A stretch of 64,000 nucleotides of DNA, taken from contig JAWAFI010000003.1 of NCBI GenBank assembly GCA_038890615.1, positions 6,477 to 70,476 on the forward strand, read 5' to 3'. Numbering within the stretch: the first letter of the stretch is position 1; each line of letters opens with the position of its first letter. Positions 1-64,000 of this stretch are shown one piece after another. Below the pieces are notes generated by a model. That model had not been told where the DNA came from. It saw only the letters and a program-made list of their open reading frames with translations, and made no database searches. The position numbers and the translations under genes were made by a program. Origin of the DNA: Candidatus Anstonellales archaeon (lineage in GTDB: Archaea > Micrarchaeota > Micrarchaeia > Anstonellales > J096).

Positions 1-2
1 CA

Positions 3-959
3 AGGGCACTGTCCAAGGAGAAGGTCAAGAAATTTGACTACCTGCTTGCCCTATCTTATTTTGAGCTCGGCAAGTTATCAGCCGCAAAAAGCATAATTGA
101 GGGCGCTTACGAAAATGATGATTCCAGCATATGCCTGCTAGGGGTTGACACGATACACTACATAGAGGAGCTTAAGCAGATGGAGGTCAAGCATGACAGC
201 GGGTATTTCGTGCTCATAGGGGACCCTGACCTTTATGACATATACAACATAGTGCTTAGAGTACCGTTTGAAAGGGCAGAATATGATTCGCTCAAGGCAA
301 AGTACAACACAACCAAGGAAGAGGAGCTTGTTGCCCACAAGCTGAATGAGCTCTACAACAAGATGTTCTCTGATATTGGGGATTCTTATGGGATAATGGA
401 AGACAACCAGAAGCTTGAAGGCATAATAGTCCTTTTTGTCAAGGGAGACAATACCAAGGCATGGGAATTGGTGAGGGATGCATGCTCTGGCGATAGCCTT
501 GATCTGGATAAGCTTCCGCCATACACAAGATCCCTCATCCAGAAGTTCAGGTCGCTTAAGGAAGAGAGCAAGGAAAGCGAGATAATACGCATTGAAAAGG
601 CAAGGATAAAAGCGCTATCAGACGCTGAAGAAATGGTTGAGCGTGGGGATATTGGGGAAGCGTTTGCAAAGCTTAAGGCAGTGGGCTTTGCATCCCTTAA
701 AGGCGGGGAATACTGGCTGTCGCAAGAATTCAAGGAAGCAGAGGTGATACAAAGGCTTTTCAATTCAAGCCCTGAAAAGGCAAGGCAGCTCCTAAAGGGT
801 GCGCTCATAAGGAAAAAAATAGTGCTTATGAAAAAGGTAGCAAAGATGCTTAAGCTCATCCACGGGAGTGATGCAAGGAGGAGATTTGATGATATGCGGG
901 AAGAAATAAGCGCTAGCGAAGCAGAGGTTGCTGCAATAATTTCAGAGGTCTTCACATGA
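3..959 (+). CDS. Hypothetical helical/TPR-like protein, 5'-truncated by the window edge
   Basis: The frame of ORF 180..959 is open back to position 3 (RALSKEKVKKFDYLLALSYFELGKLSAAKSIIE, a TPR-like pattern). The stop overlaps the next ATG (ATGA). Confidence 0.6.
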   Translation, partial: RALSKEKVKKFDYLLALSYFELGKLSAAKSIIEGAYENDDSSICLLGVDTIHYIEELKQMEVKHDSGYFVLIGDPDLYDIYNIVLRVPFERAEYDSLKAKYNTTKEEELVAHKLNELYNKMFSDIGDSYGIMEDNQKLEGIIVLFVKGDNTKAWELVRDACSGDSLDLDKLPPYTRSLIQKFRSLKEESKESEIIRIEKARIKALSDAEEMVERGDIGEAFAKLKAVGFASLKGGEYWLSQEFKEAEVIQRLFNSSPEKARQLLKGALIRKKIVLMKKVAKMLKLIHGSDARRRFDDMREEISASEAEVAAIISEVFT

Positions 960-1552
960 TTGGCAAGATGCTAAGGCAGAAGGTTACAGAGGCCCTTTTC
1001 TTCCCAGTAGCAAGGTTTTTCACCTTTCTTACCCCTAACCAAGTAACAGCTCTCACCTATCCTATTGTATTTATAGCCCTCTATTTCATAATTGCAAATG
1101 ATTTCCTGCTTGCTTTTGTTTTCATACTCCTAAGCTCATTTATTGACAATTTGGACGGTGCAGTTGCAAAACTTACAAAAAGGCAGAGCGCGGTTGGCTC
1201 TTTCTTTGATGCTTTTACTGACAGGATGCAGGAGCTAATAATACTTGCAGGATTTGCCTACATTGGCTATTCTTTTGAAGCCTTTCTTGCCATCTCTGGA
1301 AGCTTCCTTATATCTTATGCAAAGGCAAGGGCAGAGATGGTTAAGCCATTGGGCAATCCTGATTGGCCAAGCATAGGGGAAAGGGCAGAGAGGCTTTTGC
1401 TAGTTATGGCAGGCACTTTGACTGCTGCCTTCTACCCCCAGCTATGGGGCTATCAAACAATCTCTCTTATGCTTTATGCATTGGCCCTGACGACTTTTAT
1501 AGGGGCTTTTCAGAGATTCCTTTTTGCCCTAAAAATCCTTGGGCGCCCATAG
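956..1552 (+). CDS. CDP-alcohol phosphatidyltransferase (archaetidylinositol-phosphate synthase-like)
   Basis: TPNQVT and DNLDGAVAK...GSFFDAFTDR signature, SYAKARAE, RAER; several TM helices. Confidence 0.9.
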   Translation: MIGKMLRQKVTEALFFPVARFFTFLTPNQVTALTYPIVFIALYFIIANDFLLAFVFILLSSFIDNLDGAVAKLTKRQSAVGSFFDAFTDRMQELIILAGFAYIGYSFEAFLAISGSFLISYAKARAEMVKPLGNPDWPSIGERAERLLLVMAGTLTAAFYPQLWGYQTISLMLYALALTTFIGAFQRFLFALKILGRP

Positions 1553-2173
1553 CCCAAAGCACTTAAAAAGCTTAATGAAGTTTGCACTTCCCCTTACGAG
1601 AATTGGATTATGGGGGGTTCCGTATAGTCTTACTTTCTTTAGGGCTCTCATAAGCTTCTTAGGCTCAAGCTCATCCAAGTCAACTTCATTCCAAACCTTT
1701 CCAAACTCAAACTCATAGTGGGTATCTGAGCCAGCAACCCCTATCTTCTTTTTTTCCTTTGCGAATTCCTTTGCCTTTTCATTGTGCTCCTGCAGGCACC
1801 TTGCGTTAAGCGCTTCTATTAGGTCAGCATGCTGTGCTATTTCTCCTATTGCGCTCCTTGTGAAATCATACATATGAGGCGCTAGTGATATTCCTCCTTG
1901 CTCCTTTATTAGGTCAATGGCTTCAAAGAACTCTGTCTTCCTTGGTATCTCCTCGTTTATGAAGAGCCCTATCAAGTCGCCCCTATCTGTAGTTATCTCT
2001 TCCCCAGGTATGAATTCAAGGCCCAGCTTCCTCAACGGCTTGTGAGCTTTGATAGTATTGTGGTCTGTTATTGCAGGCACTATCCCTTTCTCCTTGGATA
2101 TCTTTGCTATCTTCTCATATGTTATAATCCCATCTCTGGAAGCATAAGTATGCACATGGAAGTCAATCTTCAT
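1529..2173 (-). CDS. PHP-domain metal-dependent phosphoesterase
   Basis: DFHVHT, ITDHN, GEEIT, APH and GSDTH motifs. Confidence 0.9.
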   Translation of the reverse strand: MKIDFHVHTYASRDGIITYEKIAKISKEKGIVPAITDHNTIKAHKPLRKLGLEFIPGEEITTDRGDLIGLFINEEIPRKTEFFEAIDLIKEQGGISLAPHMYDFTRSAIGEIAQHADLIEALNARCLQEHNEKAKEFAKEKKKIGVAGSDTHYEFEFGKVWNEVDLDELEPKKLMRALKKVRLYGTPHNPILVRGSANFIKLFKCFGLWAPKDF

Positions 2174-2203
2174 GCTTTTTAATCACCTCTTCTTATTAAA
2201 AGC

Positions 2204-2818
2204 ATGCGCTGCTGCATCTGCGGCTCTGAAAGCAGTGAAAAGCCGTTTGTTGGCCCTATATGCATAGACTGCTACAAGCCAAGGGTAAAAAAGGCGGAAG
2301 CACAGATGACTGCCTGCAGCACCTGCGGGAGGGTGAGGACAAAGGATGGATGGGTGGGGCTTTCAAAAGAGGAAATTGCTGAACTGCTCAAGAAAGCCAT
2401 AAAGGCTGAAGGCGAGGTTGTTTCATTGGACATTGAGGCAGGGGAGGCAGAGGTAGAGGTTGAAACAGATAGAGGGAAGGCAAGGAAAAAAATACCAGCA
2501 AGCATAAGCATCTCAAAAGGGCAGTGCGTATTCTGCACAAGGAAATCGTCTGGCTATTTCACATCAATAGTCCAGCTGAGGGGGCCGCCAAGCAAGGTTG
2601 AGAAGGCGAAGAGGGTATTTATACATAGTGCCAGGAAATACCTTGTCAAGGAAGAAGAGCAGAAAACAGGGGTTGACCTTTATTTCTCAGAAACAGAAAA
2701 GGTAAGGGAGATTATTAAGGAGCATGGCTACCCATTGGTATCAAGCCCTAAGTTGGCAGGCAGGAAGGCAGGCAAGGCCCTTTTCAGGATTACTTTTTTG
2801 GTTCGTCTTGGCGATTAA
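2204..2818 (+). CDS. NMD3-family ribosome biogenesis protein
   Basis: Four CxxC pairs, then GYFTSIVQLR, GVDLY, SPKLAG...LFRITFLVR. Confidence 0.85.
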   Translation: MRCCICGSESSEKPFVGPICIDCYKPRVKKAEAQMTACSTCGRVRTKDGWVGLSKEEIAELLKKAIKAEGEVVSLDIEAGEAEVEVETDRGKARKKIPASISISKGQCVFCTRKSSGYFTSIVQLRGPPSKVEKAKRVFIHSARKYLVKEEEQKTGVDLYFSETEKVREIIKEHGYPLVSSPKLAGRKAGKALFRITFLVRLGD

Positions 2819-2906
2819 GGATTTCAGTTGGTATAATTTAAAAGAAAATTTAAGGATGGTTAGGCAACAGTGGCTAAGCAAACTTTTTTATATATTTGCA
2901 GTGTAA

Positions 2907-4541
2907 ATGCCCTTGATGGAGACAAAGAGGCCAAATATTATAGACTCAAAGACATACTACCATATAGGCAACGAGTATTATGATAGAGGTGACTATGAGA
3001 AAGCCATAGAGAACTACAACATGGCAATATTGCTTAACCCGCTTTTCTCAGAAGCATACTTCAACAGGGCGCTTTCTTATTACCACTTAAAGAACTATGA
3101 CAAAGGCATAGCTGACTACGGGAAGTGCGCAGAGCTTGACCCAAAGAACCCAATAATATACAACAACAGGGGAGATGCATACTACAGGAAAGGAGACTAT
3201 GCTTCTGCCATAAAGGATTATGACAAGGCGATCTCCCTTAACCCGAATTACATGAAGGCTTTCTACAACAGGGGGCTTTCCTATGCTTCATTAGAGGATT
3301 ACGACAATGCAGTAAAGGATTTCGGAAGGGTAATAGAGCTTAAGCCTGACTTTGTTGAAGCGTACCATTTAAGAGGATTAGCCTATGAGTACGCTGGCGA
3401 TTTGGACAATGCCATTGCGCATTTTGAAAAGGCGCTTAGCCTAAACCCTGGGTTCACTGATGCAAAGATACACCTTGATGATGTAAAATCAAAGAAAGAG
3501 ACATCAGGAGGGGGGAAAGAAGGGACTGCTGACATAAAGCTTCTTCAAAAGCCAAAGCTAAAGTTCGAGGATGTGGCAGGAATGGAAAAGCTTAAAGAGG
3601 AAATAAGAGAAGCAATAGTATACCCCTTGCTAAAGCCAGAGCTTGCCACAAAGTACGGAAAAATGGCAGGAGGTGGAATCCTCATGTATGGGCCTCCTGG
3701 ATGCGGAAAAACTTATATAGTCAAGGCAGCAGCAGGGGAGTGCCAGGCTAATTTCATCAACGCAAAGCTTTCTGACTTGCTGGACATGTATGTTGGAAAT
3801 ACAGAGAAGAATATACACAAGGTTTTCGAGCTTGCTAGGAAGAACGCGCCGTGCATTATATTCTTTGACGAAGTTGATGCCATAGGAGGCAGAAGGGACC
3901 AGCAGGAAGGCCAGCAGTACATGAAAATGGCTGTAAACCAGTTGCTTTATGAAATGGACGGCATTGAAGCAAACAACCAGGCAGTGCTTGTTATCGCTGC
4001 AACTAACGCCCCTTGGGATGTTGACCCTGCGCTTAGGAGGAGCGGAAGGTTCAGCAAAACCCTTTATGTTCCTGAGCCTGACTTGAAGTCAAGGATGGAG
4101 ATAATAAAGCTCCATAGCAAGAAAAGGCCTTTGGCAGGGCCATTGCCGCTTTTCAAGCTTGGGCTTGCAACCTTAGGATACGCTGCTGCAGACCTGAAAG
4201 AAGTGGTAGAAGAGGCAGCTTCAATACCATGGAGGGAAGCTTTGAAAACAGGGAAAGAGAGGAAGGTAACTGCAGCAGACTATGTGGCTGCAGTAAGGAA
4301 AAAGAAGTCATCATTGCCTCCCTGGTTTGAACAAGCAAAGAAGCAAATAGGCAAGCAAGAAGAAGTGACTATAATAGATGGAAAGGAGCACAAGAAAGTA
4401 ACCGACAGCAAGATGGGGCCTGGCGAAAAGGAGGCATTCAAGGACCTTCTTAATGTCATCAACACAAGGAACCAGTGGTGGTGGAAAATAGCAGTAACTG
4501 TATTCAGGGAAATAGTGCTAATCCTTCCTATTCCATTCTAG
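2907..4541 (+). CDS. TPR-repeat + classical AAA ATPase fusion with hydrophobic C-terminal tail
   Basis: About 5 canonical TPRs (AYFNRALSYYHLKNYDKGIADY...). Walker A GPPGCGKT, pore loop MYVG, Walker B IIFFDE, SRH ATNAPWDVDPALRRSGRF. Confidence 0.9.
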   Translation: MPLMETKRPNIIDSKTYYHIGNEYYDRGDYEKAIENYNMAILLNPLFSEAYFNRALSYYHLKNYDKGIADYGKCAELDPKNPIIYNNRGDAYYRKGDYASAIKDYDKAISLNPNYMKAFYNRGLSYASLEDYDNAVKDFGRVIELKPDFVEAYHLRGLAYEYAGDLDNAIAHFEKALSLNPGFTDAKIHLDDVKSKKETSGGGKEGTADIKLLQKPKLKFEDVAGMEKLKEEIREAIVYPLLKPELATKYGKMAGGGILMYGPPGCGKTYIVKAAAGECQANFINAKLSDLLDMYVGNTEKNIHKVFELARKNAPCIIFFDEVDAIGGRRDQQEGQQYMKMAVNQLLYEMDGIEANNQAVLVIAATNAPWDVDPALRRSGRFSKTLYVPEPDLKSRMEIIKLHSKKRPLAGPLPLFKLGLATLGYAAADLKEVVEEAASIPWREALKTGKERKVTAADYVAAVRKKKSSLPPWFEQAKKQIGKQEEVTIIDGKEHKKVTDSKMGPGEKEAFKDLLNVINTRNQWWWKIAVTVFREIVLILPIPF

Positions 4542-4596
4542 ATGATGAGCACCGGATTGCCTGAGGCAACTATGATGATACCCTTGAGTGCTGAAG
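4541..4596 (+). ncRNA. C/D box guide sRNA
   Basis: C box ATGATGA (4542-4548), 12-nt guide, D' CTGA (4561-4564), C' ATGATGA (4572-4578), 12-nt guide, D CTGA (4591-4594). It fills the whole intergenic gap. Confidence 0.9.
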
Positions 4597-4597
4597 C

Positions 4598-6244
4598 ATG
4601 ATAAGGATAGCAGTTGTTGACAGAACTCTTTGCACTAGGGAAAGGTGTGGCTACCAATGCATGAAAGCATGCCCTATAAACAGGATGGGAAAGGCATGCA
4701 TAGAAAAAGATGAGAGCGGCTTTCCAACCATTAGCGAGAATCTCTGCATAGGCTGCGGAATATGCCCTAAAAAGTGCCCTGTGGACGCCATAACAATAAT
4801 AAACTTAGTGAATGAGGAAGGAGTGCCTGTTTACCAATACGGCCCAAATTCATTTAGGATCTATTCATTGCCACTGCCGAAGGAAGGAATTTGCTCATTT
4901 GTAGGGAGGAATGGGCTCGGCAAGACAACTGCACTAAAGCTCCTTACAGGGCAGCTTAAGGTGCAGAACCCTCCAAAGAAGGAGGTTGAATACTTCATTG
5001 AAAAAAGGGCAAAAAGCAGCATAAAGCCCCAGAACATTGAGGCAATGAGGGAGTATGACCTTACTGTAAGGCAGCTTCTCCAGGAATACTCAAAAGAGAT
5101 TGATGAAGTTGTAAGGAAGATGAAGCTTGAAGCGGTTTTGGACAGGAAGCTCAATGTGCTGAGCGGAGGCGAGCTTCAAAGGGCTGCAATAGCAACTGCA
5201 ATGCTAAATGAAAGCTCCATATATTATTTTGACGAGATAAGCAATTTCCAAGACATGGAGGAAAGGCTAAATAGCGCAATCCAGATAAGGGAATTTGCAG
5301 AGGGAAAAATGGTTGTGGCAGTAGAGCACGATTTGGCAGTTTTGGACTACCTTACTGATTATGTCTACATATTTTACGGAGAGCCAAAGGCTTATGCATT
5401 CGTTTCAGGGGCAAAAGGCAAGGGCGAGGGCATAAACCAGTACATGAATGGCTTTCTCAAGGAGGAGAACATAAAGTTTAGGGAGCCCCTTAACATAGAG
5501 CCGCCCCTTTCTGGCTCATTGGCAAGCAAGCAGAAGATAGCTGAATACCCTGATGGAAGATTAAATGCTGGTGAATTCTCCCTTACATGGAAGGGAGGTG
5601 CAATTATGGGAAGCGAAATAATAGGCATTGTGGGCAAAAACGGGCTTGGAAAGTCGCTTTTTGTGGACAACCTTGCCAAAACGCTTGACAAGAAGGTTGC
5701 TTACAAGAAGCAGTACCCAGACAGGTTTCCAGGCACTGTGAATGAGCTATTTAAGGGAAAGGATGAGAAGGAGGTTAATGCTGCCTTCAAGCTGCTTGGG
5801 CTTGAAAGGATAAGGGAGGCGGAGATTGCAAACCTCAGCGGAGGGGAGATGCAGCTGGTTGACATCGCAAGGGTAATGACTGATAAGGCAGACATATACA
5901 TACTTGACGAGCCAACTGCTTACCTTGACATAGAAAACCGGCTCACAGTCAGCAAGTCAATAAGGAGGATAGTTGAAAATTCGGAAAATAAGGCAGTGGT
6001 TGTGGTTGACCACGACATAGTTTTCCTAAACTCCATATCATCAAGGGCAATAAGGTTTTATGGAATTCCAGGGGAAGAAGGGCACTGCACTGCCCCTCAG
6101 GAGCCAAAAGAAGCGATAAATGATTTCCTAAAATCCATAAATGTTACTATAAGGAAGGATTTCGAGACAAAAAGGCCAAAGGTAAACAAGCCAGGAAGCA
6201 CAATTGACAAAAAGCAAAGGGAAGAAGGAAGGTACTTTGCTTAG
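4598..6244 (+). CDS. Ribosome recycling ATPase ABCE1/RLI1
   Basis: N-terminal 2x[4Fe-4S] Cys pattern (CIGCGICPKKCP) and two ABC domains (GRNGLGKT, LSGGELQR; GKNGLGKS, LSGGEMQ, LDEP). Confidence 0.95.
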   Translation: MIRIAVVDRTLCTRERCGYQCMKACPINRMGKACIEKDESGFPTISENLCIGCGICPKKCPVDAITIINLVNEEGVPVYQYGPNSFRIYSLPLPKEGICSFVGRNGLGKTTALKLLTGQLKVQNPPKKEVEYFIEKRAKSSIKPQNIEAMREYDLTVRQLLQEYSKEIDEVVRKMKLEAVLDRKLNVLSGGELQRAAIATAMLNESSIYYFDEISNFQDMEERLNSAIQIREFAEGKMVVAVEHDLAVLDYLTDYVYIFYGEPKAYAFVSGAKGKGEGINQYMNGFLKEENIKFREPLNIEPPLSGSLASKQKIAEYPDGRLNAGEFSLTWKGGAIMGSEIIGIVGKNGLGKSLFVDNLAKTLDKKVAYKKQYPDRFPGTVNELFKGKDEKEVNAAFKLLGLERIREAEIANLSGGEMQLVDIARVMTDKADIYILDEPTAYLDIENRLTVSKSIRRIVENSENKAVVVVDHDIVFLNSISSRAIRFYGIPGEEGHCTAPQEPKEAINDFLKSINVTIRKDFETKRPKVNKPGSTIDKKQREEGRYFA

Positions 6245-7188
6245 CCCTTCCTCTTTATGACCATTTCAGCAGCTTCTTTCATGTAATCCTTGTAGCCGCA
6301 ATTCATAAGGTCCACGCATTTCATTGCCTCATCTATTATCCGCTTCTCTGCTGAGATCGCATAATCAATGGAGCCGCTTTCATTAAGCAAACTTATGATG
6401 CTTTTTATGTCTTCTTGGGTTTTCTGCTTCTTTCGCATCATTTCCACAAGCTCAGCATGCCCATTGGATATCGCATGGATCAGCATGAGCGTCCTTTTCC
6501 CTTCTTGCAGATCCCCCCCTATCTCCTTCTTGTAGTCCTCAAATTCCCCAATAAGGTTTAGCACATCATCGTGGATTTGGAATGCAAGCCCAAGGTTCCT
6601 GCCGAATTTTGCTGCAAGCTCCGCCTCCTTTAGCGGCGCGTTTGCCACCAAGCATCCACATTCGCAGGAGGCCTCTATTAGCGCAGCTGTCTTGTTTCCA
6701 ATCATCTCCATATATTCCTGCTCAGTTACATCCCATCTGTCTTCTCCGATCCACCTAAGCTCATCATCCTGCCCTTTTGCAACGCTGAGAAAGGCATCAA
6801 AGAGCCTTTTTGCAATCCTTGGGTCCTTGCCTACCAGCTTCTGCCCCACTAGCGTGTAAAGCAGATCTCCGTAATTTATTGCCCTGCCTATTCCGTAAAT
6901 CCTGTGCACTGTCGGCTTGCCCCTCCTCATCTCTGAAGAATCCTCTATGTCATCATGGAGAAGCGTAAAGTTGTGGAACATCTCAAGCGCAGCAGCATAC
7001 TCAATAGATTCCTCTTCATCCCCCCCATATGCCTTCGTGAATAGGAAAAAAAGCGCAGGCCTGAACCTCTTGCCGCCCCTTGACAGGAATTCCCTTATTG
7101 GCTCGTACCTCTTTTCATTAGGCAAGCTCCTGTCTATCTCAGCATCAACCAGCTTTGCGCTATGCTCTAAAAATTCCTTAAAGGCCAT
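6241..7188 (-). CDS. Polyprenyl diphosphate synthase (GGPP synthase-like)
   Basis: GGKRFRP, LLHDDIEDSSEMRRG (FARM), KTA and FQIHDDVLN (SARM). Confidence 0.93.
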   Translation of the reverse strand: MAFKEFLEHSAKLVDAEIDRSLPNEKRYEPIREFLSRGGKRFRPALFFLFTKAYGGDEEESIEYAAALEMFHNFTLLHDDIEDSSEMRRGKPTVHRIYGIGRAINYGDLLYTLVGQKLVGKDPRIAKRLFDAFLSVAKGQDDELRWIGEDRWDVTEQEYMEMIGNKTAALIEASCECGCLVANAPLKEAELAAKFGRNLGLAFQIHDDVLNLIGEFEDYKKEIGGDLQEGKRTLMLIHAISNGHAELVEMMRKKQKTQEDIKSIISLLNESGSIDYAISAEKRIIDEAMKCVDLMNCGYKDYMKEAAEMVIKRKG

Positions 7189-7191
7189 AGG

Positions 7192-7461
7192 CTACTTTGT
7201 TTGAGAATACTTTAAACCCTTTCGGTGCCCGCATTTGTGGCAAACCAAAAATGGCTTTCCTTTTATAATTCTCACTTTTGCACTGTCAGTTAAGGAGAGG
7301 CACTTCTTGCAGAACTGCTTGCTTAATTCAGGAGGCAGCCTTACCCTGTGCTTTAGGCAAAGCTCCCACGCCAGCGACACATAGCGCTGTTCCATATCCC
7401 TTCTTTTCCTTGCCTCTGAAAGCAGCTTCCTTACCCTTTCAATTACAATCTCCCTTATCAA
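7192..7461 (-). CDS. rnp4: Ribonuclease P protein component 4 (Rpp21)
   Basis: IVIERVRKL..RYV.LA...KHRVRLP, FCKKC and CHKCG zinc ribbon. Confidence 0.85.
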   Translation of the reverse strand: MIREIVIERVRKLLSEARKRRDMEQRYVSLAWELCLKHRVRLPPELSKQFCKKCLSLTDSAKVRIIKGKPFLVCHKCGHRKGLKYSQTK

Positions 7462-8477
7462 TCAATCAGCCCTTTCCCTGACTTGAACTGCTCCACTTTT
7501 TTGATTGTTTTTGTGTAAAGCTTGTCAAAAGTAATAGCAAAACCTTTTGCTGTTTTTTCCCTGCTTTTCTCAACAACCTTTACTTCTTTTATATTCTTCC
7601 TTATCCTGTTCCACACTTCTTCTGAGCTTACCTCTATGCTAAAGGTTTCCTTTGCCGCCCCAGGGTTTTCAAGCACCTGCTTTATTCCAGAGAAGTAGCT
7701 TCTCGCCCCTTCGCTTAAGTATTTATCAGCATCAAGGCCCATCTCCTTGGCAAAAAGGTATGCCCTGCTAAGCTTCTGTATATAAAAGTTTTGGGGCATG
7801 TCAAAAAAGAGCTTTGCGCTTTTTGCTAGCTGAGATATAGAGGAGGATGCAGTAACATATTTTGCCCTATCTTCCCCTTTCATCACTATCCCTTCCTTCC
7901 CCATCCTGTCAAGCTTTATCATAAGCTTCTTCAAGCCTTCAATATTATTTGGGTTGAATTGGCCATAAATAGGCACGCTTTCAGCGCCGTATTTTTCAAC
8001 TACCTTAACCCTCTCCCCTGTTGGCATCATTTCTTTCCCTTTTGCTATGTCAAATATGCTGAAGTGGACCTCTTTTTTGGGTGAAGTTGTATGCGGGGTC
8101 CTTCCAGTGACTTCGCAGCAAACCATACCCTCCTTCTTGGCAATCTCCAAAATATTTTGACCCACCCTGTCATAGGCAAACCAATCTACGAAGCCACCTC
8201 TTGAAAGCGCAAGAAAATTGTTTTTTACCCAAACTATTCTTACGTTGTAGCCGTCTACCTTTTCCTCAACCCAAAAGGGCTTTTTGAAATAGCGCTTTAC
8301 GCCCTTTTCAAGGGCCATTATCCTCTTTATATGAGGGTAGGGCTCTATTACAATATCCTTTGCTATTACAGTGCCCCTTTCATATCCATGTATAGGCTTT
8401 TCCACACGAAAATGCTCCAGTGGCTCTTCCTCGTAAATTACCTTGCCTTCCTCCACAGCATCTTCGTACCAAGCCAT
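7458..8477 (-). CDS. ATP-dependent RNA ligase, Rnl3/Pab1020 family
   Basis: YPHIKR, EEKVDGYNVR (motif I), SRGG, FDI, EGIVMK, KYVT. Confidence 0.88.
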   Translation of the reverse strand: MAWYEDAVEEGKVIYEEEPLEHFRVEKPIHGYERGTVIAKDIVIEPYPHIKRIMALEKGVKRYFKKPFWVEEKVDGYNVRIVWVKNNFLALSRGGFVDWFAYDRVGQNILEIAKKEGMVCCEVTGRTPHTTSPKKEVHFSIFDIAKGKEMMPTGERVKVVEKYGAESVPIYGQFNPNNIEGLKKLMIKLDRMGKEGIVMKGEDRAKYVTASSSISQLAKSAKLFFDMPQNFYIQKLSRAYLFAKEMGLDADKYLSEGARSYFSGIKQVLENPGAAKETFSIEVSSEEVWNRIRKNIKEVKVVEKSREKTAKGFAITFDKLYTKTIKKVEQFKSGKGLID

Positions 8478-8543
8478 AATAGAGTAAGGGGTTGGATTAA
8501 AAAGCTAATTGCGATATGCTTAAAATCAGAAGCAGGAGGTATT

Positions 8544-9440
8544 ATGGTGCCAAAAGGAATATTAGACACAATAGGCAATACCCCTATGATAAAAATTGGG
8601 GAAATCTACGCAAAGCTTGAGGCAGCAAACCCTAGCGGAAGCATAAAGGACAGGATGGCTTGGCACATGGTAAAAAAAGCTGAAAAGCAGGGCAAGCTGA
8701 AAAAAGGAATGCATATAATAGAGGCAACAAGCGGCAATACAGGCATCTCTTTTGCAATGATATCCGCAGCAAGAGGCTATAAGTTCACTGCAGTCATGCC
8801 TGAATCAATGAGCATGGAAAGGACAAGGATGATGAAGGCATTTGGGGCAGATGTAATCCTCACCCCTGCAGAAGAGGATATGGCAGGGGCTGTAAAAAGG
8901 TGCTTGGAGATTGCAAAGAAGCTTAAGAATGTATGGCTGCCTTCCCAGTTTGAAAATCCTGACAACCCAGAATCATTTAGGTTGGGGCTTGGTAAGGAAA
9001 TACTTGCGCAAATGCCGAATATAGATGCATTTGTAGCAGGGGTTGGGACAGGAGGGACACTTATAGGGGCGGCGCAGGCGCTTAAGAAAAAGCGCCCGAG
9101 CGTAAGGATTATTGCAGTGGAGCCAAGGGAAAGCGCACTGCTTTCAGGGGGAAAGCCAGGCCTGCATGAAATAGAGGGCATAGGAGAAGGTTTCATTCCT
9201 GAAATTGTGAGCAAGAACATTGGGCTCATAGATGAGGTCATTAGGGTAAGCAGCAGGGAAGCAATAATAGAGAGAGATAGATTGGCAAAAGAGGAAGGCA
9301 TCTTTGTTGGCACTAGCTCTGGAGCAAATGTTTTAGCAGCCAAAAAGGTTGCTAAGAGATTAAGAAATGTTGTGACTGTGCTTCCTGACAGGGGAGAAAG
9401 GTATTTGAGCGTGATGCAGCAAAAGGTATTTAAACAATAG
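8544..9440 (+). CDS. cysK: Cysteine synthase (PLP-dependent)
   Basis: IGNTP, KLEAANPSGSIKDR, ATSGNTG, GVGTGGT, GTSSGAN, LPDRGERYLS. Start moved to ATG 8544, just after a GGAGG Shine-Dalgarno. Confidence 0.92.
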   Translation: MVPKGILDTIGNTPMIKIGEIYAKLEAANPSGSIKDRMAWHMVKKAEKQGKLKKGMHIIEATSGNTGISFAMISAARGYKFTAVMPESMSMERTRMMKAFGADVILTPAEEDMAGAVKRCLEIAKKLKNVWLPSQFENPDNPESFRLGLGKEILAQMPNIDAFVAGVGTGGTLIGAAQALKKKRPSVRIIAVEPRESALLSGGKPGLHEIEGIGEGFIPEIVSKNIGLIDEVIRVSSREAIIERDRLAKEEGIFVGTSSGANVLAAKKVAKRLRNVVTVLPDRGERYLSVMQQKVFKQ

Positions 9441-9458
9441 TGGAAGAGAATAATATGT

Positions 9459-9861
9459 ATGGATGAAAAAGGAAGCGCCCAAGCACAGAAATACATAAGC
9501 CAGCTAATAAAGGAGAAAATGGAGCTTCTTGGATTGCTAAGGAACCTTCCGGCAGATCCTGCTGAATGCAGCAGAATAATAAGCGGGGCAATAAAATTGG
9601 CACTGAAAACCGGGGACGAAAAGTTCAGAAGATCAGTTGAAGATGCGCTTTGTTCAATAATTCTAAAGGGATGATATTGTGCCTGCTTACTCATTGAGCA
9701 TAAGGAAAATGGCCCTTGAAGCGCTTTTATCACTCAATCCCCCAAAGGCGATAACAGAGGTTTATCCTTTCCTAAGCAAGACCAAGGAAGATGATGTTGT
9801 GCTAAGGGGGATTATAGAGAAGTATGCCACGAGCAGCAAAAACAAGGTAGTAAAGGCATGA
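9459..9861 (+). pseudogene. Probable single helical-repeat hypothetical gene split by a frameshift (ORFs 9459-9674 and 9679-9861)
   Basis: Removing one base at AAGGGATG (9666-9673) joins ...CSIILK to DDIVPAYSLSIRKMALEALL..., giving a continuous HEAT-like helix pattern. Confidence 0.4.
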
Positions 9862-9866
9862 ATAAT

Positions 9867-10385
9867 TTATCGCAGGAACTTGGAAAATGAGCTTCTTTCC
9901 TCCCATTTTTTAATGTCTATAAAGCCAAAGAAGCCCCTTTTGCTGAAGCCCCAGCCAATAATCCTTTTCCCTTTTAGCTCTGCTTGGTTTTGTAAGTAAA
10001 TATCTTCACTAACCAATACATCGCGGAATGGGCTTTCATAGAAGGAAAGGCGCATATCTGCAACAAGCAAATCCAAGTCAAGGCCGTAAAAATCAAACCC
10101 TTCGCCAACAACGCACCTTGCCTCAACCTTTTGTAGCTTCTCTGCAATTTCCTTCTTCTGCACCTCAACCTGAATATGCGTTATATAAGTTGAAGCATCG
10201 TAAACATCTAAGTTTTTTGCCCTTCCTTGCCCAATGTCCTTGTCTACTATGTGAATAAGCTCAAAATGCTTCCCAAGGGACTTTATGGCTGCCACTGCAT
10301 TGCCAAGATAAGAAGGAATTGGCGAGAAGGTGTAGGCCTTCTTCTCCTTAATGGAGATCACAGGTATTTCTAACGTCATCTTCAA
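9867..10385 (-). CDS. Degenerate HisA/HisF-like partial TIM-barrel protein
   Basis: IPVISIKEKK, ELIHIVDKD..G..KN and HIQVE resemble the HisA N-terminal half. The GGG motif is missing and the protein is short (172 aa). Confidence 0.5.
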   Translation of the reverse strand: MKMTLEIPVISIKEKKAYTFSPIPSYLGNAVAAIKSLGKHFELIHIVDKDIGQGRAKNLDVYDASTYITHIQVEVQKKEIAEKLQKVEARCVVGEGFDFYGLDLDLLVADMRLSFYESPFRDVLVSEDIYLQNQAELKGKRIIGWGFSKRGFFGFIDIKKWEERSSFSKFLR

Positions 10386-11544
10386 CTTCTGAATTCTTCA
10401 CTTCCCTTTCCTTGCCGTCCTTCATGCTCTTCACCCTCACCACTCCTCTTGAAAGCTCGTCCTTGCCCACTATAAGTATAATGTCAAAGCCCATAGCATC
10501 AGCATATTCCATCTGCTTTCCTATCTTTCTTTCCATTAAGTCTATGTCGACAATGCAGTTGCATTTCGCCCTTACCCTCTCAGCAATTTCAAAAGCCTCT
10601 TTATAGAGCCCCTCAAAAACAACCACATATACCTTTTTCTTTTTTGGCACTTCTTTGATTAGGTTGGTTATCCTGCTTATGCCAAATGAAATGCCAACAG
10701 CTGGCTGTGAAGGCCCAAAAAGTGAAACAAGCCCATCATAGCGCCCTCCCCCTCCAATAGTGACCCCTTGTGCCCTTATCTCAAAAACAGGGCCAGTATA
10801 ATATGCCAATCCCCTTACTAAGAACGGGTCAAATTTAACAATGGGCGGGCAGAAAGAAAGTATTTCCTTCAGCTCCTTTGCTGCTTCTTCATCAAACTTT
10901 GCAAAATTCTCCAATGAAGAATCACCTGAAAGCGAAGAAAAAAGCTTAGCTCCTTTCTCACCGAATTTTTCTGAAAGCATGCTTCCAACAGCGTCCTTGC
11001 CAACCTTGTCAACTTTGTCAAGTATGCGCATTGCCTCTGCCTTCTCTTCTTCCCCAAAATCAAGGAGCAGTGAGTTTACCAGCTTCCTTGAGTTTATTGC
11101 TATTTCGCCTTCAAGCCCAAGCTTTTCCAGAGCCCTTGAAGCCATGTTTAGAAGCTCTATTTCGCACCTTATTGAGCTGCTTCCAACTATGTCTGCGTCT
11201 GCCTGAATGAACTCCCTGTACCTGTTCTTTTGGGGCTCTTCCTTTCTCCACGCCTTGTCTATCTGGTATCTCTTGAATGGCAAAGGGATAGAAGTCGAAG
11301 AAACGTAGCGGGCAAGAGGAACAGTTAGGTCATATCTCAAAGCATATTCATCCTCAACCTTAAACATCTGGCCTGCTATCTCTTCCCCTGCCTTCCTGCT
11401 GAGCACTTCTGCCATTTCAACAGCAGGCGTGTCTAATGGCAAAAAGCCATATGACTTGAAGACCTCCCTTAAGCTGGTTATTATGTACTCCTGCTTTTCA
11501 GCCTCTTCAGGTGGGATGTCCCTGAAGCCCTTTGGAAGATCCAT
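10348..11544 (-). CDS. hisS: Histidine--tRNA ligase
   Basis: PKGFRD, LRYDLTVPLAR, RYREFIQADAD, LVRGLAYYTG, GGGRYDGL and a C-terminal anticodon-binding domain. Confidence 0.97.
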   Translation of the reverse strand: MDLPKGFRDIPPEEAEKQEYIITSLREVFKSYGFLPLDTPAVEMAEVLSRKAGEEIAGQMFKVEDEYALRYDLTVPLARYVSSTSIPLPFKRYQIDKAWRKEEPQKNRYREFIQADADIVGSSSIRCEIELLNMASRALEKLGLEGEIAINSRKLVNSLLLDFGEEEKAEAMRILDKVDKVGKDAVGSMLSEKFGEKGAKLFSSLSGDSSLENFAKFDEEAAKELKEILSFCPPIVKFDPFLVRGLAYYTGPVFEIRAQGVTIGGGGRYDGLVSLFGPSQPAVGISFGISRITNLIKEVPKKKKVYVVVFEGLYKEAFEIAERVRAKCNCIVDIDLMERKIGKQMEYADAMGFDIILIVGKDELSRGVVRVKSMKDGKEREVKNSEVEDDVRNTCDLH

Positions 11545-11590
11545 AGCTAACGCTATAGGAATCCCATTTTAAAAAAGTTTGCGGAACAGG

Positions 11591-13151
<1,561 letters not shown>

Positions 13152-13318
13152 TCCGCTATCTGCGAATTTCCACTAACAATGTTACAAGGTAGTATTGTGA
13201 TGGAAGGAGTTTTTAAAGCTTTCGCCTTCTCCCGTAGAATCACTATATCTTTCGATTGTTTTCCTCAATTCATTTTCTAAACCCATAAATTTTTTAATTA
13301 AGCCACACAAATTATATA

Positions 13319-14443
13319 ATGCGAAGGCTTTCAAAAATTCAAGACATAGAGGAGCACCTGAAAACTTTTGCTGACTTGACAAGCTGGAGCCCTGCGCTTC
13401 CCGGAAGCATGCTTAGGGCGCCTGCGCATTCCTACCATAATTGGGGCATTCAGGTATTGCCTGATAATGTTGAATGGCTTTACGCAATGGCACAGAAGGC
13501 ATATGAGGTGGAGTGGGCTTACACAGACAAAGAGATAAACCTTCTTGTCGGGAATGCATCGCAGAATGCAGGGCTAAGCGATGTCAACACTGAGATGAAT
13601 AAAATAGTCGGAGCATATGCTGCTCAATTCGCCTTAATGGGAAGGGAGGGTTTGGCAGTGATGGACATAGGGGCTGGTACAGGAGCAACCTCCATCGCTT
13701 TTCTGAATGCCTTGGGATGCAGGGCAAAGAAAGTAACCCTCTTGCTTGTTGAACCTTCACTAAAAAGGCTTCAGGAAGCGCAAGAAGCCATAGCGAAGCT
13801 TGGTTTTCATTCTGTGCCATTGGCAGGGAACGATGTTAGCGTTCTTAAGCAATTTTCTGATTGCAGCATTGATATGATCATATCAAATGCAGCAATACAC
13901 CACAACTCCTTCAATGTCCATCTGGCTGAGATGAACAGAGTGCTGAAGCAAGGCGCACCGCTTATAAACGGGGATTGGCACAGCAGCATCTCAGAGAGCC
14001 CTGCAAGGGCATATTGGCTACTTTACCTTCTCCAAGAGCCGCTTGGAACCAGATTTGAAAAGGTATTAGATAATGTTGCAAGAGGGGCAAAGATGGAAAT
14101 TGCTTTTGAAAGGCAGGAGCTAAAAGAATTCAGGAAGTACTTTGGCCTTACATTGGAAATGCTTGAATGGGCTTTTATGGGCCTAAGCTCTTCTAAGAGA
14201 AAAGCAAACACAGGGATAATGAGGTTCTGGTTTGAGATAGGAAGGATATTCAGCCAGAGGGGCGAAAAGTCGCCTATTTATTTCCTTGAGGCGCATGAAA
14301 GGGCAGGCAAAAGGATTGAAAACCTGAAGAACGCAGGCTTTGAGTTTGACGAGGAATGCAGAAGAAAATACAAGGAGCTGTTAAGAAAGAAAGGCATAGG
14401 TGAGCTTGCCTGCGTGATGGTTGCCAAAAAGAGGGTTTTATAG
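13319..14443 (+). CDS. Class I SAM-dependent methyltransferase, substrate unknown
   Basis: VMDIGAGTG, LVEPS, DMIISNAAIHH, RVLKQGA. Confidence 0.85.
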   Translation: MRRLSKIQDIEEHLKTFADLTSWSPALPGSMLRAPAHSYHNWGIQVLPDNVEWLYAMAQKAYEVEWAYTDKEINLLVGNASQNAGLSDVNTEMNKIVGAYAAQFALMGREGLAVMDIGAGTGATSIAFLNALGCRAKKVTLLLVEPSLKRLQEAQEAIAKLGFHSVPLAGNDVSVLKQFSDCSIDMIISNAAIHHNSFNVHLAEMNRVLKQGAPLINGDWHSSISESPARAYWLLYLLQEPLGTRFEKVLDNVARGAKMEIAFERQELKEFRKYFGLTLEMLEWAFMGLSSSKRKANTGIMRFWFEIGRIFSQRGEKSPIYFLEAHERAGKRIENLKNAGFEFDEECRRKYKELLRKKGIGELACVMVAKKRVL

Positions 14444-15088
14444 CTTTTTTGCAATCTCTATTGCTTCTTTAAGGTCCTTGGCAACAGCAAGAGCTTTGCT
14501 GAAATCCTGCGCCTTTGAAAATTCAGTTGGCACTGCAATTACCCTTATCCCTGCTGAGCTAGCGGCTTCAACTCCTGATGATGTGTCCTCAAATGCTATT
14601 GACTTTTTTGGGCTTGCCCCTGTTTTTTCAAGGGCTTCCAAGTACAAGTCAGGGGATGGCTTTCCGCTCTTTCCTTCCTTGAGGCCTATCAGCAGGTCAA
14701 CCTTGCCATCAAGGCCTGCTGCGCCAGCCTTTTCAATGAGCCTTTGCTCAACAGAGCCAGAAACAACACCAACAACCGAGCTAACTCTTTTCATCTCATT
14801 TATCGCATGCTCTGCATAGGGAAGAAGAGGAATGCCTTCTTTTGCTGTGATTTGCCTTGCATAACCATCCCTCTTGTCCCTTAGGGCAGCGGGGTCCTCT
14901 GCCAAGCAGAATCTAGAGGACAAATTCAAAGCAATAGTTATGGCATCCAAGCCGCTTAAGGAGGAGTAATCTCTCTTGGTTATTTTATGGCCATACTCAG
15001 AAAGCACAAGGTTCCACGCCCTGAAAGCAATCCTTTCGCTGTCAGCAAGCAAGCCATCAAAGTCAAAGAAAGCAGCGTCAAACTTCAC
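14438..15088 (-). CDS. HAD-superfamily phosphatase (beta-PGM/CbbY-like)
   Basis: FDFDGLLADSE, GKPSPDLY, FEDTSSGVEAA. Start placed at GTG 15088 because the longer ORF runs into the tRNA. Confidence 0.9.
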   Translation of the reverse strand: MKFDAAFFDFDGLLADSERIAFRAWNLVLSEYGHKITKRDYSSLSGLDAITIALNLSSRFCLAEDPAALRDKRDGYARQITAKEGIPLLPYAEHAINEMKRVSSVVGVVSGSVEQRLIEKAGAAGLDGKVDLLIGLKEGKSGKPSPDLYLEALEKTGASPKKSIAFEDTSSGVEAASSAGIRVIAVPTEFSKAQDFSKALAVAKDLKEAIEIAKKL

Positions 15089-15099
15089 TGAAGCACCAG

Positions 15100-15183
15100 T
15101 GCAGGGGGTGGGATTCGAACCCACGTAGCCACTAAGGCACTAGCCCCTCAAGCTAGCACGTTTGGCCGCTCCGCCACCCCTGC
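15100..15183 (-). tRNA. tRNA-Leu(GAG)
   Basis: GCAGGGG/CCCCTGC acceptor stem, CTAGC-TTGAGGG-GCTAG anticodon arm, long variable arm, GTTCGAATC. CCA is not encoded. Confidence 0.95.
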
Positions 15184-15224
15184 TTTTGCCTATAAAATGA
15201 AAGTGGCTGTTTAAAAAAGTTGTG

Positions 15225-17045
15225 CTATTTCACGGTGACGCTTTTTGCAAGGTTCCTCGGCTTGTCGATATTCAGGCCTTTCAGCATTGCAGTGTGGTGG
15301 GCTAACAGCTGGAGGGGCAATACGCTTATTATTGGCGAAAACATAGGGAGCGTAGAAGGCACCTGAAAGAATGCGCCATTTGAATCAGAAACGCAAAAAA
15401 TTAGCCCTCCCCTTGCTTCTACTTCTTTTATATTCCCTTCCATGTCATCAAAATTTTCATCTATCATGTTTATAGCAATAACAGGAGTGCCTTTCTCAAC
15501 TAATGCAAGCGGGCCGTGCTTAAGCTCGCCTCCTGCATAGGCAATTGAATGGATATAGGATATCTCCTTGATTTTCAGTGCCCCTTCCAATGCTATTGGG
15601 TAGCTCCTTCCTCTCCCTATGTAAATAATGTATTTGTTGCCTGCAATCTTGAATGATGCTTCCTTTGCCTTCTTGTCTACCTTTTTAAGGCAATAGCCTA
15701 TCTTTTCCGGGATTCTGCGCAATTCAGAAATCTCCCTGCTAACCTTATAGCCATTCACTGCCCTGAAGTAGAGGTTAAGAAGGAAAAGCACTGCTAACTG
15801 GGAAGTAAAGGCCTTTGTTGAGGCAACGCTTAGCTCAGGCCCTGCGTAGATAAACTTGCCCCCATCAGTTTCCTCTGCAATAGTGCTTCCTGGCACATTG
15901 CATATTCCAAAAGTAGGCTTATCCCACTCGTTCACCTTCCTTAGCACATTTATCGTGTCTGCTGTTTCCCCTGATTGGCTTATGAAAACATAGAGATCAT
16001 AAGTGTCTTTAAGGGTATGAAGAGCTTCTGAAGAAAGGAAGGCATTTGCCTCTATCTCAGGCATTTTGCTGAACGAGTAGGCAGCACATAGTGCAGCATG
16101 ATAAGAAGTGCCCGCTCCAATAAAAGCGATCTTCTTTGCCTCCTTTAAATAGCTGGGGTCTATGCTGCCAAGATCCCCAAGGCCGTTCTCAGGCCTTCCC
16201 CTTTCTATCCACTCTTTAAGGAACTCCAGCCTCCCCTTTCCACTGCTTCCTGTGAGAGCCATCCTGACTGATTTTTCCTGTTCATAAATTTCCTTTAGCA
16301 TGAAGGTAGGGTATGAACCCTTTGAAACTTCAGCGCGAGCAAAGGAAAGGGTTTTTTTCTCAGTAACCCCATAAATTTTGTAGCCCTTTTGGCTTATCAC
16401 CACTGCATCCCCGTCATTAAGCGAAAAATATTCGCCGGCCCTTCCTATAAGGGCATTAACATCAGAGCTTATGTAAGTTCCATTCTTTCCTATCCCTACT
16501 TTAAGGGGGCTTCCAAACCTCGCGCCAACTAAGTAGTCAAACCCAGCACAAAGAACTGCTATCCCATAGGTTCCTTTTAGCTTCCCTTGCACATGCTTAA
16601 CTGCTTCCACTAAGCTTTTCTTCTGCTTAAGCTCTTCCTCAATCAAGTGGGCAATAACTTCTGAGTCAGTTTCAGATGTAAATTTATGCCCCTTAAGCCC
16701 CTGCTTGAGCTCTTGATAGTTTTCTATGATCCCGTTGTGGACAACTGCAACTTTCCCGTCGCAGCTTAAGTGAGGGTGAGCGTTCCTTTTGCTAGGCTTG
16801 CCGTGGGTTGCCCACCTCGTATGGGCCACTGCGAGGAAAAACCCAGGGTTCAAAAACCTGTTGTCCTTGAAAACCCTTTTCTTCAAGGTTGAAACTTCTC
16901 CTTTTATTTTCTCAACCTCAATAACTTTCCCATTCGAAATCGCAAGCCCTGCAGAATCATAGCCCCTGTATTCCAGCACTTCGAGCGCATTTATTGACTC
17001 TATTGCAGCAGGGAGGAATCCAGCATACCCGATTATGCCGCACAT
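15225..17045 (-). CDS. glmS: Glutamine--fructose-6-phosphate transaminase
   Basis: Starts MCGIIG at ATG 17045; LEYRGYDSAG, HTRWATHG, SQSGETADT, ELKHGP, PRNLAKSVTV. Confidence 0.97.
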   Translation of the reverse strand: MCGIIGYAGFLPAAIESINALEVLEYRGYDSAGLAISNGKVIEVEKIKGEVSTLKKRVFKDNRFLNPGFFLAVAHTRWATHGKPSKRNAHPHLSCDGKVAVVHNGIIENYQELKQGLKGHKFTSETDSEVIAHLIEEELKQKKSLVEAVKHVQGKLKGTYGIAVLCAGFDYLVGARFGSPLKVGIGKNGTYISSDVNALIGRAGEYFSLNDGDAVVISQKGYKIYGVTEKKTLSFARAEVSKGSYPTFMLKEIYEQEKSVRMALTGSSGKGRLEFLKEWIERGRPENGLGDLGSIDPSYLKEAKKIAFIGAGTSYHAALCAAYSFSKMPEIEANAFLSSEALHTLKDTYDLYVFISQSGETADTINVLRKVNEWDKPTFGICNVPGSTIAEETDGGKFIYAGPELSVASTKAFTSQLAVLFLLNLYFRAVNGYKVSREISELRRIPEKIGYCLKKVDKKAKEASFKIAGNKYIIYIGRGRSYPIALEGALKIKEISYIHSIAYAGGELKHGPLALVEKGTPVIAINMIDENFDDMEGNIKEVEARGGLIFCVSDSNGAFFQVPSTLPMFSPIISVLPLQLLAHHTAMLKGLNIDKPRNLAKSVTVK

Positions 17046-17055
17046 GCCTATTCCT

Positions 17056-17568
17056 CTATTCTTTTTTGTAATAAGCAAGGATCTGCCAGAAATTCCAGCC
17101 AACTGTCTTTTGCCTTGAAAGGCCAAGCTTCTTAAGCGTTTCCTTGATGTCTTTTTCAGAGGGCGCCTCAATCTCAGCAAACGCTGGTATCCCTTTATGC
17201 TCATCTATTTCTATCCTGACATTCCCAAGAATGTAAGAAGTCCTTTTCTTCTTGAGGCGCTTTATCTCTTGCATGCCAACAGAGCAGAGAATCTTTTTTG
17301 CCTCCTTAAAGTTCGAAACTCCGATCTCCTTCTCCTCCATAATTTTCATGCAGTCGGACTTCAAGCTTGTCTTGAATGTCAGCATTACCTTCTTGCCCTG
17401 CTTCCTGAGCCTCAAGATTGAGCCGCTCTTCTTAAGCTCCCCTCCCTGAAAGTCAAAATAGATGTTCTCAACAGGGCCGCAATACTCTCTTTTTGCCTTA
17501 AGCTCGGCAAGCCTTTTTTCGAGTGCTTTCTTGTCTATGTCAAGCACTTTTGTCTCAATTTCGCGCAT
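17056..17568 (-). CDS. cyaB: CYTH-family (class IV adenylate cyclase-like) triphosphate tunnel enzyme
   Basis: EIETK (ExExK), YFD, LRLR, KKRTSY, FAEIE. Confidence 0.88.
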   Translation of the reverse strand: MREIETKVLDIDKKALEKRLAELKAKREYCGPVENIYFDFQGGELKKSGSILRLRKQGKKVMLTFKTSLKSDCMKIMEEKEIGVSNFKEAKKILCSVGMQEIKRLKKKRTSYILGNVRIEIDEHKGIPAFAEIEAPSEKDIKETLKKLGLSRQKTVGWNFWQILAYYKKE

Positions 17569-17589
17569 ATGCTATATTAGAAAGCTATT

Positions 17590-18177
17590 TTAAAAAATAC
17601 TGCCCTTCCTTTCTGGAAGCACTATCGTGCCTTCTTTCTTACACCCTGCCTCATAGCCTTTGCCCTCAATAAAAAGCTTGATGGTTATTGCAGCGCATAT
17701 TGCATCCATAACATCCTGCGGCTGTTCTGGGTTTACCTTAATTCCAGCCTCATTTTCAATCCAGCTTGCTATTGCTTCCTTGTCTTTCCTGCTTATTCCA
17801 AAAAGGTCATATGTGGCTCCTGGATATACCTCATAAACCTTCGCTCCGCTCTTTTCAAGGGCTTTCTTCAATCTTATTCCCCTTTCTGTAAGCTTCCTCA
17901 TAGGACCAAGGAAAATAGGGAAGAACTTTATCCCAAGCTTCCTCAGCTCCAAGTCGCATTCCCTGAACTGCGGGCCTATCTTCCCAATACACTTCCTTCC
18001 TTTTGGAAGTGAAAGCGGGGCGTCTATCCCGATATGGGTTGCGCCTTTACAAACCTCAATAATGTCTTTGTCTGAAAAGGCAATTCCATATTTTTCCCCT
18101 TTTTTTGAAATAATGCAATAGCCGGTGCTGCGTTTTTCGCTGCCAGCCAAATCAATCCCCGCAACAACGACCATCAA
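17590..18177 (-). CDS. DUF429-family RNase H-fold putative nuclease
   Basis: GIDLAG, GIDAPLSLP, RECD, YEVYPGA, DAICAA. Confidence 0.85.
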   Translation of the reverse strand: MMVVVAGIDLAGSEKRSTGYCIISKKGEKYGIAFSDKDIIEVCKGATHIGIDAPLSLPKGRKCIGKIGPQFRECDLELRKLGIKFFPIFLGPMRKLTERGIRLKKALEKSGAKVYEVYPGATYDLFGISRKDKEAIASWIENEAGIKVNPEQPQDVMDAICAAITIKLFIEGKGYEAGCKKEGTIVLPERKGSIF

Positions 18178-18234
18178 CGGATATAGAGAGAAAGATTTAA
18201 AAATAATATACTATTTATTATAGCGGTGAACAGA

Positions 18235-18603
18235 ATGGCAGCACCAAAAAATAAGGATTTGCTTGCAACATATGGGCCTTGGTTCTTTGTACTTGCCGTT
18301 TTAGTGGCTATAGTTGCAGGCTTGCTTAGCTTGGATCCAGTGCTAGCAACGCTTTTGATGGTAGTCCTAGGTCTATTAGTAGGAATAACCAACATTACTA
18401 GTGAAGAGGAAATGCTATTCTTAGTGGCTTCCTTGGCTTTTATAGCAGGGGCAGGGTCCCTTGGTCCCCTATTTGCAACCCTAAACACAGTGTTTGCTTT
18501 CGGGACTATCCTTGCAAACATCCTTAATTACTTCGTTGCATTTGCAGCACCAGCAGCGTTCGTGGTTGCACTCAAGGCACTCTATAGGATGAGCAAGGAC
18601 TAA
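18235..18603 (+). CDS. Small multi-pass membrane protein
   Basis: Four hydrophobic segments; LVGITNITSEE..FLVA and APAAFVVALK; upstream GGTGA; AT-rich tract after the stop. Confidence 0.75.
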   Translation: MAAPKNKDLLATYGPWFFVLAVLVAIVAGLLSLDPVLATLLMVVLGLLVGITNITSEEEMLFLVASLAFIAGAGSLGPLFATLNTVFAFGTILANILNYFVAFAAPAAFVVALKALYRMSKD

Positions 18604-18669
18604 AACTAAACACTTAACCTCCTTAACTTAAATTTTTTCTAAAAATATTTTTCAATTTCTAAAATAGTA

Positions 18670-18936
18670 TTAGAGGATCCCTAAAAGGAAAAAAATCAAT
18701 ACAAGCACATATCCAGCAAATCCTCCAAAAGCAACTATTGCAATAGTTATTATGTTGATAGGAACCCCTATGCCAAAAAGATTGGTTATAAACAAAGCAA
18801 CAAGGCCAGCAACAGAGTTTAATATTAATGTTTGGAGCATCTTTGAGCCAAACCTAAAAACAAGGTAGGCAAAAACAACTGCGCATATAACAGCAATAAA
18901 AGCAGGCACTAGCATAAGCATGCTTTTCATATGCAT
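18670..18936 (-). CDS. BofA-like small membrane protein
   Basis: NSVAGLVALFITNLFGIGVPINIITIAIVAFGG pattern typical of archaeal BofA-family proteins. Confidence 0.7.
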   Translation of the reverse strand: MHMKSMLMLVPAFIAVICAVVFAYLVFRFGSKMLQTLILNSVAGLVALFITNLFGIGVPINIITIAIVAFGGFAGYVLVLIFFLLGIL

Positions 18937-18968
18937 TTTGCAAATAAAAGCTTTTTGGAAAAATAGTT

Positions 18969-19421
18969 TTGGAAATTCTAAAAAAGTTTTACAATAAAAG
19001 CCAAGTTTTTTCCTTTGAGCAGTGTAGGTTATGGGCTTAAATTAAGCAATTGCTTAAAATATACGAGAGAAAGAAAAGCTTTTTTAGTGCTTAATCAAAA
19101 AATCCGTTTACCATTTAAGTATACAAGAAAATAATTAATTTACTATATTGGTAAACAACAAACTAAAAGCACTTAGGCCTTTCCAAAAGCTGAGTTTATC
19201 ATAATGGTATGATAATGAACACTTTGGATAGCACAATAATGCTTGGTTGCTAAAAAAACCAAAAAGCTGAGAGAGAGCATATTTTTGTTTACCATAATGG
19301 TGTAGAGAAAGCACTAAAAATACCATTATGCGAAACTATACCAAAATAATGCGAAGAGTATAGGGTTTGAGCGCCAAAATAAGGAAAATAAAAAAGATTG
19401 TTGGAAATTCTAAAAAAGTTT
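18969..19421. repeat. Exact 21-bp direct repeat TTGGAAATTCTAAAAAAGTTT (18969-18989 and 19401-19421) bracketing an AT-rich non-coding region
   Basis: Read directly from the sequence. Confidence 0.85.
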
Positions 19422-19446
19422 AAGAAAATAAAAAAGATTATTAGAA

Positions 19447-19923
19447 TCAAAGTGTTGGTTTCTTGAAAGCAAGCAGGCAAAGCTCAGTTGGCCCTTTTGA
19501 GCTATTCAAATTAAGCATCACAAACTTCCTAAGCTCCTCAACCTTTTGCCAGTCAGAATAAAAAGATGCAATGAGCTCAGGGTTGTAAGCACGTAGCGAA
19601 GTATGTAAGGGGCTGTTGCTTATGAAAAGGTGGGCGTTTATGCCATCAGGAAGCGTCTTGTCTTTAAGATAAGAAAAGTAGGGCACTAGAAGAAAAAAGG
19701 AAATCTTAGGTATAAGGAATGAAGTAAGTATTGAAAAGTAAGGCCCTTTTATTGCCCTGAGTGAATCTGGATGGTCCGTAGGTCTATGGTAAGAAATAAG
19801 GATTGATGGCTCTTTTGCAAAACTGTTAAGGCGCTCAACAAAAATTGGGTAATTAAAGCCCTTCTTTGAGTTGTACCAAGCCTTAAAATACGCAACGGCC
19901 TTTTCCTTAACCTCCATGTACAA
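19447..19923 (-). CDS. Hypothetical protein
   Basis: 158-aa ORF with no recognisable motif. Confidence 0.5.
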   Translation of the reverse strand: MYMEVKEKAVAYFKAWYNSKKGFNYPIFVERLNSFAKEPSILISYHRPTDHPDSLRAIKGPYFSILTSFLIPKISFFLLVPYFSYLKDKTLPDGINAHLFISNSPLHTSLRAYNPELIASFYSDWQKVEELRKFVMLNLNSSKGPTELCLLAFKKPTL

Positions 19924-19987
19924 TAAGGCGGTAAGAAATATTTAAGCATTTTGGAAAAGAATGTAAATAGGGAGGGCTAAATGCATC

Positions 19988-20243
19988 ATGGCGACCATAG
20001 GAAGGATAGAAGAAGCAGGGAGCTTCACATGTAATAAAAGAGGCAAAGGAAATAATTGAAATAAGGCAAGAAGCTTAGGTGGGTGGGAAGATAAAGTTCA
20101 AAAAAAGGATAGAATATTTTATCAGCTCAGATGGCTCAATAGTTGAGAAAGAGTTGGTTACGGTAAGCCCTGAGGATTTCTATAAAATGAAGGAAAAGAG
20201 GAAGCTAGCACAGCTTTTTAGGGAAGGCAGGAAAATAGATTAG
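19988..20243 (+). pseudogene. Probable degraded small gene (frameshift plus in-frame TAG)
   Basis: MATIGRIEEA, then a frame change, then ASHVIKEAKEIIEIRQEA*VGGKIKFKKRIEYFISSDG...RKID*. Purine-rich coding-like composition runs throughout. Confidence 0.4.
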
Positions 20244-20258
20244 TTTCCTTTTGGCCTG

Positions 20259-23200
20259 CTATTCCTCAATCTCTTCATCTTCTTTTATGTTGCTTGCCCT
20301 CTTTGAGATTCCCATAAGTATTGGCAGGGCCTCATTTATTCCATTCACTATTTCTTCAGCACCTTTTTCATTCCATGGAGAAGTGTAAGTTTTTATGATA
20401 GGGCTTAACCCCTCCTTTATCTTTGCCTCAGAAGAATCCAAGTTATAGGTTGGGGAAACAAGCATTGCCACAAGCCCTGCATCTTGGTACTGCGGACCCT
20501 TTACATTCCTTGTCTTTTCCCTGTAAACCTTGGCATATTTCCTTAGTTCCTTCAACTGCTTTATTATTCCTTTTATATCCCCAGCATTATCCCCAAAGTC
20601 AGTGAAAAATACGAAAAGTATTGAAGGTGCAACAGCCAACTCTTTTTTCCAGAGATGAGCAACAACCTCATCTTGTATCTCCTCCATCCTTTTCTGGAAG
20701 TTTCTGAGCATACCTGGTATGTCAGTCCCTCCCCCTGTTGATTCAAAATCATAGAAAACACGCACCATCGAGGGGTCTGAGGGGCTTTTTTCCACAGTGA
20801 ATTCAGTTGCGTCTATGTCAACAAGGGTGTCATCAGAAGCCACGGAAATTAGCCTTACCTTTACAAGTGTGTCTTTCTTTCCTTTGGAAAGTATTTTCTG
20901 CGCAGCGATAAGTGCAAGCGCATGTTTCTTGGCAACTTCTTCTCTTTCAGGATCGCTCATGCTTCCGCTTGTGTCAATAACAAGGTAAATGTTGATCGGC
21001 CTTATTCTCAGCTCGCTGCCTTTTTCGCTTGTCTGTATAAGCTTCCTCTCAAAGCTTCGCTCTAATCCCTTTATGTCTCCTGAATAAACGCTCTCAACAA
21101 ACTTCCTTATGTTGACATTTCCTTTCTTCCCAACTTCAGGCACAACCGTGAATTCCCCTTCTTTTATTCTGCTCAATAAATTAATATACTTGTCAACAAT
21201 CTCTTTCTCAATTAATTGGTCGTAAGGCATCTTCTGCTTCTCCTTGATTTTGAAATTCTGCTCCTTTGCATCTTCCCTCTCCTTTTCCTCCGTATCACTT
21301 CTACCTCTTTTATCAGTCTTTTTAGGATGCACTGGCGCCTTCTCATGCGCCTCATCACTTTCTTTTTCCATCTTGTTGACCTCCTTGCCGCGCTCGCCCT
21401 TTCCATCTTTAGGGCTTTTTTTGTTGGCAGGAGATCCTCCTCTTCCTTTTCTCCTTACTCCATCCCCACCCTCAAATTCTTCTCCTCCCTCGTCTTCTTC
21501 TTCCCCCTCTGAATAGAGCTCAATTATCTCTACTTTTACATCCCTGAACACAACAGCAAGCGCAAGGTATTCCATAGAGGCTTCTAAAGCCCTATTCATG
21601 GATTTTTCAATGCCTCCTGGTCCTTTTATCGGAACCCCTTTGCTGTCAACTGGAACTAAGTATCTCATCAACCTATCAAGTTCCTCTACGAATATAGCAG
21701 TTTCTGGGTTATTGGAATGGAAGAACATAGGATAAAGCGGTCCTAGTTTTGTTTTGAGAAGGGTTAGAGCCATTAATTCAGTCAATGAATCCTCTTCAGC
21801 AGGGCTAATAATTTTCCCTCCTTCTTCCTTACTGCCTTTTACCAACTCATCCCCTTTTAATTTCTGTTTGCTTGCATCTTCTATCTGCTTCCTAAGGTCC
21901 TCTGCCCTTTCCTTATGTGCAGCCCAAAGCAAGGTATAAACTCCCATCCTATAAGCTGCCCTGAAATTTTCTATAGAGTCATTAGGCATTTCGCCAAGTG
22001 CTTGAATTACCTCATCTGGCCCATCTGATTGTGTAAATGCAGCATCTATTTTGTAGTCCTCAAAAACATTTAAGAGATATTCAAATCCAATTTGAGGAAA
22101 CAGAAAAACAAATGATTTTATATCTTCATCCCATTTTTTTATGTCGTTTCCGTACATTTCCTTTCCTGTCTTGAGCATAACATCCATTAAAGTTTTTGCT
22201 ATATCTTCCATAATCACCTCTTTTTTATTCCTTTTACTTAGATTGAACTTTGAATCAACCTCTTCGGTAGCTTTTCGAATAACCAAATTTATGAAGCTTT
22301 CAAGCTTTCTTAGCCTTTCAACTCTTTCTGGGGTGAACATGTCATTGAACATTTTCTGCGTGGCAAAAAGGTCAACCCTTGGCTCTGCTGAAATGTCAAA
22401 AATAAAGCTGCCTTCCTCAATGTGCCCAACCTCATGCCTCATAAATTTAAAGAAGAGCAGAGAATTCATTTCTTCTGTATTGAAAAATGTTAAAAATGGT
22501 TTTATGAAAATGTTCCTGTTGTTTGTGGCAGCAGGGGCTTTCAAGTCAATAGTGTAACTTAGCATATGCTGATACTTTGGAAAGAGATAAGAAATATCAG
22601 TGCCTAGAAAAAGAGATAAACCATGCTTTTGGGCAGGCAGCCTGCTTGTTCCTGTGTTTATTCCCAAGTCGATTACTCTGCACCCTTTTGCATCCAAAAA
22701 ATCCCTTATGTCATTGTCCGGAACAGTATACAGAAAAGAATTAACTACCTCTGGAAAAACAGATAATCCTTTGTTGCTCTTCATTTCATTGAATAAATAA
22801 TTCAAAAATTCGTCCTTTGAAGCTCCTATTTCTCCCTTCTTTACCCTTTCAACCATATCTCGGTTCACCATAGGAAGGGAATCAAGCAGACCTTCAAGCC
22901 CCCCAAGCTTTTCTACCACCCATTCTAGGTCCCTTTTTGGTATGCCCTCTTCAAGAGAAATAATAGAATGCAGAGCCTCACTAAGGTTTCTTTTTACCTC
23001 TGACGGCTTTTCATTTATGCTAAAAAATTTCATCACTAAAAACTCAAGGTAAGGTACTAGCCCATACTTTGTATCTGTAATAGATGGGAAAAAAACCAAC
23101 GCAGGATTGTTAAATTCCTTTACTATCTGTGCTTCCACTGCTTCTGGTGGGTATTTTATATTGTTGCTTTTAATAATGTCTGCGGCAAGTATAGCTCCTG

Positions 23201-23864
23201 CAATTGCCCTCGAAAAGCTGCCTTTATGATAATTTAGAATCAAATACGACTCTTTTTTCATATGATTTTTTATTTGCTTGCATATGCTCTCTATGAAACC
23301 ATCATACTTCCCCCTTTTTATTTCGTTTACTGTGCCCTCAAGAATTTTAGGGTTAATCTCCAAAAGGAATTGAGCAACCGAATCCTTTATCAATTTTTCT
23401 TGTCCCAACATATAATAATCTGAAAAGAACGAAACCGTACAATCAAAGGCCTTCTGCACACACACTTCCAGCTCATGTATTGCCTCGTCTTTCTTCCCTT
23501 CAAACCTTTTGTCATTATATACTGTCAATCCTACTTTAAGGAGCATAAAAGAATCTTCTAAGAGGCTTTCAATAACCCTTTCAAGGGTAATTTTCATTGC
23601 AAACTTATTATCCGTATACTTAGATTCCTTTACAAGCTCCTGCACTAATTGGGTAATCTTTTGTCTAAGGAAATCCTTTGCTTCTGAGTTATTTCCACCA
23701 AACTTCAAAAGCAATTGCCTAAATCCTTCAACTGTAATGTAGCTGTCCAGCTCACTCTTCAATTTCGCTAATAAAGAGTGCTTCTCTTCATCAATCAACC
23801 CTTCTCCTTTGAAAAGCGATCTTCTCTTTTGATTTTGTTCATTTTCTATAATTTTTACACTCAT
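20259..23864 (-). CDS. Large VWA (MIDAS) protein with HEXXH motif and charged low-complexity linker (CobT/NorD/CbbO-like architecture)
   Basis: RHEVGH (HEVGH at 22422-22436), LLNVFEDYKID, EGEEEDEGGEEFEGG linker, YLVIDTSGSM (DxSxS at 20961-20975), GGGTD, FFTD. Confidence 0.85.
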   Translation of the reverse strand: MSVKIIENEQNQKRRSLFKGEGLIDEEKHSLLAKLKSELDSYITVEGFRQLLLKFGGNNSEAKDFLRQKITQLVQELVKESKYTDNKFAMKITLERVIESLLEDSFMLLKVGLTVYNDKRFEGKKDEAIHELEVCVQKAFDCTVSFFSDYYMLGQEKLIKDSVAQFLLEINPKILEGTVNEIKRGKYDGFIESICKQIKNHMKKESYLILNYHKGSFSRAIAGAILAADIIKSNNIKYPPEAVEAQIVKEFNNPALVFFPSITDTKYGLVPYLEFLVMKFFSINEKPSEVKRNLSEALHSIISLEEGIPKRDLEWVVEKLGGLEGLLDSLPMVNRDMVERVKKGEIGASKDEFLNYLFNEMKSNKGLSVFPEVVNSFLYTVPDNDIRDFLDAKGCRVIDLGINTGTSRLPAQKHGLSLFLGTDISYLFPKYQHMLSYTIDLKAPAATNNRNIFIKPFLTFFNTEEMNSLLFFKFMRHEVGHIEEGSFIFDISAEPRVDLFATQKMFNDMFTPERVERLRKLESFINLVIRKATEEVDSKFNLSKRNKKEVIMEDIAKTLMDVMLKTGKEMYGNDIKKWDEDIKSFVFLFPQIGFEYLLNVFEDYKIDAAFTQSDGPDEVIQALGEMPNDSIENFRAAYRMGVYTLLWAAHKERAEDLRKQIEDASKQKLKGDELVKGSKEEGGKIISPAEEDSLTELMALTLLKTKLGPLYPMFFHSNNPETAIFVEELDRLMRYLVPVDSKGVPIKGPGGIEKSMNRALEASMEYLALAVVFRDVKVEIIELYSEGEEEDEGGEEFEGGDGVRRKGRGGSPANKKSPKDGKGERGKEVNKMEKESDEAHEKAPVHPKKTDKRGRSDTEEKEREDAKEQNFKIKEKQKMPYDQLIEKEIVDKYINLLSRIKEGEFTVVPEVGKKGNVNIRKFVESVYSGDIKGLERSFERKLIQTSEKGSELRIRPINIYLVIDTSGSMSDPEREEVAKKHALALIAAQKILSKGKKDTLVKVRLISVASDDTLVDIDATEFTVEKSPSDPSMVRVFYDFESTGGGTDIPGMLRNFQKRMEEIQDEVVAHLWKKELAVAPSILFVFFTDFGDNAGDIKGIIKQLKELRKYAKVYREKTRNVKGPQYQDAGLVAMLVSPTYNLDSSEAKIKEGLSPIIKTYTSPWNEKGAEEIVNGINEALPILMGISKRASNIKEDEEIEE

Positions 23865-24241
23865 TTTACATCATCCCCAAATATTGGAGAAAGACCTCTT
23901 TCCGTTATTCCGTATTTGGGCGGATTTATTATGCTTGAGAAGACTGGCTCCATAGTTGACCAAGCCTTCTCTGGGTCTTTTTCTGCTTCTTCTATTATAT
24001 TGTCCATTAAGACAAATATAATGAAATTCCTGTAAACCTCTTCAGCAGCCAGCTCATTTATACCCTTACCTTTAGTGGATTTTTGGACAAATGAGCAAAG
24101 CTTTTTTACAAGAGCCTTGTATGCAGTTTCGTGCTTTCTTTTATTCTCCTTGGCAAGGGAAACAAACCTCTTCTGAGCTATTTGCTCAAGCTCTGCAGGC
24201 ATTTCAAGAAGCATGTTCTCAATATTTTCGTGGGTTATCAT
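23861..24241 (-). CDS. Hypothetical protein in the AAA/VWA operon
   Basis: 126-aa ORF; 4-nt gap upstream and ATGA overlap with the VWA gene. Confidence 0.75.
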   Translation of the reverse strand: MITHENIENMLLEMPAELEQIAQKRFVSLAKENKRKHETAYKALVKKLCSFVQKSTKGKGINELAAEEVYRNFIIFVLMDNIIEEAEKDPEKAWSTMEPVFSSIINPPKYGITERGLSPIFGDDVK

Positions 24242-24245
24242 AACG

Positions 24246-27089
24246 TCACCTTTTTGCCTTTGTTGATTGAAGGCTTTTATCGATATATGAGGAAATTATT
24301 TCAGCAAGAAGTTGCTTCTCCTCTTCATTCATCTTTTTAAGTGCTTTTTTCCTTAACTCCTTCTTTTCCTCAGGGTCAATGATCTGACCCTTTAATTCTA
24401 TTTCAGTGTCAATCATATCAGTTATTGAACTTATAGAACTTCTAGTTGCCTTCACAACATCATCAAAATCATTGTTTATTACTTGCAAGCGACCTTTAGG
24501 GTCATTTTTATTTATTAGCATTTTAAGCACAAGAGTAGCCAAATCTTCATCCTGAGTAATGCTCAAAACTACCTCATAGATATAGGCCATGTTCCTTTGG
24601 TCTGCATCAATGTTTATTGTAGTAGCGGCAACCCTTGATAGATCATCTATGAAAATTAATGGTATCACAGACCTGCTAAGGAAATTGTCTAGGATAATAG
24701 AAGAAATATTCATTGTACCCATTATCCTAACATTTGATATATCCAGGATCTCGCCGTCTATATCAACTGAATTTTGGGTAAGCACTGTGTTGAGCTCCTG
24801 GCTAGATTGTACCGAATCTATTTCATTTACGAGTATTATAAAAAGCTTTTCTGGATTTCTTGATGCCTCTCTCAATGTAGAAACGAGCTTGCTTTCTTGC
24901 ATTTTTGCCCTTTTTCCATCTACTGACTCAGCTTCAACATTTGTTGACTTCAAAGTGACTTCATCGCTGTTAAGATTTGAAAACTTGATTTCCTTATAAC
25001 TAAGGCCGAGCTCGTTGTTTAACACTTTAAGAAGATGCGGAACAGCCTCTGCCATTGTTGTTTTACCCTCTTGTGTACTTCCTATATAAAGGAAAAACCT
25101 TTGCCCGCCAATTATTCCGGCAAGTGTTGACAGCAAATAGTAGTAATAAGGTTCTGAGTAAACCAGTGTATCTCCCTCTTGCTTAAGTAAAATAGTATGC
25201 CCTAAACCTTCAACACCCAACATACTCTTCAATTCTCCTGCACCTTTTCTTAATTTACTCCTGAGCTCTTCAGAATCAGGAGTTTCGCTCTGCCTTGTAT
25301 AACTGCCAACATTTAAATGAGTCATAAATCTCATCATGCCAAACAACATTGTAGAGAAAGCCCTTTCGTTACCCAAGAATGGAAATTCCTCCTTCGTCAC
25401 ATTTATTGTTGATTCTTTTAATATTCTCTGCGCCCTTATATTGACCTTGATAACCTCAGGAAGCTTTGCTGAAATATCCTTTTCTTTTATATAATTTAAC
25501 ATCTGATTTAGGAATATGTAGGATGCATATATCCTAAGCATCCCTGCTATTGTTCTTAAACTAGGAAGCATTCTGCTTGAGTAACGCTCAGGATCTGACT
25601 CAAATTCCTTGAATAAGTTTTCATAGTTTTTTATTATTGCCATTGCGAACTCCTTTAATTTTTGCGACTGCTTTTCAAGCATCTTTTTATTTGCTTCTTT
25701 AGGGCTTACTAGCTGGGCTTCAAGCAACTTGATAAGCTTTTCTACATAGCCAGAAATACCATCCTTTCCTAGGAGGAATTCTTCAAGTTTTTCTGGGGTT
25801 AGATAAGTGAACTTTATTGGGTGTACCCTTTCCTCTGTTGATGGATGAAGACCAACAGGGTTTCTTTCATCTGAAGACCTGACATTCCCAGTGCCAAAAA
25901 GCATCAGCATAGATGGTGCAGGGATTAAAAGCCTTACAATCCCTGGTTCTTTTTTTTCATACTTTTCTAAAGCATTCTGGATTTCTAGAACTGCATTTTT
26001 CAGATAAGCTTCAGTATTTCTAATGTCTTCTGAAGAAGCGAGCCCAAACACCTTTCCAATAAGGGTTCTGTCCTTAAGCAAATTGTTTATACTCGCCATT
26101 ATTGACTTAAGGTTTAGGTATGTTTCTTCATTAAGCTTTGAAGGCTCAAAAGAGAAAGAAACAACGTTTTTGTTCAAGAAGAGGTCAAGGAATGTATGGA
26201 GCTCTTTTGGCCTTTTGTCAGCGCTCTGAACATTCCTTGGTATTTCGCTCAGTTCATCAAAAACAAATATGCTTATCTCTCCTTTGAATGCCTTCTCAAG
26301 GGTTTTCAAAAATGGTATTTTATACTGCTCTTTTATAATTTCGCCGTCGCCAATTTTTACTGGTTTTATCAAATATGAGCTAGTTCCTAATGGTTCAGTT
26401 ACTTCGCTTTGCGCAGGCACAACGCATACCTCTATATGAACCCTGTCTTTTTCAGAAGATGGGAATTTCAAATATTCTGGCATTCTTATTAGGTTTCCAA
26501 GAAATCTGAAAACCTCTGCTTTAAGAGCCTTCTTTTCTTCCTCTAGCTCAGTGGCTTGCAAAGGCCTTTCCTTCATATCTGCCTCAATTTCAGAATAATA
26601 AGACACTACTCTTTCGAGCATTTTTGCAACCACACGAGAATCTGAGAACCTTTCTAAGCTTTTCCTAAGGTTCTTTGACCTCATGAACCTATCAAGCATT
26701 TCTTTAAGTTCTGGAACATTTTCTAATGCTTTAAATGCATTTATGCCTTTTTGCACTTCGTAGATATGCGCCAAGCCTTCTAATATTTCCGGCATGGCTG
26801 TAAGCAAGGTATGGGTTTTTCCTGAACCTGGGGGGCCTTCAAGGTAGATCATGCAGGGTTTCCTTTCATTGGAAAGCATCAAACCAATAATCTCATTAGT
26901 CATAGAAATAGAAAAATGTGGGTTTATCCCCCATACCGTAACATAAAGCTCATTAATTTTCAAGAGAGCGTGGCTGAATGCCTTAGATATATCTTCAGCT
27001 GATTGCTTATCAAGAAGCTCCTGCTTTCCAAAATATTTATTTTGCACCACCTTACTAATGGGGCCTCCGTCATCAAATTTGTTTGCCAT
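24246..27089 (-). CDS. Tandem AAA+ ATPase (two MoxR/dynein-related modules)
   Basis: Module 1: EGPPGSGKT, IFVFDE, GTGN, STEER, PSLR. Module 2: GSTQEGKT, IILVNEID, IMGTMN, FLSR. Confidence 0.85.
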   Translation of the reverse strand: MANKFDDGGPISKVVQNKYFGKQELLDKQSAEDISKAFSHALLKINELYVTVWGINPHFSISMTNEIIGLMLSNERKPCMIYLEGPPGSGKTHTLLTAMPEILEGLAHIYEVQKGINAFKALENVPELKEMLDRFMRSKNLRKSLERFSDSRVVAKMLERVVSYYSEIEADMKERPLQATELEEEKKALKAEVFRFLGNLIRMPEYLKFPSSEKDRVHIEVCVVPAQSEVTEPLGTSSYLIKPVKIGDGEIIKEQYKIPFLKTLEKAFKGEISIFVFDELSEIPRNVQSADKRPKELHTFLDLFLNKNVVSFSFEPSKLNEETYLNLKSIMASINNLLKDRTLIGKVFGLASSEDIRNTEAYLKNAVLEIQNALEKYEKKEPGIVRLLIPAPSMLMLFGTGNVRSSDERNPVGLHPSTEERVHPIKFTYLTPEKLEEFLLGKDGISGYVEKLIKLLEAQLVSPKEANKKMLEKQSQKLKEFAMAIIKNYENLFKEFESDPERYSSRMLPSLRTIAGMLRIYASYIFLNQMLNYIKEKDISAKLPEVIKVNIRAQRILKESTINVTKEEFPFLGNERAFSTMLFGMMRFMTHLNVGSYTRQSETPDSEELRSKLRKGAGELKSMLGVEGLGHTILLKQEGDTLVYSEPYYYYLLSTLAGIIGGQRFFLYIGSTQEGKTTMAEAVPHLLKVLNNELGLSYKEIKFSNLNSDEVTLKSTNVEAESVDGKRAKMQESKLVSTLREASRNPEKLFIILVNEIDSVQSSQELNTVLTQNSVDIDGEILDISNVRIMGTMNISSIILDNFLSRSVIPLIFIDDLSRVAATTINIDADQRNMAYIYEVVLSITQDEDLATLVLKMLINKNDPKGRLQVINNDFDDVVKATRSSISSITDMIDTEIELKGQIIDPEEKKELRKKALKKMNEEEKQLLAEIISSYIDKSLQSTKAKR

Positions 27090-27100
27090 TATCTAGCACC

Positions 27101-27649
27101 CTAAACAACTTCTTTGTACACTGCACCTACGCTTTCAATTCTTTCAACTTCTTTTAAAGACCCCCTTTCACTTACAATATCAACAGTCATCAAAAACTTC
27201 TGAAGGTCGTTTGCTTCCAAGTCAAGGGACAAAAGGGCTTCTATAACTTCTGCCTGGTTCATTGTAAGGACATCCTTTGTTGAAGTGCTGTTTATGTTTA
27301 TTTTTGGTATGTTCTCAGGTGCAAGCATTTCCTTCAGCTTGTTCTGATCAAGCCCGTTCATTCTCGCATAAAAGTATACTGCAAGGCCTCCGGAGTTTGC
27401 ACCCTCGCTCTTCAACTTTTTCAGCTCTTCAAATACTTTGGGGAGGAGCATAACTGCTTGCCTAGAAGGGTCTTTCGGGCTTTCGTCAACCGCTTTTTCC
27501 AAAACCGTCTTGTAATAGTAGTCCCAGAGGTGCTTCTCAGCTATAGAAGTAAGTCCGTCAAAAAAGCCGTATTCCCTGGCTTTACTCATGACTGCATCCA
27601 CTATTACCTTGGCTGTCTCCTCGCATTCTGGTTTTGCATCCCCACTCAT
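27101..27649 (-). CDS. Hypothetical protein, first gene of the AAA/VWA operon
   Basis: 182-aa ORF with upstream AGGTGA Shine-Dalgarno; 11 nt from the ATPase start. Confidence 0.75.
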   Translation of the reverse strand: MSGDAKPECEETAKVIVDAVMSKAREYGFFDGLTSIAEKHLWDYYYKTVLEKAVDESPKDPSRQAVMLLPKVFEELKKLKSEGANSGGLAVYFYARMNGLDQNKLKEMLAPENIPKININSTSTKDVLTMNQAEVIEALLSLDLEANDLQKFLMTVDIVSERGSLKEVERIESVGAVYKEVV

Positions 27650-27734
27650 TCTTTCACCTTATCTTATATATTTTTTGCCCTTTTTAATACTTTCTATTAG
27701 CAATTATTAAAAAATATAACGATTACTAATTTTT

Positions 27735-29630
27735 ATGAAGAAACAAATTCTTTTTTTGTTTTTGGTGCTTATCTTCTCCGTAAGTGCAAAGGATTTCAAC
27801 ATAGGCAAGGCAGAGGTTAGCTATGAAATCGAGAAAAACGGGGTTGTAAAAGTAGAGGAAAGAATAACATATAATCTCCTATGCAGAGAAGGGGAGGTTT
27901 TCAAGGAATTGTACATACAAAAACCCCCTGAACTCATTATTTCTAACCCAACAGGGTATTGCGAAGGTGCCTCATGCAAATTCAGAGTAGACGAACCTCA
28001 AAAGTCAGTATCAGGAGATAGAGAACTTATTTTAGCCTTAGACAACAGCAAAAAAGGATCCTGCGGAATAAAAGATGGTAAGGAAACACCAGCAGTCGTA
28101 ACTGCCGTGTTCAATTATGAAGTGAAAAAAGCAATTAAGGTATATCCTGACACTTCCCAATTTTTTTATAAAGTATGGGGGGAAGAATGGTCCAAGCAGG
28201 CGCCTCTTAAAGTAAAAATAATCATGCCTGAAGGAGAAGGAAAGGCCCAATTTTTCATACACAATAATGTTGAGACTGCAGTAAAAGAATATGGGAATAG
28301 CATAGTTTTGGAGGCTATGCAACCGCCAAACACTTTTTTAGAAATAAATTTGCTTATGCCAAAGGAGTGGATTGATGAAAAAAGCCCGGACATAATCTAT
28401 GACCCTAACTACACGAAAGAAGACATAATAAGAATAGAGGAAGAAAGCAAGAAGAAGGTTGAAGAGGCCGAACAGCTGCTTCAATTAATATTTTTTGCTG
28501 ATCTTCTGGCCTATGCCATTATTGCATTTTCTCCGCTTATCCTATGCGCTTATGCTTATTATAAGTATGGAAAGGAGTATTCCCCTGAAGAGGTTGGGTA
28601 TTCTGCTAATATAGAATACGATCCCCCTAACCCTAGGACTTCTCCTGCCGAAGCCCACCTAATTGAAAACGGGGGCATAGAGATAGGAAATGCATTTTTA
28701 GGCACCATCCTTGACCTTGCAGACAAAAACCACATTGGAATAGAAGAAAGGGGAGAAGAAATATATTTAGTAAAAAAAGAAGCAAGCTCTTCAAGCCCTT
28801 TAAAGCCCCATGAAGAAAAGGCCAAGAGAATCATAGATGAAGCGATCCAAGCAACATCAGGAGCAATAAATGAGATAAGCAAAGCTCTTGCCAAAAAAGC
28901 GCAAGAATTAGAAGAATGGCAGAGATTAGTAAAAGAGAGCGCGAATGTGGAAAACCTGATTGATCTTAAAGGGTATAATTTATTCAAAAGTAAGTATATG
29001 CTTTTGCTCTCTCTGCTTGTAATATATGCATTCTTGAACATGCCTCTCCTCTTTATCCTTCAGTCAAACTTTGGATACACCTCTGCAATCAATTTGTTTA
29101 AGGCAGCGGTCCCGTTCCTTATTATCTTTTCATTCATCTATGCTTTCGTAGCAGGCGTATCCCTTTCTTTATTTGCTTATGAGAAGCTGAAAATGATATT
29201 AGGGAGATGGACAAAGGAAGGCAGATTACTTAACTTAAGGTGGGGCAACTTCAAAAAATACCTTTCTGAATACACTCACATAAAAGAGCATCCTCCAATG
29301 AGCATAATTATATGGGATAGGATGCTGGCATATGCCACTGCCTTTGGGATAGCTGATAGAACAGCCGAAGCAATGCAGCTTTATTTGAAGGAGAACCCGG
29401 CAGTAGAAGAAAGGTTTAGGTTAGAGGCAGAAAGTTATGCAGGGAAAAGCGCGTTTTACAAAATGCTGAAAAAGCCAATGATGGTTAGCAAGCTAAAAGC
29501 ATTGAGCACAAACTTAAGCAGGGCGCATGGTGCAAGGAGCATTAGAGTTGGAAAAGGCAGTTATGTTGGTGTAAGGGGTGTAGGAGGGCATGGCGGTGGC
29601 TTTGGCGGAGGAGGGGGCGGTGCCAGATAA
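27735..29630 (+). CDS. DUF2207-family membrane protein
   Basis: Signal peptide, NG.VKVEERITY, W..FKKYL, IWDRMLAYATAFG and a Gly-rich C-terminus GGGFGGGGGGAR. Confidence 0.88.
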   Translation: MKKQILFLFLVLIFSVSAKDFNIGKAEVSYEIEKNGVVKVEERITYNLLCREGEVFKELYIQKPPELIISNPTGYCEGASCKFRVDEPQKSVSGDRELILALDNSKKGSCGIKDGKETPAVVTAVFNYEVKKAIKVYPDTSQFFYKVWGEEWSKQAPLKVKIIMPEGEGKAQFFIHNNVETAVKEYGNSIVLEAMQPPNTFLEINLLMPKEWIDEKSPDIIYDPNYTKEDIIRIEEESKKKVEEAEQLLQLIFFADLLAYAIIAFSPLILCAYAYYKYGKEYSPEEVGYSANIEYDPPNPRTSPAEAHLIENGGIEIGNAFLGTILDLADKNHIGIEERGEEIYLVKKEASSSSPLKPHEEKAKRIIDEAIQATSGAINEISKALAKKAQELEEWQRLVKESANVENLIDLKGYNLFKSKYMLLLSLLVIYAFLNMPLLFILQSNFGYTSAINLFKAAVPFLIIFSFIYAFVAGVSLSLFAYEKLKMILGRWTKEGRLLNLRWGNFKKYLSEYTHIKEHPPMSIIIWDRMLAYATAFGIADRTAEAMQLYLKENPAVEERFRLEAESYAGKSAFYKMLKKPMMVSKLKALSTNLSRAHGARSIRVGKGSYVGVRGVGGHGGGFGGGGGGAR

Positions 29631-29674
29631 AACACACCGAAAGTTTAAAGAACCAGCAGAAGCAAAAATAATGC

Positions 29675-30316
29675 ATGCTTCCAAAGACAAATGAAGAGAT
29701 GGTGGAAGCCCTTGCAGGTGCAGGGTATATAAAAAGCAAAAGGGTAAAGGAAGCATTCTTGAAAACAGATAGGAAAAAATTCATACCTCAGGACTGTGGG
29801 GAATTCTGCTACGCAAACATGCCTTACCAGACTTTAAGAGGGCAGACGATATCAGCGCCTTCAATAGCTGCTGAGATGGTTGAGATGCTTGAAGTGGAAA
29901 GAGGGAATAGGGTGCTTGAGGTAGGCTCTGGGAGCGGCTACCTTCTATGCATACTTTCCTATCTTTCAGAGCCCGGGCTTTGTATAGGGATTGAGCGGAT
30001 AAATGAGCTTGTCGAGTTTGGAAGAAAGAGGCTAAAAGAGGAAGGAAGGGCCAATGCAAAGGTTGAAGAAGGCGATGGCTCAGAAGGGTGGCCTGCAGAG
30101 GCCCCTTATGACAAAATAATATTTTCAGGCGCTATGCCTTCCATTGAATCCTTGGAGACAGCAAAAGAGCAGCTTAAGGAAAAAGGGATAATTGTAGCCC
30201 CAGTAGGCGCCGGGGTTCAGAGATTAGTAAGATGGAAAAATGGTGCTTGGGAGGAAATAGAGGATGTAATTTTTGTTCCTATAATAGGAAAGAAGGGTTT
30301 TAAACTGATAGATTGA
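29675..30316 (+). CDS. pcm: Protein-L-isoaspartate O-methyltransferase
   Basis: GQTISAP, VLEVGSGSGY, GDGSEGWPAEAPYDKI, FVPI. Confidence 0.95.
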   Translation: MLPKTNEEMVEALAGAGYIKSKRVKEAFLKTDRKKFIPQDCGEFCYANMPYQTLRGQTISAPSIAAEMVEMLEVERGNRVLEVGSGSGYLLCILSYLSEPGLCIGIERINELVEFGRKRLKEEGRANAKVEEGDGSEGWPAEAPYDKIIFSGAMPSIESLETAKEQLKEKGIIVAPVGAGVQRLVRWKNGAWEEIEDVIFVPIIGKKGFKLID

Positions 30317-30335
30317 TTTAGTAAAAGGTGGTTTC

Positions 30336-31223
30336 ATGGCAATAGGAACCGGGTATGGGAAATATATACTGTTTGGGGAGCACTTTGTAGTGCATGGCGC
30401 CCCAGCTATTGCGCTCCCAACTGCAAATTGTGTCGAAGTGAATGTAGAAGTAGGGAAAAAAGGCGTTTTCCCAGAAGTTTACGCAAACGAGATAAACCTC
30501 ATGGCATTTGAAGCGCTAAAAAAGGCCGTTGAACAAGAGACAGGTGAATCTTTTGAGAGCTTTAGGGTAGAAATAATTTCAGCAACCATACCGATAGGCG
30601 CAGGCATGGGCAGCTCAGCAGCTTTTGCAGTGGCAGTTGCAAGGGGCCTTTTGAAAGAATTGGGCATTGATGACAACCCTATGCTGGTAAACAGGCTTGC
30701 CCATGAAATGGAAATGGTTTACCATGGAAACCCTTCAGGGATAGATGACACAGTGGCGACATATGCTAAGCCAGTGGTTTTTACAAAGGGTGAAGGCACA
30801 AGGTTCATAAGCATGAACTGGAGCCCTGCAATGATTGCAGTTGACAGCGGATTCCCAAGGAGCACCAAGGCAATGGTACAAAAAGTCGGCGAGCTTAAGC
30901 AGAGGGAGCCATCTGTGTTTGAAAGCTTGATGAACAGCGCAAGGCTAATAACCAAATACGGCGAGCTTTATTTGCAGTCAGCAAATGTAAAAGGGCTTGG
31001 GGACCTAATGAACATAAACCAGGGGCTACTGAATGGGATAGGAGTATCAATACCTGCAATAGAAAAAATATGCTCCCAACTTAGGGAATCAGGCGCAAGC
31101 GGCGCAAAGTTATCAGGAGGAGGCGGAGGGGGTATAGTGCTTGGCCTTTTTGAAAGCAAGCGAGACGCTGAATCTTTTGCCGATTCATTTAGGGAGATAT
31201 ACAGCATAACGAAGCTTTACTAA
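30336..31223 (+). CDS. mvk: Mevalonate kinase
   Basis: GKYILFGEHFVVHG, PIGAGMGSSAA, HGNPSGIDD, KLSGGGGGG. Confidence 0.92.
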   Translation: MAIGTGYGKYILFGEHFVVHGAPAIALPTANCVEVNVEVGKKGVFPEVYANEINLMAFEALKKAVEQETGESFESFRVEIISATIPIGAGMGSSAAFAVAVARGLLKELGIDDNPMLVNRLAHEMEMVYHGNPSGIDDTVATYAKPVVFTKGEGTRFISMNWSPAMIAVDSGFPRSTKAMVQKVGELKQREPSVFESLMNSARLITKYGELYLQSANVKGLGDLMNINQGLLNGIGVSIPAIEKICSQLRESGASGAKLSGGGGGGIVLGLFESKRDAESFADSFREIYSITKLY

Positions 31224-31231
31224 AAGCGCTT

Positions 31232-32232
31232 CTAAAGCTTGCTTATTGCTTCCTTTACTGCAAACCTTATCGCCAAATGTTCAGTAGTGTCATTAAGCAG
31301 AGGCAGAAGTGATTTAACAAAGTTTTCCTTCCAAAGCTTTGGGGCAGGGTAGCTGTTCCTTGAACTGTCAAAGCAACATGAAGGGCTGCTATGCGGTACT
31401 TCAAATCGTTTCTCTTGTCAAGCGCTATCTTTATGAGCTCATCAGCTATGCTTGACTCCATTTCTGTCTGCTTGAAGCTTGAGAACATGCTCTTGAGGTC
31501 TTTGTAATTCTTCTTTTCTGTTTCATCACCCTTAACTATTGAATAATAAAGCGCCATTTCCTTTAGCTTTTTATTTATTGCAGACACAATATCACTCATC
31601 TTCTCGCCAAATTGTAAAACTTTCAAGCATTGGTGGCACTTAACACCCATTTCATAAACCTTCTTCAACTCAGTGTTTATGGCAACGACGCTTTCATCTA
31701 TCACCCTTAGTATTCCCTTCCCGGCAAGAGCACGCACTTCAGGCACTATAACGGGGCTAGAGAATATAGTAAGCAACAAGTCAAAATTAGAGGTAGTTTC
31801 GAGATGGTGTTCAAGCATCTCAACCTTTGTCTTGTGAGGTGATGAAACAATGGCCTGAACAAGCCTCTCCAGCTTGTCCTTTGTGGTGCTGCTGCGCTCC
31901 ATGAAACTTATGAGGCTAGCAGTAGGCACATCAGCGCCATGCTCCACTAGCTTTATCGCTGCTATTGAAACGTCCAAAAAGTTGGGGTCTGAGAAAATCG
32001 GCTCTATGACCTTGCCAACCTTCTGCTGCCATATTACATCAAGAGAAGAAACAAGCACCATTGAACTGTTAAGCTCTTGATTAAGAAGCTCTGTATCTTT
32101 AGGGTATGCATCAATGAGCTGCTTGATCCTCCATAATTTTTTAGCTACAACAGATTCTGATGAATGGTCAAGCCCTTCCTCCTTGCTTACTCCTTCAGCA
32201 GGCTTCCCCCCAACGGTTGTTTTCACAACCAT
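31232..32232 (-). CDS. Hypothetical helical (HEAT-like) protein, probably frameshifted near the 3' end
   Basis: The called ORF ends at 31267. The -1 frame gives ...FVKSLLPLLNDTTEHLAIRFAVKEAISKL* ending at 31232. Confidence 0.55.
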
Positions 32233-32287
32233 AATTTTATATCTGAAAGGGTGTTTAAAAGGGTTTCATTTGGCAAAGTTGATTGCA

Positions 32288-32920
32288 TTACGATTCCTGC
32301 TTCTCAAGCCTTCTCTTTATCACTTTTAGGGAAACGAAGCTGTCCCTCTCAAGCTCATCTAATTTGAAGGAAATGTCTCGCTTTGCCTTATCCAAATCAG
32401 GTATCATTATGTATTCTAGGGAGTTGACTCTCCTCTTCGTCTTCTCTATCTCTGCCAGTATCCTCTTTATTGCTGTTTCAGTTGCAGCCACCTCAATGAC
32501 AAGATCCATGACTTCCTCAAACAGGTCTGCAGCCTTGTCAACCCTTGCGTTCGTCATTATCACAGAGTAGCCCCTGTGCAAGTAATCCCTCTTGTCCAGC
32601 GAGCCCTCGAGTTCCGGGATCTTTATGCCCATTATGTTCCTTGTTTTCACCTTAAGCGTGTGGTTCCTCTTTATTGAGGAAAGAAGGTTCTTTATCTCTG
32701 TAGGGCTGTAATGCAAGTAAACTGGCTTAAGAGCAGCATAACCTTCCCTTACCTTTGCATTTAGCTTTTCCCTTATATCCCTTGCCCTTTTTATTATCCT
32801 GAAGAACTCCATTATGAGCGCATCCCTCTTCTTCTTTAGAAGCTGGTGGCCCTTCTTAGCAAGCACTATCCTTTGCTTGATCTTTATTAGCTCCATCCTT
32901 GTTGGTTTGTAGTCTGCCAT
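32288..32920 (-). CDS. atpD: A/V-type ATP synthase subunit D
   Basis: PTRMELIKIK..LAKKGHQLLKKKRDAL, NIMGIKIP, EIEKTKRRVNSLEY..IP, LDELER. Confidence 0.96.
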   Translation of the reverse strand: MADYKPTRMELIKIKQRIVLAKKGHQLLKKKRDALIMEFFRIIKRARDIREKLNAKVREGYAALKPVYLHYSPTEIKNLLSSIKRNHTLKVKTRNIMGIKIPELEGSLDKRDYLHRGYSVIMTNARVDKAADLFEEVMDLVIEVAATETAIKRILAEIEKTKRRVNSLEYIMIPDLDKAKRDISFKLDELERDSFVSLKVIKRRLEKQES

Positions 32921-32921
32921 A

Positions 32922-33140
32922 TTAAGCCTCTGCCAGGACGCTTAGCACTTTAACGAGCGAACCATCCTTTTCTTTGAATGTCATTTTTATTCCCTCTGAC
33001 TTGAAGGCACTTTTGAGCACATTATAGTTAAGGTTGAGTTCCTTCCCAAGCTCAAGTGCAACCTCATATATCCTCTTGCCCTCCATAACATTGTTGAGGT
33101 TCTCCATAACAGTAAGCATTAGAAACTCTTCTTTCTTCAT
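32922..33140 (-). CDS. Small hypothetical protein
   Basis: 72-aa ORF from ATG 33140; its stop lies 1 nt before the atpD start. Confidence 0.6.
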   Translation of the reverse strand: MKKEEFLMLTVMENLNNVMEGKRIYEVALELGKELNLNYNVLKSAFKSEGIKMTFKEKDGSLVKVLSVLAEA

Positions 33141-33182
33141 AGCAAAAGTATTAAATAAGCGTGATTTAAAATACTTTCCATC

Positions 33183-33255
33183 GGGGCTGTGGGCCAACCT
33201 GGTATGCTGCCACCTTCGGGAGGTGGTGATCTGAGTTCAAATCTCGGCAGCCCCA
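33183..33255 (+). tRNA. tRNA-Pro(CGG)
   Basis: GGGGCTG/CAGCCCC acceptor, CCACC-TTCGGGA-GGTGG anticodon arm, GTTCAAATC T-loop. No intron. Confidence 0.93.
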
Positions 33256-33272
33256 CTAACACAGGTGTGGAA

Positions 33273-34889
33273 ATGCGTGAAATAATAAGGAAGTACGTGA
33301 TTAGGAACGCCTTGCAATACGGCAGGGCAGACGAAAAGTCAGTGATGGGTAAGGTAATGGCAGAGGTGCCAGAGGCAAGGAGCCGTGTACAGGAAGTAAT
33401 GGAGCTGATAAAAGAAGAGATAAAAGCAATAGAAGGTATGGGGAAGGAGGAGATGGAGAAAGAGATAGAAGGAAAGGAGTTCATTAAGGCAAAGGAACCA
33501 GACCCTTTCGCAGTTGAAGGCGCAGAGCAGGGCAAGGTAATCACCAGGTTTCCTCCAGAGCCAAACGGCTACCTCCACATAGGCCATTGCAAAGCACTCG
33601 TGATAAACAGGATAGTAGCAGACAAGTACAAAGGCAGAATGATAATTAGGATAGACGACACCAATCCTGCCAAGGAAAGCAAGGAATACCTGGATGCCAT
33701 TGTCGAAAATATAAAATGGCTTGGGATTAAATGGGACTCATTTTCATTCACTACTGATTATATGAACGAAATCTACGAAGCTTGCAGAAAACTTATTCAA
33801 GATGGAAATGCCTATGTCTGCACCTGCGCTCCGGAAGAAGTAAAGAAAGGCAGGGCAGAAAAGAAAGGATGCGACCATAGAAACAAGCGAGCTTCGCAGA
33901 ACTTAGAAGAATACGAGAAGCTCAAAATAAATGAGAATGGGATTGTCAGGCTAAAGGGAGATATGGAAAGCGAGAACACCGTAATGAGAGACCCTACACT
34001 TATGAGGGTTGTTGGGGCGAGCCATTTTAGGCATGGTAGGAAATACAAGCTATGGCCGACATACGATTTAGCTTCTGCATTAGTTGACAGCATCGAAGGA
34101 GTAACCCATGCTATGAGGTCCAAGGAATACGAACTAAGAGAAGAGCTTTATTTCACGATACTCAGAATGCTTAAGATGAGAGAGCCCAAGCTCATCCACT
34201 TCTCACGGCTTAATATGAGGGGCATGCCGGTAAGCAAGAGGCTAATAAAGCCACTTGTGGAGCAGGGGAAGGTAAGCGGATGGGATGATCCTAGGCTGCC
34301 TACATTGGCAGCTCTTAAAAGAAGAGGTATAACTCCGGAGGCGCTTAAAAGCTTTGCATCGAGGTTTGGCCTTGGCAAGGCAGAGAACGAGGCAGATATA
34401 GAAATGCTCCTATCAGAAAATAAGAAGGTTGTTGACAAAACATCACCGAGGTTTGTTGCGATTGAAAACCCAAAAGAATTGGAGGTTGGATTAAGCAAAA
34501 CCGTCCAACTCAAAAAGCATCCTACTGAGGATATGGGTGTTAGGGAGCTTTGCGTTAATGGAAGGGTTTTAGTTGAAAAGGCAGGGGAAGAAATGGTGTT
34601 AAGGAACCTTGGAAGGTTCAGGATAAGCGGAAAAAGGGCTGAAAGGATTGGCGAAGGGGAAAAAGGGGAGCTATGGCTGCCTCCAGAGCAGGCAGTTGAG
34701 GGAGAATTATGGGAAATAGGTCTCCTTTATGAGGGGGACAAATTCAATGAAAAAAGCCTGGTCAAAAAGAAGGCAATGATAGAAGCAGAGGTGGCTAATC
34801 AGGAAAAGGGGAAAATAATCCAGCTTGAGAGAAAGGGCTTTTACATAATAGATAGCTTAGAACCGCTTGTGCTGATAAGAAGCTGCTGA
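33273..34889 (+). CDS. gltX: Glutamate--tRNA ligase (archaeal type)
   Basis: TRFPPEPNGYLHIGH, DDTNP, RDP, WPTYD, SKR, GWDDPRLPT, QLERKGF. Start at ATG 33273, after the tRNA. Confidence 0.96.
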   Translation: MREIIRKYVIRNALQYGRADEKSVMGKVMAEVPEARSRVQEVMELIKEEIKAIEGMGKEEMEKEIEGKEFIKAKEPDPFAVEGAEQGKVITRFPPEPNGYLHIGHCKALVINRIVADKYKGRMIIRIDDTNPAKESKEYLDAIVENIKWLGIKWDSFSFTTDYMNEIYEACRKLIQDGNAYVCTCAPEEVKKGRAEKKGCDHRNKRASQNLEEYEKLKINENGIVRLKGDMESENTVMRDPTLMRVVGASHFRHGRKYKLWPTYDLASALVDSIEGVTHAMRSKEYELREELYFTILRMLKMREPKLIHFSRLNMRGMPVSKRLIKPLVEQGKVSGWDDPRLPTLAALKRRGITPEALKSFASRFGLGKAENEADIEMLLSENKKVVDKTSPRFVAIENPKELEVGLSKTVQLKKHPTEDMGVRELCVNGRVLVEKAGEEMVLRNLGRFRISGKRAERIGEGEKGELWLPPEQAVEGELWEIGLLYEGDKFNEKSLVKKKAMIEAEVANQEKGKIIQLERKGFYIIDSLEPLVLIRSC

Positions 34890-34970
34890 GCATTAGAACA
34901 AAGCAAGCGTTTAGCAACCTGGGCCAACTGAATAACAAAAGCATTTAAATAGTGCCTCTCAAATTCCAAC

Positions 34971-37250
34971 ATGTGCAACCTTATAGTAGAAGGTACAAGA
35001 GGCATAGTTGACCTGGCAAAATGCCCTTATGAGTTCGGCTCTGCTGAATTCCTAAATTACCACCTTAAGGACCTTTCAACACTAGACATAGAGCTCACAT
35101 CTATAAGGTATGAAGAAGAAATGATTGTCGAGCTTGATGCTGAAAAAACAAGAATACTTATAGAATATGCTAAGTTCATAAGGGAGATAGAGAACATACT
35201 GCTTGACAAGAAGGTTTATGGCATACAGCAAGACCCTTCTTTTGAAGCAAGAAGAGACACCCTAAGAAAATTCTATGAATACTTGTTTATGAACCCTATA
35301 ATGGCTGAAAGCTTGCTCAGCAACTATAACGAAGAATTTCCAGACAGATCGCTATTTGTCGGGGGGCACAAGAACTTCATGGCACTGAAGGCAAGGGTGA
35401 TGGAAAAATTCAAGGGGACAAAGCTTTACAAGCTTGTCAAAGAAAAGGGGGATCTTAGGGAGGCATTCCTTTACTTGGTAGGGCTGAAGAGCACCGAGCT
35501 AATAGAAACAGTCATGATAGAGCTGCCAGAAGGCGCAGTGCCCCTGGAAGGAAGGGATGCAAGGTACACTCTACCTTATGGAAATGAAGTGCAGATCTAC
35601 GACGTCCCTGAAAGGGACACTTATATATATGTGGAAAGGAACAGGACTCTGGAGATGCTGCCTGAGCACCTAAAAGCCTTGATGAAAGAAAAAATAGAGA
35701 TGGAGATGAGAGAAAGCTTTGAGAATGCAGATTACGAAATACTGATGGACCTTAAGACAAAGGAATACAAGCAATGGTTCGTCGATGAGGCCATAAGGAG
35801 GGAGATAGACATAACCCCAGACCAAGCGCTTGTTATGGGAAGGGAGGTAGCAAGCTGGGTAGTTGGAGCAGGAGCTCAGATAGAAGCACTTGCGTTAGAC
35901 AGGAAGTACATAACAGACATTTACCTTGACAGCGAAAATTCCCCCATATACTTGGAACACCAGAAATTTGGCATATGCCATACCCTATCAAGGTACAACC
36001 GGGATATGGTTGAGAGGGCCTTCAAGAACATTGTCATGACGCTAAAAGGGGTAAGAAAATTTGACGAGAATAACCCTGTGGTGGATGTTGTGGTGAAGAG
36101 GCTTTCTATGAGGTGCCACCTCCAGAGGCCGCCTGCAACTTTCGGCGAGCTGCAAGGGGCTTTCAGGATAATGAAAGAGACACCTTTCACTTATCCTCTT
36201 TACCTAAACTACAAATCGTTTACTCCTTTCTTTGCGGGCTATGATGATGTAATGGTAACGCTTGGAAGCAGCGAAGCAGTGCTTGGCCTAAAAGGAGTAG
36301 GCAAAACCGCATTCACTGCTGCAAAAATAACTGCAATAGGGACTAGGAGGAGGATAATACCAATACAGGACATTGAGGAGATCCCTGTAAGGGCTTTCAG
36401 GAAGAGGGGATTCCACATAGGCGCTGCAAGGGTAATGAGCTCAGAGAAAGAGGAAGCAGGCGCAGGAACAAAGGAGCTTGACTTGATATCAATGGCAAAT
36501 GCACTTCTTAGGATGGGTGACGCAGCCCTGATAATCAACGAGATAAGGTCAAGGGTTGCAGTCCAAGGTGTAGTAAACCTTTTGAACACGCAGCCCGGGG
36601 TTTTCCTGCTTTATAACCTGCACGCAGAATCTTTGAAGGACATTCAAGAGAGGCTTGAACTTGTGTTTGGCATACCTTCAGCAAGCATGTTTGCTACTGA
36701 CAGGTACACCTTCCTAAAGAAAGTGAAGTTTGGAAGAAAAGGAAGGATATACAGGGTGCTTGGCTATGAGTTCGAGAGTGACATAGAGCAAAGGGCTTTC
36801 GCAAAAGTATTTGATATGGTAAGGGGCCATGACATAGAAAGCTGCTACACCAAGCCGCTGTTCCTAAAAAACCCAGAAGCCAATAGCAAGGACGCGGACT
36901 ATGACTTCAACAGGCTGGAAAAGGACTTAGACATAGAATTCGTGCCTCCTGCGCTCAAGAGAAGGGCAGCTGACACAGGAATTTCCCCTGAGCAGTATAT
37001 ACTGCAAGCATTCTACAAAGGGAGGGTATATGAGGACATAAGGAAGCTTGCAGAGCAAAACGACAACGAGCTTATATTGGAGCTTGATTTCGTGGTAAAA
37101 GCGAACAATTTAGCCAACAAAATACTAAAGGAGCTTGAAAACGAGAATGGAGAAGTGGACTACAAAACAGCAATAAAGATGTGGAACGCTAGGTTCGCTG
37201 AATTCTTTAAGAAAGAGAAGCTATTGCTTGAAAGGGAGAAGCGGGGCTAA
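34971..37250 (+). CDS. Divergent type II/IV secretion or pilus assembly ATPase (TadA/FlaI/VirB11 family)
   Basis: ITDIYLDS..SPIYLEH, GLKGVGKT, Asp box IQDIEEI, LLRMGDAALIINEIR, NLHAES. Confidence 0.8.
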   Translation: MCNLIVEGTRGIVDLAKCPYEFGSAEFLNYHLKDLSTLDIELTSIRYEEEMIVELDAEKTRILIEYAKFIREIENILLDKKVYGIQQDPSFEARRDTLRKFYEYLFMNPIMAESLLSNYNEEFPDRSLFVGGHKNFMALKARVMEKFKGTKLYKLVKEKGDLREAFLYLVGLKSTELIETVMIELPEGAVPLEGRDARYTLPYGNEVQIYDVPERDTYIYVERNRTLEMLPEHLKALMKEKIEMEMRESFENADYEILMDLKTKEYKQWFVDEAIRREIDITPDQALVMGREVASWVVGAGAQIEALALDRKYITDIYLDSENSPIYLEHQKFGICHTLSRYNRDMVERAFKNIVMTLKGVRKFDENNPVVDVVVKRLSMRCHLQRPPATFGELQGAFRIMKETPFTYPLYLNYKSFTPFFAGYDDVMVTLGSSEAVLGLKGVGKTAFTAAKITAIGTRRRIIPIQDIEEIPVRAFRKRGFHIGAARVMSSEKEEAGAGTKELDLISMANALLRMGDAALIINEIRSRVAVQGVVNLLNTQPGVFLLYNLHAESLKDIQERLELVFGIPSASMFATDRYTFLKKVKFGRKGRIYRVLGYEFESDIEQRAFAKVFDMVRGHDIESCYTKPLFLKNPEANSKDADYDFNRLEKDLDIEFVPPALKRRAADTGISPEQYILQAFYKGRVYEDIRKLAEQNDNELILELDFVVKANNLANKILKELENENGEVDYKTAIKMWNARFAEFFKKEKLLLEREKRG

Positions 37251-37251
37251 C

Positions 37252-37692
37252 CTAACCGCGGGTTATTACATCTACAACAACAGTGCCATTGGAATTGCTT
37301 ATGTTGAAAAGGTAATTGCCGCCGCTGGTTATATCGCCATTGTAGGAAACCTTGGCAGCAACATACTCTATTATCTCATTGCCATCAGAAAGCTTTGCCT
37401 TCACAAGAGTAGACTCGCTGTTAGGGCCGAAGCTCTGGATAGTAAAGGTTTCCAAAGAGTCAGGAAGCGAAGTTTCAAGGTAGATATTGCTTCCCGGAGT
37501 ATAGTAAACCGCCTTTATGGAAGAAACTAATGAAGAGACGGATACACTTGCCCTCCTTATCTCTGAATCCCTGGTAGATGAGTTTAGCATAGTATAAACC
37601 AAGCTTATAGTAATCAGGAACATTAGAAGCGCAACGCCAATGGTTACCAGCAGTTCAACACTGCTTTGACCTTTACTCCTCATATCTTTCAA
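37252..37692 (-). CDS. Archaeal type IV pilin-like protein (class III signal peptide)
   Basis: RSKG|QSSVELLVTIGVALLMF cleavage motif with E+5 and a hydrophobic helix. Confidence 0.85.
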   Translation of the reverse strand: MKDMRSKGQSSVELLVTIGVALLMFLITISLVYTMLNSSTRDSEIRRASVSVSSLVSSIKAVYYTPGSNIYLETSLPDSLETFTIQSFGPNSESTLVKAKLSDGNEIIEYVAAKVSYNGDITSGGNYLFNISNSNGTVVVDVITRG

Positions 37693-38755
37693 ACCTCTTT
37701 GTTTTCCTTCCTTTCAGCTTCCTCAGCAAGCTGTCAAGCTCAGCGCAAGCATTCCTCAGCGCTGCATCTAATTTATAGTGTTCCACTTTTAATATTAACG
37801 GTTTTGTTGAATGTGATATCACCCTGACCGCTATGGCAGACAAGGATTTTCCATGCTTTACATAAACATGCACTGCGCTTATCCTTAACGAGCTGGCAAA
37901 TGGCTTTATTGTTGCATCAATCTCTTCTATAATTTTTTTCTTCATATATTGGTTGGTTTCGTCAAGGCCGCTTACTTCCACTACCAGCGACTTAGGCTGC
38001 ATCTTGGAGAGGTATTTGAAAATTGAGGTAGCAGTAAGTATGCCTATAGGCCTCCCTTTATCCGTAAGCAATACAGATGAGACCTCATTTTCAACCATGC
38101 TTTTCACAGCAGATTTCAGCGAAATGGATACTGGAAGGTAAAAAATAGGCCTCATTATCTCGCTAACAACCTTGCTGTCGCTTACTCTTTTGCTTTCTTT
38201 TATAAGCGATTTCCCCTCGCGCCTCTGATCCTTCATTTTTACAGCCATTAGATCTATTGTAGAAATTATGCCAACAACCTTGCCCTTTTCTTCCACTGCC
38301 AGCCTATGCACCTTCTTCTCCGCCATAAACTTGCGGGCCAGCTCAGCTGTATGCGTAGAAGGTATTGAGTATATGCCCGGCTCATAAACATAGCTTAGCT
38401 CAAGCCCATCAAGGAGGCCTTCCTCAAGGAGCATCTCGAGCACATCAGACCTAGTTATAAGGCCTTTTATATTATTGCCCTCTTTGTAAGGAAGCGCCTT
38501 GAAATGCCCGGAAAGGAATTTGGAAATAACCTCTTTCCAACCATCTTCTTCCTCAATAACAGGGCATTTAACTGCAACGCTGTGAGCCTTTGTTTTAGAG
38601 GGGTCAATGCCAAGCCTCACGTGCCTGTCATCAATTACGCCTATGAATTTTTTCCCATCATAAACACCAACTGAAGTTGATCCGCCGAGAATAAGATCAA
38701 AAGCCTTTGAAACTGGCTCTTCCCCCTTTACCGTATAAAAAGGCCTCACTTTCAT
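37673..38755 (-). CDS. Four-CBS-domain protein with C-terminal HPF/RaiA-like domain (putative ribosome hibernation factor)
   Basis: CBS motifs (IGVIDDR, KGLITRSDV, VGIISTIDL, IGILTATSI), then VEVSGLD...VHVYVK...LDAALRNACAELDSLLRK. Confidence 0.75.
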   Translation of the reverse strand: MKVRPFYTVKGEEPVSKAFDLILGGSTSVGVYDGKKFIGVIDDRHVRLGIDPSKTKAHSVAVKCPVIEEEDGWKEVISKFLSGHFKALPYKEGNNIKGLITRSDVLEMLLEEGLLDGLELSYVYEPGIYSIPSTHTAELARKFMAEKKVHRLAVEEKGKVVGIISTIDLMAVKMKDQRREGKSLIKESKRVSDSKVVSEIMRPIFYLPVSISLKSAVKSMVENEVSSVLLTDKGRPIGILTATSIFKYLSKMQPKSLVVEVSGLDETNQYMKKKIIEEIDATIKPFASSLRISAVHVYVKHGKSLSAIAVRVISHSTKPLILKVEHYKLDAALRNACAELDSLLRKLKGRKTKRFERYEE

Positions 38756-38805
38756 AAACAGAGTTGCACCACAAGATTTTAATACCTTTACCTGTAAGGA
38801 ATATT

Positions 38806-39447
38806 ATGCTTTATCCCCTCTATAAGCTGGTTGAGAAAGACACTTGGAAGGAAATACTTCTCCAGATGGTTGAAACCCATAAGCTTGACCCTTGGAATAT
38901 AAACATAGTTGAGGTTTCTGAGCTATTTTTGAAAGAGATAGCTAAGAGCAGGAGCCTCCAATATTGCGCAAATGTGATACTTGCAGCAGCAATATTGCTT
39001 AAGATGAAGAGCGACATTCTCAAGCAAAGGGAAGAGCAGGTTGTTGAAGAGGTTCCTGAAGAAATAGGCCCTATGCCAGAGATAGCCATTAGCTCTAGGT
39101 TCCCCCCTAAAAGGCAGGTTACTCTTGAAGAGCTTATTGAAGAAGTTGAGAAAGTAATGAGCGCAACTGAAAGGCAAAGAGCCCCAGCATCAGCCCCAAT
39201 GGAAGTGGTTGAGATTGAGATGGATATCTACGATGTAGAAAAAGAGAAGGAAGAGGTGCTTAAGGTGCTTGAAGGCGGGGCTATGGAATTCTTTGAAATT
39301 GCTTATGCGCTTGGCATTAAAGAAAGGGCAGCACAGGTGATACTTTTCCTCTCACTCCTCCATCTTTTCCAGAGCGGCGAAATAACAATAGAGCAAAAGG
39401 AGCTGTTCGGCTCAATAATGGTGGATAAATGCAGGAAGAACAGCTAA
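38806..39447 (+). CDS. scpA: Segregation and condensation protein A (kleisin)
   Basis: LDPWNINIVEVSELFL, AAILLKMKSDIL, RQVTLEELI, FLSLLHL, IEQKELFGSI. Confidence 0.9.
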   Translation: MLYPLYKLVEKDTWKEILLQMVETHKLDPWNINIVEVSELFLKEIAKSRSLQYCANVILAAAILLKMKSDILKQREEQVVEEVPEEIGPMPEIAISSRFPPKRQVTLEELIEEVEKVMSATERQRAPASAPMEVVEIEMDIYDVEKEKEEVLKVLEGGAMEFFEIAYALGIKERAAQVILFLSLLHLFQSGEITIEQKELFGSIMVDKCRKNS

Positions 39448-39890
39448 TAGAAGGTGCGCTTTTCCTAAGCGGAAAGCCGATAAAGCTTGAGAAGATTCAG
39501 AAATTTATAGGGATAGCAAGCCCTGGCTACATAAAAGGAGTCATCGAAAGAATAAATGCCAAGTACGCCAGCATAGGAAGCCCTTTTGAATTTAGGGTTG
39601 TAGGGGATGAGGTTTACATGATGGTTAGGGAAGATGTCCTTGCAAAAGTAAAGGAGTTTGCAAAGGAAAGGGAACTAAGCAGATCAGCTTTAAAATCCCT
39701 TGCATTCATATCTAAGAGGGATGGGGTGGAAAAATCCAAGCTCATAAGAACATTAGGAACTCATATGTATGGGGCAGTCAAGGAACTTGTGGAAAAAGGG
39801 TTTGTTAGGGAGAAAAAGGCCGGGAGATCAAGCCAGCTCTTTGTAACTGAAAAATTCAAGGATTACTTTGGGGTGCAGGAAAAGGCATGA
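39429..39890 (+). CDS. scpB: Segregation and condensation protein B
   Basis: IEGALFLSGKP, ELSRSALKSLAFI, GRS...VTEKFKDYFG. Confidence 0.9.
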   Translation: MQEEQLIEGALFLSGKPIKLEKIQKFIGIASPGYIKGVIERINAKYASIGSPFEFRVVGDEVYMMVREDVLAKVKEFAKERELSRSALKSLAFISKRDGVEKSKLIRTLGTHMYGAVKELVEKGFVREKKAGRSSQLFVTEKFKDYFGVQEKA

Positions 39891-40300
39891 AGGAAAGCTT
39901 AGACAAAGCAAAGAAAAAGGCACTTTCAGAGGTTAAGAAAGAAATAGAGGAGCTTTTCGGCATTGCATATCTGAATGTCAAAAACTGCCCTTGGGTTGCA
40001 GAAAGAAGTGTTGAGGATTACATCAAAGAGCTTGAAAGTGAGATAAAGGAACTTCGTGAAGAGGTTGAAAAAGGCAGCAATGAAGGCATTGAGGAGGAAG
40101 TAGGTGATGTTTTTTGGGATGCCTTGATGCTCCTTTATATAGCGCATAAAAACAGAAAGGCAAACAAAAAGAAAGCCCTTAGAATAGTCGCAGAAAAGAT
40201 AAAGAGAAGGAAACCTTGGCTTATTGAAGGCAGAAAAGTTGGCAAGCAAGAAGCGATGGATATTTGGAATGCAGCAAAGAAAATGGAGAAAAAGCGCTAA
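39887..40300 (+). CDS. MazG-like nucleotide pyrophosphohydrolase (single domain)
   Basis: CPW, SEIKEL, EEEVGDVF, KIKRRKPW, W..AK. Confidence 0.85.
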   Translation: MKESLDKAKKKALSEVKKEIEELFGIAYLNVKNCPWVAERSVEDYIKELESEIKELREEVEKGSNEGIEEEVGDVFWDALMLLYIAHKNRKANKKKALRIVAEKIKRRKPWLIEGRKVGKQEAMDIWNAAKKMEKKR

Positions 40301-40686
40301 AGCAACCTTTCCTTAAGGCAGTCTGCAACAAAGCACATCCCATGGAAAACTTGCACACCCTTTTGCCTGCATAGCTCTATCGCTCTTTCATTTTCAGAGC
40401 CTGGCTGGAACCATATTGCCTTTGCCCCTGCAAGGCAGGCTTCCTCTGCAACTTTCCGGGCGACTGAAGGAGGGGTTACAACAATAACCAAGCCCGGAGC
40501 TTCTGGAAGCGAAGAAATTGAGGGGTAAGCCTTTGCACCATCTATTTCCCCGGCATTTGGATTTACGGGATAAACCCTGAAACCATATAAAACCAAGCTG
40601 TGGAATACCCGATAGCCATACTTTGACTTGTCTCGCGAGGCACCTACGACTGCTATAGGGGTTGATTTGGAAAAAAGCTCCATCAC
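40297..40686 (-). CDS. CoA-binding protein (YccU-like)
   Basis: IAVVGAS...KYG, YPVNP, IWFQPG. Confidence 0.9.
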   Translation of the reverse strand: MMELFSKSTPIAVVGASRDKSKYGYRVFHSLVLYGFRVYPVNPNAGEIDGAKAYPSISSLPEAPGLVIVVTPPSVARKVAEEACLAGAKAIWFQPGSENERAIELCRQKGVQVFHGMCFVADCLKERLL

Positions 40687-41372
40687 TCTTGCCCTTCTTC
40701 CCCTGCCTCCTCAAATGACAAGAGAGTGTGCTTGAAATCAGAAAAATCTTTTACTAACCCTTTGCTAACCATATAAGAGCGGGCTAGCAGGAAATAAACC
40801 ATAGCTATAGCTTTTTTCCCTTTGTTGTTTGTAGGTATGGCAAAATCAACATAATCAAGGGAGTTGTCAGTGTCGCAAAGCGCCACAACAGGTATGTTCA
40901 TAACCGCTGCTTCCTTTACAGCCACGCTTTCGGCCCTTGGATCTGAAACAAGGAGTATGGACGGCTCTTTGAAGAACGGAAGCTTCTTGTTTGTAAGAGT
41001 GCCTGGTATGAACCTTCCCCTAATGGTGTTCATGCCAGTAACCTGCCCAAGCTTCACTGAAACTAGCGAGGAGTAAGTCCTTGAAGCAGTTACTAGCACC
41101 TCTTCTGGCCTGTAATGGGCCAGCAACGAGGCTGCCTGCCTTATCCTTTTGTCGGTCTGGTTTATGTCAAGTATGAATATCCCATCCTCCCTCTTTTTGT
41201 AAACAAAGGGCTTCATGTGGTGGTGGAGTATCCTCGTACCTATATGCACTCCTGCCCTAAGGTAATTTTCTGCAGGGATAAGAAGCCCTTCTTTGCTTTC
41301 CATCTCCTTTTCTATTGTCCTCTCAATCTCTCCTTCCTCAACTTTGTCTTTTGGTTCTTTTTTTTCTGCCAT
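40683..41372 (-). CDS. rps2: 30S ribosomal protein uS2
   Basis: YLRAGVHIGT, GRFIPGTLTN, DP, ALCDTDN, PTNNKG. Start at ATG 41372. Confidence 0.96.
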   Translation of the reverse strand: MAEKKEPKDKVEEGEIERTIEKEMESKEGLLIPAENYLRAGVHIGTRILHHHMKPFVYKKREDGIFILDINQTDKRIRQAASLLAHYRPEEVLVTASRTYSSLVSVKLGQVTGMNTIRGRFIPGTLTNKKLPFFKEPSILLVSDPRAESVAVKEAAVMNIPVVALCDTDNSLDYVDFAIPTNNKGKKAIAMVYFLLARSYMVSKGLVKDFSDFKHTLLSFEEAGEEGQE

Positions 41373-41390
41373 CTTAGCACCTGTGAATAT

Positions 41391-41474
41391 TGGGGCCGCC
41401 GAGATTTCCAAACATTTGAACTCGGATAACAGGCACCCCAAGCCTGCAGGATGACCAGGTTACCTCACGGCCCC
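41391..41474 (-). tRNA. tRNA-Pro(GGG) with a 10-nt intron in the T-loop (position 59/60)
   Basis: GGGGCCG/CGGCCCC acceptor, CAGGC-TTGGGGT-GCCTG anticodon arm, T-arm CCGAG-TTCAAA[TGTTTGGAAA]T-CTCGG. Confidence 0.9.
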
Positions 41475-41482
41475 TTTTGAGC

Positions 41483-41677
41483 TCAATCTTGGTGGAATTC
41501 AATTATCTCACCCATAATATCTACATATGAAACAAACATTCGCCTGCAGCAGTATCTTTCGACCTTCAGTTCATCTAGAGCTGCCTTCTCTCCCTTTTCC
41601 TCCTTCAACTTAACATAGTTATCATATAAGTGGCCAATCACAGAACCACAACTAAAACACCTGACCGGAAACTCCAT
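41483..41677 (-). CDS. rpoN: RNA polymerase subunit N (Rpo10)
   Basis: PVRCFSCG...RYCCRRM. Confidence 0.97.
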   Translation of the reverse strand: MEFPVRCFSCGSVIGHLYDNYVKLKEEKGEKAALDELKVERYCCRRMFVSYVDIMGEIIEFHQD

Positions 41678-41681
41678 TTAC

Positions 41682-42113
41682 TCACCTGTAGGACTTCTGG
41701 TATTTTGCCCTTGCCTTCCTTCTCCTGTACTTCTTTGACTCCACCTGCCTTACATCATTTACAATGTAGCTTTTTTCAAGGCCAAAGAAATGGCTTTCCA
41801 AAGAAGGGTCGTTGAAATACTTAACTAATGCTCTCGCTACTGCCCCCCTTATTGCATCAACTTGGCCCATTATCCCGCCTCCAGAAACATTAACCAAAAT
41901 ATCCAGCTTTGAGACATCCTTGCCTGAAAGGTCAAGCGGCTCGGTTAGCATGTCCCTAATGTATTTGTTGCTTATTGAGTTTATTCCTCTTCCATTTATC
42001 CTATACTGCCCTGTGCCCTCCCTTATGATTACCCTTGCCCTGGCTTTCTTCCTTTTTGCGCCACCAAAAGCAAATGAAGTGCTTTTGCTTTTCTTTTTTC
42101 CGGCTTTAGGCAT
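41682..42113 (-). CDS. rps9: 30S ribosomal protein uS9
   Basis: KRKKARAR, VSGGGIMGQ, ARAKYQKSYR. Confidence 0.97.
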   Translation of the reverse strand: MPKAGKKKSKSTSFAFGGAKRKKARARVIIREGTGQYRINGRGINSISNKYIRDMLTEPLDLSGKDVSKLDILVNVSGGGIMGQVDAIRGAVARALVKYFNDPSLESHFFGLEKSYIVNDVRQVESKKYRRRKARAKYQKSYR

Positions 42114-42531
42114 TGTTCCACCCTAGCTTTTTGCACAACTCGTAAACAGTTATATACTTTACATCCTCGTTTTTAACCTTAGCTGCTTCTATAGATAGCA
42201 TTTCCTTGCCTTTGAACTCTTCAGGAACTCCTTCATAAACCATAAGCTTTTTAAGGGCATTTCTTCCCTTCATCTTCTTCCTTGGCACCATGCCGCTTAT
42301 TGACTTCTTTACAAAGAGATGGGGTATTTTTGGGTATTTTGGCGATTTTTCAGGGTCAGCTTTGTATTGGAGTGACCTTTTTTGCTTATATCTTTTTTCA
42401 GCGAATTCTGGGTTGGATATGAGCATCTTTTCGCAATTCACCACAGCCACTTCCTCCCCTTTTATTATCTCTTTGGCAATCTGGGTTGCCGCCCTTCCTA
42501 ATATAAGCCCTTCGCAATCGTATATCTTCAT
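42106..42531 (-). CDS. rpl13: 50S ribosomal protein uL13
   Basis: D..GLILGR.A..IAK, VVNCEK, GMVP, LMVYEGVP. Confidence 0.96.
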   Translation of the reverse strand: MKIYDCEGLILGRAATQIAKEIIKGEEVAVVNCEKMLISNPEFAEKRYKQKRSLQYKADPEKSPKYPKIPHLFVKKSISGMVPRKKMKGRNALKKLMVYEGVPEEFKGKEMLSIEAAKVKNEDVKYITVYELCKKLGWNNA

Positions 42532-42890
42532 TATATCACTATCCTTATTCCCTTCCCCTCCTTGTTCGAAGAGTAAAGCTTTTCTATCTCAAGGATCTCT
42601 GCACCCTCCTTCATGAGCTTCTTCCTTGCCATGTCGCTGAAAGAGTAGGCAGCTATTTTTGCCTTAGGAGCGCTGCCATCCCCCAACACCTTTCCAGGCA
42701 CGACGATCACTTCACCTTCCTTTGCCACCTTCGATATCTTGCTAAGGTTAACTGCTACCCTCTGCCTCTTGCTCCTGCCCAAGAAATGGGCAATCCTTTT
42801 CCATACTCCTTTCTTGCTCGCACGAAGAGATTCTATGAGGTGAGCTAATCTTTTGTCCTCTTTCATAAGCATTACCTCTGACTTGCTCAT
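42531..42890 (-). CDS. rpl18e: 50S ribosomal protein eL18
   Basis: W..IA..L.RSKRQRVAVNLSKI, VVPGKVLGDG. Confidence 0.96.
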   Translation of the reverse strand: MSKSEVMLMKEDKRLAHLIESLRASKKGVWKRIAHFLGRSKRQRVAVNLSKISKVAKEGEVIVVPGKVLGDGSAPKAKIAAYSFSDMARKKLMKEGAEILEIEKLYSSNKEGKGIRIVI

Positions 42891-42944
42891 TATAAGGATT
42901 TTGGGAAATGCTTATAAACCTTCTCCTTTTGCTTCCTAGCGCTT

Positions 42945-45140
42945 TCAGGCAGGACAGTTGAAATCAGAGTAGCATTGGCTTATTATGTAGCGGTATTTCC
43001 TAATCACTTCATAAGCGAAATCATAGCCATACATCTGCTTGTTCCTCTTGGTTGTATAATCTATAAAGTCAGTGTAAGTGCAGGAGGCGTCACTGGGGTT
43101 GGGGGTTATTGAAGCATAGCTGCTTATCCATGAGCTATCCCAATCGCCATAATACATATGAAGGGCTATGAACATTGCAATAAGGTCTCGCTCATCGCTT
43201 TCATAGTCAGTGCCCCTGAATTGGAGAAGCTTGTCTGCGTTTTCATCTACAAACTTGTATGCAGAGCTTAGGTTTTTAGAAAGTTCTCCGCCAAATGCGC
43301 ACAAATTATCATAAGGGTCAAATGGGTTGAAGTTAGGATTGCATCTCTTTGCATTGTAAGGAAGCTCAAGCCCATGAGGGTCGCTGTTGTAATAAGTGAA
43401 TGGAGCTATCTGCAGCCCTGTCAAGCCAAAGTTGCAGTAGCGCTGGCCTGATTGGGGCTGAGGCGAAATGGAGCATACGGAGGAAGGGTCTGATATGTAA
43501 GGAGGGTAAGGAGGAGGAGCAGGGCCAGGGTTGCAGAATGGGTCTGAAGAAGTAGCATAATAATAAGCGCACTTGTCAATAGTTCCTGCTCCGCCGCTCA
43601 TTACCCACATTACTGCTCGGGTTATTGCAGGAGGTATTGAATAAAGGTCCGAGTAGCCATCGCTCACATCTTTATAGGTGTTGCATAAGTCATTATCGCT
43701 AGGGTCTGATGCCCCGGGCGCGCTGCCGGGCGAATAAGGTGTTATGCACCTATCGTATGGATCAGGGAGATCTTCATAGTAAAGGCAACCAGTGCAGGTA
43801 TACTCAAGGGGATCTGATTTCAGTGGGTCAAGAGGGTTGTCAATGCTAATTGTTGCAAAAGGAATCTGGTAGTTAGAGCTTACTAGGACGCATTGAGGCA
43901 GGGGTCCTACTGGAAAATGGATTATTGGAGCATATGGGCCTGAATATGCAATTTGGCAGAAGTAAAACCAGTGCCTAAACTCCTGGAGCTGGTCAGCATT
44001 CTGCTTTGAGAAATCGAACATTCCGCAGTTGGCGCAATCAATCGGGCCTCCCCCTGCATTGCTCACCAGCGAATACATAGAGCTCCCTATTATCCCTGAT
44101 GAGGTTAGCTGCTGAAGCTGGAGGTAATAGATTTTTATGAATTGGGTGTTGTAATCCTCAGTCCACCTGCACTGCTTTCCGTTGCCCATAACAAATATGC
44201 CCTTGTCCAAAAGTATATAAGCCCACACAACCGGCTTGTCAAATGCATATGTAAGGTTCCTTGACCAAACGAACAGCTTTGTTATTGCAACATTTGGGTC
44301 ACAGGTTGATTCCTTTTTCATCATCTCCTTGTTGTCAAACCCAACGCCTATGAAATCCACTGCGTCCCTTGTGGCCTTGTCAGAAAGGACTGAATGGGCA
44401 AATTCAGTCTCGCCATATTTAACGCCGAACCCGATAAGGCAGTTCGGGCATTCCTGCTTCATTGCCTGAAGCTGCGCCCTTATAATTGAAGTGTCATCCC
44501 TAGAAGCGTCTTTTTTAGCAGAGAAATCACTAACTATAAGAACAGGCCCCAAATCCTTGAACTGCGCAGCAAATTTGCCCCCTTCGTTTGGATCAGGGGA
44601 TGTCCCTGTTGAATACAACAAGTAAAGAGGCATCACATTTTTTTCCAAGTAGCACTTAGGAATGCTCTTTGAAACGATAGGGTAGGAAAACTGTTGCCTT
44701 GTAACCCACTGGGTTGCCAATGAAAGGGAGTTGTTGCAGAACTTATTAGCATACCTGAAAGTGCCCATTGATGGGCCTTGCCCAACTAGTGCCCTCTGCA
44801 CAAATGTATGGGTTGAAGTGGTTGTTATAGAAATGTTATGAATTTCATCCCGAGAGCAATTTGTGTCAAAGCTGCACTCGCCTTCATAAAGCGAAGGCAC
44901 TGAAGAAAGCCAAGGGGTCTTCTGCTTGCAGACCATGCAGGAGCAGTCGTTTGTAGTGTCAACAAGAGCAGCCTGCTGCTGAGCCATTTTTGCAAGGTCA
45001 GTTTCTACTAAGGGCTTGTTGAGAGTGGCGCTGCTTAGCGCATTCATGTCATTTTTCAACTCTGCGCATCCAGAAAGGAAAATCAATAGGGCAATCAGGA
45101 AAGCAGGCCTAAGCTGATGAATGGAATGTTGAATGCCCAT
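42945..45140 (-). CDS. Secreted Cys-rich lipoprotein: putative degenerate glycoside-hydrolase-like barrel plus SLT/lysozyme-like C-terminal domain
   Basis: Lipobox FLSG|C, many Cys pairs, YSIPPAITRAVMWVMS, GLTGLQI, FDPYDNL, IALHMYYG. Confidence 0.6.
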   Translation of the reverse strand: MGIQHSIHQLRPAFLIALLIFLSGCAELKNDMNALSSATLNKPLVETDLAKMAQQQAALVDTTNDCSCMVCKQKTPWLSSVPSLYEGECSFDTNCSRDEIHNISITTTSTHTFVQRALVGQGPSMGTFRYANKFCNNSLSLATQWVTRQQFSYPIVSKSIPKCYLEKNVMPLYLLYSTGTSPDPNEGGKFAAQFKDLGPVLIVSDFSAKKDASRDDTSIIRAQLQAMKQECPNCLIGFGVKYGETEFAHSVLSDKATRDAVDFIGVGFDNKEMMKKESTCDPNVAITKLFVWSRNLTYAFDKPVVWAYILLDKGIFVMGNGKQCRWTEDYNTQFIKIYYLQLQQLTSSGIIGSSMYSLVSNAGGGPIDCANCGMFDFSKQNADQLQEFRHWFYFCQIAYSGPYAPIIHFPVGPLPQCVLVSSNYQIPFATISIDNPLDPLKSDPLEYTCTGCLYYEDLPDPYDRCITPYSPGSAPGASDPSDNDLCNTYKDVSDGYSDLYSIPPAITRAVMWVMSGGAGTIDKCAYYYATSSDPFCNPGPAPPPYPPYISDPSSVCSISPQPQSGQRYCNFGLTGLQIAPFTYYNSDPHGLELPYNAKRCNPNFNPFDPYDNLCAFGGELSKNLSSAYKFVDENADKLLQFRGTDYESDERDLIAMFIALHMYYGDWDSSWISSYASITPNPSDASCTYTDFIDYTTKRNKQMYGYDFAYEVIRKYRYIISQCYSDFNCPA

Positions 45141-48100
45141 GTAGGCACCTCCCTTGCACTAGCCTTATTCCGCACCTTGGGCAGAATGCGTGCCGAACTT
45201 CATCTTTCAATGATTCCCTATACTCATCCTTGGCTGACTCCCAAAATGCCTTTCCAGACCTAATCCCAGCATAGATTCCTGCAACAGAAGCCCCTGCAGG
45301 CAGGGCTGCAAATAGCATAGGCGCAAAGCCAAGGCCAATGGAATGCTTCCAGCTTTCCTTCTTCCTCTCTTCCTTGCTCAGGTTCCAAAGCGCTCCTCCA
45401 GTAATTATCCTGTTCATGTATCCTTCAGTTACTGAGTAGTACGAAAGCTCATACCTGTTCTTGATTAGGAGTTCAGGGGTTGGTATCTCCCTTCTATAGA
45501 TTGGGGCATTTGCCTCGTGCATAAGCTCCCTGCTCATTGGCAAAAGCACCTTCTGCCCTTCTCTACTCATCTCTTGCGGGGAGGAAGCGCCATAAAGCCG
45601 CAGAGCCCATAAGTGCATCTGGGGGTTTAATCTATACTGCCCCAATGAGTCAAAATAGCTGTGGCCTGGGTTTGCCATTGCCTGCCATATGTTATAAACT
45701 GCAGGGTTGTAAAATGGAGTAACAAACTGATGGGGCCTTGGCGCACCATATATGACTTCCTCGCCGCCATAACCCCACTTCTTGAACCTGCTGCCTCCTT
45801 CCCCTGAGCCGCTTGAAGGTTCTTTTGCCTCGCCTGCAAACCAATAAGCTACGCGATTTGAGAGGTTCCAGATATCCATGCTTGGGCCTGTCATCCAAGT
45901 TGAAGGGGTGAAGAGCGTTTCAATCAATGTCCTAAACCTCCCAAGATAGCGCATTCCAGTGTATGGGAACGGCTGCATAGTATCTGGCTCTATTACCCTA
46001 CCCTGTTCATCAACCAAATAGCCAAGGCTCTTTGGGGAAGGATAGCCGCCTCCTATGTAGCTCATTAGCCTTGAAGCCATTATGAATGGCTTTGCAACAA
46101 ACTGTGCAAACTTGCTTATCCTCCCCAGCATTGGGCCGCTGTACCTCCACTCAATATCATCTTGGAAGGTTTTCCAGTGCATTTCTGATGGATACGGAAG
46201 CGCCGGCCCTACCTGGAAGTATCCGTGTGTTATCCTTTCTTCGCCTTCCATTGAAGGAACATGAAGCCTGGGGTCCCTGGTAATTGCATAATCCCAGCCA
46301 CCTTCAAATTTCATGTATCTGTCCAAGATAGCACTGTATATGCCAGCAAGTTTCTTCTCCTTCAAGTAATCTGCATTCCTATGCATCTCCTCAAACATCT
46401 TAGCAGAGGCCTTCCTTCCCTCATAAAGGAGCAGGGAGCTGCCTACTAGAAGATCAGTAATTTGCTCAGCCCTGGGCGCAGAAATGTAGAGAGGCCTAGC
46501 CAGCACTTCATCAAGCAGCCCAAAACCTATCTGCTTGAGCTTTCCCTTTATCCCTTCCCAGCCTCCCATTTCCGCCTGATCCTGAGCCATTTTCTTTACA
46601 GTTACTATCTTGTAGTCATCTGGCCCTAGGACATCAAGAAGGCCAATATGGTGGCCACTATGCTGAAGCTTGAAGGAAAGAAGGGCTACATCGTATGCAG
46701 AAAGCTTTCCGCTTTGAAGCAGCAGCCTGATTGATTCCTTGAACTCTTCCTTTTGGATAGTCATAAGCTTGGCAGCATTGAAAAAGGCTGATTTGTAGTT
46801 CCCAAAAATAGATGGGTCTGCAGCAGCAAGCTTTTTGGCCAACTCTTCCATCTGAGAAGTTGAAAACATCTTGTAGCTTGGGTCAAGAACTTTGAAGTTG
46901 CCTTTTTCGTCCTTAAACATAAGCCTGGCTCCTGTAATGCCGTCAAAAATAGATACGGACATGCCATTCTCGTATGGGACAAAAGAGTTTCCTCTTGTCA
47001 TTATCCAAGGAACTGATTGGTCCATTTTCAAGGGGTTTATCCTTGTGTTAAGAAGGAAGTTGTGGAAGTCATTAATGTTTTTAGCTACATACTCCCTTAC
47101 AGAAGCATCATCAAGATTTGTCTGCCCTTTTTCCTTTGCATAATACCTGGCAAGAGCATTGAAAAACTTCAAATCTGCCTTTTCAAAGTCAGTGCGCCAG
47201 TTTGCGCCGAAGCTGGTTATGTTGCCCCTTGCGAAAACAGAAAGCATGTTCTCAAGGAAAAGCTCCCTTGTCATTGCAAGCCGTGCATCAGGAGTGTCAG
47301 GACCAGGCTTGTGGGGAGAGTCATATGCCCTTGAAACTGTCTCTATTGCAGCCACCTTGAGCCTGTCTCCGCCAATCTTCCAATGCCCTCTTAAGTCAAA
47401 GGCCCAAAGCTGGTTGTTAGCAGCCTCATACTGTATGCCCCTGAAATTGGATTTAAGCACCTCAGAAATGTTTTTGTCCATGCCAATTCTCCCTATCCCT
47501 GAAACAATGGACTTGGCTTTTGCCCCAACCTTTTCGTGCACAGCTCCGCCAATTTGATCAAGGGATGTACCTGTTGCCTCAAATGGCTTTGAGAATATGT
47601 TTGTTAGCTGAAGGGCACCTTTCTTAATCATCTCGTCTATGTTCCACTGCGGGAAAAGCGCCTGAAGCGCCAAAGCGTAATTTTCGATTGGGTTCGAGCC
47701 AACCCTCCTAATAGAGTTCATTAAATCAATTATAAAATACTGGATAGAGTTGTTTATATGCCTGCTACCAAGCCCGAAAAGCTCATTGAGCGCCTTAAGC
47801 GTTGTCGTGGCAATTGCTGCAAATTCAGCTTTGTTGCTGTATATCTTGAACTCTTGCTCACTAGCCATTGAAATATGGCCAAGCTGGGCTGCATATTCTT
47901 TTAGGAAGAAAAACTGGTAATTTGATTTAGTTAGCTCCTTTTCCATCATAAAGTGGTAGAAATCATTATAACCTGTAGAAGCAAAAGGAATTGAATCTTT
48001 TCGGTAGTAGGAGCTTCTGCTTATAAAATTATAGAGGTCCAATGCCTTTATGGATTCAGGTCTATTATCTGCACGGATTCTGTTCAATTCCGTGAAGAAA

Positions 48101-50145
48101 GTGAACACCTCTTTGTCTACATAGACTCCGTTTTGCCTTATTATTCTAAGCATGAGATGAGCCCTTAGCTTTTCCTCCAATGTTAACATGTCAACGCTGT
48201 CAATCTTTTCATCCTTGTACTTCTGGTTTGCATTAAGGTATGCCTCCCTGAAAGCCTCTGCAACCTGCCTCAATATGCGCTGGGTAGTTTCAATATCATC
48301 TAAGAGCCCATGGCGCTTAAGGTGTGCATAAGCTGCAATGAAATAGGCAGGGTCTAAGTATATGTTAAGTTCCCTAAGCTTTGCAACAAGCGCATTAATT
48401 TGATCTCTGTCAGGCTTATTTGGGTCAATAGCTTTAATGAGTTTCAGAAGTTGATCGTAGTGCCTCACTAAGAGGAAAGTAGCGCCTATGGTTCCAGAGC
48501 TCAATCCTTTTGCTCCAAGAAGGGTTTCCATGTCAACAACAAGGTTTCCGTCTTTGTCTTTTGTAATAAGGTTGCTGACTATTTTGGATAGATCCTTTGA
48601 CTCTATGCCCAGCCTTTCCTTGAATATCCTAGCCAAGGCATAAAAGTATACGCTTTGGTAGCCCTCCCTCATCCATTGGTGGTACCTTGCCTCTTGGAGC
48701 GAAACCACATCCATAAAGCGCATCATTAAAGATAGGTTTGCTCCAACTGACTCCTTTGAGCCAGGATAGCTAAGGTAGGCCATTGCCCTTGCCAAGCGCT
48801 CCCCTCTTTTGCTTTTAGACAATGCGCGAACGAAATCTTTTATTGGGTGTGGCTCTTTTTTATAAGAATCCTCTGCTATTTTAGCCCTTTCATGCTCCAC
48901 CCTTTTAACAAAATCCCTTGCCCCAAGAAGCCCCATCACGCCCAAAGTAAGCTGAGGGGCAGAAGCAAGCCTTACCTTTATCATCCTCTTGAACTCCCTT
49001 ATTAGCCTTGATCCGGACCTTATGGCGTCAAAATAAACATTTGCTGTAAGTGGTATTCTTCCTGACACTCCTTCCAGAAGATTCCTAAACCTCTTAGTGA
49101 ATTGGCCCACCCAACTCCTTGATGGTTCTTGTTCCTTCTGAGCCAGCTTCCTTGCAGGGTCTGCCATCATAACTGCATAATACATGCTAAGCAGAGGGTC
49201 AAGGGCATCCTTCTCTTCTTGGAGCAGCTTTCTGCCCAATTTTTTCTCTATCTCTTTTATCATCTCCTCCAATATCCTGTTCTTGTTCCAGCGTTTTTCA
49301 ACTGCAGTTTCAAAAACACCCTTTCTCCCTACCATGAGGTCTTTAAGCTCTTTTTCAGTAAGTTTGAGGCCAAACATGGCAAGCGCATTTACCATGTAAG
49401 CATTTATCTCGCTGCTTATTTTGCCCCAGTTCATCCTCATCTTCCTTTGATCATAACCCCTTGCGCCCCTTGAGGCAGTATACCTTTTTTTCTTCCTGAT
49501 CCTTGGGGAAGCTATGTCTAAGTACCTAAGAGGGTCTATTCCAGAGGCAAACATAGAGGCAAAAAGTATTCCTGTTAAGAAAACAGCTGCAACGCATACA
49601 GTTGGGTTGGAAGCCATAATTGCTGAAAGCGAATTAAGAATGCTTTGAGATATTGCGCCGACTACGCTTGACTCGCCTATTCTCATTGTCCTTTCAGATG
49701 AAGAACCCAAAAAATGTGGATCCCCATCATAAACTGCTTTTATTATATAAACTCCTGGCTGGAGGTTAAATGAGCATTCTGCTATCCCTCCAGATGATGT
49801 TAAAACATCCTGGCAATTCCCCAAAGGATGGAACTCTGAATCAGTGCCGTCATTATAGTAAAAGCTTATTGGCTGCCCATCAGCGTAGCAGGACTGGGTT
49901 ATAAGCTGCTGGCACTCAGGGATAGGGTTAGTGATGCAGCTTGGGTCTATTTCTGCATAAGTGACAGTGTACTGCCCTACAAGGATAGCCCTTGCATAGC
50001 CGTTCTGGACCTCAATTATTGAAAGTGAAGTCCTTACGCACCCTGTACAGGTAAAGTCAATAAGGGAACATTGCTGGGAGGATTGCCCGTGCAAAGCTGA
50101 AATAAGGAGAAGTAAAAGGAATGCTGCCCCCTTATGCTCAGACAT
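45109..50145 (-). CDS. Giant (1678-aa) membrane protein: signal peptide, Ig-like domain, TM, long helical region, C-terminal TM and zinc ribbon
   Basis: N-terminal hydrophobic stretch, PGVYIIKAVYDGD, TM VCVAAVFLTGILFASMFA, C-terminal hydrophobic segment and CPRC...CLHGH. Confidence 0.75.
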   Translation of the reverse strand: MSEHKGAAFLLLLLISALHGQSSQQCSLIDFTCTGCVRTSLSIIEVQNGYARAILVGQYTVTYAEIDPSCITNPIPECQQLITQSCYADGQPISFYYNDGTDSEFHPLGNCQDVLTSSGGIAECSFNLQPGVYIIKAVYDGDPHFLGSSSERTMRIGESSVVGAISQSILNSLSAIMASNPTVCVAAVFLTGILFASMFASGIDPLRYLDIASPRIRKKKRYTASRGARGYDQRKMRMNWGKISSEINAYMVNALAMFGLKLTEKELKDLMVGRKGVFETAVEKRWNKNRILEEMIKEIEKKLGRKLLQEEKDALDPLLSMYYAVMMADPARKLAQKEQEPSRSWVGQFTKRFRNLLEGVSGRIPLTANVYFDAIRSGSRLIREFKRMIKVRLASAPQLTLGVMGLLGARDFVKRVEHERAKIAEDSYKKEPHPIKDFVRALSKSKRGERLARAMAYLSYPGSKESVGANLSLMMRFMDVVSLQEARYHQWMREGYQSVYFYALARIFKERLGIESKDLSKIVSNLITKDKDGNLVVDMETLLGAKGLSSGTIGATFLLVRHYDQLLKLIKAIDPNKPDRDQINALVAKLRELNIYLDPAYFIAAYAHLKRHGLLDDIETTQRILRQVAEAFREAYLNANQKYKDEKIDSVDMLTLEEKLRAHLMLRIIRQNGVYVDKEVFTFFTELNRIRADNRPESIKALDLYNFISRSSYYRKDSIPFASTGYNDFYHFMMEKELTKSNYQFFFLKEYAAQLGHISMASEQEFKIYSNKAEFAAIATTTLKALNELFGLGSRHINNSIQYFIIDLMNSIRRVGSNPIENYALALQALFPQWNIDEMIKKGALQLTNIFSKPFEATGTSLDQIGGAVHEKVGAKAKSIVSGIGRIGMDKNISEVLKSNFRGIQYEAANNQLWAFDLRGHWKIGGDRLKVAAIETVSRAYDSPHKPGPDTPDARLAMTRELFLENMLSVFARGNITSFGANWRTDFEKADLKFFNALARYYAKEKGQTNLDDASVREYVAKNINDFHNFLLNTRINPLKMDQSVPWIMTRGNSFVPYENGMSVSIFDGITGARLMFKDEKGNFKVLDPSYKMFSTSQMEELAKKLAAADPSIFGNYKSAFFNAAKLMTIQKEEFKESIRLLLQSGKLSAYDVALLSFKLQHSGHHIGLLDVLGPDDYKIVTVKKMAQDQAEMGGWEGIKGKLKQIGFGLLDEVLARPLYISAPRAEQITDLLVGSSLLLYEGRKASAKMFEEMHRNADYLKEKKLAGIYSAILDRYMKFEGGWDYAITRDPRLHVPSMEGEERITHGYFQVGPALPYPSEMHWKTFQDDIEWRYSGPMLGRISKFAQFVAKPFIMASRLMSYIGGGYPSPKSLGYLVDEQGRVIEPDTMQPFPYTGMRYLGRFRTLIETLFTPSTWMTGPSMDIWNLSNRVAYWFAGEAKEPSSGSGEGGSRFKKWGYGGEEVIYGAPRPHQFVTPFYNPAVYNIWQAMANPGHSYFDSLGQYRLNPQMHLWALRLYGASSPQEMSREGQKVLLPMSRELMHEANAPIYRREIPTPELLIKNRYELSYYSVTEGYMNRIITGGALWNLSKEERKKESWKHSIGLGFAPMLFAALPAGASVAGIYAGIRSGKAFWESAKDEYRESLKDEVRHAFCPRCGIRLVQGRCLHGHSTFHSSA

Positions 50146-50198
50146 AAAAATATTTACGCGTTCAGCATTTAAAATACTTTCTAAAAGTGGACCGACGG

Positions 50199-50351
50199 TT
50201 ATTTCTTTGCCCTTATGTCTTTCTTCCTAATCCTAAGGAAGGGGGAATGGCACTTCCTGCACTTCTTCACCCCCCTCTTGTTCCTGGTTTTGCACTTCCT
50301 GCATATTACAACTGAAAGGAACAATTTGTCCCCTTGAGGGAATTTTCCCAT
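50199..50351 (-). CDS. rpl40e: 50S ribosomal protein eL40 (missed by the ORF track)
   Basis: Hand translation: MGKFPQGDKLFLSVVICRKCKTRNKRGVKKCRKCHSPFLRIRKKDIRAKK. Confidence 0.93.
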   Translation of the reverse strand: MGKFPQGDKLFLSVVICRKCKTRNKRGVKKCRKCHSPFLRIRKKDIRAKK

Positions 50352-50406
50352 CTGACCATCCTCTTTTGTTATAAGTTTGGCGCATATTTTTAAAGGTATG
50401 CCTTGC

Positions 50407-50658
50407 TTACTGGAGCAGCTCCTTCAACTTTTCCAGTGTTTTGGCAACCTCTGCTCCTTTATCAGTAAGCTTAACAACCTTTTTCTTCCTTTTCTCAGAT
50501 TCTATTGTTATAAGCCCTTTTGCAAACATGAGCTTCAGGATCCTGTTGGCATAAAGGTTGCTTACTTCTGCCTTCCTTGCAATAAGAGAAGGGTACCAAA
50601 CTACTTCCTGATTTAGGAGAAGAAGCAATATCTTGATACGCTTTTCGCGGAGGAACAT
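50407..50658 (-). CDS. Small winged-helix (MarR-like) DNA-binding protein
   Basis: YPSLIARKAEVSNLYANRILKLMFAKGLI...VKLTDKG. Start at ATG 50658. Confidence 0.8.
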   Translation of the reverse strand: MFLREKRIKILLLLLNQEVVWYPSLIARKAEVSNLYANRILKLMFAKGLITIESEKRKKKVVKLTDKGAEVAKTLEKLKELLQ

Positions 50659-50809
50659 AGTTAAATAAGAAAGGCAAAGATTAAAAAAGAAATTGAAGAG
50701 CAAGTTTAGTTGCATTGGCAGAAAATCTTAAATCATGCAGCAAGGAAAGGTTTTGGGCTCACCAACTTATTTGCTTCAAAGTTAAAATTAAAAAAGGCAA
50801 GCATAAAAC

Positions 50810-51721
50810 ATGGAAGAGGAAGAGGCATACCCTTATATAGAACATTCAGACGAAAACATTAGGAAAGCAGCCCTGTTTTTCCTTTACGGGAAGGAGATAC
50901 CTAAAGAGATAAGAAATAGGTACAAAATGTCATATGAAAGAACATTCAGAAGCAAAAAAAGCCAAAAAGGGTTTGCGAACCTTATAAAAGAGGGGCGTTT
51001 TGAAGAAGCAATTGAGATATCAACACCAAAAGAAAGGGAGGTTATAGCACGAAGAATGGCCGAAGTTAAAGAAGGAATATGGAGAATATCCGGAGCATTG
51101 GAAGACGCAAGGAAAAAAGGCAATTTCGAGCTCTTTGAAAGAGCAATAAAGATCTTAGGAGAGCCAAAAAACCTTGAGCTCCTGGACAAAAAAAGCAGGG
51201 AAGAAATCAGGGCAAGCTCAATAGAATTCATAAGGCAGAAAATCAGCAAAGACATAACAGTAAAAAAGTGGCTAAAAGAGAGGATTGAAGAGCTAAGGAA
51301 GTCAAAATTCAAAAAGGAGCTTCTAGAAGACATAGAGCTGGTTCTGGAGAATATGGAGCATGTTGCTGCTGAATTCAGCAAAGAGCTCAGCAAGGCAAGG
51401 GAAGAGATCCTTAGGGAAAATATGAAAAGGATTAATGAGCACGATGGGGCAGAAGACAAGGAGCTAGAGAAGCTTATAGCAGAAAGCCCTGCCAAAAAGC
51501 TGCTTAAATTAAAGCTTATAACTGATTGGAAAGAAGTTGATGAGGGAAATTTAGATATAGAGCTTTCATGGGTGCAGAAATACAAGGTAAGGATGGGCAT
51601 TGCGCACTATATGATTGGAAAAGAAGAGTACATTTCGCTTGTACAGTTCAAGAGGAAAACATGGAACGGAAGGGATGGGCAAGTGGAATGGAGGGATTTG
51701 TACATGATTAAATGGGAATAA
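50810..51721 (+). CDS. Hypothetical Lys/Glu-rich protein
   Basis: 303-aa ORF with coding-like purine bias and no motif. Confidence 0.7.
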   Translation: MEEEEAYPYIEHSDENIRKAALFFLYGKEIPKEIRNRYKMSYERTFRSKKSQKGFANLIKEGRFEEAIEISTPKEREVIARRMAEVKEGIWRISGALEDARKKGNFELFERAIKILGEPKNLELLDKKSREEIRASSIEFIRQKISKDITVKKWLKERIEELRKSKFKKELLEDIELVLENMEHVAAEFSKELSKAREEILRENMKRINEHDGAEDKELEKLIAESPAKKLLKLKLITDWKEVDEGNLDIELSWVQKYKVRMGIAHYMIGKEEYISLVQFKRKTWNGRDGQVEWRDLYMIKWE

Positions 51722-51762
51722 GCAAAGGCAAGGAATTTAAAGCACTCCGTAGATTCTGAGGT

Positions 51763-52626
51763 GTGGAAGAAAAGGAATTCCGCGAGTGGCTAAGCTCATA
51801 CACCGATGCAGACAAGTGCATGGAAGCATTTAAAAATAGAAAAAAATTCTTCAGAGTGAATACAATTAAAATAGGGCTGGAAGAGTTTGAGAAGGTAAGC
51901 ATGCTTGAAAGGAAGGCTACCAAAGTCAAGGGTGCCTTTGAATATTTGGGGGAAGGGATAGGAAGGACATTTGACTATTTTTTGGGCTACATACACCCTC
52001 AAAGCCTAAGCTCCATAATGGTTTCTGAGGCGCTTGCGCCAAAAGCAGGCGAGGTAGTGCTCGATGCGGCAGCAGCCCCTGGCTCAAAGCTTACGCACAT
52101 GGCCGCGCTTATGGAGAACAAAGGTGCAATAGTTGGGATAGAGCTGAAAGGCCACAAGCTAGGGCCTCTTTTTGACAACATCTCGCGCTTAGGGGTCATA
52201 AACGCGTGCATAATTGTAGGTGATTCAACAAAATTCAAAAAAAGGATGTTTGGGAAGGCATTGGTAGATGCCCCATGCACTGCGCTTGGAAGCGGTGGCT
52301 CTGCATACCTAAGATGGGAGCCACAGCACAGCAAAAGAATTTCTGTGCTGCAGGAAAAGATGCTACTTAACGCATACGATTGCCTGCTCGATGGAGGGGA
52401 ACTAGTTTACTCAACCTGCACTTACCCCCCAGAAGAGAACGAAAAGGTAGTGGCAAGGCTGCTTGAAGAGAGGGAAGGTGCATCGCTTATTGAAGTCCCA
52501 TTAGAAGGGGATGGTGGAATAAGCGAATATGGAAAGGAGATGGGAAAATGCAGGAGGATTTACCCCCAACAAAACAACAGCGAAGGCTTCTTCATTGCAA
52601 AGGTGAAAAAGTATGGGGAGGGCTGA
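51763..52626 (+). CDS. RsmB/NOP2-family RNA m5C methyltransferase
   Basis: RVNT, LDAAAAPGSK, DAPC, VYSTCT, EENE, GFFIA. Confidence 0.95.
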   Translation: MEEKEFREWLSSYTDADKCMEAFKNRKKFFRVNTIKIGLEEFEKVSMLERKATKVKGAFEYLGEGIGRTFDYFLGYIHPQSLSSIMVSEALAPKAGEVVLDAAAAPGSKLTHMAALMENKGAIVGIELKGHKLGPLFDNISRLGVINACIIVGDSTKFKKRMFGKALVDAPCTALGSGGSAYLRWEPQHSKRISVLQEKMLLNAYDCLLDGGELVYSTCTYPPEENEKVVARLLEEREGASLIEVPLEGDGGISEYGKEMGKCRRIYPQQNNSEGFFIAKVKKYGEG

Positions 52627-53041
52627 GGACAAGCTAAGGGAAATGCTGATGGACAAATACGGCATAAGAATGGAAGAGACATTGCTTTTTGAGAAAGGTG
52701 CTGTCAAGATAATGAGCAAAAGGGTGGCAAAGCTCAACATTAAAGGGGCTGAGAGAGGGATGGTAGCCTCAAATGAATGGATGGTGCCTTCGCACAGCTT
52801 CATCCAGTTGGTCGGCAGGGAAGCCAAAAAAGGCTTTGTTGAGCTTGGCAAGGAGGAGGCGCTGCTTTTTGCTTCTGGAAAGAAAATAAAGAAAGAGGCA
52901 GCCAAGGGGCACTTGATAGCGATCTACAAAGGGCACTCAATGGGAATATGCTTTTCAAATGGCAAGGAACTTATGCCCAAGCTTGCCCCAAGGAAACAGA
53001 GGCGCCTGATAGGCGATATAAAGAATAGGTTTTTAAAATAA
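52613..53041 (+). CDS. PUA-like (NIP7/RsmF C-terminal-like) partner of the m5C methyltransferase
   Basis: PSHSFIQLVG, VELGKEEALLFASG; overlaps the methyltransferase stop. Confidence 0.6.
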   Translation: MGRAEDKLREMLMDKYGIRMEETLLFEKGAVKIMSKRVAKLNIKGAERGMVASNEWMVPSHSFIQLVGREAKKGFVELGKEEALLFASGKKIKKEAAKGHLIAIYKGHSMGICFSNGKELMPKLAPRKQRRLIGDIKNRFLK

Positions 53042-53058
53042 TCCAAAGTGCTCTCATT

Positions 53059-53685
53059 ATGAAAGCAGAAAACAAAGACATAGTGTACTTGCACTTCACC
53101 GGCTACAGCGATGATGGCAGGATCTTCGACAGCACAGAAGGCGAAATAGGGCAGAAGCTTTACGGAAGGAACAACGGAATAATGTTCATAGTAGGTGTAG
53201 ACAAGATAGTAAAGGGGCTTGAAAATGAAATAAGGAATATGGAAGAAGGAGAGGAAAGAGAGGTTTGGCTTGAGCCAGAGCAGAGCTTTGGGGAAAGGAA
53301 AAAAGACCTGCTTAAGATAATCCCACTTAACATAGTCAAGGAGAAGGGGCTCAACCCAAAGGCTGGCATGAGCATGCAGATTGAAATTGATGGGATAAAG
53401 TATACAGGAGTGGTAAGGAGCATAAACGGAGGGAGAATGCTCGTTGACTTCAACCACCCGCTTGCAGGCAAGAAGGTAAGGTATAAAATAAAGCTCGAGA
53501 AAGTAATAAAAGACCCGTTTGAAAAGGCAGAGCTTCTTATGAAGGACGCTGGAGTAGAGGGCAATGCAACGAAAGAGGGCGGGAAGATAATAGTAAAAGT
53601 AAAAACAGAGAAAGACTATGAAAAGATGAAAAAAGCCCTTGAGAAGGTAGTAGGGGAGGGCTTTGATGTGCAGGTTGTGCAATAG
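53059..53685 (+). CDS. FKBP-type peptidyl-prolyl isomerase (SlyD-like)
   Basis: G.IFDST, GLE..I..ME.GE, PEQSFGER, VDFNHPLAGK. Confidence 0.94.
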   Translation: MKAENKDIVYLHFTGYSDDGRIFDSTEGEIGQKLYGRNNGIMFIVGVDKIVKGLENEIRNMEEGEEREVWLEPEQSFGERKKDLLKIIPLNIVKEKGLNPKAGMSMQIEIDGIKYTGVVRSINGGRMLVDFNHPLAGKKVRYKIKLEKVIKDPFEKAELLMKDAGVEGNATKEGGKIIVKVKTEKDYEKMKKALEKVVGEGFDVQVVQ

Positions 53686-54412
53686 GAACGCAAATTACGA
53701 AAGGCTAATCGCAACAATGCTTGAGCAAGACAGGAAAAGAATTGAAAGCACTAAAGTTTTGGCTGAAAGGATTGAAAAGCTCAAAAGCGCCATTTATTCT
53801 GAGGGGGAAATTTCAATAGGCAAGCCTATGCTAGAGCCCAAGATGCCGCTTCCTGTGCCTACCAACTACTTCCAAAACCTGCTCATTGACGGAGAAAAGG
53901 CGCCCAATGCTTTTTCGCACGGCTCAACAAGGGCCATATTCTTCAAGGAAAAAAAGGTCCATCTTCTTTCAAAGCAGGCAGTTGTCAAAGATGGGGTTGA
54001 GTTCATGGCGCATTACATTTATTGCTCTTTCCCTTTCAGCGAGCTGAGCATGAAAATCGGGGAAAAGGAGTCGGTTATTGAGTTCAGGGGAAAAAAGAAA
54101 ATGACCAACCTTATTACTGGAAAGGAAGAGGAAAAGGAGCTCGCGTTCATGTTCAGCCATCAGAACATTGAAGGAAAATTCACCTCAAAAGACAGGCTGG
54201 TTGCCTCGCAGAGCTACAGGTCAGTAATTGCAAGGCACACCAACATAGACAGCTTCCTTGATTATATAGGGATGGAGGGTTACATAGTTACTGTTGCGCA
54301 TTTCGCACCGTTTCCTTACCTTCTAAACCTACACAAAGAATATGGATATGACTCAAGGAAGGAAATGGCGTCAGATGTCAATAACTATTTGAAAGAAGCA
54401 GTAAGCGAATAG
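53666..54412 (+). CDS. Hypothetical protein
   Basis: About 248-aa ORF starting MCRLC and overlapping both neighbours. Confidence 0.7.
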   Translation: MCRLCNRNANYERLIATMLEQDRKRIESTKVLAERIEKLKSAIYSEGEISIGKPMLEPKMPLPVPTNYFQNLLIDGEKAPNAFSHGSTRAIFFKEKKVHLLSKQAVVKDGVEFMAHYIYCSFPFSELSMKIGEKESVIEFRGKKKMTNLITGKEEEKELAFMFSHQNIEGKFTSKDRLVASQSYRSVIARHTNIDSFLDYIGMEGYIVTVAHFAPFPYLLNLHKEYGYDSRKEMASDVNNYLKEAVSE

Positions 54413-55203
54413 CCAATGCAGTTGTGGATTATCCTGGCAGCCGCAAAAGGCCCATAGGAGCTAAGCGGAAGGAGCTCCACAGCATCCATACCAACAACAT
54501 CGAAGTTGTAGAAAACCTCTTTTAGAAAAGAAAGAAGCTGGTAATATCCTATGCCTCCTGGCTCAGGCGTGCCAACATCTGGGATTACAGAAGGGTCAAG
54601 AGCGTCAAAGTCAAGCGATATGTAAAGAGGGCCTTCAAGCTTTGAAAGCGCCTCAGCAGGGTTGAATTCTGGCCCATACACTAGTATTCCTTTCCCTTTT
54701 ATGTACTCGTCCTCCTCCCAGCTTATTGCCCTTATGCCTATTGACACTGTTTCAACCCCAAGCTCATGGACTCGCCTCATAGCGCAAGCGTGCGAATCCT
54801 TCCTACCCTCATACTCAAAGCGCATATCAGCATGCGCATCAATGTGGAGAAGCTTAAGGGAGGGATAACTTTTTTTCATTGCAGAAACTATTGGAGGGGT
54901 TATTGAATGCTCGCCCCCAAGGAACACAGGGAACTTTGATCCTTCTAAAGCCCTGCTTACAAATGAAGGGATTGTGGCGCTGAGCTCCTCAAAACTTGAG
55001 CAGGGTACTGGCTCTTCTGTGTATATCTCCCTTATCTCCTGCCCAAGCTCCAATATGAACTCCTCAACATTGCACGAAGCCTTTATTATTGCTTCTGGCC
55101 CTTTTTGCGTGCCTTTCAAATAAGTGGTGGTTGCCTCATAAGGGACTGGGATCACCAAAGCCCTTGCGTCCCTATAGCTTACCTCATGCCCTAAGAATTG
55201 CAT
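54385..55203 (-). CDS. speB: Agmatinase
   Basis: GGEHSIT, DAHAD, SHAC, DFDALDPS, GTPEPGG. Confidence 0.95.
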   Translation of the reverse strand: MQFLGHEVSYRDARALVIPVPYEATTTYLKGTQKGPEAIIKASCNVEEFILELGQEIREIYTEEPVPCSSFEELSATIPSFVSRALEGSKFPVFLGGEHSITPPIVSAMKKSYPSLKLLHIDAHADMRFEYEGRKDSHACAMRRVHELGVETVSIGIRAISWEEDEYIKGKGILVYGPEFNPAEALSKLEGPLYISLDFDALDPSVIPDVGTPEPGGIGYYQLLSFLKEVFYNFDVVGMDAVELLPLSSYGPFAAARIIHNCIGYSLTASFK

Positions 55204-55251
55204 AAGAGAATTATAAGCAAGGATTTATAAAAAGGTTGCCATGAATAAGCA

Positions 55252-56022
55252 ATGGGATTCGTGGAAGATTATTTCATATCTCCGATCGTTGAAAGGAGCG
55301 GCTACAATATAGTTAATACCACTGTGTATGCGCTTATAGCCATAGCAATACTGTGGGTGGTTGAAAGGGAATTCAGGAAAAGGAAGATAGCCATTGACAG
55401 GAGGTTCATCGCAAACACGCTCCTTTTCGTGCTTGCCGGCTCATCTGCAAGGGCAGTTACCGATGCAACTGACTCTGGGCTCATAGGGGAGCCGTTCAGC
55501 TCAATCTACAAGTACAGCCTCCTTACTGTGACCCCAGGAATATACATAGTTACAGCAGCGCTTTTCTTTGCTTCCCTCTTTGTGTTTAGGAAAATAGGAA
55601 GGGACGACTTCGGGATTGTGGCAGTGCCTTTCATAATCCTGCACTTGTTTTTGATAGCCCCCTTCTTTGTAAATCACCTTTACATTATGATAACCATAAT
55701 GCTTGCCTTGCTTCCTTCTGCTTACTTCTTAACTAAGTTTAAGGACAATGGCATTGCAGTTGCTGGGCAGGCGCTTGATGGGGCAGCCACATTCGTAGCA
55801 ATAGAAATAAGCGGGATGTACGGAGAACAGCATGTCATTACTGCAGCATTGGGGGAATGGCTTGGGTATTTTGCTTTCTACCTGGTCAAAATAGCGCTTG
55901 CAGCGCTCATAGTGCACTTCACAAAAGGAGAGAAAGAAGGGCCTTTCATATGCCTTGTGGTTGCTGTAGCAGGGTTCGCACCAGGAATAAGGGATTCGCT
56001 TAGGCTTTGGGGTGGGTTCTGA
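55252..56022 (+). CDS. DUF63-family membrane protein
   Basis: GYNIVNTTVYA, TPGIY, Q.LDG.ATF, EQHV, G.APG.RD.LR. Confidence 0.85.
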   Translation: MGFVEDYFISPIVERSGYNIVNTTVYALIAIAILWVVEREFRKRKIAIDRRFIANTLLFVLAGSSARAVTDATDSGLIGEPFSSIYKYSLLTVTPGIYIVTAALFFASLFVFRKIGRDDFGIVAVPFIILHLFLIAPFFVNHLYIMITIMLALLPSAYFLTKFKDNGIAVAGQALDGAATFVAIEISGMYGEQHVITAALGEWLGYFAFYLVKIALAALIVHFTKGEKEGPFICLVVAVAGFAPGIRDSLRLWGGF

Positions 56023-56795
56023 TGCTTTTCCTAGTCGGCGCAGGGGTTTGCTTTGACCTTACAATGGAAGGCATTAGGGCGCTTAGAGCTGCAAAAGAGG
56101 CATACTTTGAGGGCTACACCTCAAAAATACCAGAAGGAAAAATAAAGGAAATCGAGTGGCTGGTAAAGAAGGAAATTAAGGAGCTGAAAAGGGAAGACCT
56201 TGAAAGCCCTTGGCTTGCAGAGAGGGCAAAGGAAACAGATGTAGCGCTTCTTGTTGCAGGCCATCCCCTTGTTGCCACAACCCATCTAACGCTCATTTTG
56301 GAATGCGAAAAGGCAGGGGTTGAGTGGAAGGTAGTGCACAACTCATCAATACATTCGGTTGCCCCTGCTTTGCTTGGGCTGCAGGTTTACAAATTCGGAA
56401 ATAGCGTGAGCATTCCTCTTTTCGAGCGAAATTACAGGCCAACCTCTCCTCTAAGAAAGATAGAGGAAAACCTTAAAAGAGGGCTGCACACCTTGGTGCT
56501 TTTAGACACAGCAAAAGGCTTCATGGACCTTAGGACTGCTGTTGAGGAGATAATGGAAATGGAAAAGGAGGAAGGGAAGGAAGTGGTAAAGGAAATCTGC
56601 TGCGTAGGGGATGCAGGGGGTAAAGAGGTATGCTGGTATGGAAGCAAAAAGGAAGCGCTGAATGCAGATGTGCCAAAGCCAATAGTGGCTGTTGTGCCTG
56701 GAAAGCTTGATGATATTGAGAAGGAGTATCTTGCGATGATCAGAAGAAGGTATGAGCGGGCCCAGAGGGATTTGAACCCCCGGCACACGGATTAA
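56022..56795 (+). CDS. dph5: Diphthine synthase
   Basis: LFLVGAG, EGYTS, GHPLVATTH, NSSI, GLQVYKFG, GLHTLVLLD. Confidence 0.94.
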   Translation: MLFLVGAGVCFDLTMEGIRALRAAKEAYFEGYTSKIPEGKIKEIEWLVKKEIKELKREDLESPWLAERAKETDVALLVAGHPLVATTHLTLILECEKAGVEWKVVHNSSIHSVAPALLGLQVYKFGNSVSIPLFERNYRPTSPLRKIEENLKRGLHTLVLLDTAKGFMDLRTAVEEIMEMEKEEGKEVVKEICCVGDAGGKEVCWYGSKKEALNADVPKPIVAVVPGKLDDIEKEYLAMIRRRYERAQRDLNPRHTD

Positions 56796-56830
56796 GAGTC
56801 CGTTGCTCTACCGAGCTGAGCTATGGGCCC
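56757..56830 (-). tRNA. tRNA-Lys(CTT)
   Basis: GGGCCCA/TGGGCCC acceptor, TAGCTCAG..GGTAGAGC, ACGGA-CTCTTAA-TCCGT, GTTCAAATC. Confidence 0.95.
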
Positions 56831-56891
56831 ACAGGAGAATATTAATAGTCCTTGAAAAGGGGTTTAAAAGGCTATTCTTTTATTCCTGCCC

Positions 56892-57902
56892 TTACTGAGC
56901 TGGCTGAACCTCTTTAAGCTGGCCGTTTGAAACCTCAACAGCAACATAATCCCCAACCCTCTGGTGCACATGGTTGAACTTTATTATGCCTGTATACCCA
57001 TTCCAAGCTATTAATGTGCTTAAATAAGTAACAGGCGGAACGCCGCTTTCTATTGCATCCACTATTAGTGCTGAAGCATCAGCGCCCAAGAGCACCTTCT
57101 CGCGATTGCTTGGGGTTCCGTACTTGTTGACAAAGGAAGAAATGTACTGCTCGCCTTCTTGGGTTATTGTCTTTTTCTGGGAAACTCCCTTGAAGCCATT
57201 CCAGAGGGGCATCAGGTTCGAGGTGGCTGTGCTTATCTCATATTTGCCGCCATATACGTTCTTGGCAACGATCATTGAAAACGCCTTCTCAAGCGCCCCT
57301 GCAGCTACATTCTCATCCCTTGAAAGCACAAGCAATGCTTCAGGGTAAAGCTGCCTTATCTTAAGGAGCTGGTTGTCAGGCACAAAGAAAAATTTTTCCT
57401 CCAGCAGAACCTGACCCTTGTAATGGTTTTTTAGGGTTTCCTTGAACTCAGTTTGGCTTTCTTCATAAAGTATGGCCATCCTTTTGCTTCCTATAAGCTC
57501 GGCAAGCGCTTTTGCATACTGGCCCTCATCAGGCGTAAGCGCAAAAACATTTGAAGAAGAATAGGAGCCTATATTGATGTATAAGTTAAATGGGTTTGAG
57601 ATTGAGATGAGGTGGATGCATTCAGCGGATGGCTCATCTATTATGAAATAGGAATAATAAGAAAGGGATTCATCTGTGCATTCCACTGCAATTGCTTTGT
57701 ATCCTTTTGGTAAGGAGTAGTCAACTGTGTTGAAGAGCTCAGTGTCGCCTATAACTGCTATGTATGTTGAGGGGGTTTCTACTGTGGTATTGTTAATGAT
57801 GGTAGCATTAGGGGCAACAATAGTATCGTTACCGTTTTCCTCTGGAAAAGAGACGCAGGCAAAAAGCAAAAGGAAAGGGATTAGAAAAGCAAGCTTATTC
57901 AT
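56892..57902 (-). CDS. Lipoprotein, type I periplasmic-binding-protein fold (LivJ-like)
   Basis: Lipobox LFA|C, VFALTPD, MAILYE, GAD...LI..AI, GYTGIIKFN...RVG. Confidence 0.75.
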   Translation of the reverse strand: MNKLAFLIPFLLLFACVSFPEENGNDTIVAPNATIINNTTVETPSTYIAVIGDTELFNTVDYSLPKGYKAIAVECTDESLSYYSYFIIDEPSAECIHLISISNPFNLYINIGSYSSSNVFALTPDEGQYAKALAELIGSKRMAILYEESQTEFKETLKNHYKGQVLLEEKFFFVPDNQLLKIRQLYPEALLVLSRDENVAAGALEKAFSMIVAKNVYGGKYEISTATSNLMPLWNGFKGVSQKKTITQEGEQYISSFVNKYGTPSNREKVLLGADASALIVDAIESGVPPVTYLSTLIAWNGYTGIIKFNHVHQRVGDYVAVEVSNGQLKEVQPAQ

Positions 57903-57951
57903 GAAAATAATAAGGCAAGATATTTAAAAAGGTTGCAGAGGAACAGCGTTT

Positions 57952-58638
57952 ATGGAAACCGAGCTTATTTGGATGAAGGATTCATATGTAAGAAGCGTTG
58001 AAGCTGATATTTTGGAAATGAATGGAAGGGAGGTCTTGCTTTCAAGGACTGTGCTTTATCCAGGAGGTGGTGGATTAGTAGAGGACAAAGGAACCGTGAA
58101 CAGCATTCCTGTCACGGGCTACAGAAAGGAAGGGGGGAAGCTTTGGCATGTGCTGGAAAAGGAAGCAGAAAATAGGAAGGCCTTGGTCCAAGTAGAATGG
58201 GAGAGGAGGTATGGAATAATGAAGGCGCACACTGCAGCTCATATCCTTGCTTCAGTGATATACAGGAAGTTCGGAGCGCTCATAAGCGGAAACAAGGTAG
58301 AGCCAGGCCAGTTCAGGATGGATTTCAACGTTGATGATTTTGACAGGGGGAAGTTTGAAGAAGCAGTAGCTGAGGCAAACGAACTTGCATCACGCGGAAA
58401 GAATGTGCGAGTTTATGAGATGCCTTACAATGAAGCAATGAAGATTGAGGGGGTTGTAAAGCTTCTAAAGGGGCTTGAGCATCTGAAGATAGTTAGGATA
58501 GTTGAAATAGAGGGCATAGATATACAAGCAGATGGAGGCGTGCATGTTGCCAACACAGGAGAGATAGGCAGGATGGAAATAACTAAGGTTGAGAACAAAG
58601 GTAGGGCAAATAGGAGGGTTTACATAGCGCTTAAATGA
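57952..58638 (+). CDS. Alanyl-tRNA editing protein AlaX-M
   Basis: TVLYPGGGG, RRYGIMKAHTAAH, DGGVHV.NTGEIG, NKG..NRR. Confidence 0.92.
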   Translation: METELIWMKDSYVRSVEADILEMNGREVLLSRTVLYPGGGGLVEDKGTVNSIPVTGYRKEGGKLWHVLEKEAENRKALVQVEWERRYGIMKAHTAAHILASVIYRKFGALISGNKVEPGQFRMDFNVDDFDRGKFEEAVAEANELASRGKNVRVYEMPYNEAMKIEGVVKLLKGLEHLKIVRIVEIEGIDIQADGGVHVANTGEIGRMEITKVENKGRANRRVYIALK

Positions 58639-59182
58639 ACTCCTTAATTGAAGCAAAGAGAACTATACCCATAGCAGCCATAATTGCACCAGAACAGAAC
58701 GAGCCCTCTTCTCTGCGTGCATTTTTAGGAAGCATGCTTGTTGTCCCATCTGTCTGGAGCTTGTACTTAATGGTTATGGAGTTTATATACTGCTTTGAAA
58801 AGCCTAGCTGGCTGGCTTCAAGAATTTCGACCAGCGCATATTTGCCATCCCGGGTCTTTATGGCATACACCCCTTCCTCAACATAGTCGCAGCCAGCACC
58901 TTTGTTCAGTTCATCAAAATAGCCCCCAGAAGAAGGAACTGCAGCTATTGAATCAAAATTCCCTTGTATTTTTAGGTAGTTTGCACACCACGCAGGCCTG
59001 TCCCATGGCTGAAGAAGTATATCAACATCTTGGAACCCTACATTGTCTTCAGCTGAATATGTTTGGCCAGTGGAAAGGATTATTCCTATATCTTCATCTG
59101 TTCTAAGATTAAGCTGGCCTGTCTTAATGTCTGCAAAGCAGATTGCTATGAGCAAGGTGGCAATAAGGATGGAGCGCATCAT
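58631..59182 (-). CDS. Secreted, C-terminally anchored hypothetical protein
   Basis: Signal peptide, VYAIKTRDGKYALVEI and a C-terminal hydrophobic helix after FCSG. Confidence 0.7.
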   Translation of the reverse strand: MMRSILIATLLIAICFADIKTGQLNLRTDEDIGIILSTGQTYSAEDNVGFQDVDILLQPWDRPAWCANYLKIQGNFDSIAAVPSSGGYFDELNKGAGCDYVEEGVYAIKTRDGKYALVEILEASQLGFSKQYINSITIKYKLQTDGTTSMLPKNARREEGSFCSGAIMAAMGIVLFASIKEFI

Positions 59183-59185
59183 AAT

Positions 59186-59908
59186 TTACCCGTACATCCC
59201 TCCCAAGTCGCCATCTGATATTGCTATCTTGGACTGGATTACTGGCTGCTTTACAAGCTCCTTGAACACCTTTGCCTCTGCTTCAAGCTTTCTGGTGTCT
59301 ATTTTTATCTTCAGGAGTTGGGAAAGAACTCTGAGTGCTTTTATTGCTGCTTCCGGATCACCATATTCCTGCGCTGCAGAAACAAGCACAGCTACAACAG
59401 GTATGTTGTCAAAAGGCGCATGGGCAAGGAGCATTCCGCTAACCCCTGTTGTTGCACCTTCCTTTATAGAGGTTGCTATCTTCTTTTCCTCAAGGAGCTC
59501 TACAGAGGACCTATCAGAGGATATAACACTTATGCCTTCTGAATCTGCCTTATCCATTCCTGCAAGGCATATTATCCTGCTCACCTTTTTCTCCTTTGCG
59601 AAAGATAGTATTGCATGTGCAAGCTCTGCTGTTGCAGTTGAAGTAAGCACTGCCTCTGAAACTGCAACATATAGGTTAAGCTTCCTTGAAGCATATATCC
59701 TTATTGGAGGCAACGGTTTGTAGTTGTGTATGGCAGCTATTGGCGGTATCCTTTTTCCCTCAACAATTCCAATAAGCTCCATCTCTAAGGTATCTACAAG
59801 GTATGTTGCGGATATGCTCCCGACAAGCCCTATGCCCGTGAACCCTATTATCAATGTCGGTTTCTCCAGCAAGGCTGTTTTCAACTCCTTTATTTTAATA
59901 GTCATCAA
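59186..59908 (-). CDS. PAC2-family proteasome assembly chaperone
   Basis: IGFTGIGLVGSI, PPIRIY, GVSG.LL, DPEAA, and a C-terminal MYG HbYX-like tail. Confidence 0.9.
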   Translation of the reverse strand: MMTIKIKELKTALLEKPTLIIGFTGIGLVGSISATYLVDTLEMELIGIVEGKRIPPIAAIHNYKPLPPIRIYASRKLNLYVAVSEAVLTSTATAELAHAILSFAKEKKVSRIICLAGMDKADSEGISVISSDRSSVELLEEKKIATSIKEGATTGVSGMLLAHAPFDNIPVVAVLVSAAQEYGDPEAAIKALRVLSQLLKIKIDTRKLEAEAKVFKELVKQPVIQSKIAISDGDLGGMYG

Positions 59909-59953
59909 GTAGAGCAGGCAAAGGTTTTTAAAAAGCTTTGCTTATAGTTGGCT

Positions 59954-60112
59954 ATGGCAGGCGGAAAGATAATGCTGCCTTTTTCACAAGCAGGGATAAT
60001 GGGGCTGTCTGCAGGAGAGAAAACAGGCGGCATAGAGGTAAAGCCAGAGCATGTCCTCATTGCGTCAACGGTTATAGTCCTTATCCTTAAGGCAGTGCAG
60101 TACCTTTCCTAG
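59954..60112 (+). CDS. secG: Preprotein translocase subunit Sec61beta (missed by the ORF track)
   Basis: Hand translation: MAGGKIMLPFSQAGIMGLSAGEKTGGIEVKPEHVLIASTVIVLILKAVQYLS. Confidence 0.85.
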   Translation: MAGGKIMLPFSQAGIMGLSAGEKTGGIEVKPEHVLIASTVIVLILKAVQYLS

Positions 60113-60115
60113 GCC

Positions 60116-61189
60116 CTAAGCCAAGAACTTACTCTTCATTGACCTTGCTTTTTCAGCGAATTCTGGGGGGACAGCGATTATTACCTTCTTCCTTTTTGCG
60201 CCTGCTTCCCCCATTACCTTTATAAAGTCAGAAAATTCCTTTGCATTTTTAGGTTCTCCTGAATCAAGCACAAAAACATCCTCCCTATCTTGCTTCATAG
60301 AGGGCACGCTTACAATGACATCGCACCCAACACTATCTCTCACTTTGGCTGCAATTTCATCTGAATAGAATTCCCTTCCGATCTCAAGAACGCCCTTGTA
60401 GAGCTTTCTTCCAAGGATGCGCTGGACGTATTCCCTTCCTGAGTACTTCAGGAGCTCAGAATATGCCTGCTCATCCCCCATCCTTGCAAATTGGTGCGGG
60501 TCCATGCCTTCTTCAAGTGCCAACACTATTGCCCTCTTTGCCATCTCAGAAGCGATCCTTACAACACGGTGCTGGTAGACCGCTGAGAACATGAAAAAGC
60601 GCGCTAGCATAAATGCCTCCAATGATTCAAGACCGCTTGGATCAATGCACAGCTTTCCATCATTGCTAAGCACCATTGTTTCTATCATGCGGTCGAGCTC
60701 TATAACGCCGTATGAAACCCCTGTGTAATATGCATCTCTGTGCAGATAATCCAGCCTGTCAACGCCTATGCCGCACGAGATTATCTCCTCATGGACGCCT
60801 CTGCCAAGCAGCTCTTTCAGCGAATAATTAGGGATAAGCGGGGCTATCTCATCCTTTATTATTTCTTCCCCTAATTTCTCATGTGATCCAGCTAATTCTG
60901 ATATTGCCTCCTCCCCTGTGTGGGAGAACGGGGGATGCCCTATGTCATGCAGAAGCCCCTTTAGGCGGGCAAGCCCAACATCAAGGCCCAAGGACGAGGC
61001 AACCATTCCTGCAAGGTGGGAGGTGCCAAGCGAGTGGGAAAAGCGCGTGTGGTTGGCACCTGGATAAACAAGGTCAACGAAGCTCAGCTGCTTTACCTTG
61101 CGCAGCCTTTGGAAAGAAGAAGAATCAATAACCTTTTGCTCATCTTCAGTAAATCGCATAAGCCAATGGAGCGCATCCTTTATGTACAT
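60116..61189 (-). CDS. HD-superfamily phosphohydrolase (SAMHD1/dNTPase-like)
   Basis: FQRLRKVKQL, HTRFSHSLG, LLHDIGHPPFSH, DRLDYL.RD, VYQH. Start at ATG 61189. Confidence 0.93.
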   Translation of the reverse strand: MYIKDALHWLMRFTEDEQKVIDSSSFQRLRKVKQLSFVDLVYPGANHTRFSHSLGTSHLAGMVASSLGLDVGLARLKGLLHDIGHPPFSHTGEEAISELAGSHEKLGEEIIKDEIAPLIPNYSLKELLGRGVHEEIISCGIGVDRLDYLHRDAYYTGVSYGVIELDRMIETMVLSNDGKLCIDPSGLESLEAFMLARFFMFSAVYQHRVVRIASEMAKRAIVLALEEGMDPHQFARMGDEQAYSELLKYSGREYVQRILGRKLYKGVLEIGREFYSDEIAAKVRDSVGCDVIVSVPSMKQDREDVFVLDSGEPKNAKEFSDFIKVMGEAGAKRKKVIIAVPPEFAEKARSMKSKFLA

Positions 61190-61191
61190 CC

Positions 61192-61878
61192 CTAAACCTC
61201 TGAGAAAATCCCTTCCCTCGGCTCCTGCACAACTCCTTCCTCGCGCATCAGCTGGAGAGCGCACCTTACCAGCTCAGGGTCTTCCCTAATTGCTGTTGCT
61301 ATTTCAATATGGGTCATTTCTTCCTTCAGGGCCTTAAGTATGAGTTCCTTTTCCTTTTGGTAAAGCATTGTGCTCATTATGTAAAATTTTAAGTCAAACC
61401 CCCTTATGCCCTTGAAGAGGTTCTGCTCGCCAGCTTCAGAGATGAGCTTCGAAAGCGCCTCTGCCTCCTTCTCATCCTCAAGTATTATGAAGCCCTTCCT
61501 TTTCAGCTCTGAATATGAGGCGTTGGGCTCTGGGTCTTTTGTGCCCCTTCTGAGGATTTTGTCAACAATCGCCTTGTTGACAGTGTAAATTGTTTCGCCT
61601 GATTTTGTGCGGTAGGTTTTTACAGAGCCCTTTTTTATGAGGGAGCGCAATGTTTCTGCTTCTTCTTTTGAGAGCTGCCTGTCTATTGCCTCCTTCTTCC
61701 TGTTTTCCAGCCTTATCCCCACGAGCTTTTTCAGCAGGGCGTCCTCTGCGCTCTTGCCTTCCTTGGGCTTTGCAATAAGCAGGACTATATCCTCCCTTAC
61801 CTTTAGCACCTCTATGTCCTTGCCCTCAAACTCTTCCAAAGAAAGGTAGGTGATGCCATTTATCCTAGTGAGCTTCAT
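61192..61878 (-). CDS. Hypothetical protein with possible C-terminal winged helix
   Basis: MTHIEIATAI...LVRCALQLMREEGVVQE. Confidence 0.65.
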   Translation of the reverse strand: MKLTRINGITYLSLEEFEGKDIEVLKVREDIVLLIAKPKEGKSAEDALLKKLVGIRLENRKKEAIDRQLSKEEAETLRSLIKKGSVKTYRTKSGETIYTVNKAIVDKILRRGTKDPEPNASYSELKRKGFIILEDEKEAEALSKLISEAGEQNLFKGIRGFDLKFYIMSTMLYQKEKELILKALKEEMTHIEIATAIREDPELVRCALQLMREEGVVQEPREGIFSEV

Positions 61879-62410
61879 CAGAAAACACCTCTGCCTCAAA
61901 AACATAGAGCTTGGCGCTATTAAATTCTTTTGGCGACATGCCTGCCTTATGCATTAAGGCCTCAAGGAATTCCTCCCTTCCCATTGAATTCTCGGTAGCG
62001 ACCTGCGGAAGAAGAAGCCCTGCCTTCCACCCTCCCTCAACCATTATCCCATGCTTCCCTGGGATTACCTCCTCTGGCCTCGCCTCCTTGAAGGGGGTCA
62101 ATATGCTGATTTCAAAGCTAAGATGAGGAAGCTCAGGAGGCCGCACAGGGTAAAAGCGCGGATCCTCAAATGCAGCAAGATAGGCGCTCTTTACTACATT
62201 GAGGATTATCTCCCTCTGCTCAAGCACCCCCATGCAACCCCTAAGCTCCCCTCCTTTTGACTTGATTGTAGTGAAGCACATGCCTTTGGCAAGCAGGGCT
62301 TCTGAGATGGGCTTTGGGTAAGGTTCATAAAAACCATTTTGGGCGTAATCAGAAACTGTGGAGCGTGCAACCTTTAACAGAAAGGCTCTTTCTTTTTTTG
62401 AAAGGGTCAT
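61865..62410 (-). CDS. AMMECR1-family protein
   Basis: FTT...LRGCMG, AAFEDPRF, EISILT, GKHGI, GLLLPQVA, KAG. Confidence 0.93.
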   Translation of the reverse strand: MTLSKKERAFLLKVARSTVSDYAQNGFYEPYPKPISEALLAKGMCFTTIKSKGGELRGCMGVLEQREIILNVVKSAYLAAFEDPRFYPVRPPELPHLSFEISILTPFKEARPEEVIPGKHGIMVEGGWKAGLLLPQVATENSMGREEFLEALMHKAGMSPKEFNSAKLYVFEAEVFSDEAH

Positions 62411-62799
62411 CTCACAAGCACCCTTGTGCCATCTTTCTGCAGGTACACTGTCTTTTTCTGGTTTATGTTCTCAAAGACAACCGTTGCGTTTACTCCTGCA
62501 TCAACGAGAATTTTTGTGACTCTTTCAGTGTCTATTTCTTTCTTTAGGGTAACTACAGAGCACATCCCGTCTTTCTGCGCAGCGCAGTATGCAATCATTG
62601 AGGCAAGCGAATCCTCGCTTTCTATATCAATTGAAGCCGAATAGTAAGGCTTGCATGGGGATAGCAGGAAAAGGGTTGAGGAAACAGAGCAATAGAAATT
62701 CTCTGCAGTTCCCCTAAGGATTGGCAGGAACTCAAACAAAAGCGAAATGCTTATGAGAGCAATTATCACATAAGCAACTGTCCTTAGCGCTATCTCCAT
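62407..62799 (-). CDS. Small N-terminally anchored protein (possible pilin-like)
   Basis: MEIALRTVAYVIIALISISLLF helix; coupled to the upstream pilus-type genes. Start is uncertain (62799 or 62814). Confidence 0.5.
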   Translation of the reverse strand: MEIALRTVAYVIIALISISLLFEFLPILRGTAENFYCSVSSTLFLLSPCKPYYSASIDIESEDSLASMIAYCAAQKDGMCSVVTLKKEIDTERVTKILVDAGVNATVVFENINQKKTVYLQKDGTRVLVR

Positions 62800-63131
62800 T
62801 ACTCCTCCCTCCAAAGATAAACATAAACAATCCCATTCTCTTTATATACTTTAAGGTTGTTGGGCTGGGTAGTGAACTTCATAACCCTGAAGTTTTCCTG
62901 CTTAAGGTCCTGCAAAGAGAGGGAGCCCTGGACACTCACGCTGCCCACATAGCATAGGCCATTGCATTCCTTAGAAAGCTCCTCTATCAAGTTCGCCATA
63001 CCTTGGCTGTTTACATTGGTAGAAATGGGCTTTGACTGCTCCATATAGTATGAAAATAGGGTGAAAAGCACTGCAGTGGTGAAAAGTAGCACTACTATTT
63101 CTATGAGCGGCGCCTCGCTATAAGCCCTCAT
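62799..63131 (-). CDS. Small N-terminally anchored protein (possible pilin-like)
   Basis: MRA|YSEAPLIEIVVLLF followed by a hydrophobic helix; ATGA overlap with the upstream gene. Confidence 0.5.
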   Translation of the reverse strand: MRAYSEAPLIEIVVLLFTTAVLFTLFSYYMEQSKPISTNVNSQGMANLIEELSKECNGLCYVGSVSVQGSLSLQDLKQENFRVMKFTTQPNNLKVYKENGIVYVYLWREE

Positions 63132-64000
63132 ACCGCTGCTACCTCTGGCAGGAATGATAGAAGAGGGTAGGTAATTGAGAGCACTGCAACGTACACTATG
63201 AGCCCAATGGCTATGTTGGTTGATATGTTGGTTATGCCCAAGCCATACTTCACTGTATGCTCAAGATAGGAAACTATCACAACCATCTCTATAACATATA
63301 TTCCTATTAGGAACTGGAGCATGTAAGCAGATATGACTGTGGAAGAAGTAGAGAAAAGCGGAAGCCCCGTTATGCTGGGGAGAGCAAGGGAAGAGGTGTT
63401 GGCAGAAAGCAGGGCAAGGAACTTGACCATCATTGTGCCCAGCCCTATTGCGATCCCGCCCACAAGCGGCACTATGAATATTCCTAAGAGATTCAATGTT
63501 GAGGTTATCTCAGAAAACAGCTCCTTTGTCTCGTCGTCCAGCTTCTGCAATGAGGTGGTGTAATCCTCTATGTGGAGCGCAACCTGCGCAGCGCCTTCTG
63601 AGCTTTGATGCCCGCTCTCTTTCAGAAGCTCAAGCATCGCTGTGTAGAACTGCCCCCCAAAAAGCATTTCCTTAGAAACCTCCTTCTCAGTGGTTTCATA
63701 AGGAATGCCGGCAGAGAAGTTTATGTAAAACTTGTGGACAAGCTCCTTGAATTCCCTAAGCACCGTGTCCTTCTTGCTCAAAAGCGGCTCAAGGTGTATG
63801 CTTGAAAGCTTGAAGTAAACAAAAGCAGCTGCGCCAAGGCCGATCACTACTAGGACGCTTTTTACCAAAAGCGCAAAATCATCTTCAAAGTAATCGTGCA
63901 TGGGTATTAGAAAGGTTGCAGATATTAGTGCAAACACAGCCATCGCTTGCAGATAGGGCTTTGGCTTATCAGAGGGGCGCACGAATAAGTTAAGCAGGCT
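63128..64000 (-). CDS. Multi-pass membrane protein, probable TadC/FlaJ-like pilus platform protein (5'-truncated)
   Basis: AGIPYE, GAAQVALHIEDY...L...L and FIVPLVGGI pattern of archaeal T2SS-F-type domains; several TM helices. Confidence 0.55.
   Translation of the reverse strand, partial: SLLNLFVRPSDKPKPYLQAMAVFALISATFLIPMHDYFEDDFALLVKSVLVVIGLGAAAFVYFKLSSIHLEPLLSKKDTVLREFKELVHKFYINFSAGIPYETTEKEVSKEMLFGGQFYTAMLELLKESGHQSSEGAAQVALHIEDYTTSLQKLDDETKELFSEITSTLNLLGIFIVPLVGGIAIGLGTMMVKFLALLSANTSSLALPSITGLPLFSTSSTVISAYMLQFLIGIYVIEMVVIVSYLEHTVKYGLGITNISTNIAIGLIVYVAVLSITYPLLSFLPEVAAV

Follow-up and report, generated by a model that had tools for sequence, protein, structure and literature searches.

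NorQ/NorD, CbbQ/CbbO and CobS/CobT are among the described systems closest to the locus reported here. In each of them the gene for a helix-2-insert ATPase adjoins that of a VWA partner, and NorD, CbbO and CobT all consist of an N-terminal body that a long flexible linker joins to a VWA/MIDAS domain at the C-terminus. NorD and CbbO dock on the ATPase ring by their C-termini, as outlined in one report (PMC13036017). The characterised relatives of this architecture, as far as they are covered in that report and in a second one (bioRxiv 10.64898/2026.10.09.757910), all act as assembly or activation chaperones for one defined enzyme: NO reductase for NorQD, RuBisCO for CbbQO and CobN for CobST. 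The same gene adjacency and partner layout are found in a four-gene cassette of an 846-kb Micrarchaeota (DPANN) genome. This cassette is most likely a remodelling machine in the style of NorQD, CobST and midasin, from which it differs in having a fused two-module motor. With a probability of about 0.68, we regard it as a conserved, cytoplasmic machine, confined to a narrow clade of Micrarchaeota, in which an AAA+ motor and a MIDAS adaptor are coupled.

The four genes lie on the minus strand of the window, the 64,000-nt stretch of DNA analysed here, and encode proteins of 182, 947, 126 and 1201 aa in this order. Their ORF coordinates agree with the tight coupling reported in the first-pass annotation: genes 1 and 2 are separated by 11 nt and genes 2 and 3 by 4 nt, and genes 3 and 4 overlap by 4 nt. 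An AT-rich intergenic region of 85 nt (27650..27734) separates the cassette from a divergent gene for a DUF2207 membrane protein. It has TATA-like boxes and, ahead of gene 1, a GGTGA ribosome-binding site, and is probably the promoter region of the cassette. Transmembrane and signal segments are absent from all four proteins. No family of Pfam, PADLOC, PHROG or NCBIfam covers the cassette.

Gene 2 (P0003; 24246..27089, minus strand) encodes the ATPase of 947 aa, and the two AAA+ modules noticed at first sight are both present in its predicted model (pLDDT 77.6, pTM 0.78). Module 1 (about residues 57-540; 25470..26921, minus strand) has a GPPGSGKT Walker A motif, Walker B D278-E279, sensor-1 N402 and R421; in its model, long helical stretches are inserted at about 120-202 and 321-378. 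Module 2, lid included (about residues 630-947; 24249..25202, minus strand) has a GSTQEGKT Walker A motif, Walker B N755-E756, sensor-1 N794 and a D801-N-F...R806 motif. Thus, Walker A, Walker B, sensor-1 and the Arg finger are found in both modules. K91/K676, E279/E756, N402/N794 and R421/R806 are conserved in 14-15 of the 15 family members, while the Walker B Asp of module 2 is replaced by Asn in six of the 15, the window's copy among them. Pfam AAA matches residues 668-803 above its cut-off (E 1.3e-6). The two modules are strongly diverged from each other, as only their Walker A regions align by hhalign (E 7e-4). Strand pairs at 236-257 and 309-390 in the model of module 1 and at 718-729 and 774-783 in that of module 2, the latter forming β-hairpins at the helix-2 and pre-sensor-1 positions, show that in the predicted structure both modules carry the helix-2 and pre-sensor-1 β-hairpin inserts of the MoxR/dynein/midasin/McrB/chelatase clade.

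The closest single-module structural matches are CbbQ2, NorQ and McrB. For the whole chain, every one of the 50 best matches listed by Foldseek against the PDB is a dynein motor (E 5e-8 to 1e-6), and dynein accommodates both modules at an rmsd of 4.2-6.0 Å. On the stacked double-ring ATPases NVL and ClpA, both modules can be fitted only at 13.6-15.3 Å. The second module, whose structural recovery had been in question, is therefore predicted to pack side by side with the first, like ring neighbours in dynein and midasin. Membership of the MoxR family, as proposed earlier, does not hold at the sequence level; Pfam AAA_5 reaches only 11.6 bits against a cut-off of 22 (E 0.29), no AAA_3 or bpMoxR match was obtained in the Pfam search, and the chain has two modules instead of the single one typical of the family. 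Among 1.84 billion representatives, only 16 proteins match the ATPase profile strongly, and the nearest outsiders, which are AAA_5, McrB-type and TRIP13-type proteins, reach only E 1e-4.

Gene 4 (P0001; 20259..23864, minus strand) encodes the partner protein of 1201 aa, hereafter the giant. Its best-modelled part (pLDDT 74-91) is a zincin-like region at about residues 440-620 (22005..22547, minus strand), with a β-hairpin that includes T447, an active-site-like helix carrying H477-E478-x-x-H481 and, further on, a helix to which N599, D603 and D607 belong. The HExxH motif and the downstream helix, both pointed out in the first-pass annotation, are invariant in 12 of 12 giants, which shows the motif to be under selection, and the modelled secondary structure is compatible with a zincin HExxH helix followed by a D603/D607 helix. 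Of the metalloprotease domain proposed there, the conserved motif stands, but assignment to a peptidase family is not supported: Pfam finds none on this region in any of the 12 giants, and hhalign against DUF2201_N yields a weak match over 37 columns covering the hairpin and HExxH (E 0.0076, probability 5%).

The zincin-like region is followed, at about residues 777-881 (21222..21536, minus strand), by a Gly-rich linker predicted to be disordered (pLDDT 21-29). This linker had been called acidic; it is indeed charged and of low complexity, but of mixed charge, with a D+E fraction of 0.27 against 0.25 for K+R in the window, and 0.16-0.31 and 0.15-0.27, respectively, over a length of 46-158 aa among relatives. 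The C-terminal VWA/MIDAS domain (about residues 881-1186; 20307..21224, minus strand) has an intact metal site on a VWA fold, as claimed, and its residues, D964-x-S966-x-S968, T1047 and D1089, are invariant in all 12 giants. It is of the Rea1 structural type, being closest to the MIDAS domain of Rea1/MDN1 and to NorD, by 2.5-4.4 Z units over generic VWA domains; Pfam VWA_2 matches the giant below threshold (21.6 bits). Together with the packing of the ATPase modules, this resemblance is in line with the two-part, midasin-like build that had been suggested. The protein ends in an R-A-S-N-I motif (20286..20300, minus strand), which follows the pattern [KRA][ATS][ST]N[IV] in 12 of 12 giants with N1192 invariant. 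By analogy with the C-termini of NorD and CbbO, as outlined in the same report (PMC13036017), this tail may dock on the ATPase.

The two small proteins are orphans, as first described, for family searches gave no match to either. Gene 1 (P0004; 27101..27649, minus strand) encodes a soluble protein of 182 aa, and its position is held by a gene for 178-229 aa in 6 of the 7 loci where it is visible. Because blastp found no match between P0004 and these positional counterparts, their equivalence is one of position and size. Gene 3 (P0002; 23861..24241, minus strand), whose stop overlaps the start codon of the giant, encodes a helical protein of 126 aa. In 8 of 9 loci the ATPase and giant genes are separated by a gene for 102-127 aa, and P0002 has blastp matches in L009 (E 5e-7), L015 (E 5e-6) and L055 (E 1.4e-5).

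The cassette is present in 8 of 41 related genomes including its own, or 7 of 40 relatives. In all nine loci whose upstream DNA is long enough to tell (window, L009-L015 and L055), the ATPase gene stands directly upstream of the giant; these nine are all from Micrarchaeota-type genomes. The full four-gene order, whose recurrence had been left to be checked, is found in six loci (window, L009, L010, L011, L013 and L055). This distribution bears on one rival reading, an NTP-dependent conflict or defence system comparable to the MoxR-vWA ternary systems. Here, invaders would be detected by the giant, and the ATPase would in turn activate an effector, either the HExxH peptidase or a repeat protein encoded next to the cassette. 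A patchy occurrence would suit such a role, as would a genomic context that differs in every genus and a rapid divergence between genomes (25-31% identity for the ATPase and 19-29% for the giant, compared with 42-45% for GluRS and 36-44% for GlmS). Peptidase domains are described as frequent in MoxR-vWA conflict systems, as far as their survey sets this out (PMC7159879), and P0004 has a non-significant match to the effector-associated domain EAD11 (E 0.067). However, the trees of the ATPase and the giant recover the same clades and follow the host genera, which argues for a long vertical residence, and the GC content of the block follows that of each host genome (0.33-0.54 across loci). The PADLOC search was empty for the giant and P0002; its weak hits to mad8 (E 0.0038) and a control protein (E 0.0048) for the ATPase, and to BrxB (E 0.031) for P0004, are non-significant. 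In addition, Pfam and PADLOC gave no VMAP, iSTAND or bpMoxR match in the cassette, no effector domain was detected there beyond the HExxH region, the genome (94% complete) yielded no reverse transcriptase, and the viral and phage collections described below contained no sequence relative. We therefore consider the defence role raised in the first-pass annotation unlikely.

A viral or mobile origin was weighed on partly the same evidence. The cassette could derive from an archaeal virus or other mobile element, as a remnant or after domestication, and so resemble the MoxR/VWA pair p618/p892 (Acidianus two-tailed virus) or the cobST pairs, which one survey describes as frequent in tailed viruses infecting archaea and bacteria (PMC8651126). 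As noted at first sight, the block is AT-richer than its surroundings, with a GC content of 0.388 against 0.444 in the rest of the window; the sliding-window value is 0.36-0.39 from about 18 to 29 kb, so that the low-GC patch extends past the four genes. Low GC relative to the flanks is no family-wide trait, as the block is lower in three of seven loci (window, L011 and L013), slightly higher in three and about equal in one. Foldseek against BFVD aligns 700-930 columns of the giant with CobT-like VWA proteins of phages and haloarchaeal viruses (E 7e-8 to 1e-4), its best whole-length structural matches, while no match against the PDB reached E ≤ 1e-3. Against these points, no sequence relative of the cassette was found in 2.9 million viral contigs (none of 119 candidates) or 50,697 phage records, where the same gene order had been expected to be worth seeking, nor was there a PHROG match. 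Viral genes, including those for an integrase or capsid, are absent from the neighbourhood of the cassette, which is set among housekeeping genes in every locus, and the host-following trees also count against this origin. A viral remnant thus seems extremely improbable.

Another explanation is that the cassette activates one defined enzyme encoded elsewhere, as the NorQD, CbbQO and CobST pairs do. The overall predicted shape of the giant is CobT-like, CobT is its Atlas lead (0.91), and one giant has a Pfam CobT match (E 0.046). A RuBisCO large subunit is encoded on another contig of the same genome. However, neither CobN nor Mg-chelatase H was found in the genome, and RuBisCO does not track the cassette: it occurs in 30 of 41 related genomes, against 8 of 41 for the cassette, and in 23 of the 33 cassette-less genomes, and none was found in the cassette genome G020 (90% complete). 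No client enzyme lies in the neighbourhood, in line with the earlier observation, and no candidate client gene is conserved beside the cassette across loci, so that no genetic or phyletic linkage to CobN or RuBisCO, the two client enzymes of known pairs that were sought beyond the neighbourhood, was seen here. The genome also holds a separate canonical AAA_5 + VWA pair, which is a further point against this explanation. A dedicated chaperone of this kind is, in our view, quite improbable.

For the preferred reading, a remodelling machine with a fused motor, the working cycle and ring stoichiometry can be sketched from NorQD (PMC13036017), CobST (bioRxiv 10.64898/2026.10.09.757910), as far as these reports describe them, and Rea1. 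Since each ATPase chain has two modules resembling ring neighbours, three chains would close one six-module ring. The giant would dock on this ring through its VWA domain and conserved C-terminal tail, and ATP hydrolysis would move the VWA domain, across the linker, with respect to the N-terminal body. A client bound by the MIDAS site, the N-terminal body or both would then be pulled apart, released or processed. The HExxH region may cut the client or the giant itself, or may be a metal-dependent binding module, and the two small proteins may be adaptors or regulators. Ankyrin or HEAT repeat proteins are the best candidates for clients or adaptors because their genes often flank the cassette, directly so in 6 of 12 loci, although the window's own locus has no such neighbour; this adjacency may partly be due to chance, as ankyrin genes are very common in the genome (about 33 ORFs).

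Compared with the MoxR-vWA ternary systems (Kaur et al., 2020; PMC7159879), which, in the aspects described there, also encode a MoxR-type ATPase, a vWA protein and small or adaptor components together, the cassette has a tandem ATPase, a vWA domain that is C-terminal with no effector after it, and no detectable VMAP-C, iSTAND or effector-associated domain; the VMAP/iSTAND third component and the variable effectors on the vWA protein are thus both missing. The host is a multicellular bacterium in the former and a tiny-genome archaeon in the latter. DUF2201_N + DUF2201, a putative metallopeptidase-VWA-like fusion, has by eye the same domain order as the giants; five Micrarchaeota DUF2201_N proteins share with them a T-D-G-like β-hairpin, the HExxH helix, an N-x-x-x-D-x-x-[IV]-[ND] helix, a charged linker and a D-T-S-G-S VWA domain. 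However, the DUF2201_N Pfam model matches no giant and no cassette genome. In the giants there is no third His five residues past HExxH, its place being taken, by eye, by Ser/Thr; about 120 helical residues are inserted ahead of the Asp helix, and the N-terminal part is longer by about 430 residues.

The dynein motor has a linker, a stalk and a microtubule-binding domain, none of which is found in the ATPase, which has two modules only and 10-14% identity to it; what the dynein match captures is the type of module and its side-by-side packing rather than a motor role. Midasin (Rea1/MDN1) shares with the giant a charged, low-complexity linker, but has six concatenated modules instead of two, and unites motor and MIDAS in one chain, whereas in the cassette the MIDAS is on the separate 1201-aa protein. 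There is no significant sequence similarity between them, and the cassette comes from an archaeon and shows no tie to ribosome assembly. Common descent is supported only to the level of the shared AAA+ clade, because per-module similarity to midasin is no better than that to MoxR. It is very doubtful that the cassette is a surviving two-module stage between a single-module MoxR with a separate vWA protein and the six-module midasin/dynein, on an independent archaeal branch, in which three fused pairs would form a pseudo-sixfold ring docking a Rea1-type MIDAS and remodel the expanded ankyrin/HEAT proteins of a symbiotic archaeon; if this were true, the cassette would be the closest prokaryotic working model of midasin. 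NorQD, CbbQO and CobST are close in layout, although neither the ATPase nor the giant belongs to their families at the sequence level. NorQ, CbbQ and CobS are single-module motors, whereas the cassette ATPase has two fused, strongly diverged modules; the giant is about twice as long as NorD, CbbO and CobT and adds the invariant HExxH region; and the cassette has two small conserved extra genes and no known client enzyme. Nevertheless, just as NorD and CbbO have a conserved, ring-docking C-terminal tail according to the report cited above (PMC13036017), the tail of the giant is likewise conserved.

The four genes of the cassette lie on the minus strand in the order of a 182-aa ORF (P0004, 27101-27649), the 947-aa tandem AAA+ ATPase (P0003, 24246-27089), a 126-aa ORF (P0002, 23861-24241), and the giant, a 1201-aa partner protein (P0001, 20259-23864). 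The tight coupling of these genes claimed in the first-pass annotation is borne out by the ORF coordinates, which separate the first three genes by 11 nt and 4 nt and let the last two overlap by 4 nt. The cassette is also AT-richer, as had been suspected, with a GC of 0.388 in the block against 0.444 in the remaining window, and the low-GC patch spans ~18 to 29 kb of the window. However, low GC is not a family-wide property: of seven loci, three have a block GC below that of the flanks, three slightly above it and one about equal to it, and block GC ranges from 0.33 to 0.54 across loci, tracking each host genome. All four proteins lack hydrophobic segments that could act as a signal peptide or a membrane helix.

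The window's own genome measures 846 kb and is 94% complete. An archaeal 16S rRNA gene is present in the window; by Rfam it stands alone at 11627-13115, with no 23S or 5S gene in the 64 kb, and the rRNA genes therefore appear unlinked. An 88-aa ORF at 18670-18936 matches BofA (E 2.8e-9), a family unexpected in an archaeon; BofA regulates the processing of sigma-K in bacteria that form spores. Adjacent ORFs of 1678 and 731 aa on the minus strand at 42945-50145 have no confident Pfam family, only a sub-threshold match to Big_3_5, and may encode surface or adhesion proteins.

The ATPase query finds a match in 7/40 related genomes: 6/18 of the same family, 1/2 of one sister family and 0/20 of ten further families. 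Among 401 genomes of the phylum, 33 pass E <= 0.001 with the ATPase profile, but only five matches are full-length (own genome, G005, G009, G010, and G014), the remaining 28 being Walker-A matches of 15-25 bits. Against 1.84 billion representative proteins, 42 pass the same threshold, 16 of these at E <= 1e-30, and the rest are generic AAA+ proteins (McrB-type AAA_5, TRIP13-like, and multi-AAA giants). With the giant's profile, 10 of 112 candidate stretches from species genomes were confirmed, eight of them real, together with 3 of 340 candidates from metagenome contigs; two Veillonella rows in the species genomes match the linker and the start of the VWA domain only. Word-based homologue searches with residues 420-800 of the giant and with the sequence profile A2 returned the query itself alone. 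One cassette locus (L016, identical to L014, G014:C82) is labelled 'Methanobacteriota archaeon' while its genome is placed in the family of the window's genome, and this label is probably outdated or wrong.

The gene order recurs. When three loci beginning at a contig end are left out, the ATPase is directly upstream of the giant in all nine loci with enough upstream DNA, a gene of 102-127 aa lies between them in eight (it is absent from L012), and a gene of 178-229 aa precedes the ATPase in six of the seven loci where this position is visible, L012 having a 419-aa gene instead. Among loci, blastp matches of the middle small protein are weak but real (E 5e-7 to 1.4e-5), whereas the upstream small protein has none to its positional counterparts, and its equivalence across loci therefore rests on position and size. 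In one Micrarchaeota MAG the ATPase (L015:2-1802) is broken into two overlapping frames of 369 and 287 aa, either by a frameshift or through misassembly. In maximum-likelihood trees, seven ATPases and their seven matching giants fall into the same well-supported groups on very long branches, and these groups follow host genera. GluRS and GlmS from the same genomes are 42-45% and 36-44% identical to those of the window, in comparison with 25-31% for the ATPase and 19-29% for the giant. Judged from these sequences, evolution of the cassette outpaces that of housekeeping genes, but its inheritance looks vertical, with losses.

In the ATPase, Pfam recognizes no more than a generic AAA domain (residues 668-803, E 1.3e-6) and, around residue 80, some weak P-loop matches; its AAA_5 match is far under threshold. 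The proposed tandem AAA+ architecture is nonetheless substantiated by two full motif sets visible when 15 family members are aligned: Walker A (G85..K91-T92), Walker B (D278-E279), sensor-1 (N402), and R421 in module 1, and G670..K676, E756, N794, and D801-N-F..R806 in module 2. The motif residues of both modules are retained in 14-15 of the 15 members, and the Walker B Asp of module 2 is replaced by Asn in six, the window's copy among them. By hhalign the two modules align with each other in the Walker A region alone (E 7e-4); they are thus very unlike each other, and a recent internal duplication as their source was excluded. The AlphaFold model built on that alignment is good (pLDDT 77.6, pTM 0.78); in both modules it pairs strands at the helix-2 and the pre-sensor-1 position, and it has long helical inserts at ~120-202 and 321-378 of module 1. 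Dynein motor domains make up all 50 of the best PDB matches listed by Foldseek (E 5e-8 to 1e-6), whereas NVL and ClpA, which form stacked double rings, superpose on both modules only at an rmsd of 13.6-15.3 Å. The modules are predicted to lie side by side like ring neighbors, not stacked, and from this predicted packing a ring of six modules closed by three chains would follow naturally. Each single module is no more similar to dynein or midasin than to MoxR proteins; the high Z to dynein/midasin mirrors how the two modules are arranged and does not speak for specific descent. PDB sequence searches with the profiles A1 and A2 gave generic Walker-A matches only (best E 9e-4), and nothing matched the giant.

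Twelve relatives of the giant retain, despite an identity of only 18-28%, the sites that the first-pass annotation had singled out: the HExxH motif (H477-E478-x-x-H481), the downstream helix (N599, D603, and D607), and an intact MIDAS (D964, S966, S968, T1047, and D1089) are all invariant. T447, P456, and N467 are likewise invariant, as is an Asn in the motif [KRA][ATS][ST]N[IV] a few residues before the C-terminus. The model of the whole giant is weak (pLDDT 55.7, pTM 0.47), and three of its parts are usable: a helical region at the N-terminus; the HExxH region (pLDDT 74-91), where a short beta-hairpin precedes the HExxH helix and N599/D603/D607 sit on a long helix further on; and the C-terminal VWA domain (pLDDT 55-78). 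The linker thought to be acidic is present in the model as a disordered stretch of ~105 residues (776-880), but in composition it is rich in Gly and of mixed charge, not acidic.

No Pfam family matches the HExxH region, neither in scans of the whole giants nor when the region was scanned by itself at E <= 10, where peptidase families scored 0/12. The Pfam model DUF2201_N is found in 1/101 genomes of the order and 4/401 of the phylum, never in a cassette genome; by eye, five Micrarchaeota proteins of this family have the same order of elements as the giants: the hairpin motif comes first, HExxH second, then an N-x-x-x-D-x-x-[IV]-[ND] helix and, beyond a charged linker, a D-T-S-G-S VWA domain. 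In hhalign the giant and DUF2201_N align over the stretch from hairpin to HExxH at E 0.0076 with a probability of 5%, as against E 0.51 for a control region. The HExxH region is therefore termed zincin-like, a name that does not imply catalysis.

Foldseek of the giant against PDB gives no match at E <= 1e-3, NorD chains being the best rows. Against predicted viral structures, 700-930 columns align with CobT-like VWA proteins of phages and haloarchaeal viruses (E 7e-8 to 1e-4), in agreement with weak CobT leads from ESM Atlas (0.91) and, for one giant, from Pfam (E 0.046). Viral cobT is described as often carrying a peptidase annotation (PMC8651126). Such alignments might suggest that the cassette belongs to a virus or mobile element, but no PHROG match and no integrase near the cassette are present in the window, none of 119 viral-contig candidates is a relative, and tblastn of the ATPase and giant against phage records gives no match. 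A defence or conflict system is also disfavored: Pfam and PADLOC find no VMAP, iSTAND, or bpMoxR match to the cassette proteins, the own genome has no reverse transcriptase, and PADLOC offers weak rows only, mad8 (E 0.0038) and 'control protein' (E 0.0048) for the ATPase and BrxB for P0004 (E 0.031). None of the four proteins has a significant match in NCBIfam or PHROGs, and ESM Atlas has nothing usable for P0004. A link to a diversity-generating retroelement was rejected, as the own genome (94% complete) has no RVT_1 or reverse transcriptase.

Service to a known enzyme as its chaperone is argued against by a separate canonical AAA_5 and VWA pair in the own genome. This pair lies at G000:C1:175283-178736 (L066, L080), with AAA_5 at E 1.4e-25 in a 360-aa frame and a Pfam VWA in a 954-aa frame ~2.5 kb off. 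A chelatase role was ruled out phyletically, no CobN being found in the genome, and so was a RuBisCO-activase role, since the distribution of RuBisCO does not match that of the cassette: RuBisCO occurs in 30/41 related genomes, among them 23 of the 33 that lack the cassette, and a search of one genome with the cassette did not find it. The RuBisCO large-subunit gene of the own genome is at G000:C1:508051-508857.

None of the window's flanking genes recurs at other cassette loci, where the neighbors are genes such as those for tRNA synthetases, a thermosome, and ribosomal proteins. Alpha-solenoid repeat proteins stand apart from this pattern and are found at 6/12 loci in all. Ankyrin genes are directly beside the cassette in L010, L012, L015, L022, and L055, the one in L010 overlapping the giant's stop by 4 nt, and HEAT-repeat genes come after the giant in L011; the window's own locus has neither. 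The own genome contains 73 Ank_2 matches over cut-off in ~33 ORFs, several of them clustered; the association is suggestive, not proven, because ankyrin genes are so abundant there and several of the loci are close kin. These recurrent neighbors hint at a link with host-interaction proteins. The ankyrin clusters (e.g., C1:103-104 kb, C1:206-208 kb, C2:70-91 kb, and C4:30-51 kb) represent an expansion unusual for a prokaryote with an 846-kb genome, which may itself relate to host interaction.

The cell biology of Micrarchaeota is, to our knowledge, almost wholly uncharacterised, and the cassette would be a lineage-specific machine of this phylum. No published description of it was found, the DUF2201 and CobS/CobT literature included; the supplementary tables of comparative-genomics studies, which possibly list such architectures, were outside the scope of this search. 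AAA+/vWA pairs are widespread, and few are understood (NorQD, CbbQO, CobST, and Rea1). We know of no prokaryotic pair studied so far whose motor is not single-module. From its motifs, the cassette motor consists of two fused, strongly diverged modules that are both apparently active; they are predicted to pack like dynein/midasin ring neighbors, and the MIDAS of the partner is predicted to be Rea1-like. It would therefore provide a small expressible system for two questions, the origin of concatenated AAA+ rings and the division of work between unequal AAA+ modules. Zhang and Aravind (2012; PMC3495828) name MoxR as the nearest relative in prokaryotes of the modules of dynein and midasin, and place the origin of the six-module chain early in the evolution of eukaryotes.

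Three characterised systems, NorQD, CobST, and Rea1, are taken as analogues of the cassette machine, and remodelling of a similar kind is most likely its mechanism. By this analogy, the tandem ATPase would form a ring on which the VWA domain and the conserved tail of the giant dock. Across the flexible linker, hydrolysis would then displace the VWA domain with respect to the giant's N-terminal body, so that a client held at the MIDAS site or at the N-terminal body would be remodelled, and perhaps cut by the HExxH region. Comparable steps are described for two of these systems: in NorQD, a VWA finger inserts into the pore, post-sensor-1 loops are the docking site of the C-terminus, and the linker becomes stretched (PMC13036017); and in CobST, the VWA domain is brought to the pore by ATP (bioRxiv 10.64898/2026.10.09.757910).
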